From positions 1 to 38,199 of IMG/VR virus record IMGVR_UViG_3300030037_000002: a stretch of 38,199 bases of DNA, one strand, 5' to 3'. Positions 1 through 38,199 of the stretch are shown here, piece after piece (within the stretch, counting starts at the first letter, position 1; the number at the start of each line of letters is the position of its first letter). Position numbers and translations under genes: made by a program. The DNA comes from a virus (lineage: Duplodnaviria; Caudoviricetes). The notes below the pieces were generated by a model that searched no databases, was not told where the DNA came from, and saw only the letters and a list, made by a program, of their open reading frames with translations.

Positions 1-127
1 TGGTCAAGCTTACTTGTGTAACTGCGTTAACTGGTGCGGCATCACTACGACCATCAAACACCCATGTATCGCACTGCCAACTTTCAGCACCAACACCAGA
101 CAGTATTTTACCTGCTAATTGCGCTCC
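1..127. repeat. Terminal overlap, identical to 38073-38199 (circular assembly)
   Basis: Exact 127-bp identity; the tail tube ORF reads continuously across the junction; 127 is a common assembler k-mer size. Confidence 0.95.
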
Positions 128-370
128 GCTACTTGCTGCGGCTTTCATCTCGTTCAATGCCGACTCATCAGTTGACGTAAAGGTTACATTGAACTCAAAA
201 CCCTTGCCAGCAACAAAATCAGGGTAGTATGTAACTGCGCCGCCATTTGCTTTATTTGTTGTTTCTACTGGACCACCCAGCGGGGACATTGTTCCGTCTA
301 ATTGACCTGGAACTGTAACCTCTGAACCCGATGCGCCTAACTGAAATATATAACTATTCGATAAACTCAT
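1..370 (-). CDS. Major tail (tube) protein, 5' part; 136 aa in total, continuing at 38072-38032
   Basis: Hand translation MSLSNSYIFQLGASGSEVTVPGQLDGTMSPLGGPVETTNKANGG...VSLTIKSSGPVTEVAAS; lies between the tail terminator and the chaperone; missed by the ORF track because it spans the contig ends. Confidence 0.85.
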   Translation of the reverse strand, partial: MSLSNSYIFQLGASGSEVTVPGQLDGTMSPLGGPVETTNKANGGAVTYYPDFVAGKGFEFNVTFTSTDESALNEMKAAASSGAQLAGKILSGVGAESWQCDTWVFDGRSDAAPVNAVTQVSLT

Positions 371-372
371 TT

Positions 373-807
373 TTAAATCCTCGCGCTAATTGTAAGATAA
401 TTGATTGTGATCATTTTCCTGAACCATGCACCATCTTCTTTTGAGTCAGGAGACGTTGAGTCAAGGATATTTACTACTTGTCCATTGTACACTAATTGAG
501 TGCCAAAACTAAATGCCGTTGCAATCTCGTCAGTTGCGACATATAACTTGTTGTCATAGTCAGGGCCAAGCCGAGGTATAAATACGTCAATTTGAAAGAA
601 ACCTCTTTGCTCGTCACTATCCCCTCGAGACTTTCCGGTGGTATCTGATGAGGCTTCAACTATGTGTGTTTTTAGCCATATATCACGACCTTCAGTCTCG
701 AAGGCTTTCCACGGATTCTTAAATTTTATATCGTCAACAGTTACGCCCGTAGGTAGGTTAGTCAGCAATCGATCAAGTAATGCTTGCTTAGTATATAATC
801 TTGACAT
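373..807 (-). CDS. Tail terminator / tail completion protein
   Basis: GFFQIDVFIP motif, 144 aa, directly upstream of the tail tube gene. Confidence 0.8.
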   Translation of the reverse strand: MSRLYTKQALLDRLLTNLPTGVTVDDIKFKNPWKAFETEGRDIWLKTHIVEASSDTTGKSRGDSDEQRGFFQIDVFIPRLGPDYDNKLYVATDEIATAFSFGTQLVYNGQVVNILDSTSPDSKEDGAWFRKMITINYLTISARI

Positions 808-1268
808 TATATTTTCCTTATTTCGTTTTGCATTCTGATTACGTTAGCTCTTACCCATCCCTCTGGCGCTTGTGAGCTATGCCCGTATTCAAGCGCGTTA
901 ATGTAAGGTAAGTTGTTCGATAAGTATATCTTTGTGCCAAGTATGTTTTTAGGCATTGACTTGATAACTGTAGAAGAGTCGTTACCCGTTGTTTTATCGT
1001 TCGTCTTTGCACTTGGGGTTGTAGCAGTTAAGAACCAATTGTTTCTAGCCCTGCCGCCAACGTAACCCACTGGCTTACCTAAGTAACCAACGTAATCTAT
1101 ATAGCCTCTGGTCGGGTGATTGTATAGCCATAAATCAGGATTACCTACAGGAGTTTCTTTTATCACGCTACGAAATGCGCGTATGACAGCACGCCTAAGC
1201 TTATTGTTAGCGGTTACCTTTACATTAGCTATTGCCGTGATTATATTTTGCTTGCCATGCAAAGGCAT
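807..1268 (-). CDS. Neck / tail completion protein (HK97 gp10-like)
   Basis: TPVG...GRARNNW and IYLSNNLPYINALEYGHSSQAPEGWVR motifs. Confidence 0.85.
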   Translation of the reverse strand: MPLHGKQNIITAIANVKVTANNKLRRAVIRAFRSVIKETPVGNPDLWLYNHPTRGYIDYVGYLGKPVGYVGGRARNNWFLTATTPSAKTNDKTTGNDSSTVIKSMPKNILGTKIYLSNNLPYINALEYGHSSQAPEGWVRANVIRMQNEIRKI

Positions 1269-1642
1269 TACTGCACCCTTACTTGTGGAAAATAGGCTAG
1301 CACCTCACTAGTTGGAGCACTCAAGCCTAAGCTAATTACGATATATCTAACGCTGCCCTGCTTAATGATATCACCTGTTTTAATTTCAACCTCGTTATCA
1401 GTCACAAGCATTCGATCGCCTGTTGCAATATCGCCACCTATTAAATTTTGTTCATAGTTTTTAAAGATGGCGTTTAGCAGTAAGGTTTCAGATTCAACTA
1501 CTACCGCGGGATTAAGTGGGGTATTGCCGCCCGTGTTTGTTTCACTAATCAGGTAAACTAAATCAGCGCTAGCACTGCCAACTTCTGCAACTGCTTCAGC
1601 TAGTCCGGCTTTGATATCTGCTCTTATTGATGCGCTACTCAT
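1268..1642 (-). CDS. Head closure (stopper) protein
   Basis: IxxGDRML and GDII motifs; position between adaptor and neck genes. Confidence 0.7.
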   Translation of the reverse strand: MSSASIRADIKAGLAEAVAEVGSASADLVYLISETNTGGNTPLNPAVVVESETLLLNAIFKNYEQNLIGGDIATGDRMLVTDNEVEIKTGDIIKQGSVRYIVISLGLSAPTSEVLAYFPQVRVQ

Positions 1643-2175
1643 GTTCGCACCAATACGTCAGAGTCAGCATAGTATGGAGCAAGTAGCTTGCTAACAGCAG
1701 GGAATGCAGCTAATACATTACTTGTTGCAGTTGTACCACTTGAACTTGATGAATATTTCTTAGTAATAACACCTGGCACTGTCATTTCTGTTAATGCACC
1801 GCCACCACTTCCAGCAGTACTAACTGAACCAGCTACAAAACTGTTGGTAGTTGCGCCATCAATGATATTAGCCATAAGCATCATTTGAGCTACTTTAAAG
1901 TCTTGAGGTATAGCATCACTAGGTACGCTAAACCCTCGTACAGTCATGTACCGTCTAGGCATCATGCCCGTCTGGTCTATTGATACCCGAGTGCCGGAAA
2001 TACCGTGTTCGTATGAATCAACCAGCATAGCATAAGCTTTGACCGCTGCTGTTTCGCGCTTGGTAGCATCTGATTCAGTGTATTGAAATTGTGTTGCATA
2101 GGTTACATATTCAGCATCAGTTACGAAACTATTCGCACCTGTTACGACTGAGCCTGTTTCGATTACTATTGCCAT
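1639..2175 (-). CDS. Head-tail adaptor (often annotated DnaT-like)
   Basis: N-terminus MAIVIETGSVVTGANSFVT, QxxxxPR and IPQDFKVAQ motifs, C-terminal LLAPY. Confidence 0.85.
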   Translation of the reverse strand: MAIVIETGSVVTGANSFVTDAEYVTYATQFQYTESDATKRETAAVKAYAMLVDSYEHGISGTRVSIDQTGMMPRRYMTVRGFSVPSDAIPQDFKVAQMMLMANIIDGATTNSFVAGSVSTAGSGGGALTEMTVPGVITKKYSSSSSGTTATSNVLAAFPAVSKLLAPYYADSDVLVRT

Positions 2176-2203
2176 GTGATAATTCCTGTTTGATAATTAT
2201 TCA

Positions 2204-2212
2204 ATTATAGCA
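2204..2212 (-). promoter_or_regulatory. Extended -10 promoter for the neck/tail operon
   Basis: TGCTATAAT on the minus strand, just downstream of a terminator and upstream of the adaptor RBS. Confidence 0.55.
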
Positions 2213-2225
2213 CGATAGCATAAAC

Positions 2226-2256
2226 AAAAAAGCCAGTCGTTAAACTGGCTTTTTTG
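2226..2256. terminator. Bidirectional intrinsic terminator
   Basis: AAAAAAGCCAGT-cgttaa-ACTGGCTTTTTT. Confidence 0.85.
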
Positions 2257-2268
2257 CTATCAGTTAAT

Positions 2269-2643
2269 CTACCACTCACTGACCCATCCATAAGCCAAAT
2301 TAGCACCAGTAGTGCCTGTAATTGTCGTGGTTATCACATTGCCTTTAGCTCCGAAATACTTACCTATCTTCGTAGTGTTAACGATAACCGTTTGGCCAGT
2401 AGTAACAGTGAAAGCCTTACCTGCTGAAACATCTATATCACCATACCCCAAAAACTCTACGGTAGTAACATCAGCACCCGTTAAGGTTACCGTAATACTT
2501 CCGGCTTCGTTGTTTTCAATAGTTAGCGATTGCTTTGCAGGGTTAAACGGAAAGGTATGGGGACCTGTGCTTAAGTCTAAAATGTTAGCGGTAAGGTTTA
2601 CCGATTCGCTTTCAGACGGTTTATTGATTGTAAATGCTGTCAT
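2269..2643 (-). CDS. Putative capsid decoration / virion structural protein
   Basis: 124 aa, Thr/Gly-rich beta protein (GYGDIDVSAG), good RBS, in the head region. Confidence 0.55.
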   Translation of the reverse strand: MTAFTINKPSESESVNLTANILDLSTGPHTFPFNPAKQSLTIENNEAGSITVTLTGADVTTVEFLGYGDIDVSAGKAFTVTTGQTVIVNTTKIGKYFGAKGNVITTTITGTTGANLAYGWVSEW

Positions 2644-2688
2644 GGTTGTTCCTTTATTAAAATAATAAGTCGTTAAACTGGTTTTTTG

Positions 2689-4623
2689 TTAGTCTATGTA
2701 ATAAATAGAAACGTAAAGCCCTGACGGAGTTGCAGCCAGTAAATTATTAGGTATGTCATACACAGATATAATAAAAGAATCGTTATAATAATCATGAACT
2801 GAAACGTGATTGTTGAGAAGGTTCCCTCCTGAATCGTCAGTATTCCACTGATGCTGCACCATGTACCCAGACGGCATATTGCTATCATCAGCCTTTTTTA
2901 TCCTTACCTGCCCGTTTGCTAACAATATAGCTTTCATATTAGCCCCGAGCCTGTTGGCTACTGCATTACCAGTAAATCCGTCAACGATGAATCTAGAATG
3001 TAGCTTCATTACATTTTCTTTGTTTGCGTTAATCGCGTCTGTATTTGCATTAACATTGTCCTGTACTTTATCTACATAAACCTTAACTGATTGCTGCGTT
3101 GGAGCGTTAACTGAAGAGTTAGACCAAAAGTTATCTTCATCAAGAAGTAATTGTTGAGCAGGCAAGATATCAGCCCTCCAGTTTAGCCCGGTCCATGTTA
3201 GAACGCGCCCTATATCACCTTGACCGTTAGCTAGTGCGTCTACTGATGTTTTTACGTTTGTTAGGCCGCCTAATGTAGTTACAGGGAGTGCTTTAGGTAA
3301 TGTGGGTGACCAGCCTGCCGCAGATCCTTGCCATGTTAAAGTAGAATTAATGTCTGTTGTATCATTTAGCGTATCAGATCCAACATGTACACCATCTAAA
3401 GCGCCCAACGAAGGCATAACAGGCGCAGCGGCATGCCAAAGACGATCAGATCCCCACTGTATTGTGTAGCCCGCCTGCTCGACACCTAAAAAATCAACGT
3501 AATCATCTACCTTAAGTAGCCCTCCTATGGTTTTATTTCCCCATTGCGAATTCAGGTCCTTAAGTTCGCTATACACTGAGCCCCTACTCGCTGCGTTAGT
3601 TGTGTCATTATCCCATGTAGGGCCGTAACTCTCGTTAATTACGTTTCCTGTACCTGCTGCATTATCATCTACATACTTCTTGGTCGCGGGGTGATAATCC
3701 ATAGTAGGTGTAAATGTAGTTGCGTTATCTAGCTCTAAAGCATTAGATTTATCTGCCTTTAAATCCATATCAGCTTGATCAATACCCATATGCTCCCAGC
3801 CTGCAGGGGTTTTTATATATAGTCCAGCTGGTTGAAAATCACCGCCCGATACAGTACCAGCAGGAAGCTTAACCAACCATATATCGTAATCCACAGGGTT
3901 TAGCGATGTATCTACTATTGTAATCAAGTGCGCAGGAGTTGACACAACCCCCTTAACAAGCCCGCTAGCCACCTCATCTACATACTTCTTAGTGGCTGGG
4001 TGATAAGGAGAGCTAGGCGTGAAGCTTATTGTATTATCTAGCTCTAGGGTATTGGACTTATCGGCCTTTAGATCCATGTCCGATTGGTTAACACCTAGAT
4101 AAACCCATCCTCCTACCTTCTTTCGGTATAATCCGGCAGGCTGCAAGTCTCCGCCCGCTACAGAACCAATAGAGGCGCGTACTAGGAATACATCGTCCAC
4201 AAGAGGGCTTAAAGTAGTATCCACTATTGTAGTTAAGTGGGCAGGGTGTGCCACTACATCCTTAATAAAACCTGCCACTCCTTTATCATCTACATACTTC
4301 TTGGTCGCGGGGTGATAATCGGACGTTGGCATGTATGAATCAGTGTTGTTTTTACCCAGCGAATTAGCTTTATCTACCTTGTCGCTTAAGCTACTAGTTA
4401 CGCTATCCACGATAACCATCCTAGAGTCTGTAAAAGCGTTAGTGTCTGCCTCTGCCTCATATGCTGTCTTGATTGCTGCGCCAGTCATAGAGCCTGAACC
4501 AGAGCCTCCCACAGCATCAGCAGGGGTTAGTGATATTTCCTTTGTCGATGAATCATAGACTACAACTTTAGTGTTTGCGCCTGTTGACGGCTTTTCTGTT
4601 AGTTGTGATACTTTCTTCGCCAT
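2689..4623 (-). CDS. Repeat-containing fibre protein (head or tail fibre-like)
   Basis: N-terminal KKVSQL, three YHPATKKYVD repeats about 104 aa apart, coiled segment and beta-rich C-terminus. Confidence 0.65.
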   Translation of the reverse strand: MAKKVSQLTEKPSTGANTKVVVYDSSTKEISLTPADAVGGSGSGSMTGAAIKTAYEAEADTNAFTDSRMVIVDSVTSSLSDKVDKANSLGKNNTDSYMPTSDYHPATKKYVDDKGVAGFIKDVVAHPAHLTTIVDTTLSPLVDDVFLVRASIGSVAGGDLQPAGLYRKKVGGWVYLGVNQSDMDLKADKSNTLELDNTISFTPSSPYHPATKKYVDEVASGLVKGVVSTPAHLITIVDTSLNPVDYDIWLVKLPAGTVSGGDFQPAGLYIKTPAGWEHMGIDQADMDLKADKSNALELDNATTFTPTMDYHPATKKYVDDNAAGTGNVINESYGPTWDNDTTNAASRGSVYSELKDLNSQWGNKTIGGLLKVDDYVDFLGVEQAGYTIQWGSDRLWHAAAPVMPSLGALDGVHVGSDTLNDTTDINSTLTWQGSAAGWSPTLPKALPVTTLGGLTNVKTSVDALANGQGDIGRVLTWTGLNWRADILPAQQLLLDEDNFWSNSSVNAPTQQSVKVYVDKVQDNVNANTDAINANKENVMKLHSRFIVDGFTGNAVANRLGANMKAILLANGQVRIKKADDSNMPSGYMVQHQWNTDDSGGNLLNNHVSVHDYYNDSFIISVYDIPNNLLAATPSGLYVSIYYID

Positions 4624-4636
4624 TACTATTCCTTAA

Positions 4637-4810
4637 TCACTCAAAAATCAAAGGTATACCATCAAGGTCGGTTATTACCTCGCCAGCATCCGTATGAAGC
4701 GTATTCGGTGCAGGGGTTACTGCGTTTACCGTTGCCCATTCTGAGGCACCAAGAAGTAAATCCTCAGCAGGCACATCAATAAACACCTCGCTAGCCCTAT
4801 AAATCGCCAT
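4637..4810 (-). CDS. 57-aa acidic structural peptide (below ORF-track cutoff)
   Basis: MAIYRASEVF...LHTDAGEVITDLDGIPLIFE; ATG overlaps the upstream TAA (TAATG). Confidence 0.7.
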   Translation of the reverse strand: MAIYRASEVFIDVPAEDLLLGASEWATVNAVTPAPNTLHTDAGEVITDLDGIPLIFE

Positions 4811-5811
4811 TATTTGGATACTCTATCTGATTCAGACCACTTCCAAGCTAGCCCCTCTTTCCAGAAGTTATACTGTTTATCTTTTTTATTCATTTCATAG
4901 GTATCTAAACCGATAACTACAAAGCATGAATTTTGATGGAATGTACCAGCAGAATCAAACACCACAAAAGATTCATAGCCTATAGCCTCGTTAACGGTTA
5001 GTGTTACAATTCCGCCTGAAGTATCCGCGGCGTAATCACTCGTATACGCTATCGTCATGCCAGAATTTACCGGGGTCACTCCCGCGCTAACATCCCTGTT
5101 AGCAAATTCTCTTATGCGTATGTTTGAATAGTGAGCGCCTGGGGTTGTGCTTGACTCCCTAACAAGGAGGTCTGTTGTTGCAGCGTCCTCCCCGCCCTTG
5201 GCTATTTTTATTATAGTTGTTATTGGTGTGGCTAAGTGCCCTTCTACAGGGTGGTTAAACCACCAGTCGATCACATCATCTATAGCATACGCTTTGCCCG
5301 TTAGTTTTTGTTCGTATGCAAGAATACCTGAACCCTCCGGCCCAAACCAGACTTGATATATTAACCAATCATTAACCTCTACAGGCTCGCCCGATATGAT
5401 CTCCTGACCATATACGGAATGATTAGCAAGAAATGCAGCTGGCCTATTGTATGGTACTGTATTGCCGGGCAATGCTGGCTCACCATATGGCTTAACGTGT
5501 ATTAGTTCTTTGTATGTTCTAAAGGAAGGAGGGATTACGCCTGTTTCATCTTGGTTTTCAGTTATCGATTGATCCTTTATTCCTGACCATGCAGGGAACC
5601 AATCAATATTAGACGTTAGGTTGGTGAAGAATATGTTTTCCGCACCGGATGACATTTTGTGTTGCTCACCAAGAAAAAAGCTGTTGAGGGTTGTTTGAAT
5701 TTCCCTAATAGCCTCAAGCTGATTTGTTTCGGGGTTGTACTTAAAGTACTTATGCAGCTCCTTATCCTCCCTTGAGGGATGATAATCATGATAAGTATTG
5801 GCGCATGTCAC
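4810..5811 (-). CDS. Putative accessory virion protein
   Basis: 333 aa, coupled to both neighbours; C-terminal YAADTSGGIVTLTV beta domain like fibre tip domains. Confidence 0.55.
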   Translation of the reverse strand: MTCANTYHDYHPSREDKELHKYFKYNPETNQLEAIREIQTTLNSFFLGEQHKMSSGAENIFFTNLTSNIDWFPAWSGIKDQSITENQDETGVIPPSFRTYKELIHVKPYGEPALPGNTVPYNRPAAFLANHSVYGQEIISGEPVEVNDWLIYQVWFGPEGSGILAYEQKLTGKAYAIDDVIDWWFNHPVEGHLATPITTIIKIAKGGEDAATTDLLVRESSTTPGAHYSNIRIREFANRDVSAGVTPVNSGMTIAYTSDYAADTSGGIVTLTVNEAIGYESFVVFDSAGTFHQNSCFVVIGLDTYEMNKKDKQYNFWKEGLAWKWSESDRVSK

Positions 5812-6092
5812 TGTCTTATTCCTGCGGTACAGGTCGGTGCGGTTAATGCGTCACACACTGTGATGCGAACCTTTTCCCCGTTAACAAGGTAGCGAATTAT
5901 CCTACCCGGCTCGGATAATGTATCGATAGTGAACCAGTTAACCCCGTTATCAGGGGATGACTCAAACGATATATGCCCACCGTCTAACTCACCCGTAACA
6001 TAAAACATATAGTTACTTGATACAGGTACGTTCCACGGCTCTGTACTTTCATCGTTAACCGTGAATTCGTGAGTAGTCGATAAGACACCCAT
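5808..6092 (-). CDS. Small beta-sandwich virion protein (possible spike base)
   Basis: 94 aa, GELDGGHISFESSPDNGVNW, alternating hydrophobic strands. Confidence 0.5.
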   Translation of the reverse strand: MGVLSTTHEFTVNDESTEPWNVPVSSNYMFYVTGELDGGHISFESSPDNGVNWFTIDTLSEPGRIIRYLVNGEKVRITVCDALTAPTCTAGIRQ

Positions 6093-6247
6093 TACTGAGC
6101 GGCTTTTTTGGCAACTACTTCAACAAGTACACCAGTATCTAACAGTGATTGAGCGACCTTTTTGTCTACATCGCAAACTCCGTTTTCATCAAACTTCATT
6201 CCGTATACTGTCGCGTTTGCCGTTTTATTAGCTAATGATACTTTCAT
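6092..6247 (-). CDS. 51-aa hypothetical protein after the capsid gene
   Basis: AAGGA RBS, MKVSLANKTANATVYGMKFDENGVCDV..., TAATG coupling to the next gene. Confidence 0.65.
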   Translation of the reverse strand: MKVSLANKTANATVYGMKFDENGVCDVDKKVAQSLLDTGVLVEVVAKKAAQ

Positions 6248-6273
6248 GTTAAATTTCCTTGAGTGATTATTAT

Positions 6274-6298
6274 AAAAGGCACTCCGAGAAGTGCCCTT
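6274..6298 (-). terminator. Intrinsic terminator after the major capsid gene
   Basis: AAGGGCACT-tctcgg-AGTGCCTTTT on the minus strand. Confidence 0.75.
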
Positions 6299-6312
6299 GA
6301 AATAACTACTAC

Positions 6313-7251
6313 CTAGTTATTTAATGAAGGCAAGCGAGCTAAGCCGCGACGGTTAAAGTTAGCAAAGTTAGAGTAAGACTTAACCCGTACAATGCTTTCG
6401 TCTGCCGTCTCTTTAGCACCAACCATTTCTACATTGATGCCAACATCAGTGCCCGCAGGGTGAATCATTGAAGCGCCAATTTTACGGGTGCCATCATCCC
6501 AGCAACCGCCATACATTGAGCTTAATCCGCCACCTGTTAACGCTGCACCGTTAGCAGTTTCAGCAACAGATAAATAGTCGTTAACAAAGATTGGAATGTT
6601 GTTGTAAACATCTACATTGCGCGAGCGACCGTTACCCATATCAAACGCCATTGTCTCATTAACGCCACCTAGCGCACGCACAAGTGTACGGTAAGCATTG
6701 ATAATTTTTTGTGGAGCCATTAAGAAGTCCACTTCACCATCTTTAGCTTTGATAAGCGCAAGTAACTCGTCTAACAGTTCAAATGATAATGCTTGTCCAG
6801 CAGAAGCAGTAGTAAATTGACTTGCATCACACAAGGTATGCAATGAGTTCAAGTTAGCACCAGTGCCATCACCAGTTGCCATACCACCTTGCAGTAAGCG
6901 ACCCACCGATTTAGCTTTAGAGCTAACTTCAACAGCCATTTGATCAACGCCAGCAGAGCTTGATTGGGCAGCAACTAAGCCGTTCAATTCAGCATCACCG
7001 ATTGTGGTAGTTGATGTAAACACTTGCTGCACAGTTGTACTGGCCGCTTTTGCCGTAATGGTTGCGCCTACAGCTAAATGCTGAGCGTTACCTAATACGT
7101 TTTCTCGGTTATGAATGATGCCTTGCCCTTCGTATGAAGTCCAAGGGATAGCACCCCAGATGGGAGAGGTTGTAAAAATATCTTCTGCAACACCTTGATT
7201 AAGGTCATTGTGAATCAGTTTTTTTGCTTCAGCTAATGTTTGAGTAGCGAT
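6313..7251 (-). CDS. Major capsid protein, 312 aa, with an inferred ATC start
   Basis: The frame stays open 73 codons upstream of the GTG at 7032 and reads (I/M)ATQTLAEAKKLIHNDLNQGVAEDIFTTSPIWGAIPW, a typical capsid N-terminus; follows the scaffold; HK97-type C-terminus (IPIFVNDY, GLARL). Confidence 0.88.
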   Translation of the reverse strand: MATQTLAEAKKLIHNDLNQGVAEDIFTTSPIWGAIPWTSYEGQGIIHNRENVLGNAQHLAVGATITAKAASTTVQQVFTSTTTIGDAELNGLVAAQSSSAGVDQMAVEVSSKAKSVGRLLQGGMATGDGTGANLNSLHTLCDASQFTTASAGQALSFELLDELLALIKAKDGEVDFLMAPQKIINAYRTLVRALGGVNETMAFDMGNGRSRNVDVYNNIPIFVNDYLSVAETANGAALTGGGLSSMYGGCWDDGTRKIGASMIHPAGTDVGINVEMVGAKETADESIVRVKSYSNFANFNRRGLARLPSLNN

Positions 7252-7388
7252 AAGTTTCTGCCTTATAGTTTTAGTTTACGAGGCAAAAGTGCCTCAATAT
7301 TAAATATTGATATTAGCACTGCTAATGAGGTTTCTAATTGTTGATCACTCACCGAGTAACCATTAAGCCTATTATACTACTGTAGTTT

Positions 7389-7886
7389 TTACTTTACAAC
7401 TCGGCCATTGTTTGCGTAGTTGCCATGTATTTCTTTACGCTTCTGAATTATAGCCTTTTCAGCCTCTTTTATGCTATCAAACCTGCCTACAGTCAAGTTT
7501 TTTGTGCCTGTCCTTATTGCTGCCTTCCATCTATCGGTCTGCTTACAATATGAAACACCTTTTACGCCTGACGTATTACTTTTAGCTAGTGAGGCGTTTC
7601 TGTTGTTTTGCTGATAAGTTGCAGGTCGCAGGTTATCTATACTGTTATCTAGTCTGTCATTATTTCTATGGTCTAAGGTTTCTGGGTAGAACCCGTAATG
7701 ATACATATAGACAAGTCTATGGGCGCGACGATACTTCTTGTTTACCATTATTGCTCTGTAACCGTCAGATGTGACTGTCCCTGCTGGCTTGGTAATATCT
7801 ACGCGTGATTTATACGGGCGATTAATCCAGTAAAGATTACCGTCTTTATATGTGAATAGCTCTTTGACTTGCGATTGCGTAATCAT
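7389..7886 (-). CDS. HNH homing endonuclease with AP2-like C-terminal domain
   Basis: AHRLVY, LDHRNNDRLDNSIDNLR and NTSGVKGVS motifs; GAGGAG RBS favours the ATG at 7886. Confidence 0.92.
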   Translation of the reverse strand: MITQSQVKELFTYKDGNLYWINRPYKSRVDITKPAGTVTSDGYRAIMVNKKYRRAHRLVYMYHYGFYPETLDHRNNDRLDNSIDNLRPATYQQNNRNASLAKSNTSGVKGVSYCKQTDRWKAAIRTGTKNLTVGRFDSIKEAEKAIIQKRKEIHGNYANNGRVVK

Positions 7887-7918
7887 TGTAATACTCCTCA
7901 GCATTTCCTAATTTAAGG

Positions 7919-7970
7919 TTATGGCGGCCCAATTAGGGGTCGGGTTTTCGGGGTATCCCCCTAGCCATAA
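7919..7970 (-). ncRNA. Candidate structured RNA (three-way junction) upstream of the HNH gene
   Basis: Outer stem TTATGGC/GCCATAA, inner hairpins GGGG-ATA-CCCC and CCCGA/TTGGG joined by GAAAA; TGGTATAGT extended -10 just upstream. Confidence 0.5.
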
Positions 7971-7985
7971 GTTAACTATACCATA

Positions 7986-8684
7986 TTAACCCATTAATTT
8001 AGATAGGCCGTTAGTTAGCTTCTGGTGCGTTGATACGTTACCTTGCTGTGGCGTAGTGTTGTTATTACCTTGACCGTTACCCCCGTTTGACTGGATTTTA
8101 AATATTTCAGGCTGACCTGCAACAAACTCTGACACGGTTAAATTGCCATCAGCACCAGCCATAATGCCATCACCATTCATAGCGACCACTTGACCGTTAT
8201 CAATGCTAAACATACCTTTAACCTGTGACATTACAGATGCGAAAGCTTCAGGGTTAATTTTATGCTCACTGAATGCAGCGTTTGCAGCGCCCTCAATTTC
8301 ATATTTAGATATAGTACCAGCGTTTGTGGCTGTTAATGCGTTAAACTGTTCGTTAAGTGCATCATACTTAGTCGCCCATGCTGCCTCACTGTTTTTAGTG
8401 TGGTTAGCTAACAAAGTATCGAAATCTTTTTTATCAATAAGCTCCTGGTTCTGCAGTTGGCGTTCTTTCTCCATTACAGCGTTGTACTTTTCCATATCAA
8501 CATTTTCGAATTGCTTAGCGGTATTCATAAGTTCGATGTTCTTAGTACGAAAATCATCAACCTTCGATTTGTCGGTAGCACCTTCGACTTGTAATTGATA
8601 ACCATCACCAGCCATAGCATAGAAGCCTTTCTCTGCTTCAGATAGTTTGTCGAAATCTTCTGTACTCATTTTAAATTTTAACAT
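7986..8684 (-). CDS. Capsid scaffolding protein
   Basis: Coiled-coil, acidic, low-complexity SNGGNGQG tail; MLKF...Y...YQLQVEG N-terminus; upstream of the capsid gene. Confidence 0.85.
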   Translation of the reverse strand: MLKFKMSTEDFDKLSEAEKGFYAMAGDGYQLQVEGATDKSKVDDFRTKNIELMNTAKQFENVDMEKYNAVMEKERQLQNQELIDKKDFDTLLANHTKNSEAAWATKYDALNEQFNALTATNAGTISKYEIEGAANAAFSEHKINPEAFASVMSQVKGMFSIDNGQVVAMNGDGIMAGADGNLTVSEFVAGQPEIFKIQSNGGNGQGNNNTTPQQGNVSTHQKLTNGLSKLMG

Positions 8685-8722
8685 TTTTAATCACCGATTA
8701 AGTTTACTCACACTGTGAGTGT

Positions 8723-9760
8723 TTAAGTTTTATCCCAAGCGCTGGGATGTTTTGCTTTAAGTTGATCAAGAGTTAAAGCCTGACCACGTTCATTCACGAA
8801 TTTATCTAATGACAAACCGCCTTTTCTAAATAATTCTGCTTTCTTTTTACCTAGCACGTCAACCTGAAATGCTTTTGACTGTTTACCGAGCCAATCATTG
8901 TAAGTCTGGTCTGCTTTAACTGGCCCGTCCATACTAGCACGTTTACCGCCTATATTCTTTTTGTTAAATCCTTTTGCCGTACTGGTAACCTCATCCTCGA
9001 ACAATGGCGTAGTTGTTGAGCGACAATTATAATGTGCTGGTGGCATTGGCCCCTTACCAACTTTCCATACCTTACCGTCACGGCTTTGACACGTTGGCGA
9101 TGTACGACCATCTAGCGTACTCACCCACTCATAGTATGGGATTACATCAATGTTATCCTCAAACGTCTTATTCTTAGCTACTGAAGCTGTATGGCTTAAT
9201 GCAGTTCTAACCATGCGCTCAGCATTGGTGCGGGTAACATTTAATATTCCATTCTTATAATTCTGCGCCTTAGTGCCAACGATACCGCGAACTATTTCAG
9301 CAGTTGTTTGACCCTCATAGAACCCCATCGACACAGCATCCCGCACAGCTTTCGATTGCTTGACACTAAAGTCTTTCAGGTAATCTTTCAGCAGTAAGTT
9401 GTTAAACGGCCGAGCATTAACTGCTGCACTTAATTGTGCTGGCGCTGGTATAACCATTTCAAAGTCACTCACCTTACCAACTGTAGCCGCTGCAAACTCT
9501 GCCTCCTGCACTGCAAACATTTCTATTTGAGTATTTAATTCATCAGTAAAAGCAACTAACTCACCCTTAACTAAATCCTCCGTAAACTCTAATAAGCTTT
9601 TAATTCTAGCTTGTGATGTAACTGTATTAGTTTGCGTTAACTTATAGCGTAACTGCTGTGTTACACGCCTAAGATAAGGCAATAACCTATCAGATTGGTC
9701 GTTGTAGTATTGCTCTAAATAGTGAGCGTGTCTTGAGTATATATCGTTAATAGTAGGCAT
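8723..9760 (-). CDS. Minor head / head morphogenesis protein (Mu gpF / SPP1 gp7 family)
   Basis: AERMVRT, YEWVSTLDGRTSPTC and PPAHYNCRST motifs. Confidence 0.93.
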   Translation of the reverse strand: MPTINDIYSRHAHYLEQYYNDQSDRLLPYLRRVTQQLRYKLTQTNTVTSQARIKSLLEFTEDLVKGELVAFTDELNTQIEMFAVQEAEFAAATVGKVSDFEMVIPAPAQLSAAVNARPFNNLLLKDYLKDFSVKQSKAVRDAVSMGFYEGQTTAEIVRGIVGTKAQNYKNGILNVTRTNAERMVRTALSHTASVAKNKTFEDNIDVIPYYEWVSTLDGRTSPTCQSRDGKVWKVGKGPMPPAHYNCRSTTTPLFEDEVTSTAKGFNKKNIGGKRASMDGPVKADQTYNDWLGKQSKAFQVDVLGKKKAELFRKGGLSLDKFVNERGQALTLDQLKAKHPSAWDKT

Positions 9761-9801
9761 TCGATTATTATAACACGCGATAAATTAATTTAATAATAGT
9801 G

Positions 9802-9829
9802 TTGACTTATGATATGTGTCGCATATACT
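9802..9829 (+). promoter_or_regulatory. Sigma70-like promoter of the inserted rightward operon
   Basis: TTGACT-16 nt-TATACT followed by ATCAACAACGCA. Confidence 0.7.
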
Positions 9830-9857
9830 TAGCATATCAACAACGCATGGGGTGAGT

Positions 9858-9995
9858 ATGAAAAAGGTAATAGATTTCGATAAGGATTTACAAAAGGCTA
9901 TTCAGGATTACGCAGATTTATTTTGCGAGGGTAATTTTAATATGGCAGTAAGGCAGTTAACTAAATCAGGTTTAAATAATAAGGGTAAAGTATGA
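9858..9995 (+). CDS. 45-aa ribbon-helix-helix (Arc/CopG-like) regulator
   Basis: MKKVIDFDKDLQKAIQDYADLFCEGNFNMAVRQLTKSGL, strand-helix-helix pattern; GGGGTGA RBS. Confidence 0.6.
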   Translation: MKKVIDFDKDLQKAIQDYADLFCEGNFNMAVRQLTKSGLNNKGKV

Positions 9996-10159
9996 ATCCA
10001 GTCCTAGGTAGTTATTACGAGTTAACTGATGATATTGATTTTACTGGTCATTTCACGCTAACAGTATTGATTAAGGTTAGCCACAGAAAGAATAACAAGC
10101 GCGGCCGCTTCGGCATTCGAAAGCTAATTAAAACCACAAAGAAAATTGTAATTAATTAA
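9992..10159 (+). CDS. 55-aa basic hypothetical protein
   Basis: ATGA overlap with the upstream gene, TAAGGGT RBS. Confidence 0.55.
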   Translation: MNPVLGSYYELTDDIDFTGHFTLTVLIKVSHRKNNKRGRFGIRKLIKTTKKIVIN

Positions 10160-10168
10160 GGGTAAATT

Positions 10169-10867
10169 ATGAATAAATCAGAAGAGTACGTCAAAGCAAA
10201 TAGAGCACTAAAGCAGTATCAGAAAGATACACGTTTGTTGGTGTGGGTGTGGTCGGTGTTTATTGCGCTAGCTGTTACGGTTGTATTGTCAGGATGCGGG
10301 GGATCAACACCTGAGACAGTAAAGGTTGAGCCTATTGAAATAATCAAGCCTGTTATTGATACGCTAGTTATTCATCGTAACACTGAATATAAATACGGCT
10401 CAATGGATGGCATACCTTCTGATGCTGAAGCCGTTATAACATCAGTAGTATTCAGTCAGAAAGACAGGGAAAGGCTTTTAAAGTGTAATTACACATGCTT
10501 TATCCCTGCGCTATCAGTGATACTTGGAGACGACAAGGACTGTGTTGATTGTAAATTTTTAAATAGATTTCTCGACCCTTACGAAAGCCGTCATGGGATG
10601 ACTGTATTTCTAGTTATCGAGGATGCCCTGACATTTTCATTTGCTCAGCACTTGGTTGGCGAATACGGTCATTCAAATATTGTTCTTGTTTCATCTAACG
10701 AGGAGTTATTGCTTAAAGCTGAATACAACTATCCTTTGGCTATTATAGGCGAGTCTACTGATAGCAATATAGAGTGGCATATAACCAGCAACAGCGAGTG
10801 CTCAGCTAGGTGTATTAACCCTAATGGCGAGGGCGTAGGTGAATTTGACGGGACTATTAAAGGCTGA
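10169..10867 (+). CDS. Membrane-anchored / lipoprotein, possibly with a degenerate GDPD-like domain
   Basis: Hydrophobic segment ending in lipobox VLSGC; motif order VIHR, IPALSVIL, IVLVSSNEELL, FDGTI. Confidence 0.55.
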   Translation: MNKSEEYVKANRALKQYQKDTRLLVWVWSVFIALAVTVVLSGCGGSTPETVKVEPIEIIKPVIDTLVIHRNTEYKYGSMDGIPSDAEAVITSVVFSQKDRERLLKCNYTCFIPALSVILGDDKDCVDCKFLNRFLDPYESRHGMTVFLVIEDALTFSFAQHLVGEYGHSNIVLVSSNEELLLKAEYNYPLAIIGESTDSNIEWHITSNSECSARCINPNGEGVGEFDGTIKG

Positions 10868-10896
10868 TTATGGTGAAATCAAGCAAGCAATAAATA

Positions 10897-10922
10897 AAAA
10901 GGCCGCAATTAAGCGGCCTTTT
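10897..10922. terminator. Bidirectional intrinsic terminator
   Basis: AAAAGGCCGC-aattaa-GCGGCCTTTT between convergent genes. Confidence 0.88.
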
Positions 10923-10946
10923 GCATGTAGATGATCACCCCCTTAG

Positions 10947-11114
10947 TTAATGTCTAGCTGGGCTCTTACCTGTACTGTTACCAAGATATCGTGGCGTTGA
11001 TATTGTTCGCTTAGCAAAGCAACCACACTCACACAATGCAACCTTAGTATCATCATGTACAAATCGCTCGATTACACCACCTGATTCACACTGAAAGCTT
11101 CTAAACTTCTTCAT
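10947..11114 (-). CDS. 55-aa zinc-ribbon protein (FmdB/Com-like)
   Basis: MKKFRSFQCESGGVIERFVHDDTKVALCECGCFAKRTISTPRY; GAGG RBS within the portal 3' end. Confidence 0.65.
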   Translation of the reverse strand: MKKFRSFQCESGGVIERFVHDDTKVALCECGCFAKRTISTPRYLGNSTGKSPARH

Positions 11115-12438
11115 TAGGCGCCTCTTCCTCTAGGTCAAAGTCTTGACTTCCTGACTCAATCTTAGCAATTTCTTGCTCGACCGTGACACCTGGCGGCAAC
11201 TTCTCACCTTTGAATAACAAGTTGACGAATGTGTCAAGACTCATACCGCCACCTTGCATCGTTTGTAAGTTAGCTAACATATCTTGTGGATCTATCTTAA
11301 TATCAACAAAATCACGGTTAACCTTAAACTCCGGCACTGATTGTCCCATCCACTGAGCAACAATCTCAAGCAGTCGCTCGACTGTACTATCAATCGTATT
11401 CGCTAGCGTTGATAGTGTGGCTGTTTCGCTTGACGCTTCAATACGTGCCGTCTCTGCTGCTTTCACGTTGTCACTACCGCTAGCCAACATCTTAGCACCT
11501 ACGCTAGCCATGTCCTGAACCTTGCTGTCGATAGATGCTTTTAACGCGCCTAGTCCGGCACCAGTAAACTCTAGCAATTCAGCTTTAGCGGTTTCATCTT
11601 CAATGTGATTAGCTGAGCCTGCACCTATTTTAAGTTGCTTCTTGTTGCCTTCTGAGTCACGCAAGTCACCGAATAAAAACAATGTAGGCAATGCTGTCCA
11701 GTGTAAACCATGGCTTTCATCTGTCGATTGCATGTACTGCTTGTGATTGATATTAGCTAAATGTAGCAAAACAGGATCACTAGTTAACTCACCAGCGAAT
11801 ACAAAAGGTAATTCAGTGAAAGCATCGCCACGGATATCAGGCGTCTTGGTATCAACTATCGCCCACTTGCCTTTATCCTCGCGCCATATGTTTTGGATGT
11901 AATGGCCAGCTTCATCAAAGGTTAACTCTAAGCATTCGAGTTTAGTCTCTTGCTTGTATTTGTCCCTTTCATCTTGAACCGTATATTCCTGAGTCAATAC
12001 GATATAAGTATCAGATACATTAATGATTGATTCACGGGCGTATTGCTTGACCACGGCTTTATTGTCGATGAACTCAACTAAATAACCACCAACACCAGCA
12101 TAAAGTTGTTCCTTAATCATGCCCTCGATAAACTTATTAGCACTTGTTCGCATACCGTCAAAGTCATCAAGTAGATAAGCTAACTTACCAGTAGGCTCAA
12201 ACATTGGTGGTCTACGCATAATAGCGCCACTGATGGCCAATGCTGTCGGCTCAACTGCTGGTATAACATAGCCTCGCATCAGGTAAGCTTTATAATCAGC
12301 GTTGTTTTGACCACCTAATTTTGGTAGGTAGGTGTCTTCTTTAGCCTTAACGGTAAACTCACCATCAGCAAAGTCACGTACCTTAGTTGATTTACTTACG
12401 GCTAAATCATAACCATCGTATCTAGTATCTATTGGCAT
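11101..12438 (-). CDS. Portal protein (DUF4055 type)
   Basis: YLPKL...YKAYLMR, LANINHKQY and LHWTALPTL motifs; directly after terL. Confidence 0.92.
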   Translation of the reverse strand: MPIDTRYDGYDLAVSKSTKVRDFADGEFTVKAKEDTYLPKLGGQNNADYKAYLMRGYVIPAVEPTALAISGAIMRRPPMFEPTGKLAYLLDDFDGMRTSANKFIEGMIKEQLYAGVGGYLVEFIDNKAVVKQYARESIINVSDTYIVLTQEYTVQDERDKYKQETKLECLELTFDEAGHYIQNIWREDKGKWAIVDTKTPDIRGDAFTELPFVFAGELTSDPVLLHLANINHKQYMQSTDESHGLHWTALPTLFLFGDLRDSEGNKKQLKIGAGSANHIEDETAKAELLEFTGAGLGALKASIDSKVQDMASVGAKMLASGSDNVKAAETARIEASSETATLSTLANTIDSTVERLLEIVAQWMGQSVPEFKVNRDFVDIKIDPQDMLANLQTMQGGGMSLDTFVNLLFKGEKLPPGVTVEQEIAKIESGSQDFDLEEEAPNEEV

Positions 12439-12440
12439 TA

Positions 12441-13748
12441 TTAAAATCCTGTAATATCTAATTTACTTGCTGAGCCTTTTGCGATTATACCAAACTTATG
12501 ATGTATATAGTAACCAAGGGCATCATTGGGATGGTCGTTATCGTGTTCCTTGTCCGGCTCGCCTTGTTTGTTGTAAATCTGCTGCTCTAAACTGTCGCAT
12601 GTCTCAGGGCAACTTACCTCATTAACAAAGTATCGCCTTAGCTCGTTAGCATTGCATAGCATAGCCTGAACTGATGCGATTCTATTCTTAACGTAAGGGT
12701 TTTTATTCTTATTCTTAACCATGAAAGCTTGCTTTAACTGACTGATATCAGTCTTTGAAGCATCTGAACTCTTTCTATTCTGCCCGCTAGCATCAGGGTA
12801 AACGGTTATACGGTGATTAGGATACTTATCTTGAATGACTCTAATCATGCTAGGTGTATCAAGTATACCCATCAACTCATCTACTGCGCTGGTTATTTGA
12901 TAATCGTTTACATAATCCTCAACATGAACAATAGCTGACATCTTACCAACATTGAAATCCATACCTATGTGAAGGTGATCACCCGACTGAATCTCTCGAT
13001 TAGTATTATTAAGCTTTCTATCATAGCAAGTGTATACCGCCCCCGATGTAAGGTTAACAAACTCACCATTAACATATGCATCAACTAGGTTAGGAGGGTA
13101 AGTAGCGTATAACTTATCGATATAATCATCTGGTAAGTTCTTACGGTTCTTTAATGTGCTTGCTTTAGTAAGGCTATAAAACTTTTTAAGCTCAGGCTTT
13201 TCTTTAAGCTGCTTAACAAAGAAGTCATACATCCAGTTAAAACCTTCTGGCGTAGTTGTAAAATCAACCGTGTTAACCTTGTAATCATCACGCACTGAAC
13301 TCATACGGGCCACTATCTTCTTCCATGCTTTATCCGCTTTCTCCTTGTTCATACAATCTATTTCATCTATTAACGCATGGCTAATATCGAAACCAACAAT
13401 TCTGTGAGGATGTTCCATACTTCGGCATTTGACTGTTGCATATACATCCCCGCCAATAATAAGCTTAACAGTATGTTCAGACTTATTGATATCAACTGTA
13501 CAGGGCTTACCAGCGTGAGCGCTAAACTCATCAGCAACTTCCTCAATAGTGTCATAGAATATATCTCTTATCTGTGGGTAGGTTGGTGCAAAGTAACCAA
13601 GCTTAATACCTGGATGTCCTGCTGCTAACATCCATAACCTTACGCAACCTATGAATGTCTTACCTGAGCGATAGCCACCTACGAATCCATTAAATGGTTC
13701 AGACTTGCCGATAAACTCTGCTTGAGGATAATTTAAATTAAGAGGCAT
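12441..13748 (-). CDS. terL: Terminase large subunit
   Basis: Walker A GGYRSGKT, Walker B LIDEID, TTTPEG, nuclease GMDFN and DHPNDALGY. Confidence 0.96.
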   Translation of the reverse strand: MPLNLNYPQAEFIGKSEPFNGFVGGYRSGKTFIGCVRLWMLAAGHPGIKLGYFAPTYPQIRDIFYDTIEEVADEFSAHAGKPCTVDINKSEHTVKLIIGGDVYATVKCRSMEHPHRIVGFDISHALIDEIDCMNKEKADKAWKKIVARMSSVRDDYKVNTVDFTTTPEGFNWMYDFFVKQLKEKPELKKFYSLTKASTLKNRKNLPDDYIDKLYATYPPNLVDAYVNGEFVNLTSGAVYTCYDRKLNNTNREIQSGDHLHIGMDFNVGKMSAIVHVEDYVNDYQITSAVDELMGILDTPSMIRVIQDKYPNHRITVYPDASGQNRKSSDASKTDISQLKQAFMVKNKNKNPYVKNRIASVQAMLCNANELRRYFVNEVSCPETCDSLEQQIYNKQGEPDKEHDNDHPNDALGYYIHHKFGIIAKGSASKLDITGF

Positions 13749-14166
13749 CTATAATACCTATTGCAATAGGCTGAGTAACCTTGTCGTTTTCTTCTTTACT
13801 ACCTAGCATTGCGTTAAGTGTTTCGATTGCGCCCTTGGCTGCTGCAAGATTCTCTAAGCGTGCATTTCCTTGCGCATCCAAATAAGTACCTATTCCAGCA
13901 TCATGAATCGCTTTAAGCGCCTTTAATCGCCACTCAACGCTAACAGTGAACTTTTCTTCAGCTATCGCAGTAGCTCTGGATTGCAGTTCATCTATCCTAA
14001 GGCTTATATGAGGTTTTGTTCTTAACTTGTAGGCTTGAACGCTCATATGGTCAGGCTTTAAGTCTTGTGAGTATTCTGAATGCTTGTACGCTTGCATTGA
14101 ATCGCTTTTGTGTAGCACATAAGCCTGTGCAAAAGATTCCTCTTTGCCTGTTAGTTTACGCATCAC
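13738..14166 (-). CDS. terS: Terminase small subunit (start GTG 14166 or ATG 14163)
   Basis: KLTGKEESFAQAY...AYK HTH-type N-terminus; overlaps the terL start. Confidence 0.88.
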   Translation of the reverse strand: MMRKLTGKEESFAQAYVLHKSDSMQAYKHSEYSQDLKPDHMSVQAYKLRTKPHISLRIDELQSRATAIAEEKFTVSVEWRLKALKAIHDAGIGTYLDAQGNARLENLAAAKGAIETLNAMLGSKEENDKVTQPIAIGIIDAS

Positions 14167-14253
14167 TAGCCCCGCTAATGTTTCGACTCACCGAGTCTTT
14201 ATATTCGTAGTGAGGAACTATTAATTCCCCACTGATTTAATTGAAGTTTTTAT

Positions 14254-14481
14254 TTAGCCTGTCAAATTGATATGCACTGTTGCACCACCTGTAATAACAG
14301 CTCTAATACCACATGCTGGTAAATTAACGTCAAATGGTCCGTTATTCAATGAATCAGGGATAGTTAGCATACCCTCATCACTAACACTGTACTGTATATC
14401 AGCAGTACCACCGTTAGGGGTAATCTTAATATTATAAAACCCCATGCCTATTCTGTTTTCTACGTTATGTAATAACTGCAT
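14254..14481 (-). CDS. Small beta-rich virion protein (possible head-spike base)
   Basis: 75 aa, GGTADIQY...IRAVITGGATV. Confidence 0.5.
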   Translation of the reverse strand: MQLLHNVENRIGMGFYNIKITPNGGTADIQYSVSDEGMLTIPDSLNNGPFDVNLPACGIRAVITGGATVHINLTG

Positions 14482-14805
14482 TTATACGTCCTTAGTTTGT
14501 TTAGGTTTAAAGTCTGGATGATTAGCATGCGCCCACTTTAATTGTGCTTGTGAGAATATACCCATTTTAAAGTTAGGCTCCTGCGCTGCTAGCCCCGTTA
14601 ACATAGTACTTAGCTCAATAGTTGATAACCCAACTTGCTCAGGGTCGTTGGTAGGATTAAACCCTAATTGATCTACCCTATTCTTTTCGCGTGGTGATGC
14701 GAGTATCTGTGCTTCAGTTAACCCAACAAGTGTTACCTTGCCGTCAGCATAAAGAGCACCTGTCCAATCTGCGTTTACTGTGTACATTACTGCGTATAAA
14801 ACCAC
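14482..14805 (-). CDS. Hypothetical protein
   Basis: TAAGGAG RBS with GTG start; contiguous with neighbours. Confidence 0.7.
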   Translation of the reverse strand: MVLYAVMYTVNADWTGALYADGKVTLVGLTEAQILASPREKNRVDQLGFNPTNDPEQVGLSTIELSTMLTGLAAQEPNFKMGIFSQAQLKWAHANHPDFKPKQTKDV

Positions 14806-14815
14806 GGTACTCTCC

Positions 14816-16171
14816 TTATGCTATTTCTATTTTACGTTTGACTGATATGTCAGACAGAGTACAAGTAGACAAACCTGAGCCCCTAGTCCACTGAATATTG
14901 GCAGAGCCTGCTACTAACGTAGCGCTTGTAATACCTGTTGTGGTAAAGACATCTTGGTCTATATCAGCAAACACCTTCATATTACCAGTGATGGCATCAA
15001 CACTAAATACGGTTAAGTATATTGAGCCAACAGTCAATACACCGTCTCTCATTGTGTTAAATGAGCCATCGCCATTGTACGTGTAACTGCCGCCACCATC
15101 GTCCACCCAGTTAGATTGAAGTATTGGTGTATTGTCCCACAACTCCTGACCTATCCAACTACCATCTATTAACGTGTATTGCTCTCTCTGTGCGTCTGGT
15201 ATGTTAACGTATGTTATAGCGTTAGTTATTGAGCGAGCTGTTATTCCTGCATCTATCTCTACATAGTCGCCAGCATCATGCCCAGTATTTATAGTGCCTA
15301 AATACATGGTTGTAGCCGTTGCTGTAAATAAGCCATCTAAGCTCACTAATCCATCGCCTTCCGACTGAAGTATATCAGATTCACTAAGGCCTTGAGTCGT
15401 ACCCACCCTGATTCTGATTGTTATGGCTGGATTGTTGGAGGTTGCAATCACTGCAACTCTATACGCTTCACCTACAGTTAAACCTGTAAGCGCTGTTGAT
15501 GCGCCGAATGTAGATGTAGAACCTGCTGTCGCTCGAAGCTTACTACTTACAGCTGATATAGTTGCCGTACCTCTTGCGTCCAACCATCCAGCAGTATTAT
15601 CAAATACATTATTGGTTACTAACTCACTCCCAAACACATTCTCAGCAGGGTACTCAACATTACCCGTTGCTAGCCCTAGTGTGTTAGATGTAGTTACACC
15701 TGATATAGTTGCAACAGCGTTAGCTAAGATTCCGCTGTAGAAGTCGACCAGCGTATATCTCGAACCCATAAACCCTAGCCTAGCCGCTGCTGTAAATGTT
15801 ATTTTAGCGTGATGTAAAGCACCATCAACAGGGTGTAAGTCACCAGTAACCTTTATTACTCCATCAACCTCTAGCGTCATATTTGACGCATTAATTGTAT
15901 AATCAGAATTCCTAAACAATAAAAACGACCTGTCATCAGCGGTGTCACCGTCTGTTAGGTATTCATCAGAAGTTACTGCACCAGTAGGAGCTAAGAAATC
16001 AAACTCATATGTATCACCAGCTTGAAACACTAATGTATTAGCGTAAACATAATGTGATTGCTGAACAGCGTCTAACTGCGCGAAGTATCTACGAATGAAT
16101 GAGGCTAAGGGGTTTACCATCGTACTAACCATTGAAGGCCGTACCATGCCAGTTACCATACTTGTAATCAT
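14816..16171 (-). CDS. Putative head fibre with lectin / carbohydrate-binding-like domains
   Basis: All-beta composition; two GxELxxN...W modules ending in DxxIS/T strands; repetitive N-terminus. Confidence 0.6.
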   Translation of the reverse strand: MITSMVTGMVRPSMVSTMVNPLASFIRRYFAQLDAVQQSHYVYANTLVFQAGDTYEFDFLAPTGAVTSDEYLTDGDTADDRSFLLFRNSDYTINASNMTLEVDGVIKVTGDLHPVDGALHHAKITFTAAARLGFMGSRYTLVDFYSGILANAVATISGVTTSNTLGLATGNVEYPAENVFGSELVTNNVFDNTAGWLDARGTATISAVSSKLRATAGSTSTFGASTALTGLTVGEAYRVAVIATSNNPAITIRIRVGTTQGLSESDILQSEGDGLVSLDGLFTATATTMYLGTINTGHDAGDYVEIDAGITARSITNAITYVNIPDAQREQYTLIDGSWIGQELWDNTPILQSNWVDDGGGSYTYNGDGSFNTMRDGVLTVGSIYLTVFSVDAITGNMKVFADIDQDVFTTTGITSATLVAGSANIQWTRGSGLSTCTLSDISVKRKIEIA

Positions 16172-16180
16172 TTACTACCC

Positions 16181-16546
16181 CTATTTTCTCATGTTCATTA
16201 AGAAGTAAAATGCAAGTATACCATTCATTGCTACATTAACGTTACTTGCCATAAACTCAAGTATATCACCAGCAAATAATGTTGCCCCTTCTATACCCAT
16301 AAATCGACCACAACCCGCGGATACCGTCCACGTAAAAACAAGCATTAACCATGCAATAGTGTATGAGCCTGCAATAAATCGCCTCATAGGTGATTGGTGC
16401 TTAGCTACCTCAGCGTGCTTTAATATAAACTCTGCTTGTTGTGCAGGAGTCCAATCGGTGCCAGCAATGCGATCAACTATCTTCATAGCTGTATTGCCCA
16501 CACCTTCAAAGCCGAATATTGATTTTAAGCCTGCCCAGAACCCCAT
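16181..16546 (-). CDS. Holin-like membrane protein
   Basis: Two hydrophobic helices after SPMRRFIA, C-terminal ILAFYF plus basic end; in the lysis cluster. Confidence 0.7.
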   Translation of the reverse strand: MGFWAGLKSIFGFEGVGNTAMKIVDRIAGTDWTPAQQAEFILKHAEVAKHQSPMRRFIAGSYTIAWLMLVFTWTVSAGCGRFMGIEGATLFAGDILEFMASNVNVAMNGILAFYFLMNMRK

Positions 16547-16878
16547 TAGAAGGCCCCCTCTATTTCTTTATATACATCGTGCATCATAATAATTGCTGGG
16601 TTTTCTCTATTCAATTCAATAGCACCCGAGTACAAGCCGCCCATAGCAACAGCTAAAGCGGCCGCACCGATTAAAACCTGCATCCATGTTGCGTGCGCTG
16701 CCTTTTTCTTGGCCTCTTTCCATTGATCGTGCGTTACCACATCAAAGTCGCTACGACCTTTTTCTATCCTGATTAACTCATCAAGCTTTAATCCGTTTTC
16801 CATTGTTAAATGGCTGTTAATACGAAGCTCTGCAATCATTTCGTTATGCTTTGGCGATGCTGCTGACTCTAATGACAT
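16546..16878 (-). CDS. Single-TM protein in the lysis cluster
   Basis: ATG at 16878 immediately after the endolysin stop; TM segment WMQVLIGAAALAVAMGGLY. Confidence 0.6.
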   Translation of the reverse strand: MSLESAASPKHNEMIAELRINSHLTMENGLKLDELIRIEKGRSDFDVVTHDQWKEAKKKAAHATWMQVLIGAAALAVAMGGLYSGAIELNRENPAIIMMHDVYKEIEGAF

Positions 16879-16879
16879 G

Positions 16880-17230
16880 TTACCACCTTCCCGTTTTTGT
16901 TCGTGTGTCGATATGGGTGAATGTTTCGTAACTGCCAATACCATACATATCCATATACATTAGCTCTAAGTGCTTTTGAACCTCTTTAGGCTCTACACCT
17001 TCGATTTGTATATCCGCTGCTCGCCCTTTGATATGGCAAGATGTTTCAGCGCCACCGATAGCTTTATTATAAGACGGACACCTATTCCCTGATGTTATGC
17101 GAATAGGCGCCTTAAACTTATCTCTGAGCATCTGAAGAACTTCTATCAACTCAGCGTCAACAGTGTCGTAATCGCATTTACCGCATTTACATTTAAACTC
17201 TGAACGATAGAAATTCTTAGATAGTTTCAT
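16880..17230 (-). CDS. Endolysin, peptidase M15A family
   Basis: LSKNF..EFKCKCG, ITSGNRC, SCHIKGRAADI and FTHIDTR zinc-peptidase motifs. Confidence 0.93.
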   Translation of the reverse strand: MKLSKNFYRSEFKCKCGKCDYDTVDAELIEVLQMLRDKFKAPIRITSGNRCPSYNKAIGGAETSCHIKGRAADIQIEGVEPKEVQKHLELMYMDMYGIGSYETFTHIDTRTKTGRW

Positions 17231-17607
17231 TAGGGAAAGCGTCTCGTTAAGTCGTTTTCAGCACATGCTACTGCGCAATCCAACGGTGCCATATTACTAG
17301 CTAGTATAGCCTGAATCTCTGGGTGCTCCAAATCTACAACCAAAACGTCAGTATATACGCCATCTTCTTCAACTTTTAACGGTCGTGAGCGATAGCCGTC
17401 AATTTGAGTTTGATGGTTATACCAATAGTTTGTATTGTAACTGATGCCTTCGACTTTATTTGTGACTGAGTATCCGTCAGTTGTATTTGTAGCTAGTGCA
17501 GTTGTTTGCAGCGAGCTAGATACTCCATAGATTGCAGCGTATGCACCATCCATTCGACCAAATTGATCTACAATAGTGCATGTTAGTGTTTTGACTTGTG
17601 GTGTCAT
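17230..17607 (-). CDS. Hypothetical protein
   Basis: TAAGGA RBS; TAATG coupling to the endolysin. Confidence 0.75.
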   Translation of the reverse strand: MTPQVKTLTCTIVDQFGRMDGAYAAIYGVSSSLQTTALATNTTDGYSVTNKVEGISYNTNYWYNHQTQIDGYRSRPLKVEEDGVYTDVLVVDLEHPEIQAILASNMAPLDCAVACAENDLTRRFP

Positions 17608-17618
17608 AGTTTATTTCC

Positions 17619-18065
17619 TTACGGGTTAAGTTGATTGTCGTCGTGTAACTGACCTAGTGTAACATCTGGGGTCGGTGAGTCTCCATCAATAATATTTAAC
17701 TCTAGCGCCTCTTTTTCATCCGTAAGTAAATCCATTAGCAAGTCATCAAGTCCGCTAATCTCTAATACTTTCTCTCCTACCTGATGCTTAACTGTAGGGT
17801 CAATGTCTGGCATATCTTCATGCGCCCATAGTTTTTTAATTACGCCTAGTGCTTTTTTGTTATCAGTTAATCGCTCGCCACCGAAAGATATGGCATTATC
17901 AGCCGCAAAGTCAATAAGCAAGTCAGAAGATGTAATCTCCTTTGCTTTATTGATTAACTCATCAGTCAATGGCATTAACTCAAAATCAACACCTTCAACA
18001 GTAAAGTCTACTGGTAAAAACTTTAGCGCTTGCTCTAAATAATTACTTACATTTAACATATTCAT
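17619..18065 (-). CDS. Acidic hypothetical protein
   Basis: 148 aa, GGGT RBS, D/E-rich. Confidence 0.75.
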   Translation of the reverse strand: MNMLNVSNYLEQALKFLPVDFTVEGVDFELMPLTDELINKAKEITSSDLLIDFAADNAISFGGERLTDNKKALGVIKKLWAHEDMPDIDPTVKHQVGEKVLEISGLDDLLMDLLTDEKEALELNIIDGDSPTPDVTLGQLHDDNQLNP

Positions 18066-18072
18066 TACCCCG

Positions 18073-18519
18073 TTAGTTAAACCAGCGTCGAAATCCGACG
18101 AAAGCCCCTTTATCAGAATAATATGTAATTAAGCTGATATCAGTATTAAGCGCATAACCTGCCCCGATTCTATAACCGAGTTTAGCCTGTGCACTGTTGT
18201 AATTTATCGACGTAAAGCCTGACCATCTTCTATCGTAAAAGCTGCCATGCAATCCATATTCAAACTCTTTACTGCCTGTTCGATCAACAGTACCCATTAC
18301 ACGAAAATAGTTGTTATTCCATCCTGTGCCGATACCGTATGATGATGCTCCTTCACCAAGCTCTGCGCGAATATAAACAGGCCCGTAAGCATTCATGTTG
18401 ACTTGCATGCTTAAACCGTCGCGATAACCTATGTCAGCGTATCCATCACTACATACAGCTCCTGTGTAAGTTAGGATTGTTAACATCAACACCAATCTTA
18501 TTGCTTTTCTTAAAATCAT
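18073..18519 (-). CDS. Putative outer-membrane beta-barrel protein with signal peptide
   Basis: GGAG RBS; MILRKAIRLVLMLTILTYTGAVCS signal; alternating G/aromatic strands; ends FVGFRRWFN. Confidence 0.6.
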   Translation of the reverse strand: MILRKAIRLVLMLTILTYTGAVCSDGYADIGYRDGLSMQVNMNAYGPVYIRAELGEGASSYGIGTGWNNNYFRVMGTVDRTGSKEFEYGLHGSFYDRRWSGFTSINYNSAQAKLGYRIGAGYALNTDISLITYYSDKGAFVGFRRWFN

Positions 18520-18691
18520 TTTCAAACTCCAAGCACTTATCGCATACACCTACTAGCTTCTTGTCCCTGTCATCAGTCCAGTAATGATTATCTCGTTTTG
18601 GGATCAGAAAAGCCGCCTTAACAATTTTGGGCGGCTTATTGAGTAGGCAATTAAAACACCACACTCTGAGTAGGCTTGTTTTTTTAGTCAT
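18449..18691 (-). CDS. Possible CxxC/CxxC zinc-finger protein
   Basis: CFNC and CDKC motifs; contains a terminator-like hairpin, so the call is uncertain. Confidence 0.4.
   Translation of the reverse strand: MTKKTSLLRVWCFNCLLNKPPKIVKAAFLIPKRDNHYWTDDRDKKLVGVCDKCLEFENDFKKSNKIGVDVNNPNLHRSCM
18607..18637 (-). terminator. Terminator-like hairpin
   Basis: AAGCCGCC...GGCGGCTTTT on the minus strand. Confidence 0.45.
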
Positions 18692-18715
18692 TCATCCATT
18701 ATACAGTATTGATTA

Positions 18716-19069
18716 TTACTTAACAAAAGTTCCCCAAATTAATGTAGCTACATACCAAGAATTAGCCCTGAACCATCGACCCTCACTAAGCAATATTTCA
18801 CGTAAAACAGTGCTAGCCTTTAAGTTTGTGCATTCTGAACCGTCTGAAAAGCATTTATTACGCTTCAGCACATCATGCATTAACCAGCCAAATGAGTTGA
18901 TATCCTTTGCCCCGGTAGCTCCGTCATATGGCGCGTCGGTAATATGAATTTCAACGCGCTTCTGGTATCGCTCGCTAAAATAAGATTTATGCTTAATTAC
19001 CTGGTAACGCCTTCTGTACCACTTAGACCCTTTAGTCTCCATTATGTATTTGTAGATTGATTCTTTCAT
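18716..19069 (-). CDS. DUF1353-like protein
   Basis: YDGAT...WLMHDVL...AS..LREIL pattern. Confidence 0.65.
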   Translation of the reverse strand: MKESIYKYIMETKGSKWYRRRYQVIKHKSYFSERYQKRVEIHITDAPYDGATGAKDINSFGWLMHDVLKRNKCFSDGSECTNLKASTVLREILLSEGRWFRANSWYVATLIWGTFVK

Positions 19070-19079
19070 GCCTACCTCG

Positions 19080-19427
19080 TTAATAAAGCTTATTTAAATA
19101 CCTTTCATACTGCGCCTTGTATTTACTTAGCGAGCGATTATGTCGGTGCTTTCCTGCGAATATCGGTAGTATAGGAGAAAATAAAATCATAACAGGCAAC
19201 TGAACAAACCACCCTAACTCAGTAGAAAGTCCGTCAAATAACTTTAACTCTGCAATGATTCTTTTAGGAAACACCTTGTACTGCCATAATATTTCCCTGA
19301 ACAATCCACGAGTTACAACAGCCCTATCGCTATTACCTTCAGGATCGTAAGTGTCGTTATTTACTGGCTTATCTAATTCGCTCTTCAGGTAATCATCAAA
19401 GCAAAGCTCTGTAATACTATCTTTCAT
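19080..19427 (-). CDS. Hypothetical membrane protein
   Basis: One hydrophobic stretch; ATGA overlap with the upstream gene. Confidence 0.65.
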   Translation of the reverse strand: MKDSITELCFDDYLKSELDKPVNNDTYDPEGNSDRAVVTRGLFREILWQYKVFPKRIIAELKLFDGLSTELGWFVQLPVMILFSPILPIFAGKHRHNRSLSKYKAQYERYLNKLY

Positions 19428-19660
19428 GATACTGCCTCAGCCTTAGGTATTGCAATCACTCTAAAGGCTTCGTTCTTTGTGATTAAGTTTTTAGCGTTAG
19501 AGAATTTAAACGGGCATACTGCTTTTACTTCATCGTTTGATATAGTGATGATTCCCGTCTTCATATCGTTATCGCTTTTAACCGCTGTAACATTGCAGAT
19601 ATCACCAACAAAGAATCTACTGTTTTTTCCTACTGCTAAGCAGCGAAGTTTTATCTGCAT
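19424..19660 (-). CDS. Hypothetical protein
   Basis: TAAGGA RBS; TGTTATAAT upstream at 19702-19710. Confidence 0.6.
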   Translation of the reverse strand: MQIKLRCLAVGKNSRFFVGDICNVTAVKSDNDMKTGIITISNDEVKAVCPFKFSNAKNLITKNEAFRVIAIPKAEAVS

Positions 19661-19776
19661 CAGGCTTCTTCCTTATTATCAGGTGTTCTAGGTTAGGTAT
19701 AATTATAACAGGTAACGGTATTCGTTTTAACATTATACTCCTTATGGCGATAGTGTTTAGTTATCGCCCTTGTTGG

Positions 19777-19947
19777 TTACTTTTCGCTTATCGAACCAGA
19801 TAGTCCGCCTATAATGACGATCCCTAAATACCCACCAGCAACCCATCCCCAACTCTTAACCTCTAACCCCCACCCGTGATACATTACAGCAATAGATAAT
19901 ACCATAGTCAAAAGCGTCAAAAATAGCGTGCTTAATAATTTACTCAT
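19777..19947 (-). CDS. Small two-TM membrane protein
   Basis: Two hydrophobic segments flanking GWGLEVKSWGW; ATG at 19947. Confidence 0.6.
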   Translation of the reverse strand: MSKLLSTLFLTLLTMVLSIAVMYHGWGLEVKSWGWVAGGYLGIVIIGGLSGSISEK

Positions 19948-19948
19948 T

Positions 19949-20110
19949 TTATCTCTCACTTAATTTAATTGTTAAATACCATACCAGCAGGTCATTACAA
20001 CCCTGTCCGATATACTTACCATGATACAAGTCGTAAAACGCAGCACCAATAAATAATGGCTTTCTGCAAAACTTACATCGTCTATCAGTGTGTGTTTTAG
20101 CTATATTCAT
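19949..20110 (-). CDS. 53-aa hypothetical protein (CxxC)
   Basis: AAGGA RBS; MNIAKTHTDRRCKFCRKPLF... Confidence 0.5.
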   Translation of the reverse strand: MNIAKTHTDRRCKFCRKPLFIGAAFYDLYHGKYIGQGCNDLLVWYLTIKLSER

Positions 20111-20147
20111 GTTATAGCGTCCTTGCTTGTTGTTTAGTTATTGTTGA

Positions 20148-20570
20148 TTAGAAAGGCACGTCATCGTCAAAATCAATTGATGGTGCTTGTGGGTTTATAG
20201 CTGGCGCTTGCTTCTGAACAAACCCTGCCGCTGCTGCCTGTTGTGTTGCTTGTTGTTGAAACTTAGCTGGAGCTTGCTGGTTAGGAACAAACCCGCCATT
20301 TTGTTTAGGCGCTTGCGGCACTGCTGCTTTCAACTCATTCAAGCCATAAAATATTTTACCGTTACCTATGATTGGCATTTGAACGCCACCTTCACGTTCC
20401 TCTTTACTGCATGATTGAGTTGCAAATCCATGATCGCCATATTGGCCTTCGTTTTCAGGATCTAAAAACATAGTAATGTCTACATACAGTGCGCCTGATT
20501 GGGCTGCAAAGAAACGCGCTTTATCTAATTTTTTCACATCTAGTTTGATGTTAATTCCGATCTTGCTCAT
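20148..20570 (-). CDS. Single-stranded DNA-binding protein (phage type)
   Basis: Q/A/P-rich linker and acidic tail DFDDDVPF; directly after the ERF gene. Confidence 0.8.
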   Translation of the reverse strand: MSKIGINIKLDVKKLDKARFFAAQSGALYVDITMFLDPENEGQYGDHGFATQSCSKEEREGGVQMPIIGNGKIFYGLNELKAAVPQAPKQNGGFVPNQQAPAKFQQQATQQAAAAGFVQKQAPAINPQAPSIDFDDDVPF

Positions 20571-20599
20571 TTTATTTATTTCCTATATTGGTTGATTGT

Positions 20600-21145
20600 T
20601 TATATTAAGCTTATTACTTGTTCTTTTATTTTTCCGGTTAAATTCGGATCATCAATTGTTGTTTGTTTACTTTTTATTGCCTCAATCCATGAATTTACAG
20701 CCTCGCTAGTTTGTTGTATTTCGTAAGCTTCTGCGTCAGCTTCAGACATTGTTGCTTCGGTCGGTATAAAGAAAGATTGAAATGCAGCGTACTTCAGAGC
20801 GATAGACATCGCCTTATTTGTCGCCTTGTCGCCTGAGTCCATTGCCTCACCGATAGTTTGCACGGTGTGCTTGCTGCCGTCTTTAGCTGATACAAAATCA
20901 AACTCAGCATCAACAGTCACATAAAAAACTGTACCTCCATTCTTGGTTAGCTTCTCTGTAACTGTTCGATTCTTAATTCTAGGTAAAATCAACAACTCAT
21001 GCTTAGCAAGCAATGGAGCTAGCGCGTTGTAAACCGCATCTATCCCTCTAAACTGCCAGCCTTGAGACTTATTCTTTGAGTCTTTACCTATACCAGTACT
21101 GGCCATCTCCCCAATTATTGCTGCTATTGATTTATAAACTTCCAT
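20600..21145 (-). CDS. erf: ERF-family single-strand annealing protein
   Basis: FRGIDAVYNALAPLL and GEAMDSGDKATNKAMSIALKYA motifs. Confidence 0.9.
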   Translation of the reverse strand: MEVYKSIAAIIGEMASTGIGKDSKNKSQGWQFRGIDAVYNALAPLLAKHELLILPRIKNRTVTEKLTKNGGTVFYVTVDAEFDFVSAKDGSKHTVQTIGEAMDSGDKATNKAMSIALKYAAFQSFFIPTEATMSEADAEAYEIQQTSEAVNSWIEAIKSKQTTIDDPNLTGKIKEQVISLI

Positions 21146-21288
21146 TAAAATACCCTCTCCTCTTTTTCTAGTTTATCAATGGCTGCGCTAGCTTTATGTA
21201 GTGCGCTTTCGAAGTCGTCACACTCAAACGCTTTGAATTCATTTTCCTTTTCAGGGTCATCGTGAATAATTTCAACCTTGATAATCAT
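21145..21288 (-). CDS. 47-aa acidic hypothetical protein
   Basis: GGAGAG RBS; overlaps both neighbours (ATGA and TAATG). Confidence 0.6.
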   Translation of the reverse strand: MIIKVEIIHDDPEKENEFKAFECDDFESALHKASAAIDKLEKEERVF

Positions 21289-21653
21289 ATTCTTCTCTCC
21301 CTTGTTTCTTTGTACATATATTCAGCGTATGCCTTTGAACAATCAGCAGCACTGTAAGGCTTACCCTCTAATTCAATCATGTATTGCTTAGTGTTAATTT
21401 CACGTAAAGCTGAATGATACCAATCAACCATGTTACTAGCCGTGTAAAACTCTTCAGCTCCACCTAACGAAGTAAAATCAATCATAACTACCTTTGCCTT
21501 TAGCGTTTCCATATGGTCGATTATTTCACCCCTACGTAACGATAGGAACTCCAAATCAACACCGAATGTAGGTAGCTTGTAATCATATTGGTTACGTTGA
21601 AACCAGTATTTAATTTTACGGATTTCTAATTCGTTCTCTTCGTGTTTATTCAT
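21285..21653 (-). CDS. Hypothetical protein, first gene of the recombination operon
   Basis: GGAGAG RBS before the ATG at 21653; the ORF-track start at 21704 lies within the promoter. Confidence 0.7.
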   Translation of the reverse strand: MNKHEENELEIRKIKYWFQRNQYDYKLPTFGVDLEFLSLRRGEIIDHMETLKAKVVMIDFTSLGGAEEFYTASNMVDWYHSALREINTKQYMIELEGKPYSAADCSKAYAEYMYKETRERRI

Positions 21654-21681
21654 TAAGTCTCTCCGTGTTGTTGATGATTGA

Positions 21682-21764
21682 ATCTTAGCACAATGATTGA
21701 ACACTGCAAGTACTTTTTAAGTATTATTTTAGTACTTGATACTTTAACTGTTATGTATTAGTAT
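21682..21764. promoter_or_regulatory. Divergent sigma70-like promoter pair
   Basis: Leftward TTGCAG-16-TAAGAT with TGn extension (21709-21682); rightward TTGATA-17-TAGTAT (21736-21764). Confidence 0.6.
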
Positions 21765-21792
21765 TATTGAAAATCAATTAAGGGTAACAACA

Positions 21793-21951
21793 ATGAAAGA
21801 GAAAAAGTATAAACCGAAGAATCACGCGAAGATGTATGCACCAGACAATATCCTTGATGCACTAAAGGAAACAGCTAAAGAACAAGGTATGTCGCAAACT
21901 CAATTCATGTTACTAGCTGTTAAAGCTAAAATTAAACAGGTGAATAAATAA
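21793..21951 (+). CDS. 52-aa ribbon-helix-helix (Arc-like) regulator
   Basis: KMYAPDNILDALKETAKEQGMSQTQFMLLAV; TAAGGGT RBS. Confidence 0.7.
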   Translation: MKEKKYKPKNHAKMYAPDNILDALKETAKEQGMSQTQFMLLAVKAKIKQVNK

Positions 21952-22011
21952 TGATTACATCAACAGGAACGGGCATATTTTACAAACCAACCAACAAAGG
22001 GAATAAATAAA

Positions 22012-22149
22012 ATGAACGAGGAATCAAAAAAGAAAGCATGGCTCGGGCTTACAGAGTCAATAGCCGCAAACCAACGAGCTATAAAAACTCAAGTAGCTAG
22101 TGAATATTCTTTTAATGAACTAATGAAGGAGCTTAAATCATGTCAATAA
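22012..22149 (+). CDS. 45-aa hypothetical protein
   Basis: AAGGGA RBS; overlaps the next gene. Confidence 0.55.
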   Translation: MNEESKKKAWLGLTESIAANQRAIKTQVASEYSFNELMKELKSCQ

Positions 22150-22328
22150 ACACTTTACTACCAACCGAAATAGCACGCCACATCCAAAACACTAACCCGC
22201 CAAAGGTTACGTTAACATCATCACATGGAGTTGCTTATAAGTCTGTACGTGAGCGTAAAGAGGCGTTAGCGATTAAAGCTTTGGAAAGTAATCAGTATGA
22301 TTGGTCGCATTGCCAAGACATTCACTAG
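22140..22328 (+). CDS. 62-aa hypothetical protein
   Basis: AAGGAG RBS; followed by a terminator. Confidence 0.65.
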   Translation: MSINTLLPTEIARHIQNTNPPKVTLTSSHGVAYKSVRERKEALAIKALESNQYDWSHCQDIH

Positions 22329-22345
22329 TTAATACTTAAATAGAT

Positions 22346-22368
22346 AAACCCCTTAATTGGGGTTTTTT
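22346..22368 (+). terminator. Intrinsic terminator of the rightward operon
   Basis: AAACCCC-ttaatt-GGGGTTTTTT. Confidence 0.75.
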
Positions 22369-22389
22369 ATTGACTTGAATTTAACACAT

Positions 22390-22465
22390 AAAAAAGCCCC
22401 GCATTTTACTGCGAGGCTTTACCAACAAGAGGAACATAAATGAGAGGAACCAACAACACACTTAT
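22390..22465 (-). ncRNA. Candidate ~75-nt small RNA / regulatory 3' UTR with its own terminator
   Basis: TGTTATGAT extended -10 at 22479-22471; U/G-rich body with two GTTCCTCT anti-SD tracts; terminator AAAGCCTCGCA-gtaaaa-TGCGGGGCTTTTTT. Confidence 0.5.
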
Positions 22466-22492
22466 ACCCCATCATAACACACTTTATTCCGG

Positions 22493-22648
22493 TTATTTAC
22501 TTAAATCATCAATAAGCTTATTAACGGATTTGGCAAATGTCGATTCAACCGTGTAGCGCTTGCTATCCTCTCTAGCTAAAATTATGAATTCAGGGTTTGC
22601 TATTGCCGTGAGCATAAGTTGCTGCCTAAAAGTTAATTCTTCTTTCAT
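22493..22648 (-). CDS. 51-aa hypothetical protein (cassette array)
   Basis: Starts within the repeat module GAGGGATTATAAAATG. Confidence 0.7.
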   Translation of the reverse strand: MKEELTFRQQLMLTAIANPEFIILAREDSKRYTVESTFAKSVNKLIDDLSK

Positions 22649-22670
22649 TTTATAATCCCTCTATTATGTT

Positions 22671-22964
22671 TTATTTACTAACTGCTTGAAACATTGATGA
22701 CATCTTAAGGTGTTTAATATTCTTACCTTTAACAGCCTTTGACATTGATAGCAAGTAAGCAGAAAGTCTATCTCCGGCATCCTCTGGCGTTGACTGAGGT
22801 GACATATCATTAATCAACATTTGAGCTGTCCAGCAATCTGAGTGCACATCTTTTTCAAATATAGCAACTGATTCATAACCAGTACCTTTTTTAATATCAA
22901 TCATTCCGTGAAAGTTAATTGTAAACTTACCAGCTTCTGCTTTTCTTAATTGTATTGAACTCAT
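22671..22964 (-). CDS. Hypothetical protein (cassette array)
   Basis: Starts in the repeat module. Confidence 0.75.
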   Translation of the reverse strand: MSSIQLRKAEAGKFTINFHGMIDIKKGTGYESVAIFEKDVHSDCWTAQMLINDMSPQSTPEDAGDRLSAYLLSMSKAVKGKNIKHLKMSSMFQAVSK

Positions 22965-22980
22965 TTTATAATCCCTCTAT

Positions 22981-23112
22981 TTATAGGTCTTCGTACTCTT
23001 CTTCAATATTATTAACAACAACCTCGTACTCTCTAGCTGTCAGATCACCACTTTCCAAATCTTCATACGCCTGCTCAAGCGAGTACATTTTATTTATTTC
23101 CGTCTGTCTCAT
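22981..23112 (-). CDS. 43-aa highly acidic protein (cassette array)
   Basis: MRQTEINKMYSLEQAYEDLESGDLTAREYEVVVNNIEEEYEDL; bounded by repeat modules. Confidence 0.75.
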   Translation of the reverse strand: MRQTEINKMYSLEQAYEDLESGDLTAREYEVVVNNIEEEYEDL

Positions 23113-23113
23113 T

Positions 23114-23362
23114 TTATAATCCCTCTTTGTTATTTAATTTTTTGCTAAGTAATTCAGATGGTGACTTGCCACCGATTATGTCGTGATACTCTCCATCAAC
23201 CATGTACTGCAAGAAATAGTGCTTAGCTTCATCAATTGCCTGCTCAATAGTTGGAGCATCAACACCCCACAAACCCTTAATACAATCGACAGTAACTCTT
23301 CCTTTTTTTACTTTTACCTTCGTGCATTTTTCAAACTTTTCAAATTCTGATAATTCTTTCAT
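23114..23362 (-). CDS. Hypothetical protein (cassette array)
   Basis: Starts in the repeat and reads through the next copy (LNNKEGL). Confidence 0.75.
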   Translation of the reverse strand: MKELSEFEKFEKCTKVKVKKGRVTVDCIKGLWGVDAPTIEQAIDEAKHYFLQYMVDGEYHDIIGGKSPSELLSKKLNNKEGL

Positions 23363-23420
23363 TTTATAATCCCTCTTTGTTATTTAATTGTATCTGTTTC
23401 TTTTCGTAATATGCTATTGT

Positions 23421-23633
23421 TTACCTCTGTTTATTTAGCGTAAGCTCTATTGATTGCTGCATTCTCAATAAGTTAGCTCGGCTTGTTACATCAAAATCAA
23501 TTTGGATACTTTTACCCTCATAATCACCAGTTAACGTAAAGTAATACTCGCCATCTTGTTCAAGTAAGTGCATAGTTTGAACGCCTGAGCTATTCTTAGC
23601 GTACATATTAAATCTAACCTCGCTGCTATTCAT
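23421..23633 (-). CDS. Hypothetical protein (cassette array)
   Basis: Starts in the repeat module. Confidence 0.75.
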   Translation of the reverse strand: MNSSEVRFNMYAKNSSGVQTMHLLEQDGEYYFTLTGDYEGKSIQIDFDVTSRANLLRMQQSIELTLNKQR

Positions 23634-23650
23634 CTTATAATCCCTCTTTG

Positions 23651-23989
23651 TTATTTAAAAAAATGTTTTCGTCTTTTCCAGTAAGTGTTATTAAATCCAC
23701 CGATTAATTTTTCACAAGCAGCCCTAGATTTATTGCATATAAATCCACTGCCATCTGGTGTGCCTTGATAAACTAAAAATGAATCATCACACTTGAACTT
23801 AACTACGAAAACCTTTCCGTTAACTTTTATACTAAATCTTGGGTTATCATTTGAGTTATCCATCATTTTACAAAGGTAAGGCTGATCTGACTTAACCCCA
23901 ACTTTAACAAGCTCACTATCATCACTTACATATCCATAAACGAAAAACTTTACACCTTTACTAATATATATAGCATTTGCATCAATCAT
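23651..23989 (-). CDS. Hypothetical protein (cassette array)
   Basis: Starts and stops in repeat modules. Confidence 0.75.
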   Translation of the reverse strand: MIDANAIYISKGVKFFVYGYVSDDSELVKVGVKSDQPYLCKMMDNSNDNPRFSIKVNGKVFVVKFKCDDSFLVYQGTPDGSGFICNKSRAACEKLIGGFNNTYWKRRKHFFK

Positions 23990-24010
23990 TTTATAATCCC
24001 TCTTTGTTAT

Positions 24011-24187
24011 TTAGATAATGCCGTTACTTACTAAAACTTGATGCCAAGTCCTTTCAGTTTCTTGCTTTCTTTCTTTTAACGTTGCTTCAGCTTCGTTTAT
24101 GTCCATGCCGAAGTGCTCTTTAAATTCAACCCTTGTTTGTAGGTTGCTTTTTGTATCCTGAATACTGTGATTTTTGTTGTTGCTCAT
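24011..24187 (-). CDS. 58-aa hypothetical protein overlapping the dnaB 3' end
   Basis: AAGGAAG-ATG; MSNNKNHSIQ...WHQVLVSNGII; its stop is the TAA of the first repeat copy. Confidence 0.55.
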   Translation of the reverse strand: MSNNKNHSIQDTKSNLQTRVEFKEHFGMDINEAEATLKERKQETERTWHQVLVSNGII

Positions 24188-25541
24188 CTTCCTTTCCCTT
24201 ATCTTCGTAAGCCGTTATTGCCGCCTGAGCCTCTAAAGTATTTACATCTTCAAAGTAACCATTTTCAAGTGTCATATATGCAGTTCCATCCCCCCCATTA
24301 CGGTTTAACCTAACGATTGCTTCAGTGTAGTTGTAAGGCACATCCTTGTTGTAAACTTTTTCGCGGTACAATCCAATCCATACGTCACAATCTTGCTCTA
24401 TTTGACCAGTGTCGCGGCTATCTGATGGCATAGGGCGCTTATCATTACGAGATTCTAATCCACGGTTTAGCTGTGTTAATAGTAGTATCACGCATCCGAG
24501 TTCTTTAGCTAATAATTTAAGCTGCTTTGTTATCTCACCATATTTTAAATCGTTCCGTTCTGCTTCTTTATCGCTACCCATTAAAGTTAGGTAATCAATA
24601 ACAATTAATCCGTGCTTGTGAATGCGCTGCTGCTTTCTAACTTCTGATTTAATGAATCCGATAGTTATACCGCCTGTGTCACATATTGCTATTTTAGTTT
24701 GTGCAAGCTCCATATTATCGTTTCCGACACTATCCCAGTATCCAGTGTTATCCATTGGTATAGTGTAAAAGTTGTTACTGTTGCTTTTGGTTTTTTCGCT
24801 TAGCATTCTTTCCCATATATCCACTGAGCGCATCTCAAGTGAGAATACCGAAACTCCTTCGTTACGATTCATTAAATAATGACAAACCATTTTTGTAGCC
24901 AAGAAAGTCTTGCCCATTTTTGGACGAGCTCCAACTACCACTAGTGATCCTGGCTTAACTTGTTTAGGCTTCATTAGTTCGTCAAGTTCAGCAACCCCGA
25001 GATCATAAACGTGTGAGTTACCGTTTTTAAAATCATCTATATCATCTAGCCATTCGCCAGCAATATCTAAACCGCTTTTTAATCCTTGAGTTTTTCTAGA
25101 GTCAATAGATTCTAATATGCCTCCTATAACGGATTCCGCTAAGCCGATTCTTTGCGCGATAGTCCCGTTGACATGGTTTGATATTATATCTTGGAGATCT
25201 GCCATTTTAGATAGCGCATATCTCTCGATAGCAGCGTCTTTGATAGTTTGAGTGTACTGCCTGAACACTTCTGTGTTGCAGCCATGTGAGTAACAACGGT
25301 CTACTTCAAAAATATCTATTTCGGTATGTTTATCAAGGTAACTAGCGACTGATAGCTGATCAAACTGTTTTTCACTGAGTGTTAATGTTTTAATTGCCTT
25401 GTAAATCTCACTGTGAACACGGCTAAAAAACGAGTTAGGCTTTAATGTTCTTAATACGTGACTAGCAATGTCTGAGTCGGAATTGTTTAATCTCATCAAT
25501 CCACCAAGAAGCGATTGCTCCATTTGAAATTCTTTATTCAT
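24126..25541 (-). CDS. dnaB: Replicative DNA helicase, DnaB family
   Basis: GARPKMGKT, FSLEM, IVIDYLTLM, QLNRGLESR and SRDTGQIEQDCD motifs. Confidence 0.96.
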   Translation of the reverse strand: MNKEFQMEQSLLGGLMRLNNSDSDIASHVLRTLKPNSFFSRVHSEIYKAIKTLTLSEKQFDQLSVASYLDKHTEIDIFEVDRCYSHGCNTEVFRQYTQTIKDAAIERYALSKMADLQDIISNHVNGTIAQRIGLAESVIGGILESIDSRKTQGLKSGLDIAGEWLDDIDDFKNGNSHVYDLGVAELDELMKPKQVKPGSLVVVGARPKMGKTFLATKMVCHYLMNRNEGVSVFSLEMRSVDIWERMLSEKTKSNSNNFYTIPMDNTGYWDSVGNDNMELAQTKIAICDTGGITIGFIKSEVRKQQRIHKHGLIVIDYLTLMGSDKEAERNDLKYGEITKQLKLLAKELGCVILLLTQLNRGLESRNDKRPMPSDSRDTGQIEQDCDVWIGLYREKVYNKDVPYNYTEAIVRLNRNGGDGTAYMTLENGYFEDVNTLEAQAAITAYEDKGKEDEQQQKSQYSGYKKQPTNKG

Positions 25542-26169
25542 CGTTGTATCTCTCTTGATTTAGGTATGTAGTTGGCATAGGGATAAATTCTTTTTTTATT
25601 TCTTTGTATGTCGTTGTTGAGTGATCACAAATGTTATCCATGAATACAACCAAATCCCCTTCGCTCATTCCTTTTATCTTTTTGTTAAATAGTTTTTCAG
25701 CAGTTATCTTTGCTTCTTTCTTTGGATACCTAGACCACCAAAAATCGAAAGGTGTTTGTTCTGCTTGCTGAACAATATCTTTATTGTTAGGAGTAGTGTT
25801 AGGAGTACTGTTAAGAACGAGAGACTCTCTGTCGCCTACTAACCGACTCTCTGTCGCCAACTGGGGACTCTCTGTCGCCTCAGGTTCCTGTAACCGACAG
25901 AGTGACACCCCCATTTCATCACCAGACAAAGTATATAAAGACGGTCTGTTTGATCTTCTTTCAACTGTTAAAATACCCATCTTTTCCATTTCAGCTATCT
26001 TTCTTTGAAAAGTCTTCTCGCTCATACCGCAAGAGATTGCCATTTTTGATATTGAATAAAAACTAAATCCATCATCATCGGCATTGTTTGCTAGTTGAAG
26101 TAGCGCCAGCTTAAGGGGTGCGTTTACTATTGGCGTGTCCCACGCTAGAAACGTGTATTTGGCGCTCAT
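25534..26169 (-). CDS. Replication initiator (lambda O-like architecture, N-terminal HTH)
   Basis: KLALLQLANNADDDG..SISKMA HTH; C-terminal FDFWWSRYPKK...PTTYLNQERY; internal iterons; upstream of dnaB. Confidence 0.9.
   Translation of the reverse strand: MSAKYTFLAWDTPIVNAPLKLALLQLANNADDDGFSFYSISKMAISCGMSEKTFQRKIAEMEKMGILTVERRSNRPSLYTLSGDEMGVSLCRLQEPEATESPQLATESRLVGDRESLVLNSTPNTTPNNKDIVQQAEQTPFDFWWSRYPKKEAKITAEKLFNKKIKGMSEGDLVVFMDNICDHSTTTYKEIKKEFIPMPTTYLNQERYNDE
25823..25909. repeat. Iterons, likely replication origin
   Basis: GACTCTCTGTCGCC at 25823, 25845 and 25866 (22/21-bp spacing) plus variant GACAGAGTGACACC at 25896, inside the initiator linker. Confidence 0.8.
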
Positions 26170-26366
26170 TACTTAGACCTCGCATCGTTAATTAAAACCA
26201 AGTCGATAGCCTTATCAACGTCTCTTGCGGCCATTGCTTGTATCTGCGCTAAACCTAACTTCATAGCTGCTCTTGCTACCTTGCTAGAATCAGTTCCTAC
26301 AACAGCTACTACATCTTTAATCTTTAATGCCTGTGTATCGCTAAACTTAATCGGTAAAACTTTCAT
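26169..26366 (-). CDS. 65-aa putative ribbon-helix-helix regulator
   Basis: MKVLPIKFSDTQALKIKDVVAVVGTDSSKVARAAMKLGL; the ORF-track upstream extension overlaps the promoter. Confidence 0.65.
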   Translation of the reverse strand: MKVLPIKFSDTQALKIKDVVAVVGTDSSKVARAAMKLGLAQIQAMAARDVDKAIDLVLINDARSK

Positions 26367-26397
26367 ATTTATATTCTCGTTCGTTAATGATGGTTGA

Positions 26398-26501
26398 ATT
26401 ATGGCACAGCTATTATTGTATGTAAACACATTAATGCCTATTATCGTACCTACAAATATATTCACAAATGTATTGACACATTAAACAACACGCGCTAATA
26501 T
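26398..26501. promoter_or_regulatory. Divergent sigma70-like promoter pair
   Basis: Leftward TTTACA-17-CATAAT (26426-26398); rightward TTGACA-17-TAATAT (26473-26501). Confidence 0.75.
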
Positions 26502-26540
26502 TTACCCCATCAACAACGCAAACAACTAACGAGAAATAAT

Positions 26541-26687
26541 ATGAAAACTTATCGAGTAACTTATAAAAACAACTTTGCTAGACAGTTATTAACACTTGAA
26601 GCTAAAGACGAAGCTCAGTTATTAAGATTACTTGATATGCGTTGCATCAATGAATCACAAATCGTTTCAATTAAAGAAGGTTGCTAA
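26541..26687 (+). CDS. 48-aa hypothetical protein
   Basis: MKTYRVTYKNN...; first ORF after the promoter. Confidence 0.6.
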   Translation: MKTYRVTYKNNFARQLLTLEAKDEAQLLRLLDMRCINESQIVSIKEGC

Positions 26688-26689
26688 TA

Positions 26690-27394
26690 ATGAAAGTTTT
26701 AATAGCGTGTGAATACTCAGGAAGGGTAAGGGATGCATTTACAGCAAAAGGTCATGATGCTTTAAGTTGCGATCTCCTTGGGTCGGACTCTCCAGGTAAG
26801 CATTACAAAGGCGACATGTTTAATTTAGATCTTGAATCGTTTGATTTGATTATCGCGCATCCTCCTTGTACTTTTTTAACTGGGTCGGCAGAATGGGCTT
26901 TTGATGATAAACCAATGATCCAAGGCAAACCAAGAAACATCAAACCAGGAACATTAATCGGAGATGCAAGGCGCAAAGCTAGAGAAGATGCTTTGTTATT
27001 TGTTGATAAGATATGGGCACTGCCTGTAAAGAAAATTTGCATTGAAAATCCAGTGGGTGTAATTACAAAAAGATTACCTCACATGGGTAAACCTCAATAT
27101 ATATAACAATATTGGTTTGGTGAAAACGCTAGCAAAAAGACGGGATTGTGGCTAAAGGGCTTGCCAAGGCTAACTCCAACAAATCAAATTGAAGGGCGCA
27201 TGGTTTGTTGTGGTCAGGTTGTTACCGATCGTTACGGGTGCCCTAACTGCTGCGGTGATAAAAATCCAGTTTATCGGTGGGACAATCAAACTAATTCAGG
27301 GCAAAATAAATTACCTCCTTCAAAAGATCGGTGGAAAATAAGAAGCACGACACCGCAAGGTATAGCTAACGCAATGGCTGATCAATGGGGATAG
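26690..27394 (+). pseudogene. Phage-type C5 cytosine methyltransferase-like gene interrupted by an in-frame TAA at 27104-27106
   Basis: KVLIACEYSG, DLIIAHPPCT and IENP before the stop; QYWFG..SKKTGLWLKGLP...RSTTPQGIANAMADQWG after it in the same frame. Confidence 0.8.
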
Positions 27395-27442
27395 TAAGCG
27401 ATTTAAACAACTAACAGCGCTTAGCGCAAGAGGAACTGAATA

Positions 27443-27724
27443 ATGTTAAACATGAAAGCACTTAGAAGAATTAAACCGTTAGGCTGTGTAGATGATTACA
27501 TAGCAGGTCATGGCGAGAATGGCAGACTAAATAAAAGCACCTTGGAAATTGGGCAGGAGTATCGAAAAGCAGTATATGATTTTTTACTGGATAACGGTGC
27601 GGCAACTATCGGCACTATATCGGTGATGTTGAATATTAATGTAAATCTTCGTCCTGCCATTGGTCGTAGTCGTCGCATTACGTATTACAGCCTGGCAAAG
27701 GACGTTATCAATGAAAAAAGATAA
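27443..27724 (+). CDS. Hypothetical protein (possible winged-helix)
   Basis: AGAGGA RBS; AVYDFLLDNGAATIGTISVML pattern. Confidence 0.6.
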   Translation: MLNMKALRRIKPLGCVDDYIAGHGENGRLNKSTLEIGQEYRKAVYDFLLDNGAATIGTISVMLNINVNLRPAIGRSRRITYYSLAKDVINEKR

Positions 27725-27793
27725 AACAAAGATAGTGTTATTATTGAGTGTGACTGTTTTTTGGTATGGTTTTTATTTGGCATGGGGTGTGTT

Positions 27794-28189
27794 ATGAGTA
27801 GAGTAATTAAGTTTAGAGCGTGGGGAGATAGAAACAAAGTTATGACAACGCCATATATTTGGCTTAACGATGAAAACCTAGTTGGCCAGTCGATGATTAG
27901 TGCTCCTAGTCATGTAATGCAATTCACAGGGTTAATCGATAAGAATGGTGTTGAGATTTATGAAGGTGATATTACCAAAACTGTTAGTGAGATGTTGCGG
28001 CCTTTCGATCGCTCTGTAAAAACACGAACAGGTGAGTATGTAACAAAATTCAGAGAGATTGAGTACAAGACTAGCAAGTCTAGCTTTGGGTTTGTTGATT
28101 CTTGCATGACTGGCATCAGTCAAAAACACGCAACTAAATGGCTAGAGGTTGTAGGTAATATTCACGAAAACCCTGAGCTATTAAAGTGA
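27794..28189 (+). CDS. YopX family protein
   Basis: IKFRAW, MQFTGLIDKNGVEIYEGDI and EVVGNIHENPELL motifs. Confidence 0.93.
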   Translation: MSRVIKFRAWGDRNKVMTTPYIWLNDENLVGQSMISAPSHVMQFTGLIDKNGVEIYEGDITKTVSEMLRPFDRSVKTRTGEYVTKFREIEYKTSKSSFGFVDSCMTGISQKHATKWLEVVGNIHENPELLK

Positions 28190-28629
28190 AAATCAACTTA
28201 ATCAAAACTAACGAGGGCTCTTTTATCCCATGCGATGAAGAGTCTCAGATTAAAATGGCAAAGTTTAAAGTCGGAGTTATTCATAGTCACGATGTAAAGG
28301 TTAATCAGAATTATCGCTTACACTCTAAACTGTTCGGCTTCTTTGCTTTCTGTACTAATTACTACTACGGAGATATGGAGGCTCACAAAGACGAATACAG
28401 CGTGTTATATGTTCGCAACAAGCTAACTGTCATTGCAGGGTATTTTAAGCAGCAGTATTCGCGTGACGGTACTAGCTTTGAATTAATACCGCTAAGTTTG
28501 AAGTATGAAAAGATGACGCCTGAAGCTAGGCAGGATTTTTACAGTAAGATCATCGATGCTGCATTAAAGCGAGTATTTGATAAGACGACTGATGAGAATG
28601 TTTTAAATCAATTAAGAGGATGGTTCTAA
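28186..28629 (+). CDS. DUF1367-like protein
   Basis: NYRLHSKLFGFF, LTVIAGY and SLKYEKM motifs; nin-region context. Confidence 0.75.
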   Translation: MKINLIKTNEGSFIPCDEESQIKMAKFKVGVIHSHDVKVNQNYRLHSKLFGFFAFCTNYYYGDMEAHKDEYSVLYVRNKLTVIAGYFKQQYSRDGTSFELIPLSLKYEKMTPEARQDFYSKIIDAALKRVFDKTTDENVLNQLRGWF

Positions 28630-28739
28630 TGACTATTACAGATAATCTAAAATACTATTTACTATTGCTAGCTGGGTTTGTTGTTACTGCCATCGTGATG
28701 TTTAGTGTGATTAAATATGTAGAGGTAGCTTATGGCTAA
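28629..28739 (+). CDS. 36-aa single-TM peptide
   Basis: TAATG coupling; YYLLLLAGFVVTAIVMFSVIKY. Confidence 0.5.
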   Translation: MTITDNLKYYLLLLAGFVVTAIVMFSVIKYVEVAYG

Positions 28740-29289
28740 CAGTAAAAGAAGGTGTCGCGAGTGTAAGAAGTACTCTGCTTTTGAGTGCGGCATATTTTTA
28801 AATAACGCTTACTACTGCGATAGAGAATGTATTGTTAGATATGGAATGGCTAACAAGGAAAAAGGTAAACGAATAAAGCATCGCGAACAAAAGCGTGAGT
28901 ATGTAGCTAATAAACTAACTACACGTAAACGTGCGGCTAAGGAAGCTTGTCACTTATACATTCGCACCAGAGATAAGGGTAAGCCGTGTATTTGTTGCGG
29001 GGAGCCTTTAGGTGATTCTTTTCATGCCGGTCATTTTTGGGAGTCTGGTAACTTTTCGTTTATCAGGTTTAATGAGGATAATATTCACGGGCAAAAGGAA
29101 TCTTGTAATACCTACAAAGGTGGTGATTCAGGGTTTTACCGTCAGAATTTGATTGAACGAATAGGATTAGAAAGGGTTCAGTATTTAGATGATAACCGCA
29201 GCAATAAAACAAAACTTACTGCTGATGATTACCGAGAAATTGAGGCCGAATATAAAGTTAAATTAGAAGAGTTAATAAACAAAGGCTAG
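28732..29289 (+). CDS. ninG: NinG/Rap-family endonuclease
   Basis: CREC, YIRTRDKGKPCICCG, HAGHF and RFNEDNIHGQ..SCN motifs. Confidence 0.9.
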   Translation: MANSKRRCRECKKYSAFECGIFLNNAYYCDRECIVRYGMANKEKGKRIKHREQKREYVANKLTTRKRAAKEACHLYIRTRDKGKPCICCGEPLGDSFHAGHFWESGNFSFIRFNEDNIHGQKESCNTYKGGDSGFYRQNLIERIGLERVQYLDDNRSNKTKLTADDYREIEAEYKVKLEELINKG

Positions 29290-29308
29290 TGACGGCTAGC
29301 TAATTTGT

Positions 29309-29335
29309 GCCGCTATCATCCTTGTAGCGGCTTTT
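29309..29335 (+). terminator. Intrinsic terminator
   Basis: GCCGCTA...TAGCGGCTTTT between convergent operons. Confidence 0.65.
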
Positions 29336-30031
29336 CTATTTAGAATATTGGTATACAGTTTTGTTTATTTGGTCTAGTACCCATATATCACCGTCTTTTG
29401 ATGCTAAGTCAGAAGGTAGCTGCGACTCAGCAGCAACAGAGAATGATTCACCCGTGTCTGAGCCGTCTAATGTGTACCTTCTTGCTGCGTCTTCTGCACT
29501 GCCAACAATCCAAAGGTTGCCGTTATGTGAGTCAATTGACGCTGGAGTTTGTTGCACCGAGTTTGCGCTATAACTACTTCCCGTGTAGCTCCCTGTTGAA
29601 GTGTATTCGTAAAATTTATTAACAACGCCAACCTCATTTGACACCATCCAAAAGTGTGTACCGTCCCATCCTATACCTCTGGCATTGGAGTTTTCCCACA
29701 CCCTGAAGTGTACGCCAGTGTAGGTGCCTGCCGTCGTGTATTCGTAAATCTCAATACTGCCACTATCTAAAACCCGCAAGTTTGTGCCGTCAAATGTTAT
29801 CGTAACTGGTGAGTTTGCCTCATCGCTTACGTCAAAAAAGAAATTATCATACGCGCCTGCCGCTGTATACCTTCGCACAACTCTATTCGTACTATCTACC
29901 ACCCAAAAAAAACCACCTCCCCACGTCAGTCCTGTTGGGTTTGTAGTTATATTGACACTAAAGCTATTTCCAGTGTATTTAAAAGCACCGACACCACCAG
30001 CTATAGCCCCTATCATGAAACGTCTGCGCAT
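29336..30031 (-). CDS. Beta-propeller protein, likely tail-tip adhesin
   Basis: About five ~43-aa repeats (GxxWDG..WV.......YT..G.YTG..F.V); follows the tailspike. Confidence 0.7.
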   Translation of the reverse strand: MRRRFMIGAIAGGVGAFKYTGNSFSVNITTNPTGLTWGGGFFWVVDSTNRVVRRYTAAGAYDNFFFDVSDEANSPVTITFDGTNLRVLDSGSIEIYEYTTAGTYTGVHFRVWENSNARGIGWDGTHFWMVSNEVGVVNKFYEYTSTGSYTGSSYSANSVQQTPASIDSHNGNLWIVGSAEDAARRYTLDGSDTGESFSVAAESQLPSDLASKDGDIWVLDQINKTVYQYSK

Positions 30032-30033
30032 AA

Positions 30034-32652
30034 TTACACCCTTTGCCAGATTGTCGGTGACACCTTAGTAAATCCGTTCACCCCGTCAGCGTCGCTAAGT
30101 GCGTCATTTAATCGCATAGTGTCAGTGCCTAATACAGCAACACCGACAGATCCTGCACCAAGATTAAGCGCGAACACTTCAAATTCATCAACTAATCCGT
30201 CAGGGAATGTGAGTATTAAATCTGATGCGCTATTAGCAACCAAGTTAACACCGTTATCCTCTGTTTTTACAAGGTACGCAGCAGGCACCGTTCGATTTCT
30301 TGCAGGGAATAGCTCATTATTCAATGTATTTCCGTTTATTGACCTACCACCGCCAGAGCCGCTAATTGTCATAGTTACATTATTGTGAGTGTTGTTGTTG
30401 TACTGCAAAGAGCCGTCAGCCGTAGCGTTATCAAATATTTTTACTTCTCCGCCCCTTAGATTGTTAGATTCTATATTTATAATATGTTTATTGTTGATTG
30501 TGCTAAAACTATTCGATTCAATTATATGACTACCGTCCCAGTTAACATCAGCATTACTTAGTTTTATTCTAACTGTTGCAGTGCTTGCGGTTAGTGAATT
30601 CAAATCAATAAACGCACCTGTATTCGTTTGGCCTGTATGATCTCCACCTGTAATACTCAACAATCCCGAAGCCCCGTCTTCAGGCGCTACTCTAAACCCT
30701 GTATTATCAGTATCAGTGTGATTAAGTATTATGCGTTGGTCTGCATTGAATGCGGCAATAAGTGCGGATGTTTCATTTAGTATCTCACCTCCGTTCATCG
30801 TCAAGTGACCACTAGGGATAGGGTTAGTAACAAATCTTTTAAGCACACAGTTTGCAGCTACCGTTTCATACCCCCTCATATTGTTACCATGCAAGGTTAC
30901 TGTCTGCATATCAATTTCACAATTCGTTATCGTGGCGTTGACATCGCTAGTTAAATTTAGCGCGTTATTGATGTTTAACCCGTTACTATACGTGCTATCG
31001 CTTGACTTAAACCCAGCCCAATGAACGCTGCACTCATCAATTGTTGAGTCGTTTATAGTTAGGTCACTCGTAGGGAATGTAAAATCGTTAGCGGTTAATT
31101 TAGACGCAGTCACATTGGTTAAAATCTTTTTGCGCTTGCTTAGGTTAGAGCGGTTTGTAAGTGTTATTTCACCTGCGCAGACAAAGTTTTCCAGTACTAG
31201 CCCGTCATCATTAAATAATGCGTTGCCATCATTGCCGATACTGGCAGTCTCAACCACATTAACATCGCGCATAGTTAAATCTGAAACGAAGTTCTCACAA
31301 AAGAACTGCGTTAAATTAGAGTTATCAACTGTAATTCGTTTAGCTGACTCTCCAAAAATAGCATCACTGTTAGCAATTGACATCAAACCCGAAATACCCG
31401 AAAAGTGTATGTCGTGTTCGAATTGCCCGTGGGTAATGAAGCTACCATTTGCTGTTGAATAATCATGACTGTTGGTGACTGTGCCGTATGCTGAGCCTGT
31501 AGCGTCAACCAAGTGCCTAGCGCCTGAAGCGCCCGAAGCCTCTGTAGTAAACCGCTGCGAATACTGCCATTGGACACCGTACCCTTCGCCACCTCCAACA
31601 CTTCTTGGGTGTCTAACCTCGTTCCTTGACTCTTTACAGTCCATCGTCCATAGCGCATGAAGCATTGGTAATCTACCGTCAACCCATAGTACATTCTCAA
31701 GTAAGCAGTCTTTTGCATACTTGAAAACCACACCACAAGCCCACTTCGTTTCGTCTAATGTTGTCGATTCATCTATCAAAGTGAAACTCTTAAATACGAC
31801 ATTTTTAGCTGGGGTTGTATCGTAGTAATACATTGTGCTGCCTGATGGTATATCCCACCCTAATTTGTAGTCACACTGAAGCATGTGATCAACAGCGTTT
31901 CTTGTCCAAGTAGTTAATATTTGGCACAAGAAGTTTTGAGGGGCAAAATAGTTAGGTGTTGAGTAATCACCCGTCGACAGTATTATGAAATTATCCTGCA
32001 CAAAGCTTGTAGGCGTTGTTATAGGGTAATTAACCGCTGTACCGTCAAGGATAACACTTGATGTAACCACCGACTCAATAAGCCCGTTAAGTGTACCTGT
32101 GGCATTAAATACACCAACGTCACGTCCAATACCTGCGTCTTGAGTGACATCGTTACCCGTCCATTTTATTGTACACCCTCGACCATCAAAAGTAGTATTG
32201 TTAGCGGCAAAAACTGGCTGGCTTATTATGTAGGTCTTTAGCGGGTCTGCAACTATATGCCTCCCCTCCACCGATAAAGCAGAAATAAATGCCTGAGTAT
32301 CATCGCCACCACTACCGACACTGTTACCGAATAAATCAACAATAGAAGTAGGACCATCAGTTAAGTCAATAGATGGCTCTACTATATTTCGCCCACCCTC
32401 ATCAATAACAACGTCATAAATCCCGCTTGTTGCCTTGAAAACATAGTTGCCATTTGCGTCCGTGACGTGTGGATTAGATATTTGACCGCTGTTAATGTTG
32501 TATATTACCGCTAAAGCACCCTGACCAGGCACTGGTAATGATGCCAGTCTTACGGTTACGCTAACCCCTTCAGCAGCGTTTCTATCTATCAATCCTGATG
32601 TTGCGCCTAATACGTCGTTAGCATGGAATACGCTATTTCTATGTGCTTTCAT
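30034..32652 (-). CDS. Tailspike / receptor-binding protein with parallel beta-helix (depolymerase-like)
   Basis: GGDDTQAFISAL, GGGEGYGV and RHLVD motifs; Asn-rich beta-helix rungs; last large tail gene. Confidence 0.82.
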   Translation of the reverse strand: MKAHRNSVFHANDVLGATSGLIDRNAAEGVSVTVRLASLPVPGQGALAVIYNINSGQISNPHVTDANGNYVFKATSGIYDVVIDEGGRNIVEPSIDLTDGPTSIVDLFGNSVGSGGDDTQAFISALSVEGRHIVADPLKTYIISQPVFAANNTTFDGRGCTIKWTGNDVTQDAGIGRDVGVFNATGTLNGLIESVVTSSVILDGTAVNYPITTPTSFVQDNFIILSTGDYSTPNYFAPQNFLCQILTTWTRNAVDHMLQCDYKLGWDIPSGSTMYYYDTTPAKNVVFKSFTLIDESTTLDETKWACGVVFKYAKDCLLENVLWVDGRLPMLHALWTMDCKESRNEVRHPRSVGGGEGYGVQWQYSQRFTTEASGASGARHLVDATGSAYGTVTNSHDYSTANGSFITHGQFEHDIHFSGISGLMSIANSDAIFGESAKRITVDNSNLTQFFCENFVSDLTMRDVNVVETASIGNDGNALFNDDGLVLENFVCAGEITLTNRSNLSKRKKILTNVTASKLTANDFTFPTSDLTINDSTIDECSVHWAGFKSSDSTYSNGLNINNALNLTSDVNATITNCEIDMQTVTLHGNNMRGYETVAANCVLKRFVTNPIPSGHLTMNGGEILNETSALIAAFNADQRIILNHTDTDNTGFRVAPEDGASGLLSITGGDHTGQTNTGAFIDLNSLTASTATVRIKLSNADVNWDGSHIIESNSFSTINNKHIINIESNNLRGGEVKIFDNATADGSLQYNNNTHNNVTMTISGSGGGRSINGNTLNNELFPARNRTVPAAYLVKTEDNGVNLVANSASDLILTFPDGLVDEFEVFALNLGAGSVGVAVLGTDTMRLNDALSDADGVNGFTKVSPTIWQRV

Positions 32653-34982
32653 TAATGTGATCCCGCCCCGTTTATGTATCTCGCTGCGTCATGCCCGAAT
32701 AAGTTTATAGTTGCGCCATTGTCAACAATACCGCTGCCCATTATACCACCTATAGCGTCATTATTGGCACCAGCTAAACCCCACCCTGAGCCTGTGCCGT
32801 TTATTTGTCCGTTGATGCCGTCATCGCCAGTAGTTGTTGAGCCTCCGCCAGCGTTACCTTTAGGGCCAAAATCACCAGGTGTACGACCATCACCACCGCG
32901 ACCACCGTCACCCGATACTGCATTAGTGCCACTGCTAGTATGTAAAAACCCACCATCACCACCAGAAGGTGCGCGAATATAACCATCTGCTACTGGGTAT
33001 GCTGCGCTAACTGCTGATGTGTCACCGCTGAAATATATGTTTACAGTAATGCCAGCAGAGCCTTGAAACACAGTACCAGCATTTCCGCCATTTACAGGTG
33101 GATCAACTATTAATACACCTTCATAAAATACTGACTCACCGCGACCACCAGCACCACCGCTAGCTTGACCGTCAAAGCCGTTTATCATGATTATATTTAA
33201 CACTGAACCAGCAGCAAACGCTCCTGTCATGATAGCAATATCACCAGCAGAATAAGTACCATCAAATACAAATGTTAAAGTAATTGCAGCAGAAGGACCG
33301 CCAGCCATTGTATGTAAGTTAATACCGTTCATAGGCGAGTTAATCAATATCTCGCTACCTGAATCGAATGCGGCTTGATAGGATAATGCCTTTACATCAT
33401 AAACGCGCCCTGCTGGTGTGTATTTGGTGTTGATGCGAAGTATTTGCGATCTTATAGTTGCAGGTAAGCCGAATATTGTCTTGTCCGATTCCGTTTGCAT
33501 ATCAACAACATCGCCAACTTTAAAGCGTAAATTCTTTTCATCTACCTTGAGTGTTCGCTCGAACGGCATTCGCTTGTTTCTGCCTACATATCTCTGAGTT
33601 AACAGTTGTGCTGAATTATCAGTTAGCAAGAAGTTATCATCGAATTGCTTGTCTTTATGCTCAGAATGTAGCGCCTCACTAATGAGCGTATCATCCTTAA
33701 ATATAGATGCTTTTTTATATACGCCTATGCCGTCTGATTCAGTTAAATTCTTTTTGCCATACAAAACCATTGCGCGTGTGGCTCTTAATGATTCCTTAGC
33801 AGTCTTTTTAACTGAGTGTGCGATAATCTCTACACCCTCGGTTAATAGCAGCGTACTTTCTTTGTGTACTGATATTGCAGATAAGCGCGCTTTGTTTTCG
33901 GTAGTAGAAAACCACAGGTCCATGTAAAAACCGTTTAGCACTCTGTTAATAGAGTCTCGTGCATCTTCGCTTTCAGTGTGCAAAGTGTTTATTAAATCTG
34001 AAGCATGCCATTCTGCGACCTCTGCCGACCATTCTGCCGATGGTATCAGCGCTGCATCAAAATCACAGTCTGTTAATATTTTAGTTAGTAGCCCGTCGAT
34101 AGTTTCGTTATCTGACATGTGACAAATAAAGACTTCGTCTCCAGCGTCGTGATCGTCAGCTACGGTTGTGCTAAGTCTGACAGTTGAGTTTGGGCCAACA
34201 ATAGATGAACCGCGGGCATTAACATTTAATACTGCTGTAGATGTTTGGTTATTAGTAACCGAATTAACTCTTAGCAACTCGTCACCAATACGCACAACTT
34301 GCACTGATGAATAATCAACAGTGTCGTCAACAGGTATTGCAACAACTGTATCGTCAACATCCAATCGTAAATGACCGCCTTGACTAATAGGCCATGTTTT
34401 TTCGTCAATGTTAACTAATGATAAAACGTCTTTGCAAGCTAATGACCAGCCGTTACTTGTGCGAGTAAATGAACTAGCAAGAAAGTGTTCAGTCTGTGCG
34501 CCATTAGCTAAATCAACAGAGCCGTCAGCTTCAACACGATAACCTTTAAGCCTAGCGCGTTTGTTTTCCATGATGTTCCGTTCAGACATCTTTTGGAGGT
34601 ATTCACCCTGCTTTTTTACGATATCCGTAACACCTGGTGCGTAGCTATTCGGGTCTTGGTTTTTAATCTCAATAAACGTAATATTTAATGACGCTCTTTT
34701 TGCTAAACCATCACCGGGCGTTAACTCTGTGCCTGAATTCGTTATCTTAGTGATACATTTATATATTGGCTCGCCATTAATTGACGGTAATAATGGAGCG
34801 TTAACATTAGTAAAATAGTAAGTTTTATATTCACCTGTCCATGCCTGATCACAAGTCAAAGGTGTACCAGTACCAGCCAAGCCGCCAATAGTGCAGGCGC
34901 CCGTTATGACAGGTAAGTCGATTTCCAATACTTCAAAGTGTGTTTGATTACGCTGATTTTGTGTAGCTAAAAAAGTGCTCAT
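32652..34982 (-). CDS. Baseplate hub / central tail-tip protein
   Basis: VRIGDELL, ARG...HDAGDEV and KVGDVV motifs; Gly-rich C-terminus; follows the distal tail gene. Confidence 0.75.
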   Translation of the reverse strand: MSTFLATQNQRNQTHFEVLEIDLPVITGACTIGGLAGTGTPLTCDQAWTGEYKTYYFTNVNAPLLPSINGEPIYKCITKITNSGTELTPGDGLAKRASLNITFIEIKNQDPNSYAPGVTDIVKKQGEYLQKMSERNIMENKRARLKGYRVEADGSVDLANGAQTEHFLASSFTRTSNGWSLACKDVLSLVNIDEKTWPISQGGHLRLDVDDTVVAIPVDDTVDYSSVQVVRIGDELLRVNSVTNNQTSTAVLNVNARGSSIVGPNSTVRLSTTVADDHDAGDEVFICHMSDNETIDGLLTKILTDCDFDAALIPSAEWSAEVAEWHASDLINTLHTESEDARDSINRVLNGFYMDLWFSTTENKARLSAISVHKESTLLLTEGVEIIAHSVKKTAKESLRATRAMVLYGKKNLTESDGIGVYKKASIFKDDTLISEALHSEHKDKQFDDNFLLTDNSAQLLTQRYVGRNKRMPFERTLKVDEKNLRFKVGDVVDMQTESDKTIFGLPATIRSQILRINTKYTPAGRVYDVKALSYQAAFDSGSEILINSPMNGINLHTMAGGPSAAITLTFVFDGTYSAGDIAIMTGAFAAGSVLNIIMINGFDGQASGGAGGRGESVFYEGVLIVDPPVNGGNAGTVFQGSAGITVNIYFSGDTSAVSAAYPVADGYIRAPSGGDGGFLHTSSGTNAVSGDGGRGGDGRTPGDFGPKGNAGGGSTTTGDDGINGQINGTGSGWGLAGANNDAIGGIMGSGIVDNGATINLFGHDAARYINGAGSH

Positions 34983-35729
34983 TTATAGCCCGTTGAAACA
35001 TGTGTATTTTAATTGTAGAACACCAAGCAAAGGCGCAGACGGATGAGCTTTAATCGTTGACGTTGGGTCATAGCAAATATAACTAGATTCAGGCGTCAGT
35101 TGATCTTCTTTAATAAAGAAAGGTTGCTGCTCGCTGAAATCAATAAACTCCTGCCATTCATCCCTAACGAATTCCAACTCTTCATTAGGCAAGCTGAGCA
35201 TACCCTTTAAGGCTTTAGATTTTGTTATCGTTGATACTGGGGCAACTACCATATTAGTAGTCGTCTTTTGAGTTGTATGGCGGTTTAACCATTGACGGTT
35301 ATATCCAGCCTGCTCACCTTTAGCGATAATAATATGCTGACCGGCTGCAATAAATGAAACCGTCATTTGATACGTATTAGGGGAAGTCAAGAATCTAACC
35401 TCTAAGGCAGTAAAGCTACGTGAAGTAAATGTAAACATTACGTTATTATTACGCTTCAAAGTAACACTATCTATTAATGTATTATTATCATAAAGCTCGA
35501 TAACTGCGTTGGCTGGTCGTGCTGCTGTGTGACCAGATATAGCTACGTAACTGATATTGGTTTGTGAGCCATAGCTAACCGTGAAAGCTTCAGCAGCAGT
35601 GCCGCAAGTGTAGTTTAATGAGTGATCAGGGTCGCTAATGTTAGACGCTATCTCGCCAACTCCTGCACTCGTAATGGTAGGTGTTTGGTCTACCAGTACA
35701 TTTGATTTAGATAGTGAGAATCCAGCCAA
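34983..35729 (-). CDS. Distal tail protein-like (TTG 35729 with GGGAG RBS; alternative ATG 35765)
   Basis: Position after the tape measure gene; YVAISGH and PFFI motifs. Confidence 0.65.
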   Translation of the reverse strand: MAGFSLSKSNVLVDQTPTITSAGVGEIASNISDPDHSLNYTCGTAAEAFTVSYGSQTNISYVAISGHTAARPANAVIELYDNNTLIDSVTLKRNNNVMFTFTSRSFTALEVRFLTSPNTYQMTVSFIAAGQHIIIAKGEQAGYNRQWLNRHTTQKTTTNMVVAPVSTITKSKALKGMLSLPNEELEFVRDEWQEFIDFSEQQPFFIKEDQLTPESSYICYDPTSTIKAHPSAPLLGVLQLKYTCFNGL

Positions 35730-35769
35730 GAATTTAACTCCCGTGATGTTTGGTAAAAAGAGCATTTAA

Positions 35770-37428
35770 CTAGCTCCTCATTTGTATGACGTTCAACGCC
35801 TCTGCTATTTGCTCGATTATATCATCTGAGGTGTTAGTTCCCAACCGTACATCAGAGGTTGTCGATCCTGTTGATGTTGACTCGGTAACTTCTAAGCCAG
35901 CAGTTTCAGGCTCAAAGTTTTGTTGTGCTGGTGCTGATACTGCCCCTGCTCCTGATGATATTGATCCGCCACCCTTTGATGCGCCTGATAAATTAGCAAG
36001 CTGAGCAACACCTGAAGCTATAACCAAGCCACTCGTAACAAGTGCGGCAGGATAAGGCAAGTCAGAAAATTGTCGTGTTACCGCTGCTGCAGTGTTAGCT
36101 ACTATCATACCAGCCTGTATCGCTTTGTTATCTTCAAAGGCTGAGTTAGCTATCGACAATGCAGAAGATGCAGCGCCCGCCATTGATGATACCTTATCAA
36201 GTTCAGACTTTTTGAGGTCTTTTGCTTCGCCTGTTTTACTTGCTGAATACTGCTTTGATAGGTCGAGTTGTTTCTTGGCAAAATCTTCCTCGCTGAGTAG
36301 TTTGCTATCTAGCATAGCCTTATGGACAGCCAACTCTTTAAAATACAACTCTTCAGTGGTTTCCTGCCCTGTGAATTTGATTTCCTTTATTAACTCTTGG
36401 AATGTTGCTTCATCACGCAAGCGCTGTTCGTGTAATAGTTGCGCATTTACTAGTGCAGGATCACCTTCTGTTTGCATACTAGCTATGTCAAACATTTCCT
36501 TATTCGCTTGAACTTCTGCCCTTTTTGCCTCAGCTAATTCAAACGATAATCTTATAGCGTCCCTCTGTGTGTCGTTAGCGCCAACTAATTCAGCCTTGTA
36601 TAGCTGAACTTGTAACGCTGACATTCCGTAAGTATTAGCCAGTAATACATTGGTTGTGACTAACTCGTCAACAACATCAGCTTGGTTTAGTAGCTCAGCA
36701 TTTTGCGCTTCTATACCTGCCATCACAGCAGATAAAACACTACCATCTGGCGATAGGTCTTTGTAAGCTGTTTTAAGGTCTGATAGCGCCAACTTTAAAG
36801 CCTGAATAGTCCCTGTATACTTTGATGTTTGCGCTGATATTTCTTCAGTTGATGAAAATAGGTTCAAGCTTGTTCTATAGTCAATCAATGCTGCTTCAGT
36901 ATCTTTTAGCGCTTTTTCTTGTGCGATTATTTCGGCAGCAATAACACCTAGTGCTAGGCTTTTTGCAGCCTCATCAAGTTCATTAAATCTTTTTACCAGC
37001 TGAGGTACTGTTTCTGCTGTTTCTTTTAGCTCAACATTAACACCACTAAAGGCGAACGCCATGCCTACAATCGAAGCAGTTATACCAACAACAGCACCCA
37101 ATAACGGAGCACCTAATACAAAACCTAAATCCGCACCCTGTTGAGACAATGCAACCATTGCTGATTGACCGCCTTGTATTTGACCAACGAATTGCTGTAC
37201 CTGTATACCAGCCATGCCAGCAGACCGACCAACACCAGACAACGCAGTATTAACACCCTTTGCCGACTTAGATAGCTTTGTTCCACTATCATTCATAGCC
37301 TTCATAGAAGTATCAACGCGATTAACGCTATCACCTACATCATCGAGATTGTTTTTGGTGGCTTTTAGTTTGGCGTCAAGCTTATCTGTCCTTCCGTCAA
37401 CCTCAACTATTAATGATTCAGTAGTGAT
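35770..37428 (-). CDS. Tail tape measure protein, 552 aa, with an inferred ATC start
   Basis: AGIQVQQFVGQIQGGQSAMVALSQQGADL TMP motif; frame open 41 codons above the first ATG, reading (I/M)TTESLIVEVDGRT; GGGGGTGAT RBS. Confidence 0.88.
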   Translation of the reverse strand: MTTESLIVEVDGRTDKLDAKLKATKNNLDDVGDSVNRVDTSMKAMNDSGTKLSKSAKGVNTALSGVGRSAGMAGIQVQQFVGQIQGGQSAMVALSQQGADLGFVLGAPLLGAVVGITASIVGMAFAFSGVNVELKETAETVPQLVKRFNELDEAAKSLALGVIAAEIIAQEKALKDTEAALIDYRTSLNLFSSTEEISAQTSKYTGTIQALKLALSDLKTAYKDLSPDGSVLSAVMAGIEAQNAELLNQADVVDELVTTNVLLANTYGMSALQVQLYKAELVGANDTQRDAIRLSFELAEAKRAEVQANKEMFDIASMQTEGDPALVNAQLLHEQRLRDEATFQELIKEIKFTGQETTEELYFKELAVHKAMLDSKLLSEEDFAKKQLDLSKQYSASKTGEAKDLKKSELDKVSSMAGAASSALSIANSAFEDNKAIQAGMIVANTAAAVTRQFSDLPYPAALVTSGLVIASGVAQLANLSGASKGGGSISSGAGAVSAPAQQNFEPETAGLEVTESTSTGSTTSDVRLGTNTSDDIIEQIAEALNVIQMRS

Positions 37429-37655
37429 ACATCACCCCCGTTTTCTTTACGCTGAAATGATAATAAAAAGAATAAGTCAGGCTCATTTGTTTGCTCACTA
37501 TCCATTAGGTGTGATATTTCGGAGTAGTCCATATTCCAAGCTTCAGAGGGTGCTATCTTCAAATGATTTACGCATAATTTGAAGTACCCCCAAAAGTCAA
37601 AATCAAACCTTTCTGTTTTCTGTTTGATTACTCGGATGTAACTGGCTTTTTTTTT
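37410..37655 (-). CDS. Tail assembly chaperone GT extension (-1 frame)
   Basis: After A AAA AAG the -1 frame reads ASYIRVIKQKTERFDFDFWGYFKLCVNHLKIAPSEAWNMDYSEI...SLLNH; PSEAWxM is gpT-like. Confidence 0.8.
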   Translation of the reverse strand, partial: KKKASYIRVIKQKTERFDFDFWGYFKLCVNHLKIAPSEAWNMDYSEISHLMDSEQTNEPDLFFLLSFQRKENGGDVSLLNH

Positions 37656-38032
37656 ACCAAGCCCTCTTGAAAGTCATCTTCAATGTCTTGCGCTAACTTG
37701 ACTAAAACCATAGGCCAAGGCAGGCAGAAGTCATCATCTACAGTGTTGGGTGATACCCCCACACGAAACATGGCATCCTCAATTTCGCATAATGGAATAT
37801 TGGCGCCACTACCTTTTATTAGGTGAAAAAACAAGTATGCAGCAGTTTCAAAATCACACACTGAGTAAATAGAGTTAATCCTGCCCCTTGTGCCTTGACC
37901 TTTGCTTTCTGACCAGCACTCAAGAACACTAGAAAGGACGAATAGCAAATCCTCTTTAGTGTCTTTCTTGAACCCTTTCATAGCACCAAGATTGGCTTTA
38001 AAGCTATAGTCGATATAGCATAATTTAATCAT
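37628..38032 (-). CDS. Tail assembly chaperone (gpG-like)
   Basis: Between the tail tube and tape measure genes; ends with a slippery run encoding KKK. Confidence 0.8.
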   Translation of the reverse strand: MIKLCYIDYSFKANLGAMKGFKKDTKEDLLFVLSSVLECWSESKGQGTRGRINSIYSVCDFETAAYLFFHLIKGSGANIPLCEIEDAMFRVGVSPNTVDDDFCLPWPMVLVKLAQDIEDDFQEGLVKKKPVTSE

Positions 38033-38199
38033 TACGATGCTGCTACTTCGGTAACTGGCCCGCTTGACTTAATGGTCAAGCTTACTTGTGTAACTGCGTT
38101 AACTGGTGCGGCATCACTACGACCATCAAACACCCATGTATCGCACTGCCAACTTTCAGCACCAACACCAGACAGTATTTTACCTGCTAATTGCGCTCC
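38032..38199 (-). CDS. Major tail protein, 3' part
   Basis: Continuation across the circular junction; TAA at 38034-38032 overlaps the chaperone ATG. Confidence 0.85.
   Translation of the reverse strand, partial: GAQLAGKILSGVGAESWQCDTWVFDGRSDAAPVNAVTQVSLTIKSSGPVTEVAAS

Follow-up and report, generated by a model that had tools for sequence, protein, structure and literature searches.

In Corndog, Firecracker and YungJamal, mycobacteriophages of Cluster O, an HNH gene lies upstream of the tape-measure gene, which has ACG instead of ATG (Cresawn et al. 2015, PMC4351075). For Corndog, where the HNH gene is inserted beside the ACG, translation of the tape measure was reported to begin at this codon or above it, and expression showed no obvious loss; translation from the near-cognate codon in this group was shown by mass spectrometry, growth was normal, and nuclease immunity was not proposed in the sections of that paper cited here (PMC4351075). 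Free-standing endonucleases have been described as cutting relatives that lack them at sites distant from their own gene, with co-conversion of the flanks, as for the seg and mob genes of T4-like phages ('intronless homing'); the homing targets listed in the cited part of that account are coding regions or intergenic tRNA DNA, none of them a start codon (PMC2988022). HNH-AP2 ('IPA-HNH') homing endonuclease genes, in which an HNH_3 domain is followed by a C-terminal AP2-like domain, have been reported beside essential genes (PMC10448857), and the term 'start codon' is absent from the main text of that paper. I-HmuI and I-HmuII cut alleles with the intron as well as those lacking it (PMC3428280); self-immunity is thus no requirement for nicking HNH enzymes. 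The site of I-HmuI is over 25 bp long (PMC2175346). The bacterial genes infC and pcnB, with AUU/AUC starts, have a near-cognate codon behind a Shine–Dalgarno (SD) sequence that is read by the host machinery, and in infC the codon is described as widely conserved and as serving IF3 feedback (PMC5499595). In E. coli reporters AUC gave about 0.02–3% of AUG, and GUG and UUG 10–100% (10.1101/063800). No paper on an AUC-started capsid gene or on start-codon immunity was found among open-licence PMC and bioRxiv main texts.

The window analysed here is a stretch of 38,199 bases, a complete phage genome with terminal repeats and one capsid gene. Its capsid locus resembles the tape-measure locus of the Corndog group: immediately upstream of a virion gene that is essential stands an HNH gene that is optional, and a near-cognate codon occurs where the relatives have ATG. 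The differences are that the codon is ATC, that the gene encodes the most abundant virion protein, and that nuclease and start are separated by a promoter and a structured leader; transfer from one capsid lineage to another is also shown, and a further ATC start has a 19-mer in common with the first. As with seg and mob, an optional intergenic nuclease sits between conserved genes and appears to have spread with co-conversion, the activity of the window's enzyme being predicted only; as with the described HNH-AP2 genes, HNH_3 and a C-terminal AP2-like domain are combined beside essential genes. I-HmuI differs from the window's endonuclease in being intron-encoded and cutting both alleles. The near-cognate codon behind an SD recalls infC and pcnB, whereas the window carries, in contrast to infC, a rare allele on a mobile cassette, for a protein that must be made in hundreds of copies. 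Corndog already provides a published case of an HNH insertion next to a near-cognate start; new are the transfer between lineages, the 19-mer common to both ATC starts and the shifted leader. We give an even chance to the following reading: the capsid ATC travels with the HNH-AP2 cassette and is likely an immunity allele against its nuclease, cleavage being a prediction, and host ribosomes likely start at the AUC. If this is right, DNA-level conflict and not translational design picks the near-useless start codons found at times in essential phage genes. The window would also offer a natural system in which to ask how AUC can supply a protein required in hundreds of copies. Features are collected in table 1.

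Table 1. Features of the capsid and tape-measure regions, in positions of the window.
Feature	Positions	Strand	Basis
Major capsid protein gene, 312 codons from ATC to stop at 6313	6313..7251	-	phrog_212 profile match
GTG chosen by gene callers (239-aa product), not the real capsid start	7030..7032	-	relatives alignment
19-mer over capsid start, candidate endonuclease target in its ATG form	7234..7252	-	motif search
ATC where capsid relatives have the ATG start codon	7249..7251	-	sequence, relatives alignment
Conserved structured leader of capsid gene	7252..7326	-	alignment, folding
Shine–Dalgarno TAAGG, 9-nt spacer to ATC	7261..7265	-	sequence
In-frame TAA, rules out a start further upstream	7276..7278	-	nine codons above ATC
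Sigma-70-like promoter TTGTAA-17-TATAAT, overlaps endonuclease stop	7371..7399	-	similar motifs at same distance in relatives
Free-standing HNH-AP2 endonuclease gene, likely start ATG 7886	7389..7904	-	domain matches, HNH residues intact
int-alpA RNA motif, directly upstream of endonuclease	7906..7971	-	RF02996, 39.7 bits, above gathering score
Head scaffolding protein gene, left neighbour of cassette	7986..8684	-	phrog_206
Tape-measure gene, begins at ATC 37428-37426, no canonical start at homologous position	35770..37428	-	frame screen, homologues
19-mer at tape-measure start, 16/19 identical to capsid-start 19-mer	37411..37429	-	motif search

The capsid product was identified as a major head protein (phrog_212, E 2e-42); its best match in a cultured phage is 44%, and no solved structure related to it by sequence was found. 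Read from 7251, the frame gives (I)ATQTLAEAKK..., as initiated product (M)ATQTLAEAKK, and no ATG, GTG or TTG comes before the GTG at 7032, which lies 73 codons below the ATC. The sequence-only reading had described this frame as open above 7032 with no canonical start and with ATC behind TAAGG, and this was borne out: a contig of the seawater run X1 is identical to the window over 6000–9000 (0 differences; mean word depth 73.8), X1 being possibly the source of the window DNA and the comparison having been made with contigs, and ATC stands at the same capsid codon in L016, a contig with 65% nucleotide identity over 2 kb and 73% capsid protein identity. The ATC at 7251–7249 is confirmed as real and is no sequencing slip. 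A start at GTG 7032 was rejected, as it would drop the 19 invariant columns of the 32-sequence capsid alignment that fall in the 73 codons above it, and no SD-like motif is present there. In a contig 97% identical to the window (X2), 16 of 17 changed codons are synonymous (18 of 22 differences listed), including all four listed differences inside the 73 codons; the capsid gene is therefore under purifying selection and the 73 codons are coding. The frame thus has a near-cognate codon at the homologous start, properly spaced from an SD, and no canonical alternative. Since position and SD spacing match those of the ATG in 76 relatives and no usable alternative start exists, capsid translation most likely begins at AUC 7251, in agreement with the non-canonical start first proposed. 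A contig from one RNA run covers 6313–6550 of the gene. Gene callers truncate window-type capsids to 239 aa (P0028, P0122) and shorten the tape measure by 41 codons, so such ATC alleles are invisible in protein databases.

Capsid loci were gathered from viral contigs, metagenomes and genomes; three without a 5' end were dropped and duplicates merged, leaving 78. The start was ATG in 76, counting L143 with its ATG one codon later, and ATC in two, the window and L016. The comparison with homologous starts, on which the sequence-only reading had also leaned, gave ATG in nearly all, the ATC being shared by a relative with 73% capsid identity. An HNH-AP2 endonuclease gene, absent from that earlier account, was found upstream in both ATC loci and in none of the 69 assessable ATG loci (Fisher p = 4e-4; both ATC loci share one origin, and each comes from one contig), the seven further ATG loci having too little upstream DNA for assessment. 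The endonuclease is accordingly an optional, intergenic element between conserved genes, present in two and absent from 69 of the 78 loci, with seven not assessable. Within −20 to +36 of the start, +3 is the sole position with a base common to both ATC carriers but found in at most 5% of 75 ATG relatives; C at +3 occurs in none of the 75. Pattern scans of viral contigs, metagenomes and genomes for further ATC capsid alleles gave only L111, which is the window's own genome, and L016. Three genome hits and two of 17 metagenome hits (L110 and L113) were discarded as ATC capsids on finding no capsid match. Two scans for the endonuclease, covering 145 loci, gave none adjoining a gene of this capsid family.

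The endonuclease matched the HNH_3 domain with E 3e-12 and AP2 with 32.4 bits, slightly below the cut-off of 33.3, and the H, DH and N residues of the HNH motif, invariant in the alignment, are intact. Its only solved relative is I-HmuI of phage SPO1 (PDB 1U3E), matched over the catalytic part only (E 5e-4). An intact nuclease domain is thus combined with a DNA-binding domain, as in free-standing homing endonucleases, and from its domains, its setting and its lateral spread the cassette's enzyme is likely one of these (intronless homing). The int-alpA motif is also present in L016; it was found upstream of the nuclease in only 1/16 other HNH loci and is not a fixed part of such loci. It may control nuclease expression; no function was found in the literature on the motif. 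Directly 5' of HNH-AP2 genes it was seen in three loci, the window (7971-7906, minus strand), L125 (1221-1155) and L055 (1921-1986). A 12-mer at its 5' edge (about 7977-7966, minus strand) shares 11 of its 12 bases with the context of the capsid start, though it has ATG; it could be chance or a nuclease operator, and it is not kept in L016. The leader between endonuclease and ATC is about 115 bases long. The promoter-like motif at 7399–7371 is not above chance taken alone (4 found, 4.0 expected), and promoter and terminator scans of the window stayed at chance level. Other insertions in the scaffold–capsid spacer were a DNA methyltransferase gene in L006 (2125-2805) and two reverse-strand ORFs upstream of 2001 in L160; the capsid start is ATG in both.

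In two capsid lineages, not sisters of each other, the space from scaffold to capsid holds the int-alpA RNA, endonuclease, promoter, leader and ATC. In a capsid tree of residues 13–168 (30 rows) the window joins P0121, and L016 joins P0099 and P0116; a tree forcing both ATC capsids into one clade was rejected (p-AU 2e-35). The P0121 capsid is 99% identical to that of the window and 312 aa long with a called Met start, on which the ATG of the window's sister allele rests. Between the window and L016, identity is 63% in the scaffold, 60% in the endonuclease and 68% in the capsid body, and rises to 84% in the leader (−78 to −1) and 94% in the first 11 capsid codons. The X2 contig, which shares the T148V change of the P0121 capsid, follows the window up to 7267 and then enters sequence with a motif of endonuclease-free leaders. 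Because the ATC carriers are not capsid sisters and the window's 99% sister starts normally, endonuclease, leader and ATC are concluded to travel together as one cassette. The rejected ATC clade, the tract from −78 to +33 and the X2 junction at 7267 are what lateral spread with co-conversion would leave. Among 197 ATG pairs at 60–70% CDS identity, leader identity averaged 0.60 with a maximum of 0.875, against 0.84 for the window and L016, so leaders also shuffle among ATG phages without a nuclease.

Element 2 of the leader (7295-7289) has two possible partners, element 1 (about 7319-7315) and an anti-SD (7285-7280); the anti-SD can instead pair with the SD. Two pairs of the anti-SD/SD helix are kept in 25/25 leaders, in ATG and ATC phages alike, which shows that translational control of the capsid exists. 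No Rfam family matched the leader; with 24 related loci aligned to the window (alignment A3), it may be a new cis-regulatory motif. A C–A mismatch in the SD-blocking helix occurs in exactly the two ATC leaders, and in these two the SD-freeing helix, compared by register-free duplex energies, is the strongest of the 25 (−11.1 and −10.3 kcal/mol). The whole-leader opening energies of the ATC alleles rank 5th and 9th of 29, within the ATG range. It is suggested from these models that the ATC leaders are tilted to the SD-open form as compensation, a tilt with one origin only. The tight translational control inferred earlier from the start codon therefore stands in part: the conserved SD-sequestering leader and the ATC of the tape measure favour it, but no support was obtained for AUC as the device by which the family controls its capsid, as ATG opens 76/78 capsid genes and ATG relatives have the leader switch as well.

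The second ATC start was found by screening all long frames and then inspecting the sequence. At the tape-measure gene an SD-like run is followed by ATC, giving (M)TTESLIVE, and homologues begin MTTESLIVE at that residue. The same ATC is present in G003 and in G015/G016; in each a stop in frame lies one or two codons before it, and upstream no endonuclease is present. G003 is a complete genome with a capsid ATG and only an unrelated nuclease gene; G015/G016 are fragments. In two other close orthologues (G002 and G004) the tape measure begins with ATG, and 11 more distant hits had ATG near the N-terminus or were not tape-measure starts. The tape-measure ATC is thus conserved in three lineages, two of them without a capsid-side nuclease, and its presence in G003 and G015/G016 means that AUC is kept without the HNH-AP2 nuclease. 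In G003 a different nuclease-like gene with an AP2-like end lies between lysis genes (L310, 1390-2115). The tape-measure ATC (window 37428-37426; also L288, L290 and L291) lies within the last codons of the frameshifted tail-chaperone frame. Near the end of the tail assembly chaperone gene (37660-37410, minus strand) an A-rich run is followed by an ATG-less frame overlapping the tape-measure start, arranged as for a lambda G/GT-type frameshift.

When the genome was searched with the capsid-start 19-mer at up to three mismatches, the one other match was the tape-measure ATC start, against none in 100 shuffles. Over the 15 bases downstream of the start, the tape measure matches the capsid at 12/15, and 43 other gene starts at no more than 8/15; of the 45 starts listed, only these two are ATC, the 43 others being ATG or GTG. 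The G015 tape-measure start is without the 19-mer, and the ATG start of G002 matches the capsid start at about 10/15. Similar N-termini explain part of the likeness between the capsid and tape-measure starts.

A crude screen of the 123 distinct HNH-AP2 loci for which downstream DNA was available gave three SD-plus-non-canonical candidates, of which only L247 looked real, the other two being unlike gene starts; most HNH-AP2 nucleases therefore have no AUC neighbour. In L247 (752-1012), just after the stop of a related HNH-AP2 nuclease, AAGGAG is followed after 7 nt by ATC at the codon where homologues begin MAIK or MGIK. The gene is small and unrelated to the capsid; in four homologue clusters the called protein begins at an inner Met and has 44 residues. 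Neither PHROGs nor cultured phages gave a match for the protein.

The proposed course of events is as follows. The nuclease would recognise the conserved stretch of SD, start and first codons in endonuclease-free phages, the start region being among the most conserved DNA adjoining the insertion site of the cassette. In a mixed infection it would nick or cut this target, and repair would copy the cassette with a flanking tract into the recipient. If the G of ATG is needed for cutting, carriers would hold C at +3; GTG or TTG, though better translated, would not be picked because a first-position change leaves the G. AUC, at 0.02–3% of AUG, is not what selection on translation would choose; removing a base on which the nuclease depends would favour it. 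At the start of the tape measure, the near-copy may be a second site under the same pressure; AUC would be cheap for the low-copy tape measure and could outlast the nuclease there, and for the capsid would be kept only with the nuclease. Capsid output is predicted to be rescued by its own promoter and by a leader shifted to the SD-open fold. Against immunity stand the two capsid-ATC lineages only, the nuclease-free tape-measure ATC and the heavy cost of AUC for a capsid. A stronger version, tentative and rather doubtful, is that the HNH-AP2 nuclease reads the start-codon G within a site of about 19 bp and forced both capsid and tape measure onto AUC, with the two-state leader of the capsid re-tuned. 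Were it true, start codons would be recurrent homing targets, and many phage AUC and ACG starts would be immunity scars hidden by gene callers.

Unlikely, yet the most serious competitor, is that the AUC is a passenger of the mobile cassette, having arisen once in a leader already tuned for AUC and been co-converted within the repair tract; the tuning would have damped capsid output from the extra promoter or reflect drift in an AUC-tolerant host, and any immunity would come from other differences. The association and tree data fit such hitch-hiking, the ATC leader differs from ATG leaders elsewhere too, as in the anti-SD, and the phage family already runs a tape-measure gene from ATC without the nuclease. 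AUC efficiency is moreover strongly context-dependent, lacZ having fallen only two- to three-fold in one report (PMC5499595). GTG, TTG or a weaker SD would have damped output more cheaply, however, and hitch-hiking does not single out +3 as the only carrier-specific base around the capsid start, the recurrence of the same G-to-C beside a related nuclease in an unrelated gene (L247), or the 16/19 bases shared by the window's two ATC starts.

We regard it as improbable that AUC starts form a translational gate on virion assembly, with one RNA motif common to capsid and tape measure and late activation of both through a phage factor or weakened IF3 proofreading. Such a gate would account for two structural genes that start at ATC and share the 19-mer, and for the conserved two-state capsid leader; IF3 discrimination is reported to be temperature-sensitive (PMC5499595), and many ORFs of the genome, without known function, could supply the factor. 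But the capsid starts with ATG in 76/78 loci, including phages with a tape-measure ATC, the capsid ATC tracks the nuclease and not the phage lineage, and most of the shared motif falls within coding sequence, G015 having lost it. Phage-altered initiation fidelity late in infection, the other consequence drawn by the sequence-only reading, is not supported: the window holds 0 tRNA genes, and no initiation-factor-like hit was obtained among the ORFs scanned, many of them without any hit. Of the 45 listed starts 43 are canonical, with ATC at capsid and tape measure.

That translation of the capsid does not begin at AUC at all is very improbable; in this view an AUG would come from splicing, the insert acting as an intron, or from ribosomes bypassing out of the endonuclease gene. 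The ATG-containing 12-mer at the int-alpA edge, matching 11 of 12 bases, could serve such a mechanism, but is not kept in L016; the Corndog authors left bypassing open, but no spliced product was seen for Corndog (both PMC4351075). No group I or II intron model matched at E up to 5, so no group I core with splice junctions restoring an AUG was found, nuclease and ATC are separated by a promoter-like site and by the leader and SD usual in the family, and an in-frame stop lies nine codons above the ATC. An assembly error or dead capsid gene is largely refuted: the only run covering the whole stretch may be the window's source, and contigs rather than raw reads were compared, but X1 shows no variant at a depth of 73.8, the 65%-identical contig has the same ATC, the complete genome has a single capsid gene, and 16/17 changed codons against X2 are synonymous.

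Elsewhere in the window, a DNA methyltransferase-like gene (26690-27394, plus strand; phrog_757 matched by both halves) is interrupted by one in-frame TAA at 27104-27106.

What the first reader, a model, noticed from the sequence alone, without database searches (positions are those of the whole stretch)
22390..22479. Candidate small RNA antisense to the cassette RBS module and to early-transcript 5' ends
Seen: at the end of the array, on the minus strand, an extended -10 (TGTTATGAT) is followed by AUAAGUGUGUUGUUGGUUCCUCUCAUUUAUGUUCCUCUUGUUGGU and a strong terminator. The reverse complement of its 3' half (AACAAGAGGAACATAAATG) aligns with the cassette module AACAAAGAGGGATTATAAAATG with small bulges and G-U pairs. 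It also matches CAAGAGGAAC exactly at the RBS of the gene at 27443. Its 5' UGUGUUGUUG can pair with CAACAACGCA/CAACAACAC found just after three promoters. Inference: one trans-acting RNA, or a cis-acting 3' UTR, could shut off the repeat-tagged early genes as a group. The sequences are low-complexity and anti-SD-like, so chance matching is a real possibility.
Basis: partly seen in the sequence, partly recalled or inferred. Interest (0 to 1): 0.75.

Follow-up and report, generated by a model that had tools for sequence, protein, structure and literature searches.

The report
Phage anti-start-site small RNA family
Four related marine phages carry, right behind a row of small early genes, a conserved promoter-like site, non-coding stretch and terminator that likely make a ~76-base RNA predicted to pair with the ribosome start sites of the phage's own early genes and so would switch them down together, although the RNA has not been observed.

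Summary
The unit is real and conserved. An extended -10, a 45-nt pyrimidine-rich body and a strong terminator (22390-22479, minus strand) recur in three other likely Colwellia phages: one copy is 92% identical, two have diverged bodies. All sit at the end of the small-gene array behind the replication genes, with unrelated flanking genes and no conserved reading frame. No Rfam family fits.

The body complements a whole start site: A/C-rich leader, SD, AUAAA spacer and AUG. Pairing with the phage's own array beats shuffles in three members (0-3 of 40) and is weak in the fourth. None of 1,798 Colwellia start sites pairs as well.

Two claims fail: the 27443 match is not conserved, and the promoter-leader pairing is no better than shuffles. 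SD style co-varies with the RNA, but energies show no clear own-phage preference.

Best reading (~55%): a trans-acting translational repressor of the phage's own early accessory genes, working like OppZ/CarZ or P1 C4 without belonging to either family. Expression is untested. The scan noted similar anti-RBS RNAs in other genomes, none a sequence look-alike.

The parts
22467..22479 (-). Predicted promoter: extended -10 TGTTATGAT (22479-22471) plus G-rich discriminator; no good -35
   Evidence: a -10 + GRG + TATAA start motif is present in 4 of 4 members; function inferred
22421..22465 (-). 45-nt body of the predicted sRNA: weak 5' hairpin (AUAAGUG with CAUUUAU) carrying the first UUCCUC in its loop, anti-AUG/anti-spacer CAUUUAU, single-stranded second UUCCUC and UUGUUG
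   Evidence: fold and unpaired probabilities; 5' helix 88.5% of cells paired but no two-sided change
22390..22420 (-). Intrinsic terminator AAAGCC...GGCUUUUUU; ends both the sRNA and the replication/cassette operon
   Evidence: 3 of 10 pairs change on both sides across 4 members, 97.5% of cells paired
21990..22027 (+). Best predicted target: start site of the 45-aa gene 22012-22149 in the convergent operon
   Evidence: -30.0 kcal/mol, 0 of 60 shuffles; best of 65 start sites and of 7,593 windows
22645..22675 (-). RBS module copy 1 (start of gene 22493-22648), predicted target
   Evidence: -20.2
22961..22981 (-). RBS module copy 2 (gene 22671-22964; PHROG 35489, unknown function), predicted target
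   Evidence: -18.2
23109..23139 (-). RBS module copy 3 (gene 22981-23112), predicted target
   Evidence: -23.2
23359..23389 (-). RBS module copy 4 (gene 23114-23362), predicted target
   Evidence: -19.9
23630..23660 (-). RBS module copy 5 (gene 23421-23633), predicted target
   Evidence: -20.8
23986..24016 (-). RBS module copy 6 (gene 23651-23989), predicted target
   Evidence: -17.0
22346..22365 (.). Separate two-way terminator closing the convergent operon 21793-22328, so that the two transcripts need not overlap
27427..27436 (+). Exact 10-nt match in the RBS of gene 27443; tested and not supported as a conserved target

Best explanation
The stretch is a conserved non-coding unit in four related phages that is likely transcribed from its own promoter into a ~76-nt RNA, which is predicted to base-pair in trans over the ribosome start sites of the phage's own small early genes and would thereby lower their translation as a group. 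SHOWN: the anatomy, the conservation with sharp ends at promoter and U tract, the fixed position at the end of the post-replication small-gene array, and the lack of a conserved reading frame. COMPUTED: the 3' half pairs with leader, SD and spacer; the central CAU/UAU pairs with the AUG; the 5' half often pairs with the first codons. Predicted targets are the six repeat-tagged cassettes and, most strongly, one gene of the convergent operon. INFERRED: transcription, help from host Hfq through the U tail, ribosome exclusion, and the purpose. The likely purpose is a delayed brake on strongly translated, probably host-affecting early proteins in phages with no detected integrase. Since the cassettes keep the same start module when the genes behind it are swapped, any newly acquired cassette would fall under the same control.
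For: (1) The close relative keeps the unit at 92% over 102 nt, and similarity stops at the promoter and the U tract while the flanking genes are unrelated. Two divergent members sit at the same position with the same start motif, central TTTATR and AAAGCC terminator; 3 terminator pairs change on both sides. (2) There is no conserved ORF: opposite-strand frames are 38, 11, none and 6 codons, and two members have no sense start. (3) Own array against own RNA beats dinucleotide shuffles: window 3/40, relative 0/40, G060 0/40, G059 2/40; array-minus-host gap 0, 0, 0 and 1 of 40. Array start sites rank 2-13 of 68 (window), 2-8 of 25 (relative) and 1, 2, 3, 9, 27 of 67 (G060). (4) The best own start site (-30.0, -31.2, -24.7, -25.0) is matched by 0 of 1,798 Colwellia start sites for each RNA. 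(5) The four members' bodies score -19 to -23 (top-5 mean; the relative's -28.5 is inflated by duplicated loci), while the best of 31 other intergenic pre-terminator stretches in 16 records scores -15.7. (6) Phages whose RNA has UUCCUC have GAGG[GA]A rather than GAGAG[AT] early SDs (12 vs 4), and those with CUCUCUC the reverse (4 vs 13); Fisher p = 0.005, post hoc. (7) The relative's RNA binds its own best target better than the window RNA does (-31.2 vs -26.6). (8) Hfq is present in 3 of 3 Colwellia genomes.
Against: No transcript evidence was available. The cassette module is one repeated sequence, so the group test is a single test per lineage. Own-RNA preference is weak. The window array binds the relative's RNA as well as its own (-20.6 vs -19.9). 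The G059 array is bound worst by its own RNA (-11.9 vs -15.3 to -16.7), with ranks 8-67 of 78. The G060 RNA is the best binder of top early sites in all four phages and binds a G059 site at -35.6. The best target is not orthologous between members, and the NinH-like orthologue in G060 is bound at only -14.4 by its own RNA. The 92% identity is no higher than that of neighbouring coding pieces (85-92%). Much of the early-versus-late difference persists in shuffles. The unit is patchy: a match was found in 2 of 10 clade records searched whole or nearly whole, and in 2 of the 5 that are at least 90% complete. The host background is one surrogate genome (2.4 of 3.2 Mb, automatic start calls), and the energies ignore ribosomes and Hfq.
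Confidence: 0.55

Rival explanations
1. The RNA is real but acts mainly on the host, as an Hfq-dependent sRNA repressing host mRNAs, a broad anti-SD competitor, or an Hfq sink (like DicF, PreS or VpdS). The fit to phage start sites would then be a by-product of an anti-consensus sequence.
For: U tail and unpaired seed; Hfq in the likely host; weak own-phage specificity; phage sRNAs acting on hosts are documented (PMC12197685, parts 1-2 read). One host site, an aspartate-semialdehyde-dehydrogenase-like gene (label recalled from the sequence), ranks 1, 16, 44 and 25 of 1,798 for the four RNAs.
Against: No host site reaches the best own site for any RNA. Only 7-20 of 1,798 reach -20, and no host site is in the top 1% for all of the three divergent RNAs. 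A phage would not need near-complete cover of its own start sites for a host role.
Confidence: 0.15
2. The RNA is an exclusion factor: made by a resident phage, it silences the early genes of incoming related phages that share the same start modules.
For: Cross-binding is as strong as, or stronger than, self-binding. The module is shared by the window, the relative and G059. RNA-based exclusion and immunity are known (STnc6030, C4; PMC12197685, PMC5320573 passages).
Against: It would hit the resident's own genes equally. No integrase was found in 4 of 4 carrier records, so a lasting resident state is unproven. Non-carrier clade phages have fewer strong sites (for the window RNA 7 of 278 at -20 or better, against 5 of 68 own).
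Confidence: 0.1
3. It is a cis-acting 3' UTR of the operon that folds back on the nearest cassette start site, with no separate transcript.
For: It is on the same strand and shares the terminator. A 302-nt fold pairs the body with the 22648 start site.
Against: The promoter-like motif is kept in 4 of 4 members behind unrelated genes. The best partners lie on the opposite-strand transcript. The nearest start site is among the weakest array partners in the relative (-14.5, rank 9 of 26).
Confidence: 0.1
4. There is no RNA function: the stretch is a terminator plus the leftover start site of a gene on the opposite strand, and the complementarity is simple homology.
For: The plus strand reads terminator, SD and ATG, and gives a 38-codon ORF here. 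Three of the seven loci returned by my family pattern, from an unrelated phage group, are just such terminator-RBS junctions.
Against: The opposite-strand frame is 38, 11, absent and 6 codons in the four members. The U tract and promoter motif are on the minus strand and are conserved while the body diverges in a way that stays anti-start-site.
Confidence: 0.07

Closest known systems
OppZ and CarZ, autoregulatory 3' UTR sRNAs of Vibrio cholerae (PMC7398697; abstract and outline read)
   Same: [quoted passage not shown]
   Different: They are cut from the mRNA by RNase E and are chromosomal. This unit is phage-borne, appears to have its own promoter, and is predicted to cover many repeated start sites plus a gene in another operon.
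C4 antisense RNA of phages P1/P7 (PMC5320573, passages read)
   Same: A ~77-nt phage RNA that pairs imperfectly with phage mRNA and occludes ribosome-binding sites.
   Different: C4 has three stem-loops, is RNase P-processed and serves immunity in lysogeny. This RNA has a weak hairpin plus terminator, gives no Rfam C4 hit, and lies in integrase-less phages.
Phage-encoded Hfq-binding sRNAs DicF, PreS, VpdS (PMC12197685, parts 1-2 of 6 read)
   Same: Short trans-acting phage sRNAs, two of them from lambdoid early regions.
   Different: Their described targets are mainly host mRNAs or Hfq itself; here the best predicted partners are the phage's own start sites.
sar RNA (P22), OOP and aQ RNAs (lambda) (same review)
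   Same: Phage RNAs that lower expression of the phage's own genes by pairing; sar blocks translation initiation.
   Different: They are antisense to a single overlapping gene (overlap recalled for sar and OOP). This RNA overlaps no conserved gene and is multi-target.
Start-associated sequences (SAS) of Cluster K mycobacteriophages (PMC3203893, passages read)
   Same: A repeated, asymmetric, SD-containing sequence at the starts of non-structural genes; the authors left open whether an RNA or a protein binds it.
   Different: Different sequence and host phylum, and no partner RNA is named in the passages read. Here a candidate partner RNA lies beside the array.
GcvB (Rfam RF00022)
   Same: Weak Rfam resemblance, which I read as mostly the terminator, and a GU-rich stretch.
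   Different: 20.4 bits against a cut-off of 42; about a third of the length; the GU stretch is not kept across the family; GcvB was not found in 5 Colwellia genomes.

Membership tests
Trans-encoded Hfq-type base-pairing sRNA | Short non-coding unit with promoter and intrinsic terminator ending in a U tract | tested here: met
   By sequence only:
Trans-encoded Hfq-type base-pairing sRNA | Accessible seed with imperfect complementarity to start sites encoded elsewhere | tested here: met
   Computed: both UUCCUC blocks largely unpaired; pairing above shuffles
Trans-encoded Hfq-type base-pairing sRNA | Discrete transcript exists and represses its targets | not testable with these tools
   No RNA holder listed
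Trans-encoded Hfq-type base-pairing sRNA | Binds Hfq | not testable with these tools
   Only the presence of Hfq in 3 of 3 Colwellia genomes was shown
OppZ/CarZ-type autoregulatory 3' UTR sRNA | At the operon's 3' end, same strand, pairs with own operon | tested here: met
   Position in 4 of 4 members; pairing clear in 3 of 4
OppZ/CarZ-type autoregulatory 3' UTR sRNA | Released from the mRNA by RNase E rather than made from its own promoter | tested here: inconclusive
   A conserved -10 motif points to a primary transcript; processing cannot be tested
C4 antisense RNA (P1/P7) | Match to the Rfam model | tested here: not met
   No hit in the window at E <= 5 or in the three relatives' loci at E <= 2
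C4 antisense RNA (P1/P7) | Three stem-loops closed by an RNase P-processed stem | tested here: not met
   Predicted fold is one weak hairpin plus a terminator in all four
Cis-encoded antisense RNA (sar/OOP type) | Transcribed opposite a conserved target gene | tested here: not met
   Opposite-strand frames of 38, 11, none and 6 codons
GcvB (RF00022) | Score above the gathering cut-off, ~200 nt, conserved GU-rich seed | tested here: not met
   20.4 vs 42 bits; ~76 nt; GU block absent in 2 of 4 members
SAS-like repeated start modules (the cassette repeat) | Asymmetric SD-containing repeat at the starts of non-structural genes, one orientation | tested here: met
   6 copies here and 5 in the relative before different small genes; analogy only, the sequence differs from the Cluster K 13-mer

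The most novel reading that the evidence does not exclude
These integrase-less phages run an RNA-addressed regulon. Swappable small-gene cassettes carry a standard start module that is both ribosome site and RNA operator, and one adjacent small RNA, co-evolving with the phage's SD style, switches off whatever genes are plugged in, including those of competing relatives. It would be an RNA counterpart of a repressor-operator system, acting at translation.
Probability: 0.3. Interest if true: 0.8.

Novelty: new variant of a known kind. Interest (0 to 1): 0.6.

Why it matters
Repeated start-site sequences before phage accessory genes were described in 2011 with the open question of whether an RNA or a protein reads them (PMC3203893, passages read). 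This locus supplies a specific partner RNA, named targets and four natural variants, so the question can be tested with plasmid reporters and no phage isolate. If true, it shows how a phage without a detected repressor or integrase can time a changing set of early genes after transcription, and it adds an unannotated RNA family in phages of a marine bacterial genus. My searches listed no paper on this RNA or on a phage sRNA that silences repeated RBS modules of its own genes. The library lacks most subscription papers, so this is not proof of absence.

Tried and rejected
EXPRESSION. No RNA holder was listed, which is no evidence either way. Contigs of three DNA runs showed, within the element, only the window's form and the close relative's form.

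HOST HOMOLOGUE. The exact core was found in 0 GTDB stretches. BLAST of 55 Colwellia genomes gave 14 weak matches, 12 of them over the terminator only. Model hits in 55 genus and 151 family genomes reached at most 46 bits; the 15 best genus hits and the 2 new family hits that I read were ordinary gene terminators without the body. In those searches only 73 or 26 candidates per genome were scored.

CHANCE PATTERN HITS SET ASIDE. L003, L004, L006 (Glu-Glu-Pro-Thr codons); L010, L011; L132, L133, L137, L138 (4 of the 7 loci). L009 is the window's own sequence.

OTHER SEARCHES WITH NO MEMBER. INPHARED phages gave terminator-only hits. The model found no member among DnaB-related loci or in 8 clade records, or in L195. 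Pseudoalteromonas phage PS_L5 and a 24.5-kb part of Vibrio phage 1.029.O gave nothing comparable in the terminator screen. The neighbouring 62-aa protein found no locus.

TARGETS REJECTED. The 27443 RBS, the three promoter leaders, and the tail gene 32652 (12 of 60 shuffles as good). GcvB and C4 membership were rejected.

METHOD NOTES. One pair count used a mis-registered structure and was discarded (redone). Model R1 includes promoter columns and its RNAalifold structure pairs promoter bases, so it is a search tool only; the four members score high by construction. The host background lacks the last 0.36 Mb of the contig and the smaller contigs.

Full report
CONTEXT. The window is a complete circular phage genome (127-nt terminal repeat; 100% complete). 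It has a lambdoid-style early region: replication initiator 25534-26169, DnaB-like helicase 24126-25541, Erf, SSB, NinB and NinG (PHROGs). No repressor or integrase was named, and the Pfam integrase family was absent from 4 of 4 carrier records and one non-carrier. The closest named DnaB relative (53%) lies in a Colwellia MAG contig, so Colwellia is the likely but unproven host. Behind dnaB run six small genes, each starting with the same module; five have no PHROG match and one matches a family of unknown function.

OBSERVATION. The extended -10 is at 22479-22471(-), the body starts at about 22465, and the terminator stem is 22420-22393. The RNA would be about 76 nt. It folds into a weak 5' hairpin and a strong terminator (z -4.3, 0 of 200 shuffles), and both UUCCUC blocks are largely unpaired. 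Rfam gives only a sub-threshold GcvB hit (20.4 vs 42 bits).

A FAMILY OF FOUR. An exact-motif scan found one close relative (L001/L008; the two records are identical where they overlap). It keeps the unit at 92% over 102 nt, with similarity ending at the promoter and the U tract, and has five copies of the same RBS module before different genes. A clade-marker protein (26169-26366) gave 12 more loci. A screen of terminators for upstream anti-start-site sequence found two divergent members, G060:36162-36238(+) and G059:4479-4549(-). Both lie at the end of the small-gene array behind the helicase, on the same strand. All four share -10 + GRG + TATAA, a central TTTATR between two anti-SD blocks, and an AAAGCC...GGCTTTTTT terminator. 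Three terminator pairs change on both sides; the 5' helix is 88.5% paired without two-sided changes. No reading frame is conserved. A degenerate pattern over IMG/VR returned 7 loci: the 3 known relatives and 4 chance hits. The unit is patchy, found in 2 of 10 clade records searched whole or nearly whole, and no host copy was found (see Tried and rejected).

PAIRING IN THE WINDOW (ViennaRNA co-folding, -30 to +20 around the start codon). The best partner is the start of gene 22012(+): -30.0 kcal/mol, 0 of 60 shuffles. The best start site reached by any shuffle was -28.2, and 22012 is also the top of 7,593 genome windows. The six cassette starts rank 2, 4, 5, 6, 9 and 14 of 65. Their mean of -19.9 is reached by 1 of 60 dinucleotide shuffles, 0 of 40 anti-SD-preserving shuffles and 3 of 40 in a repeat run. 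The 3' half carries most of the cassette pairing. Gene 27443 (rank 11, 5 of 60; different RBS in the relative) and the three promoter leaders (35, 35 and 65 of 100) are not above chance.

PAIRING IN RELATIVES. In the close relative the best partner is again in the convergent operon, a NinH-like HTH gene (Pfam), at -31.2 with its own RNA and -26.6 with the window's. Its cassettes rank 2, 3, 4, 5 and 9 of 26 (0 of 40 in both controls). In G060 the array ranks 1, 2, 3, 9 and 27 of 67 (0 of 40) and prefers its own RNA (-20.0 vs -14.2 to -16.5). In G059 the result is weak: ranks 8-67 of 78, 2 of 40, and its own RNA is the worst of the four on that array. Among 36 counted intergenic pre-terminator stretches in 16 records (the relative's copy counted twice), the members score -19 or better and the best of the other 31 scores -15.7; pyrimidine richness contributes to that gap.

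HOST BACKGROUND. Of 1,798 automatically called start sites from 2.4 Mb of one Colwellia genome, 7-20 reach -20, one reaches -25, and none matches the best own site of any RNA. No site is in the top 1% for all three divergent RNAs; the most consistent is an asd-like gene (label recalled). This is a surrogate host, so host targets are not excluded.

CO-VARIATION. At motif level the UUCCUC phages favour GAGG[GA]A SDs (12 vs 4) and the CUCUCUC phages favour GAGAG[AT] (13 vs 4). Both motifs are rare in four non-carriers (1-3 and 0-1 of 60-95 start sites). The motifs were chosen after seeing the RNAs and only two lineages face two, so p = 0.005 overstates the case. At energy level there is no clear own-phage preference, since the G060 RNA binds best almost everywhere.

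MECHANISM. Shown: anatomy, conservation, position and non-coding status. Computed: complementarity to whole start sites of own early genes, above shuffle and host backgrounds in three of four members. Inferred: transcription from the extended -10, Hfq help (Hfq in 3 of 3 Colwellia genomes), ribosome occlusion, and use as a delayed brake on strongly translated early accessory genes (0.55). Rivals are host-directed or generic anti-SD action (0.15), exclusion of related phages (0.10), cis fold-back (0.10; possible in a 302-nt fold) and a functionless relic (0.07). The self and exclusion readings can both hold.

COMPARISON AND NOVELTY. It would work like OppZ/CarZ (operon-end RNA pairing with its own transcript; PMC7398697, abstract and outline) and like P1 C4 (phage RNA occluding phage RBSs; PMC5320573, passages). 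It fails C4's membership features and OppZ's is inconclusive. The repeat resembles Cluster K SAS, whose reader was left open (PMC3203893, passages). The review PMC12197685 (parts 1-2 of 6) lists no multi-target, self-directed anti-RBS phage RNA in the parts read. Other papers were seen only as search listings; no supplements were read. The scan's own notes describe similar anti-RBS RNAs in other genomes, with no look-alike sequence. These are unchecked and were found after my analysis; they are not counted as support. Verdict: a new RNA family, a new variant of a known kind, interest 0.6, held back by the lack of expression data and the small family.

Noticed in passing
window 7906-7971 (-): Rfam int-alpA match above the gathering score (39.7 vs 35.8 bits), directly upstream of a free-standing HNH endonuclease gene (7389-7904) that sits between the scaffold and major head genes.
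   Followed up: no
window 21951-22010 (+); L008:935-994: A 19-codon mini-ORF with an identical peptide in the relative. Its 3' end overlaps the 22012 start site, which is the RNA's best predicted target.
   Followed up: partly
L008:4523(+), L014:6282(-), L015:6309(-), L111:8226(-), L112:826(-), L114:8229(-), L115:8232(-), L116:4271(-), L117:8220(-), L119:136(-): Many clade members have a terminator on the strand opposite the small repressor-like gene and the replication-initiator start, placed to end an antisense RNA over the rep start (OOP-like or plasmid cop-rep-like; comparison recalled). The window lacks the gap because the two genes overlap at 26169.
   Followed up: no
window 26681-27106 and 27146-27394 (+): A DNA methyltransferase gene in two pieces; both match PHROG 757 (profile positions 15-142 and 163-219).
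   Followed up: no
window 9838, 26511 (+), 21673 (-): Three sigma-70-like promoters are each followed by nearly the same CA-rich leader start. They are not supported as RNA targets, so the shared leader is unexplained.
   Followed up: partly
window 20562-20597 and 21985-22020: The SSB and 22012 start sites are 83% alike over 36 nt in inverted orientation, a second start-site module (I2).
   Followed up: no
window 25816-25880: Three 22-nt iteron-like repeats inside the replication-initiator gene, likely the origin (D14).
   Followed up: no
window 22393-22420; L178, L179, L182, L189: The terminator stem is nearly the same as a chromosomal Colwellia terminator behind a 222-aa membrane protein gene (yccA-like, label recalled); host origin or convergence.
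   Followed up: partly
L013:5994-12704: The close relative has a different virion module next to a similar early region, while sharing short promoter, RBS and RNA modules at 82-100% identity, which suggests exchange at regulatory modules.
   Followed up: no
L109: A clade member without the RNA has its own three-copy RBS-like repeat; no partner RNA was found in the terminator screen.
   Followed up: partly
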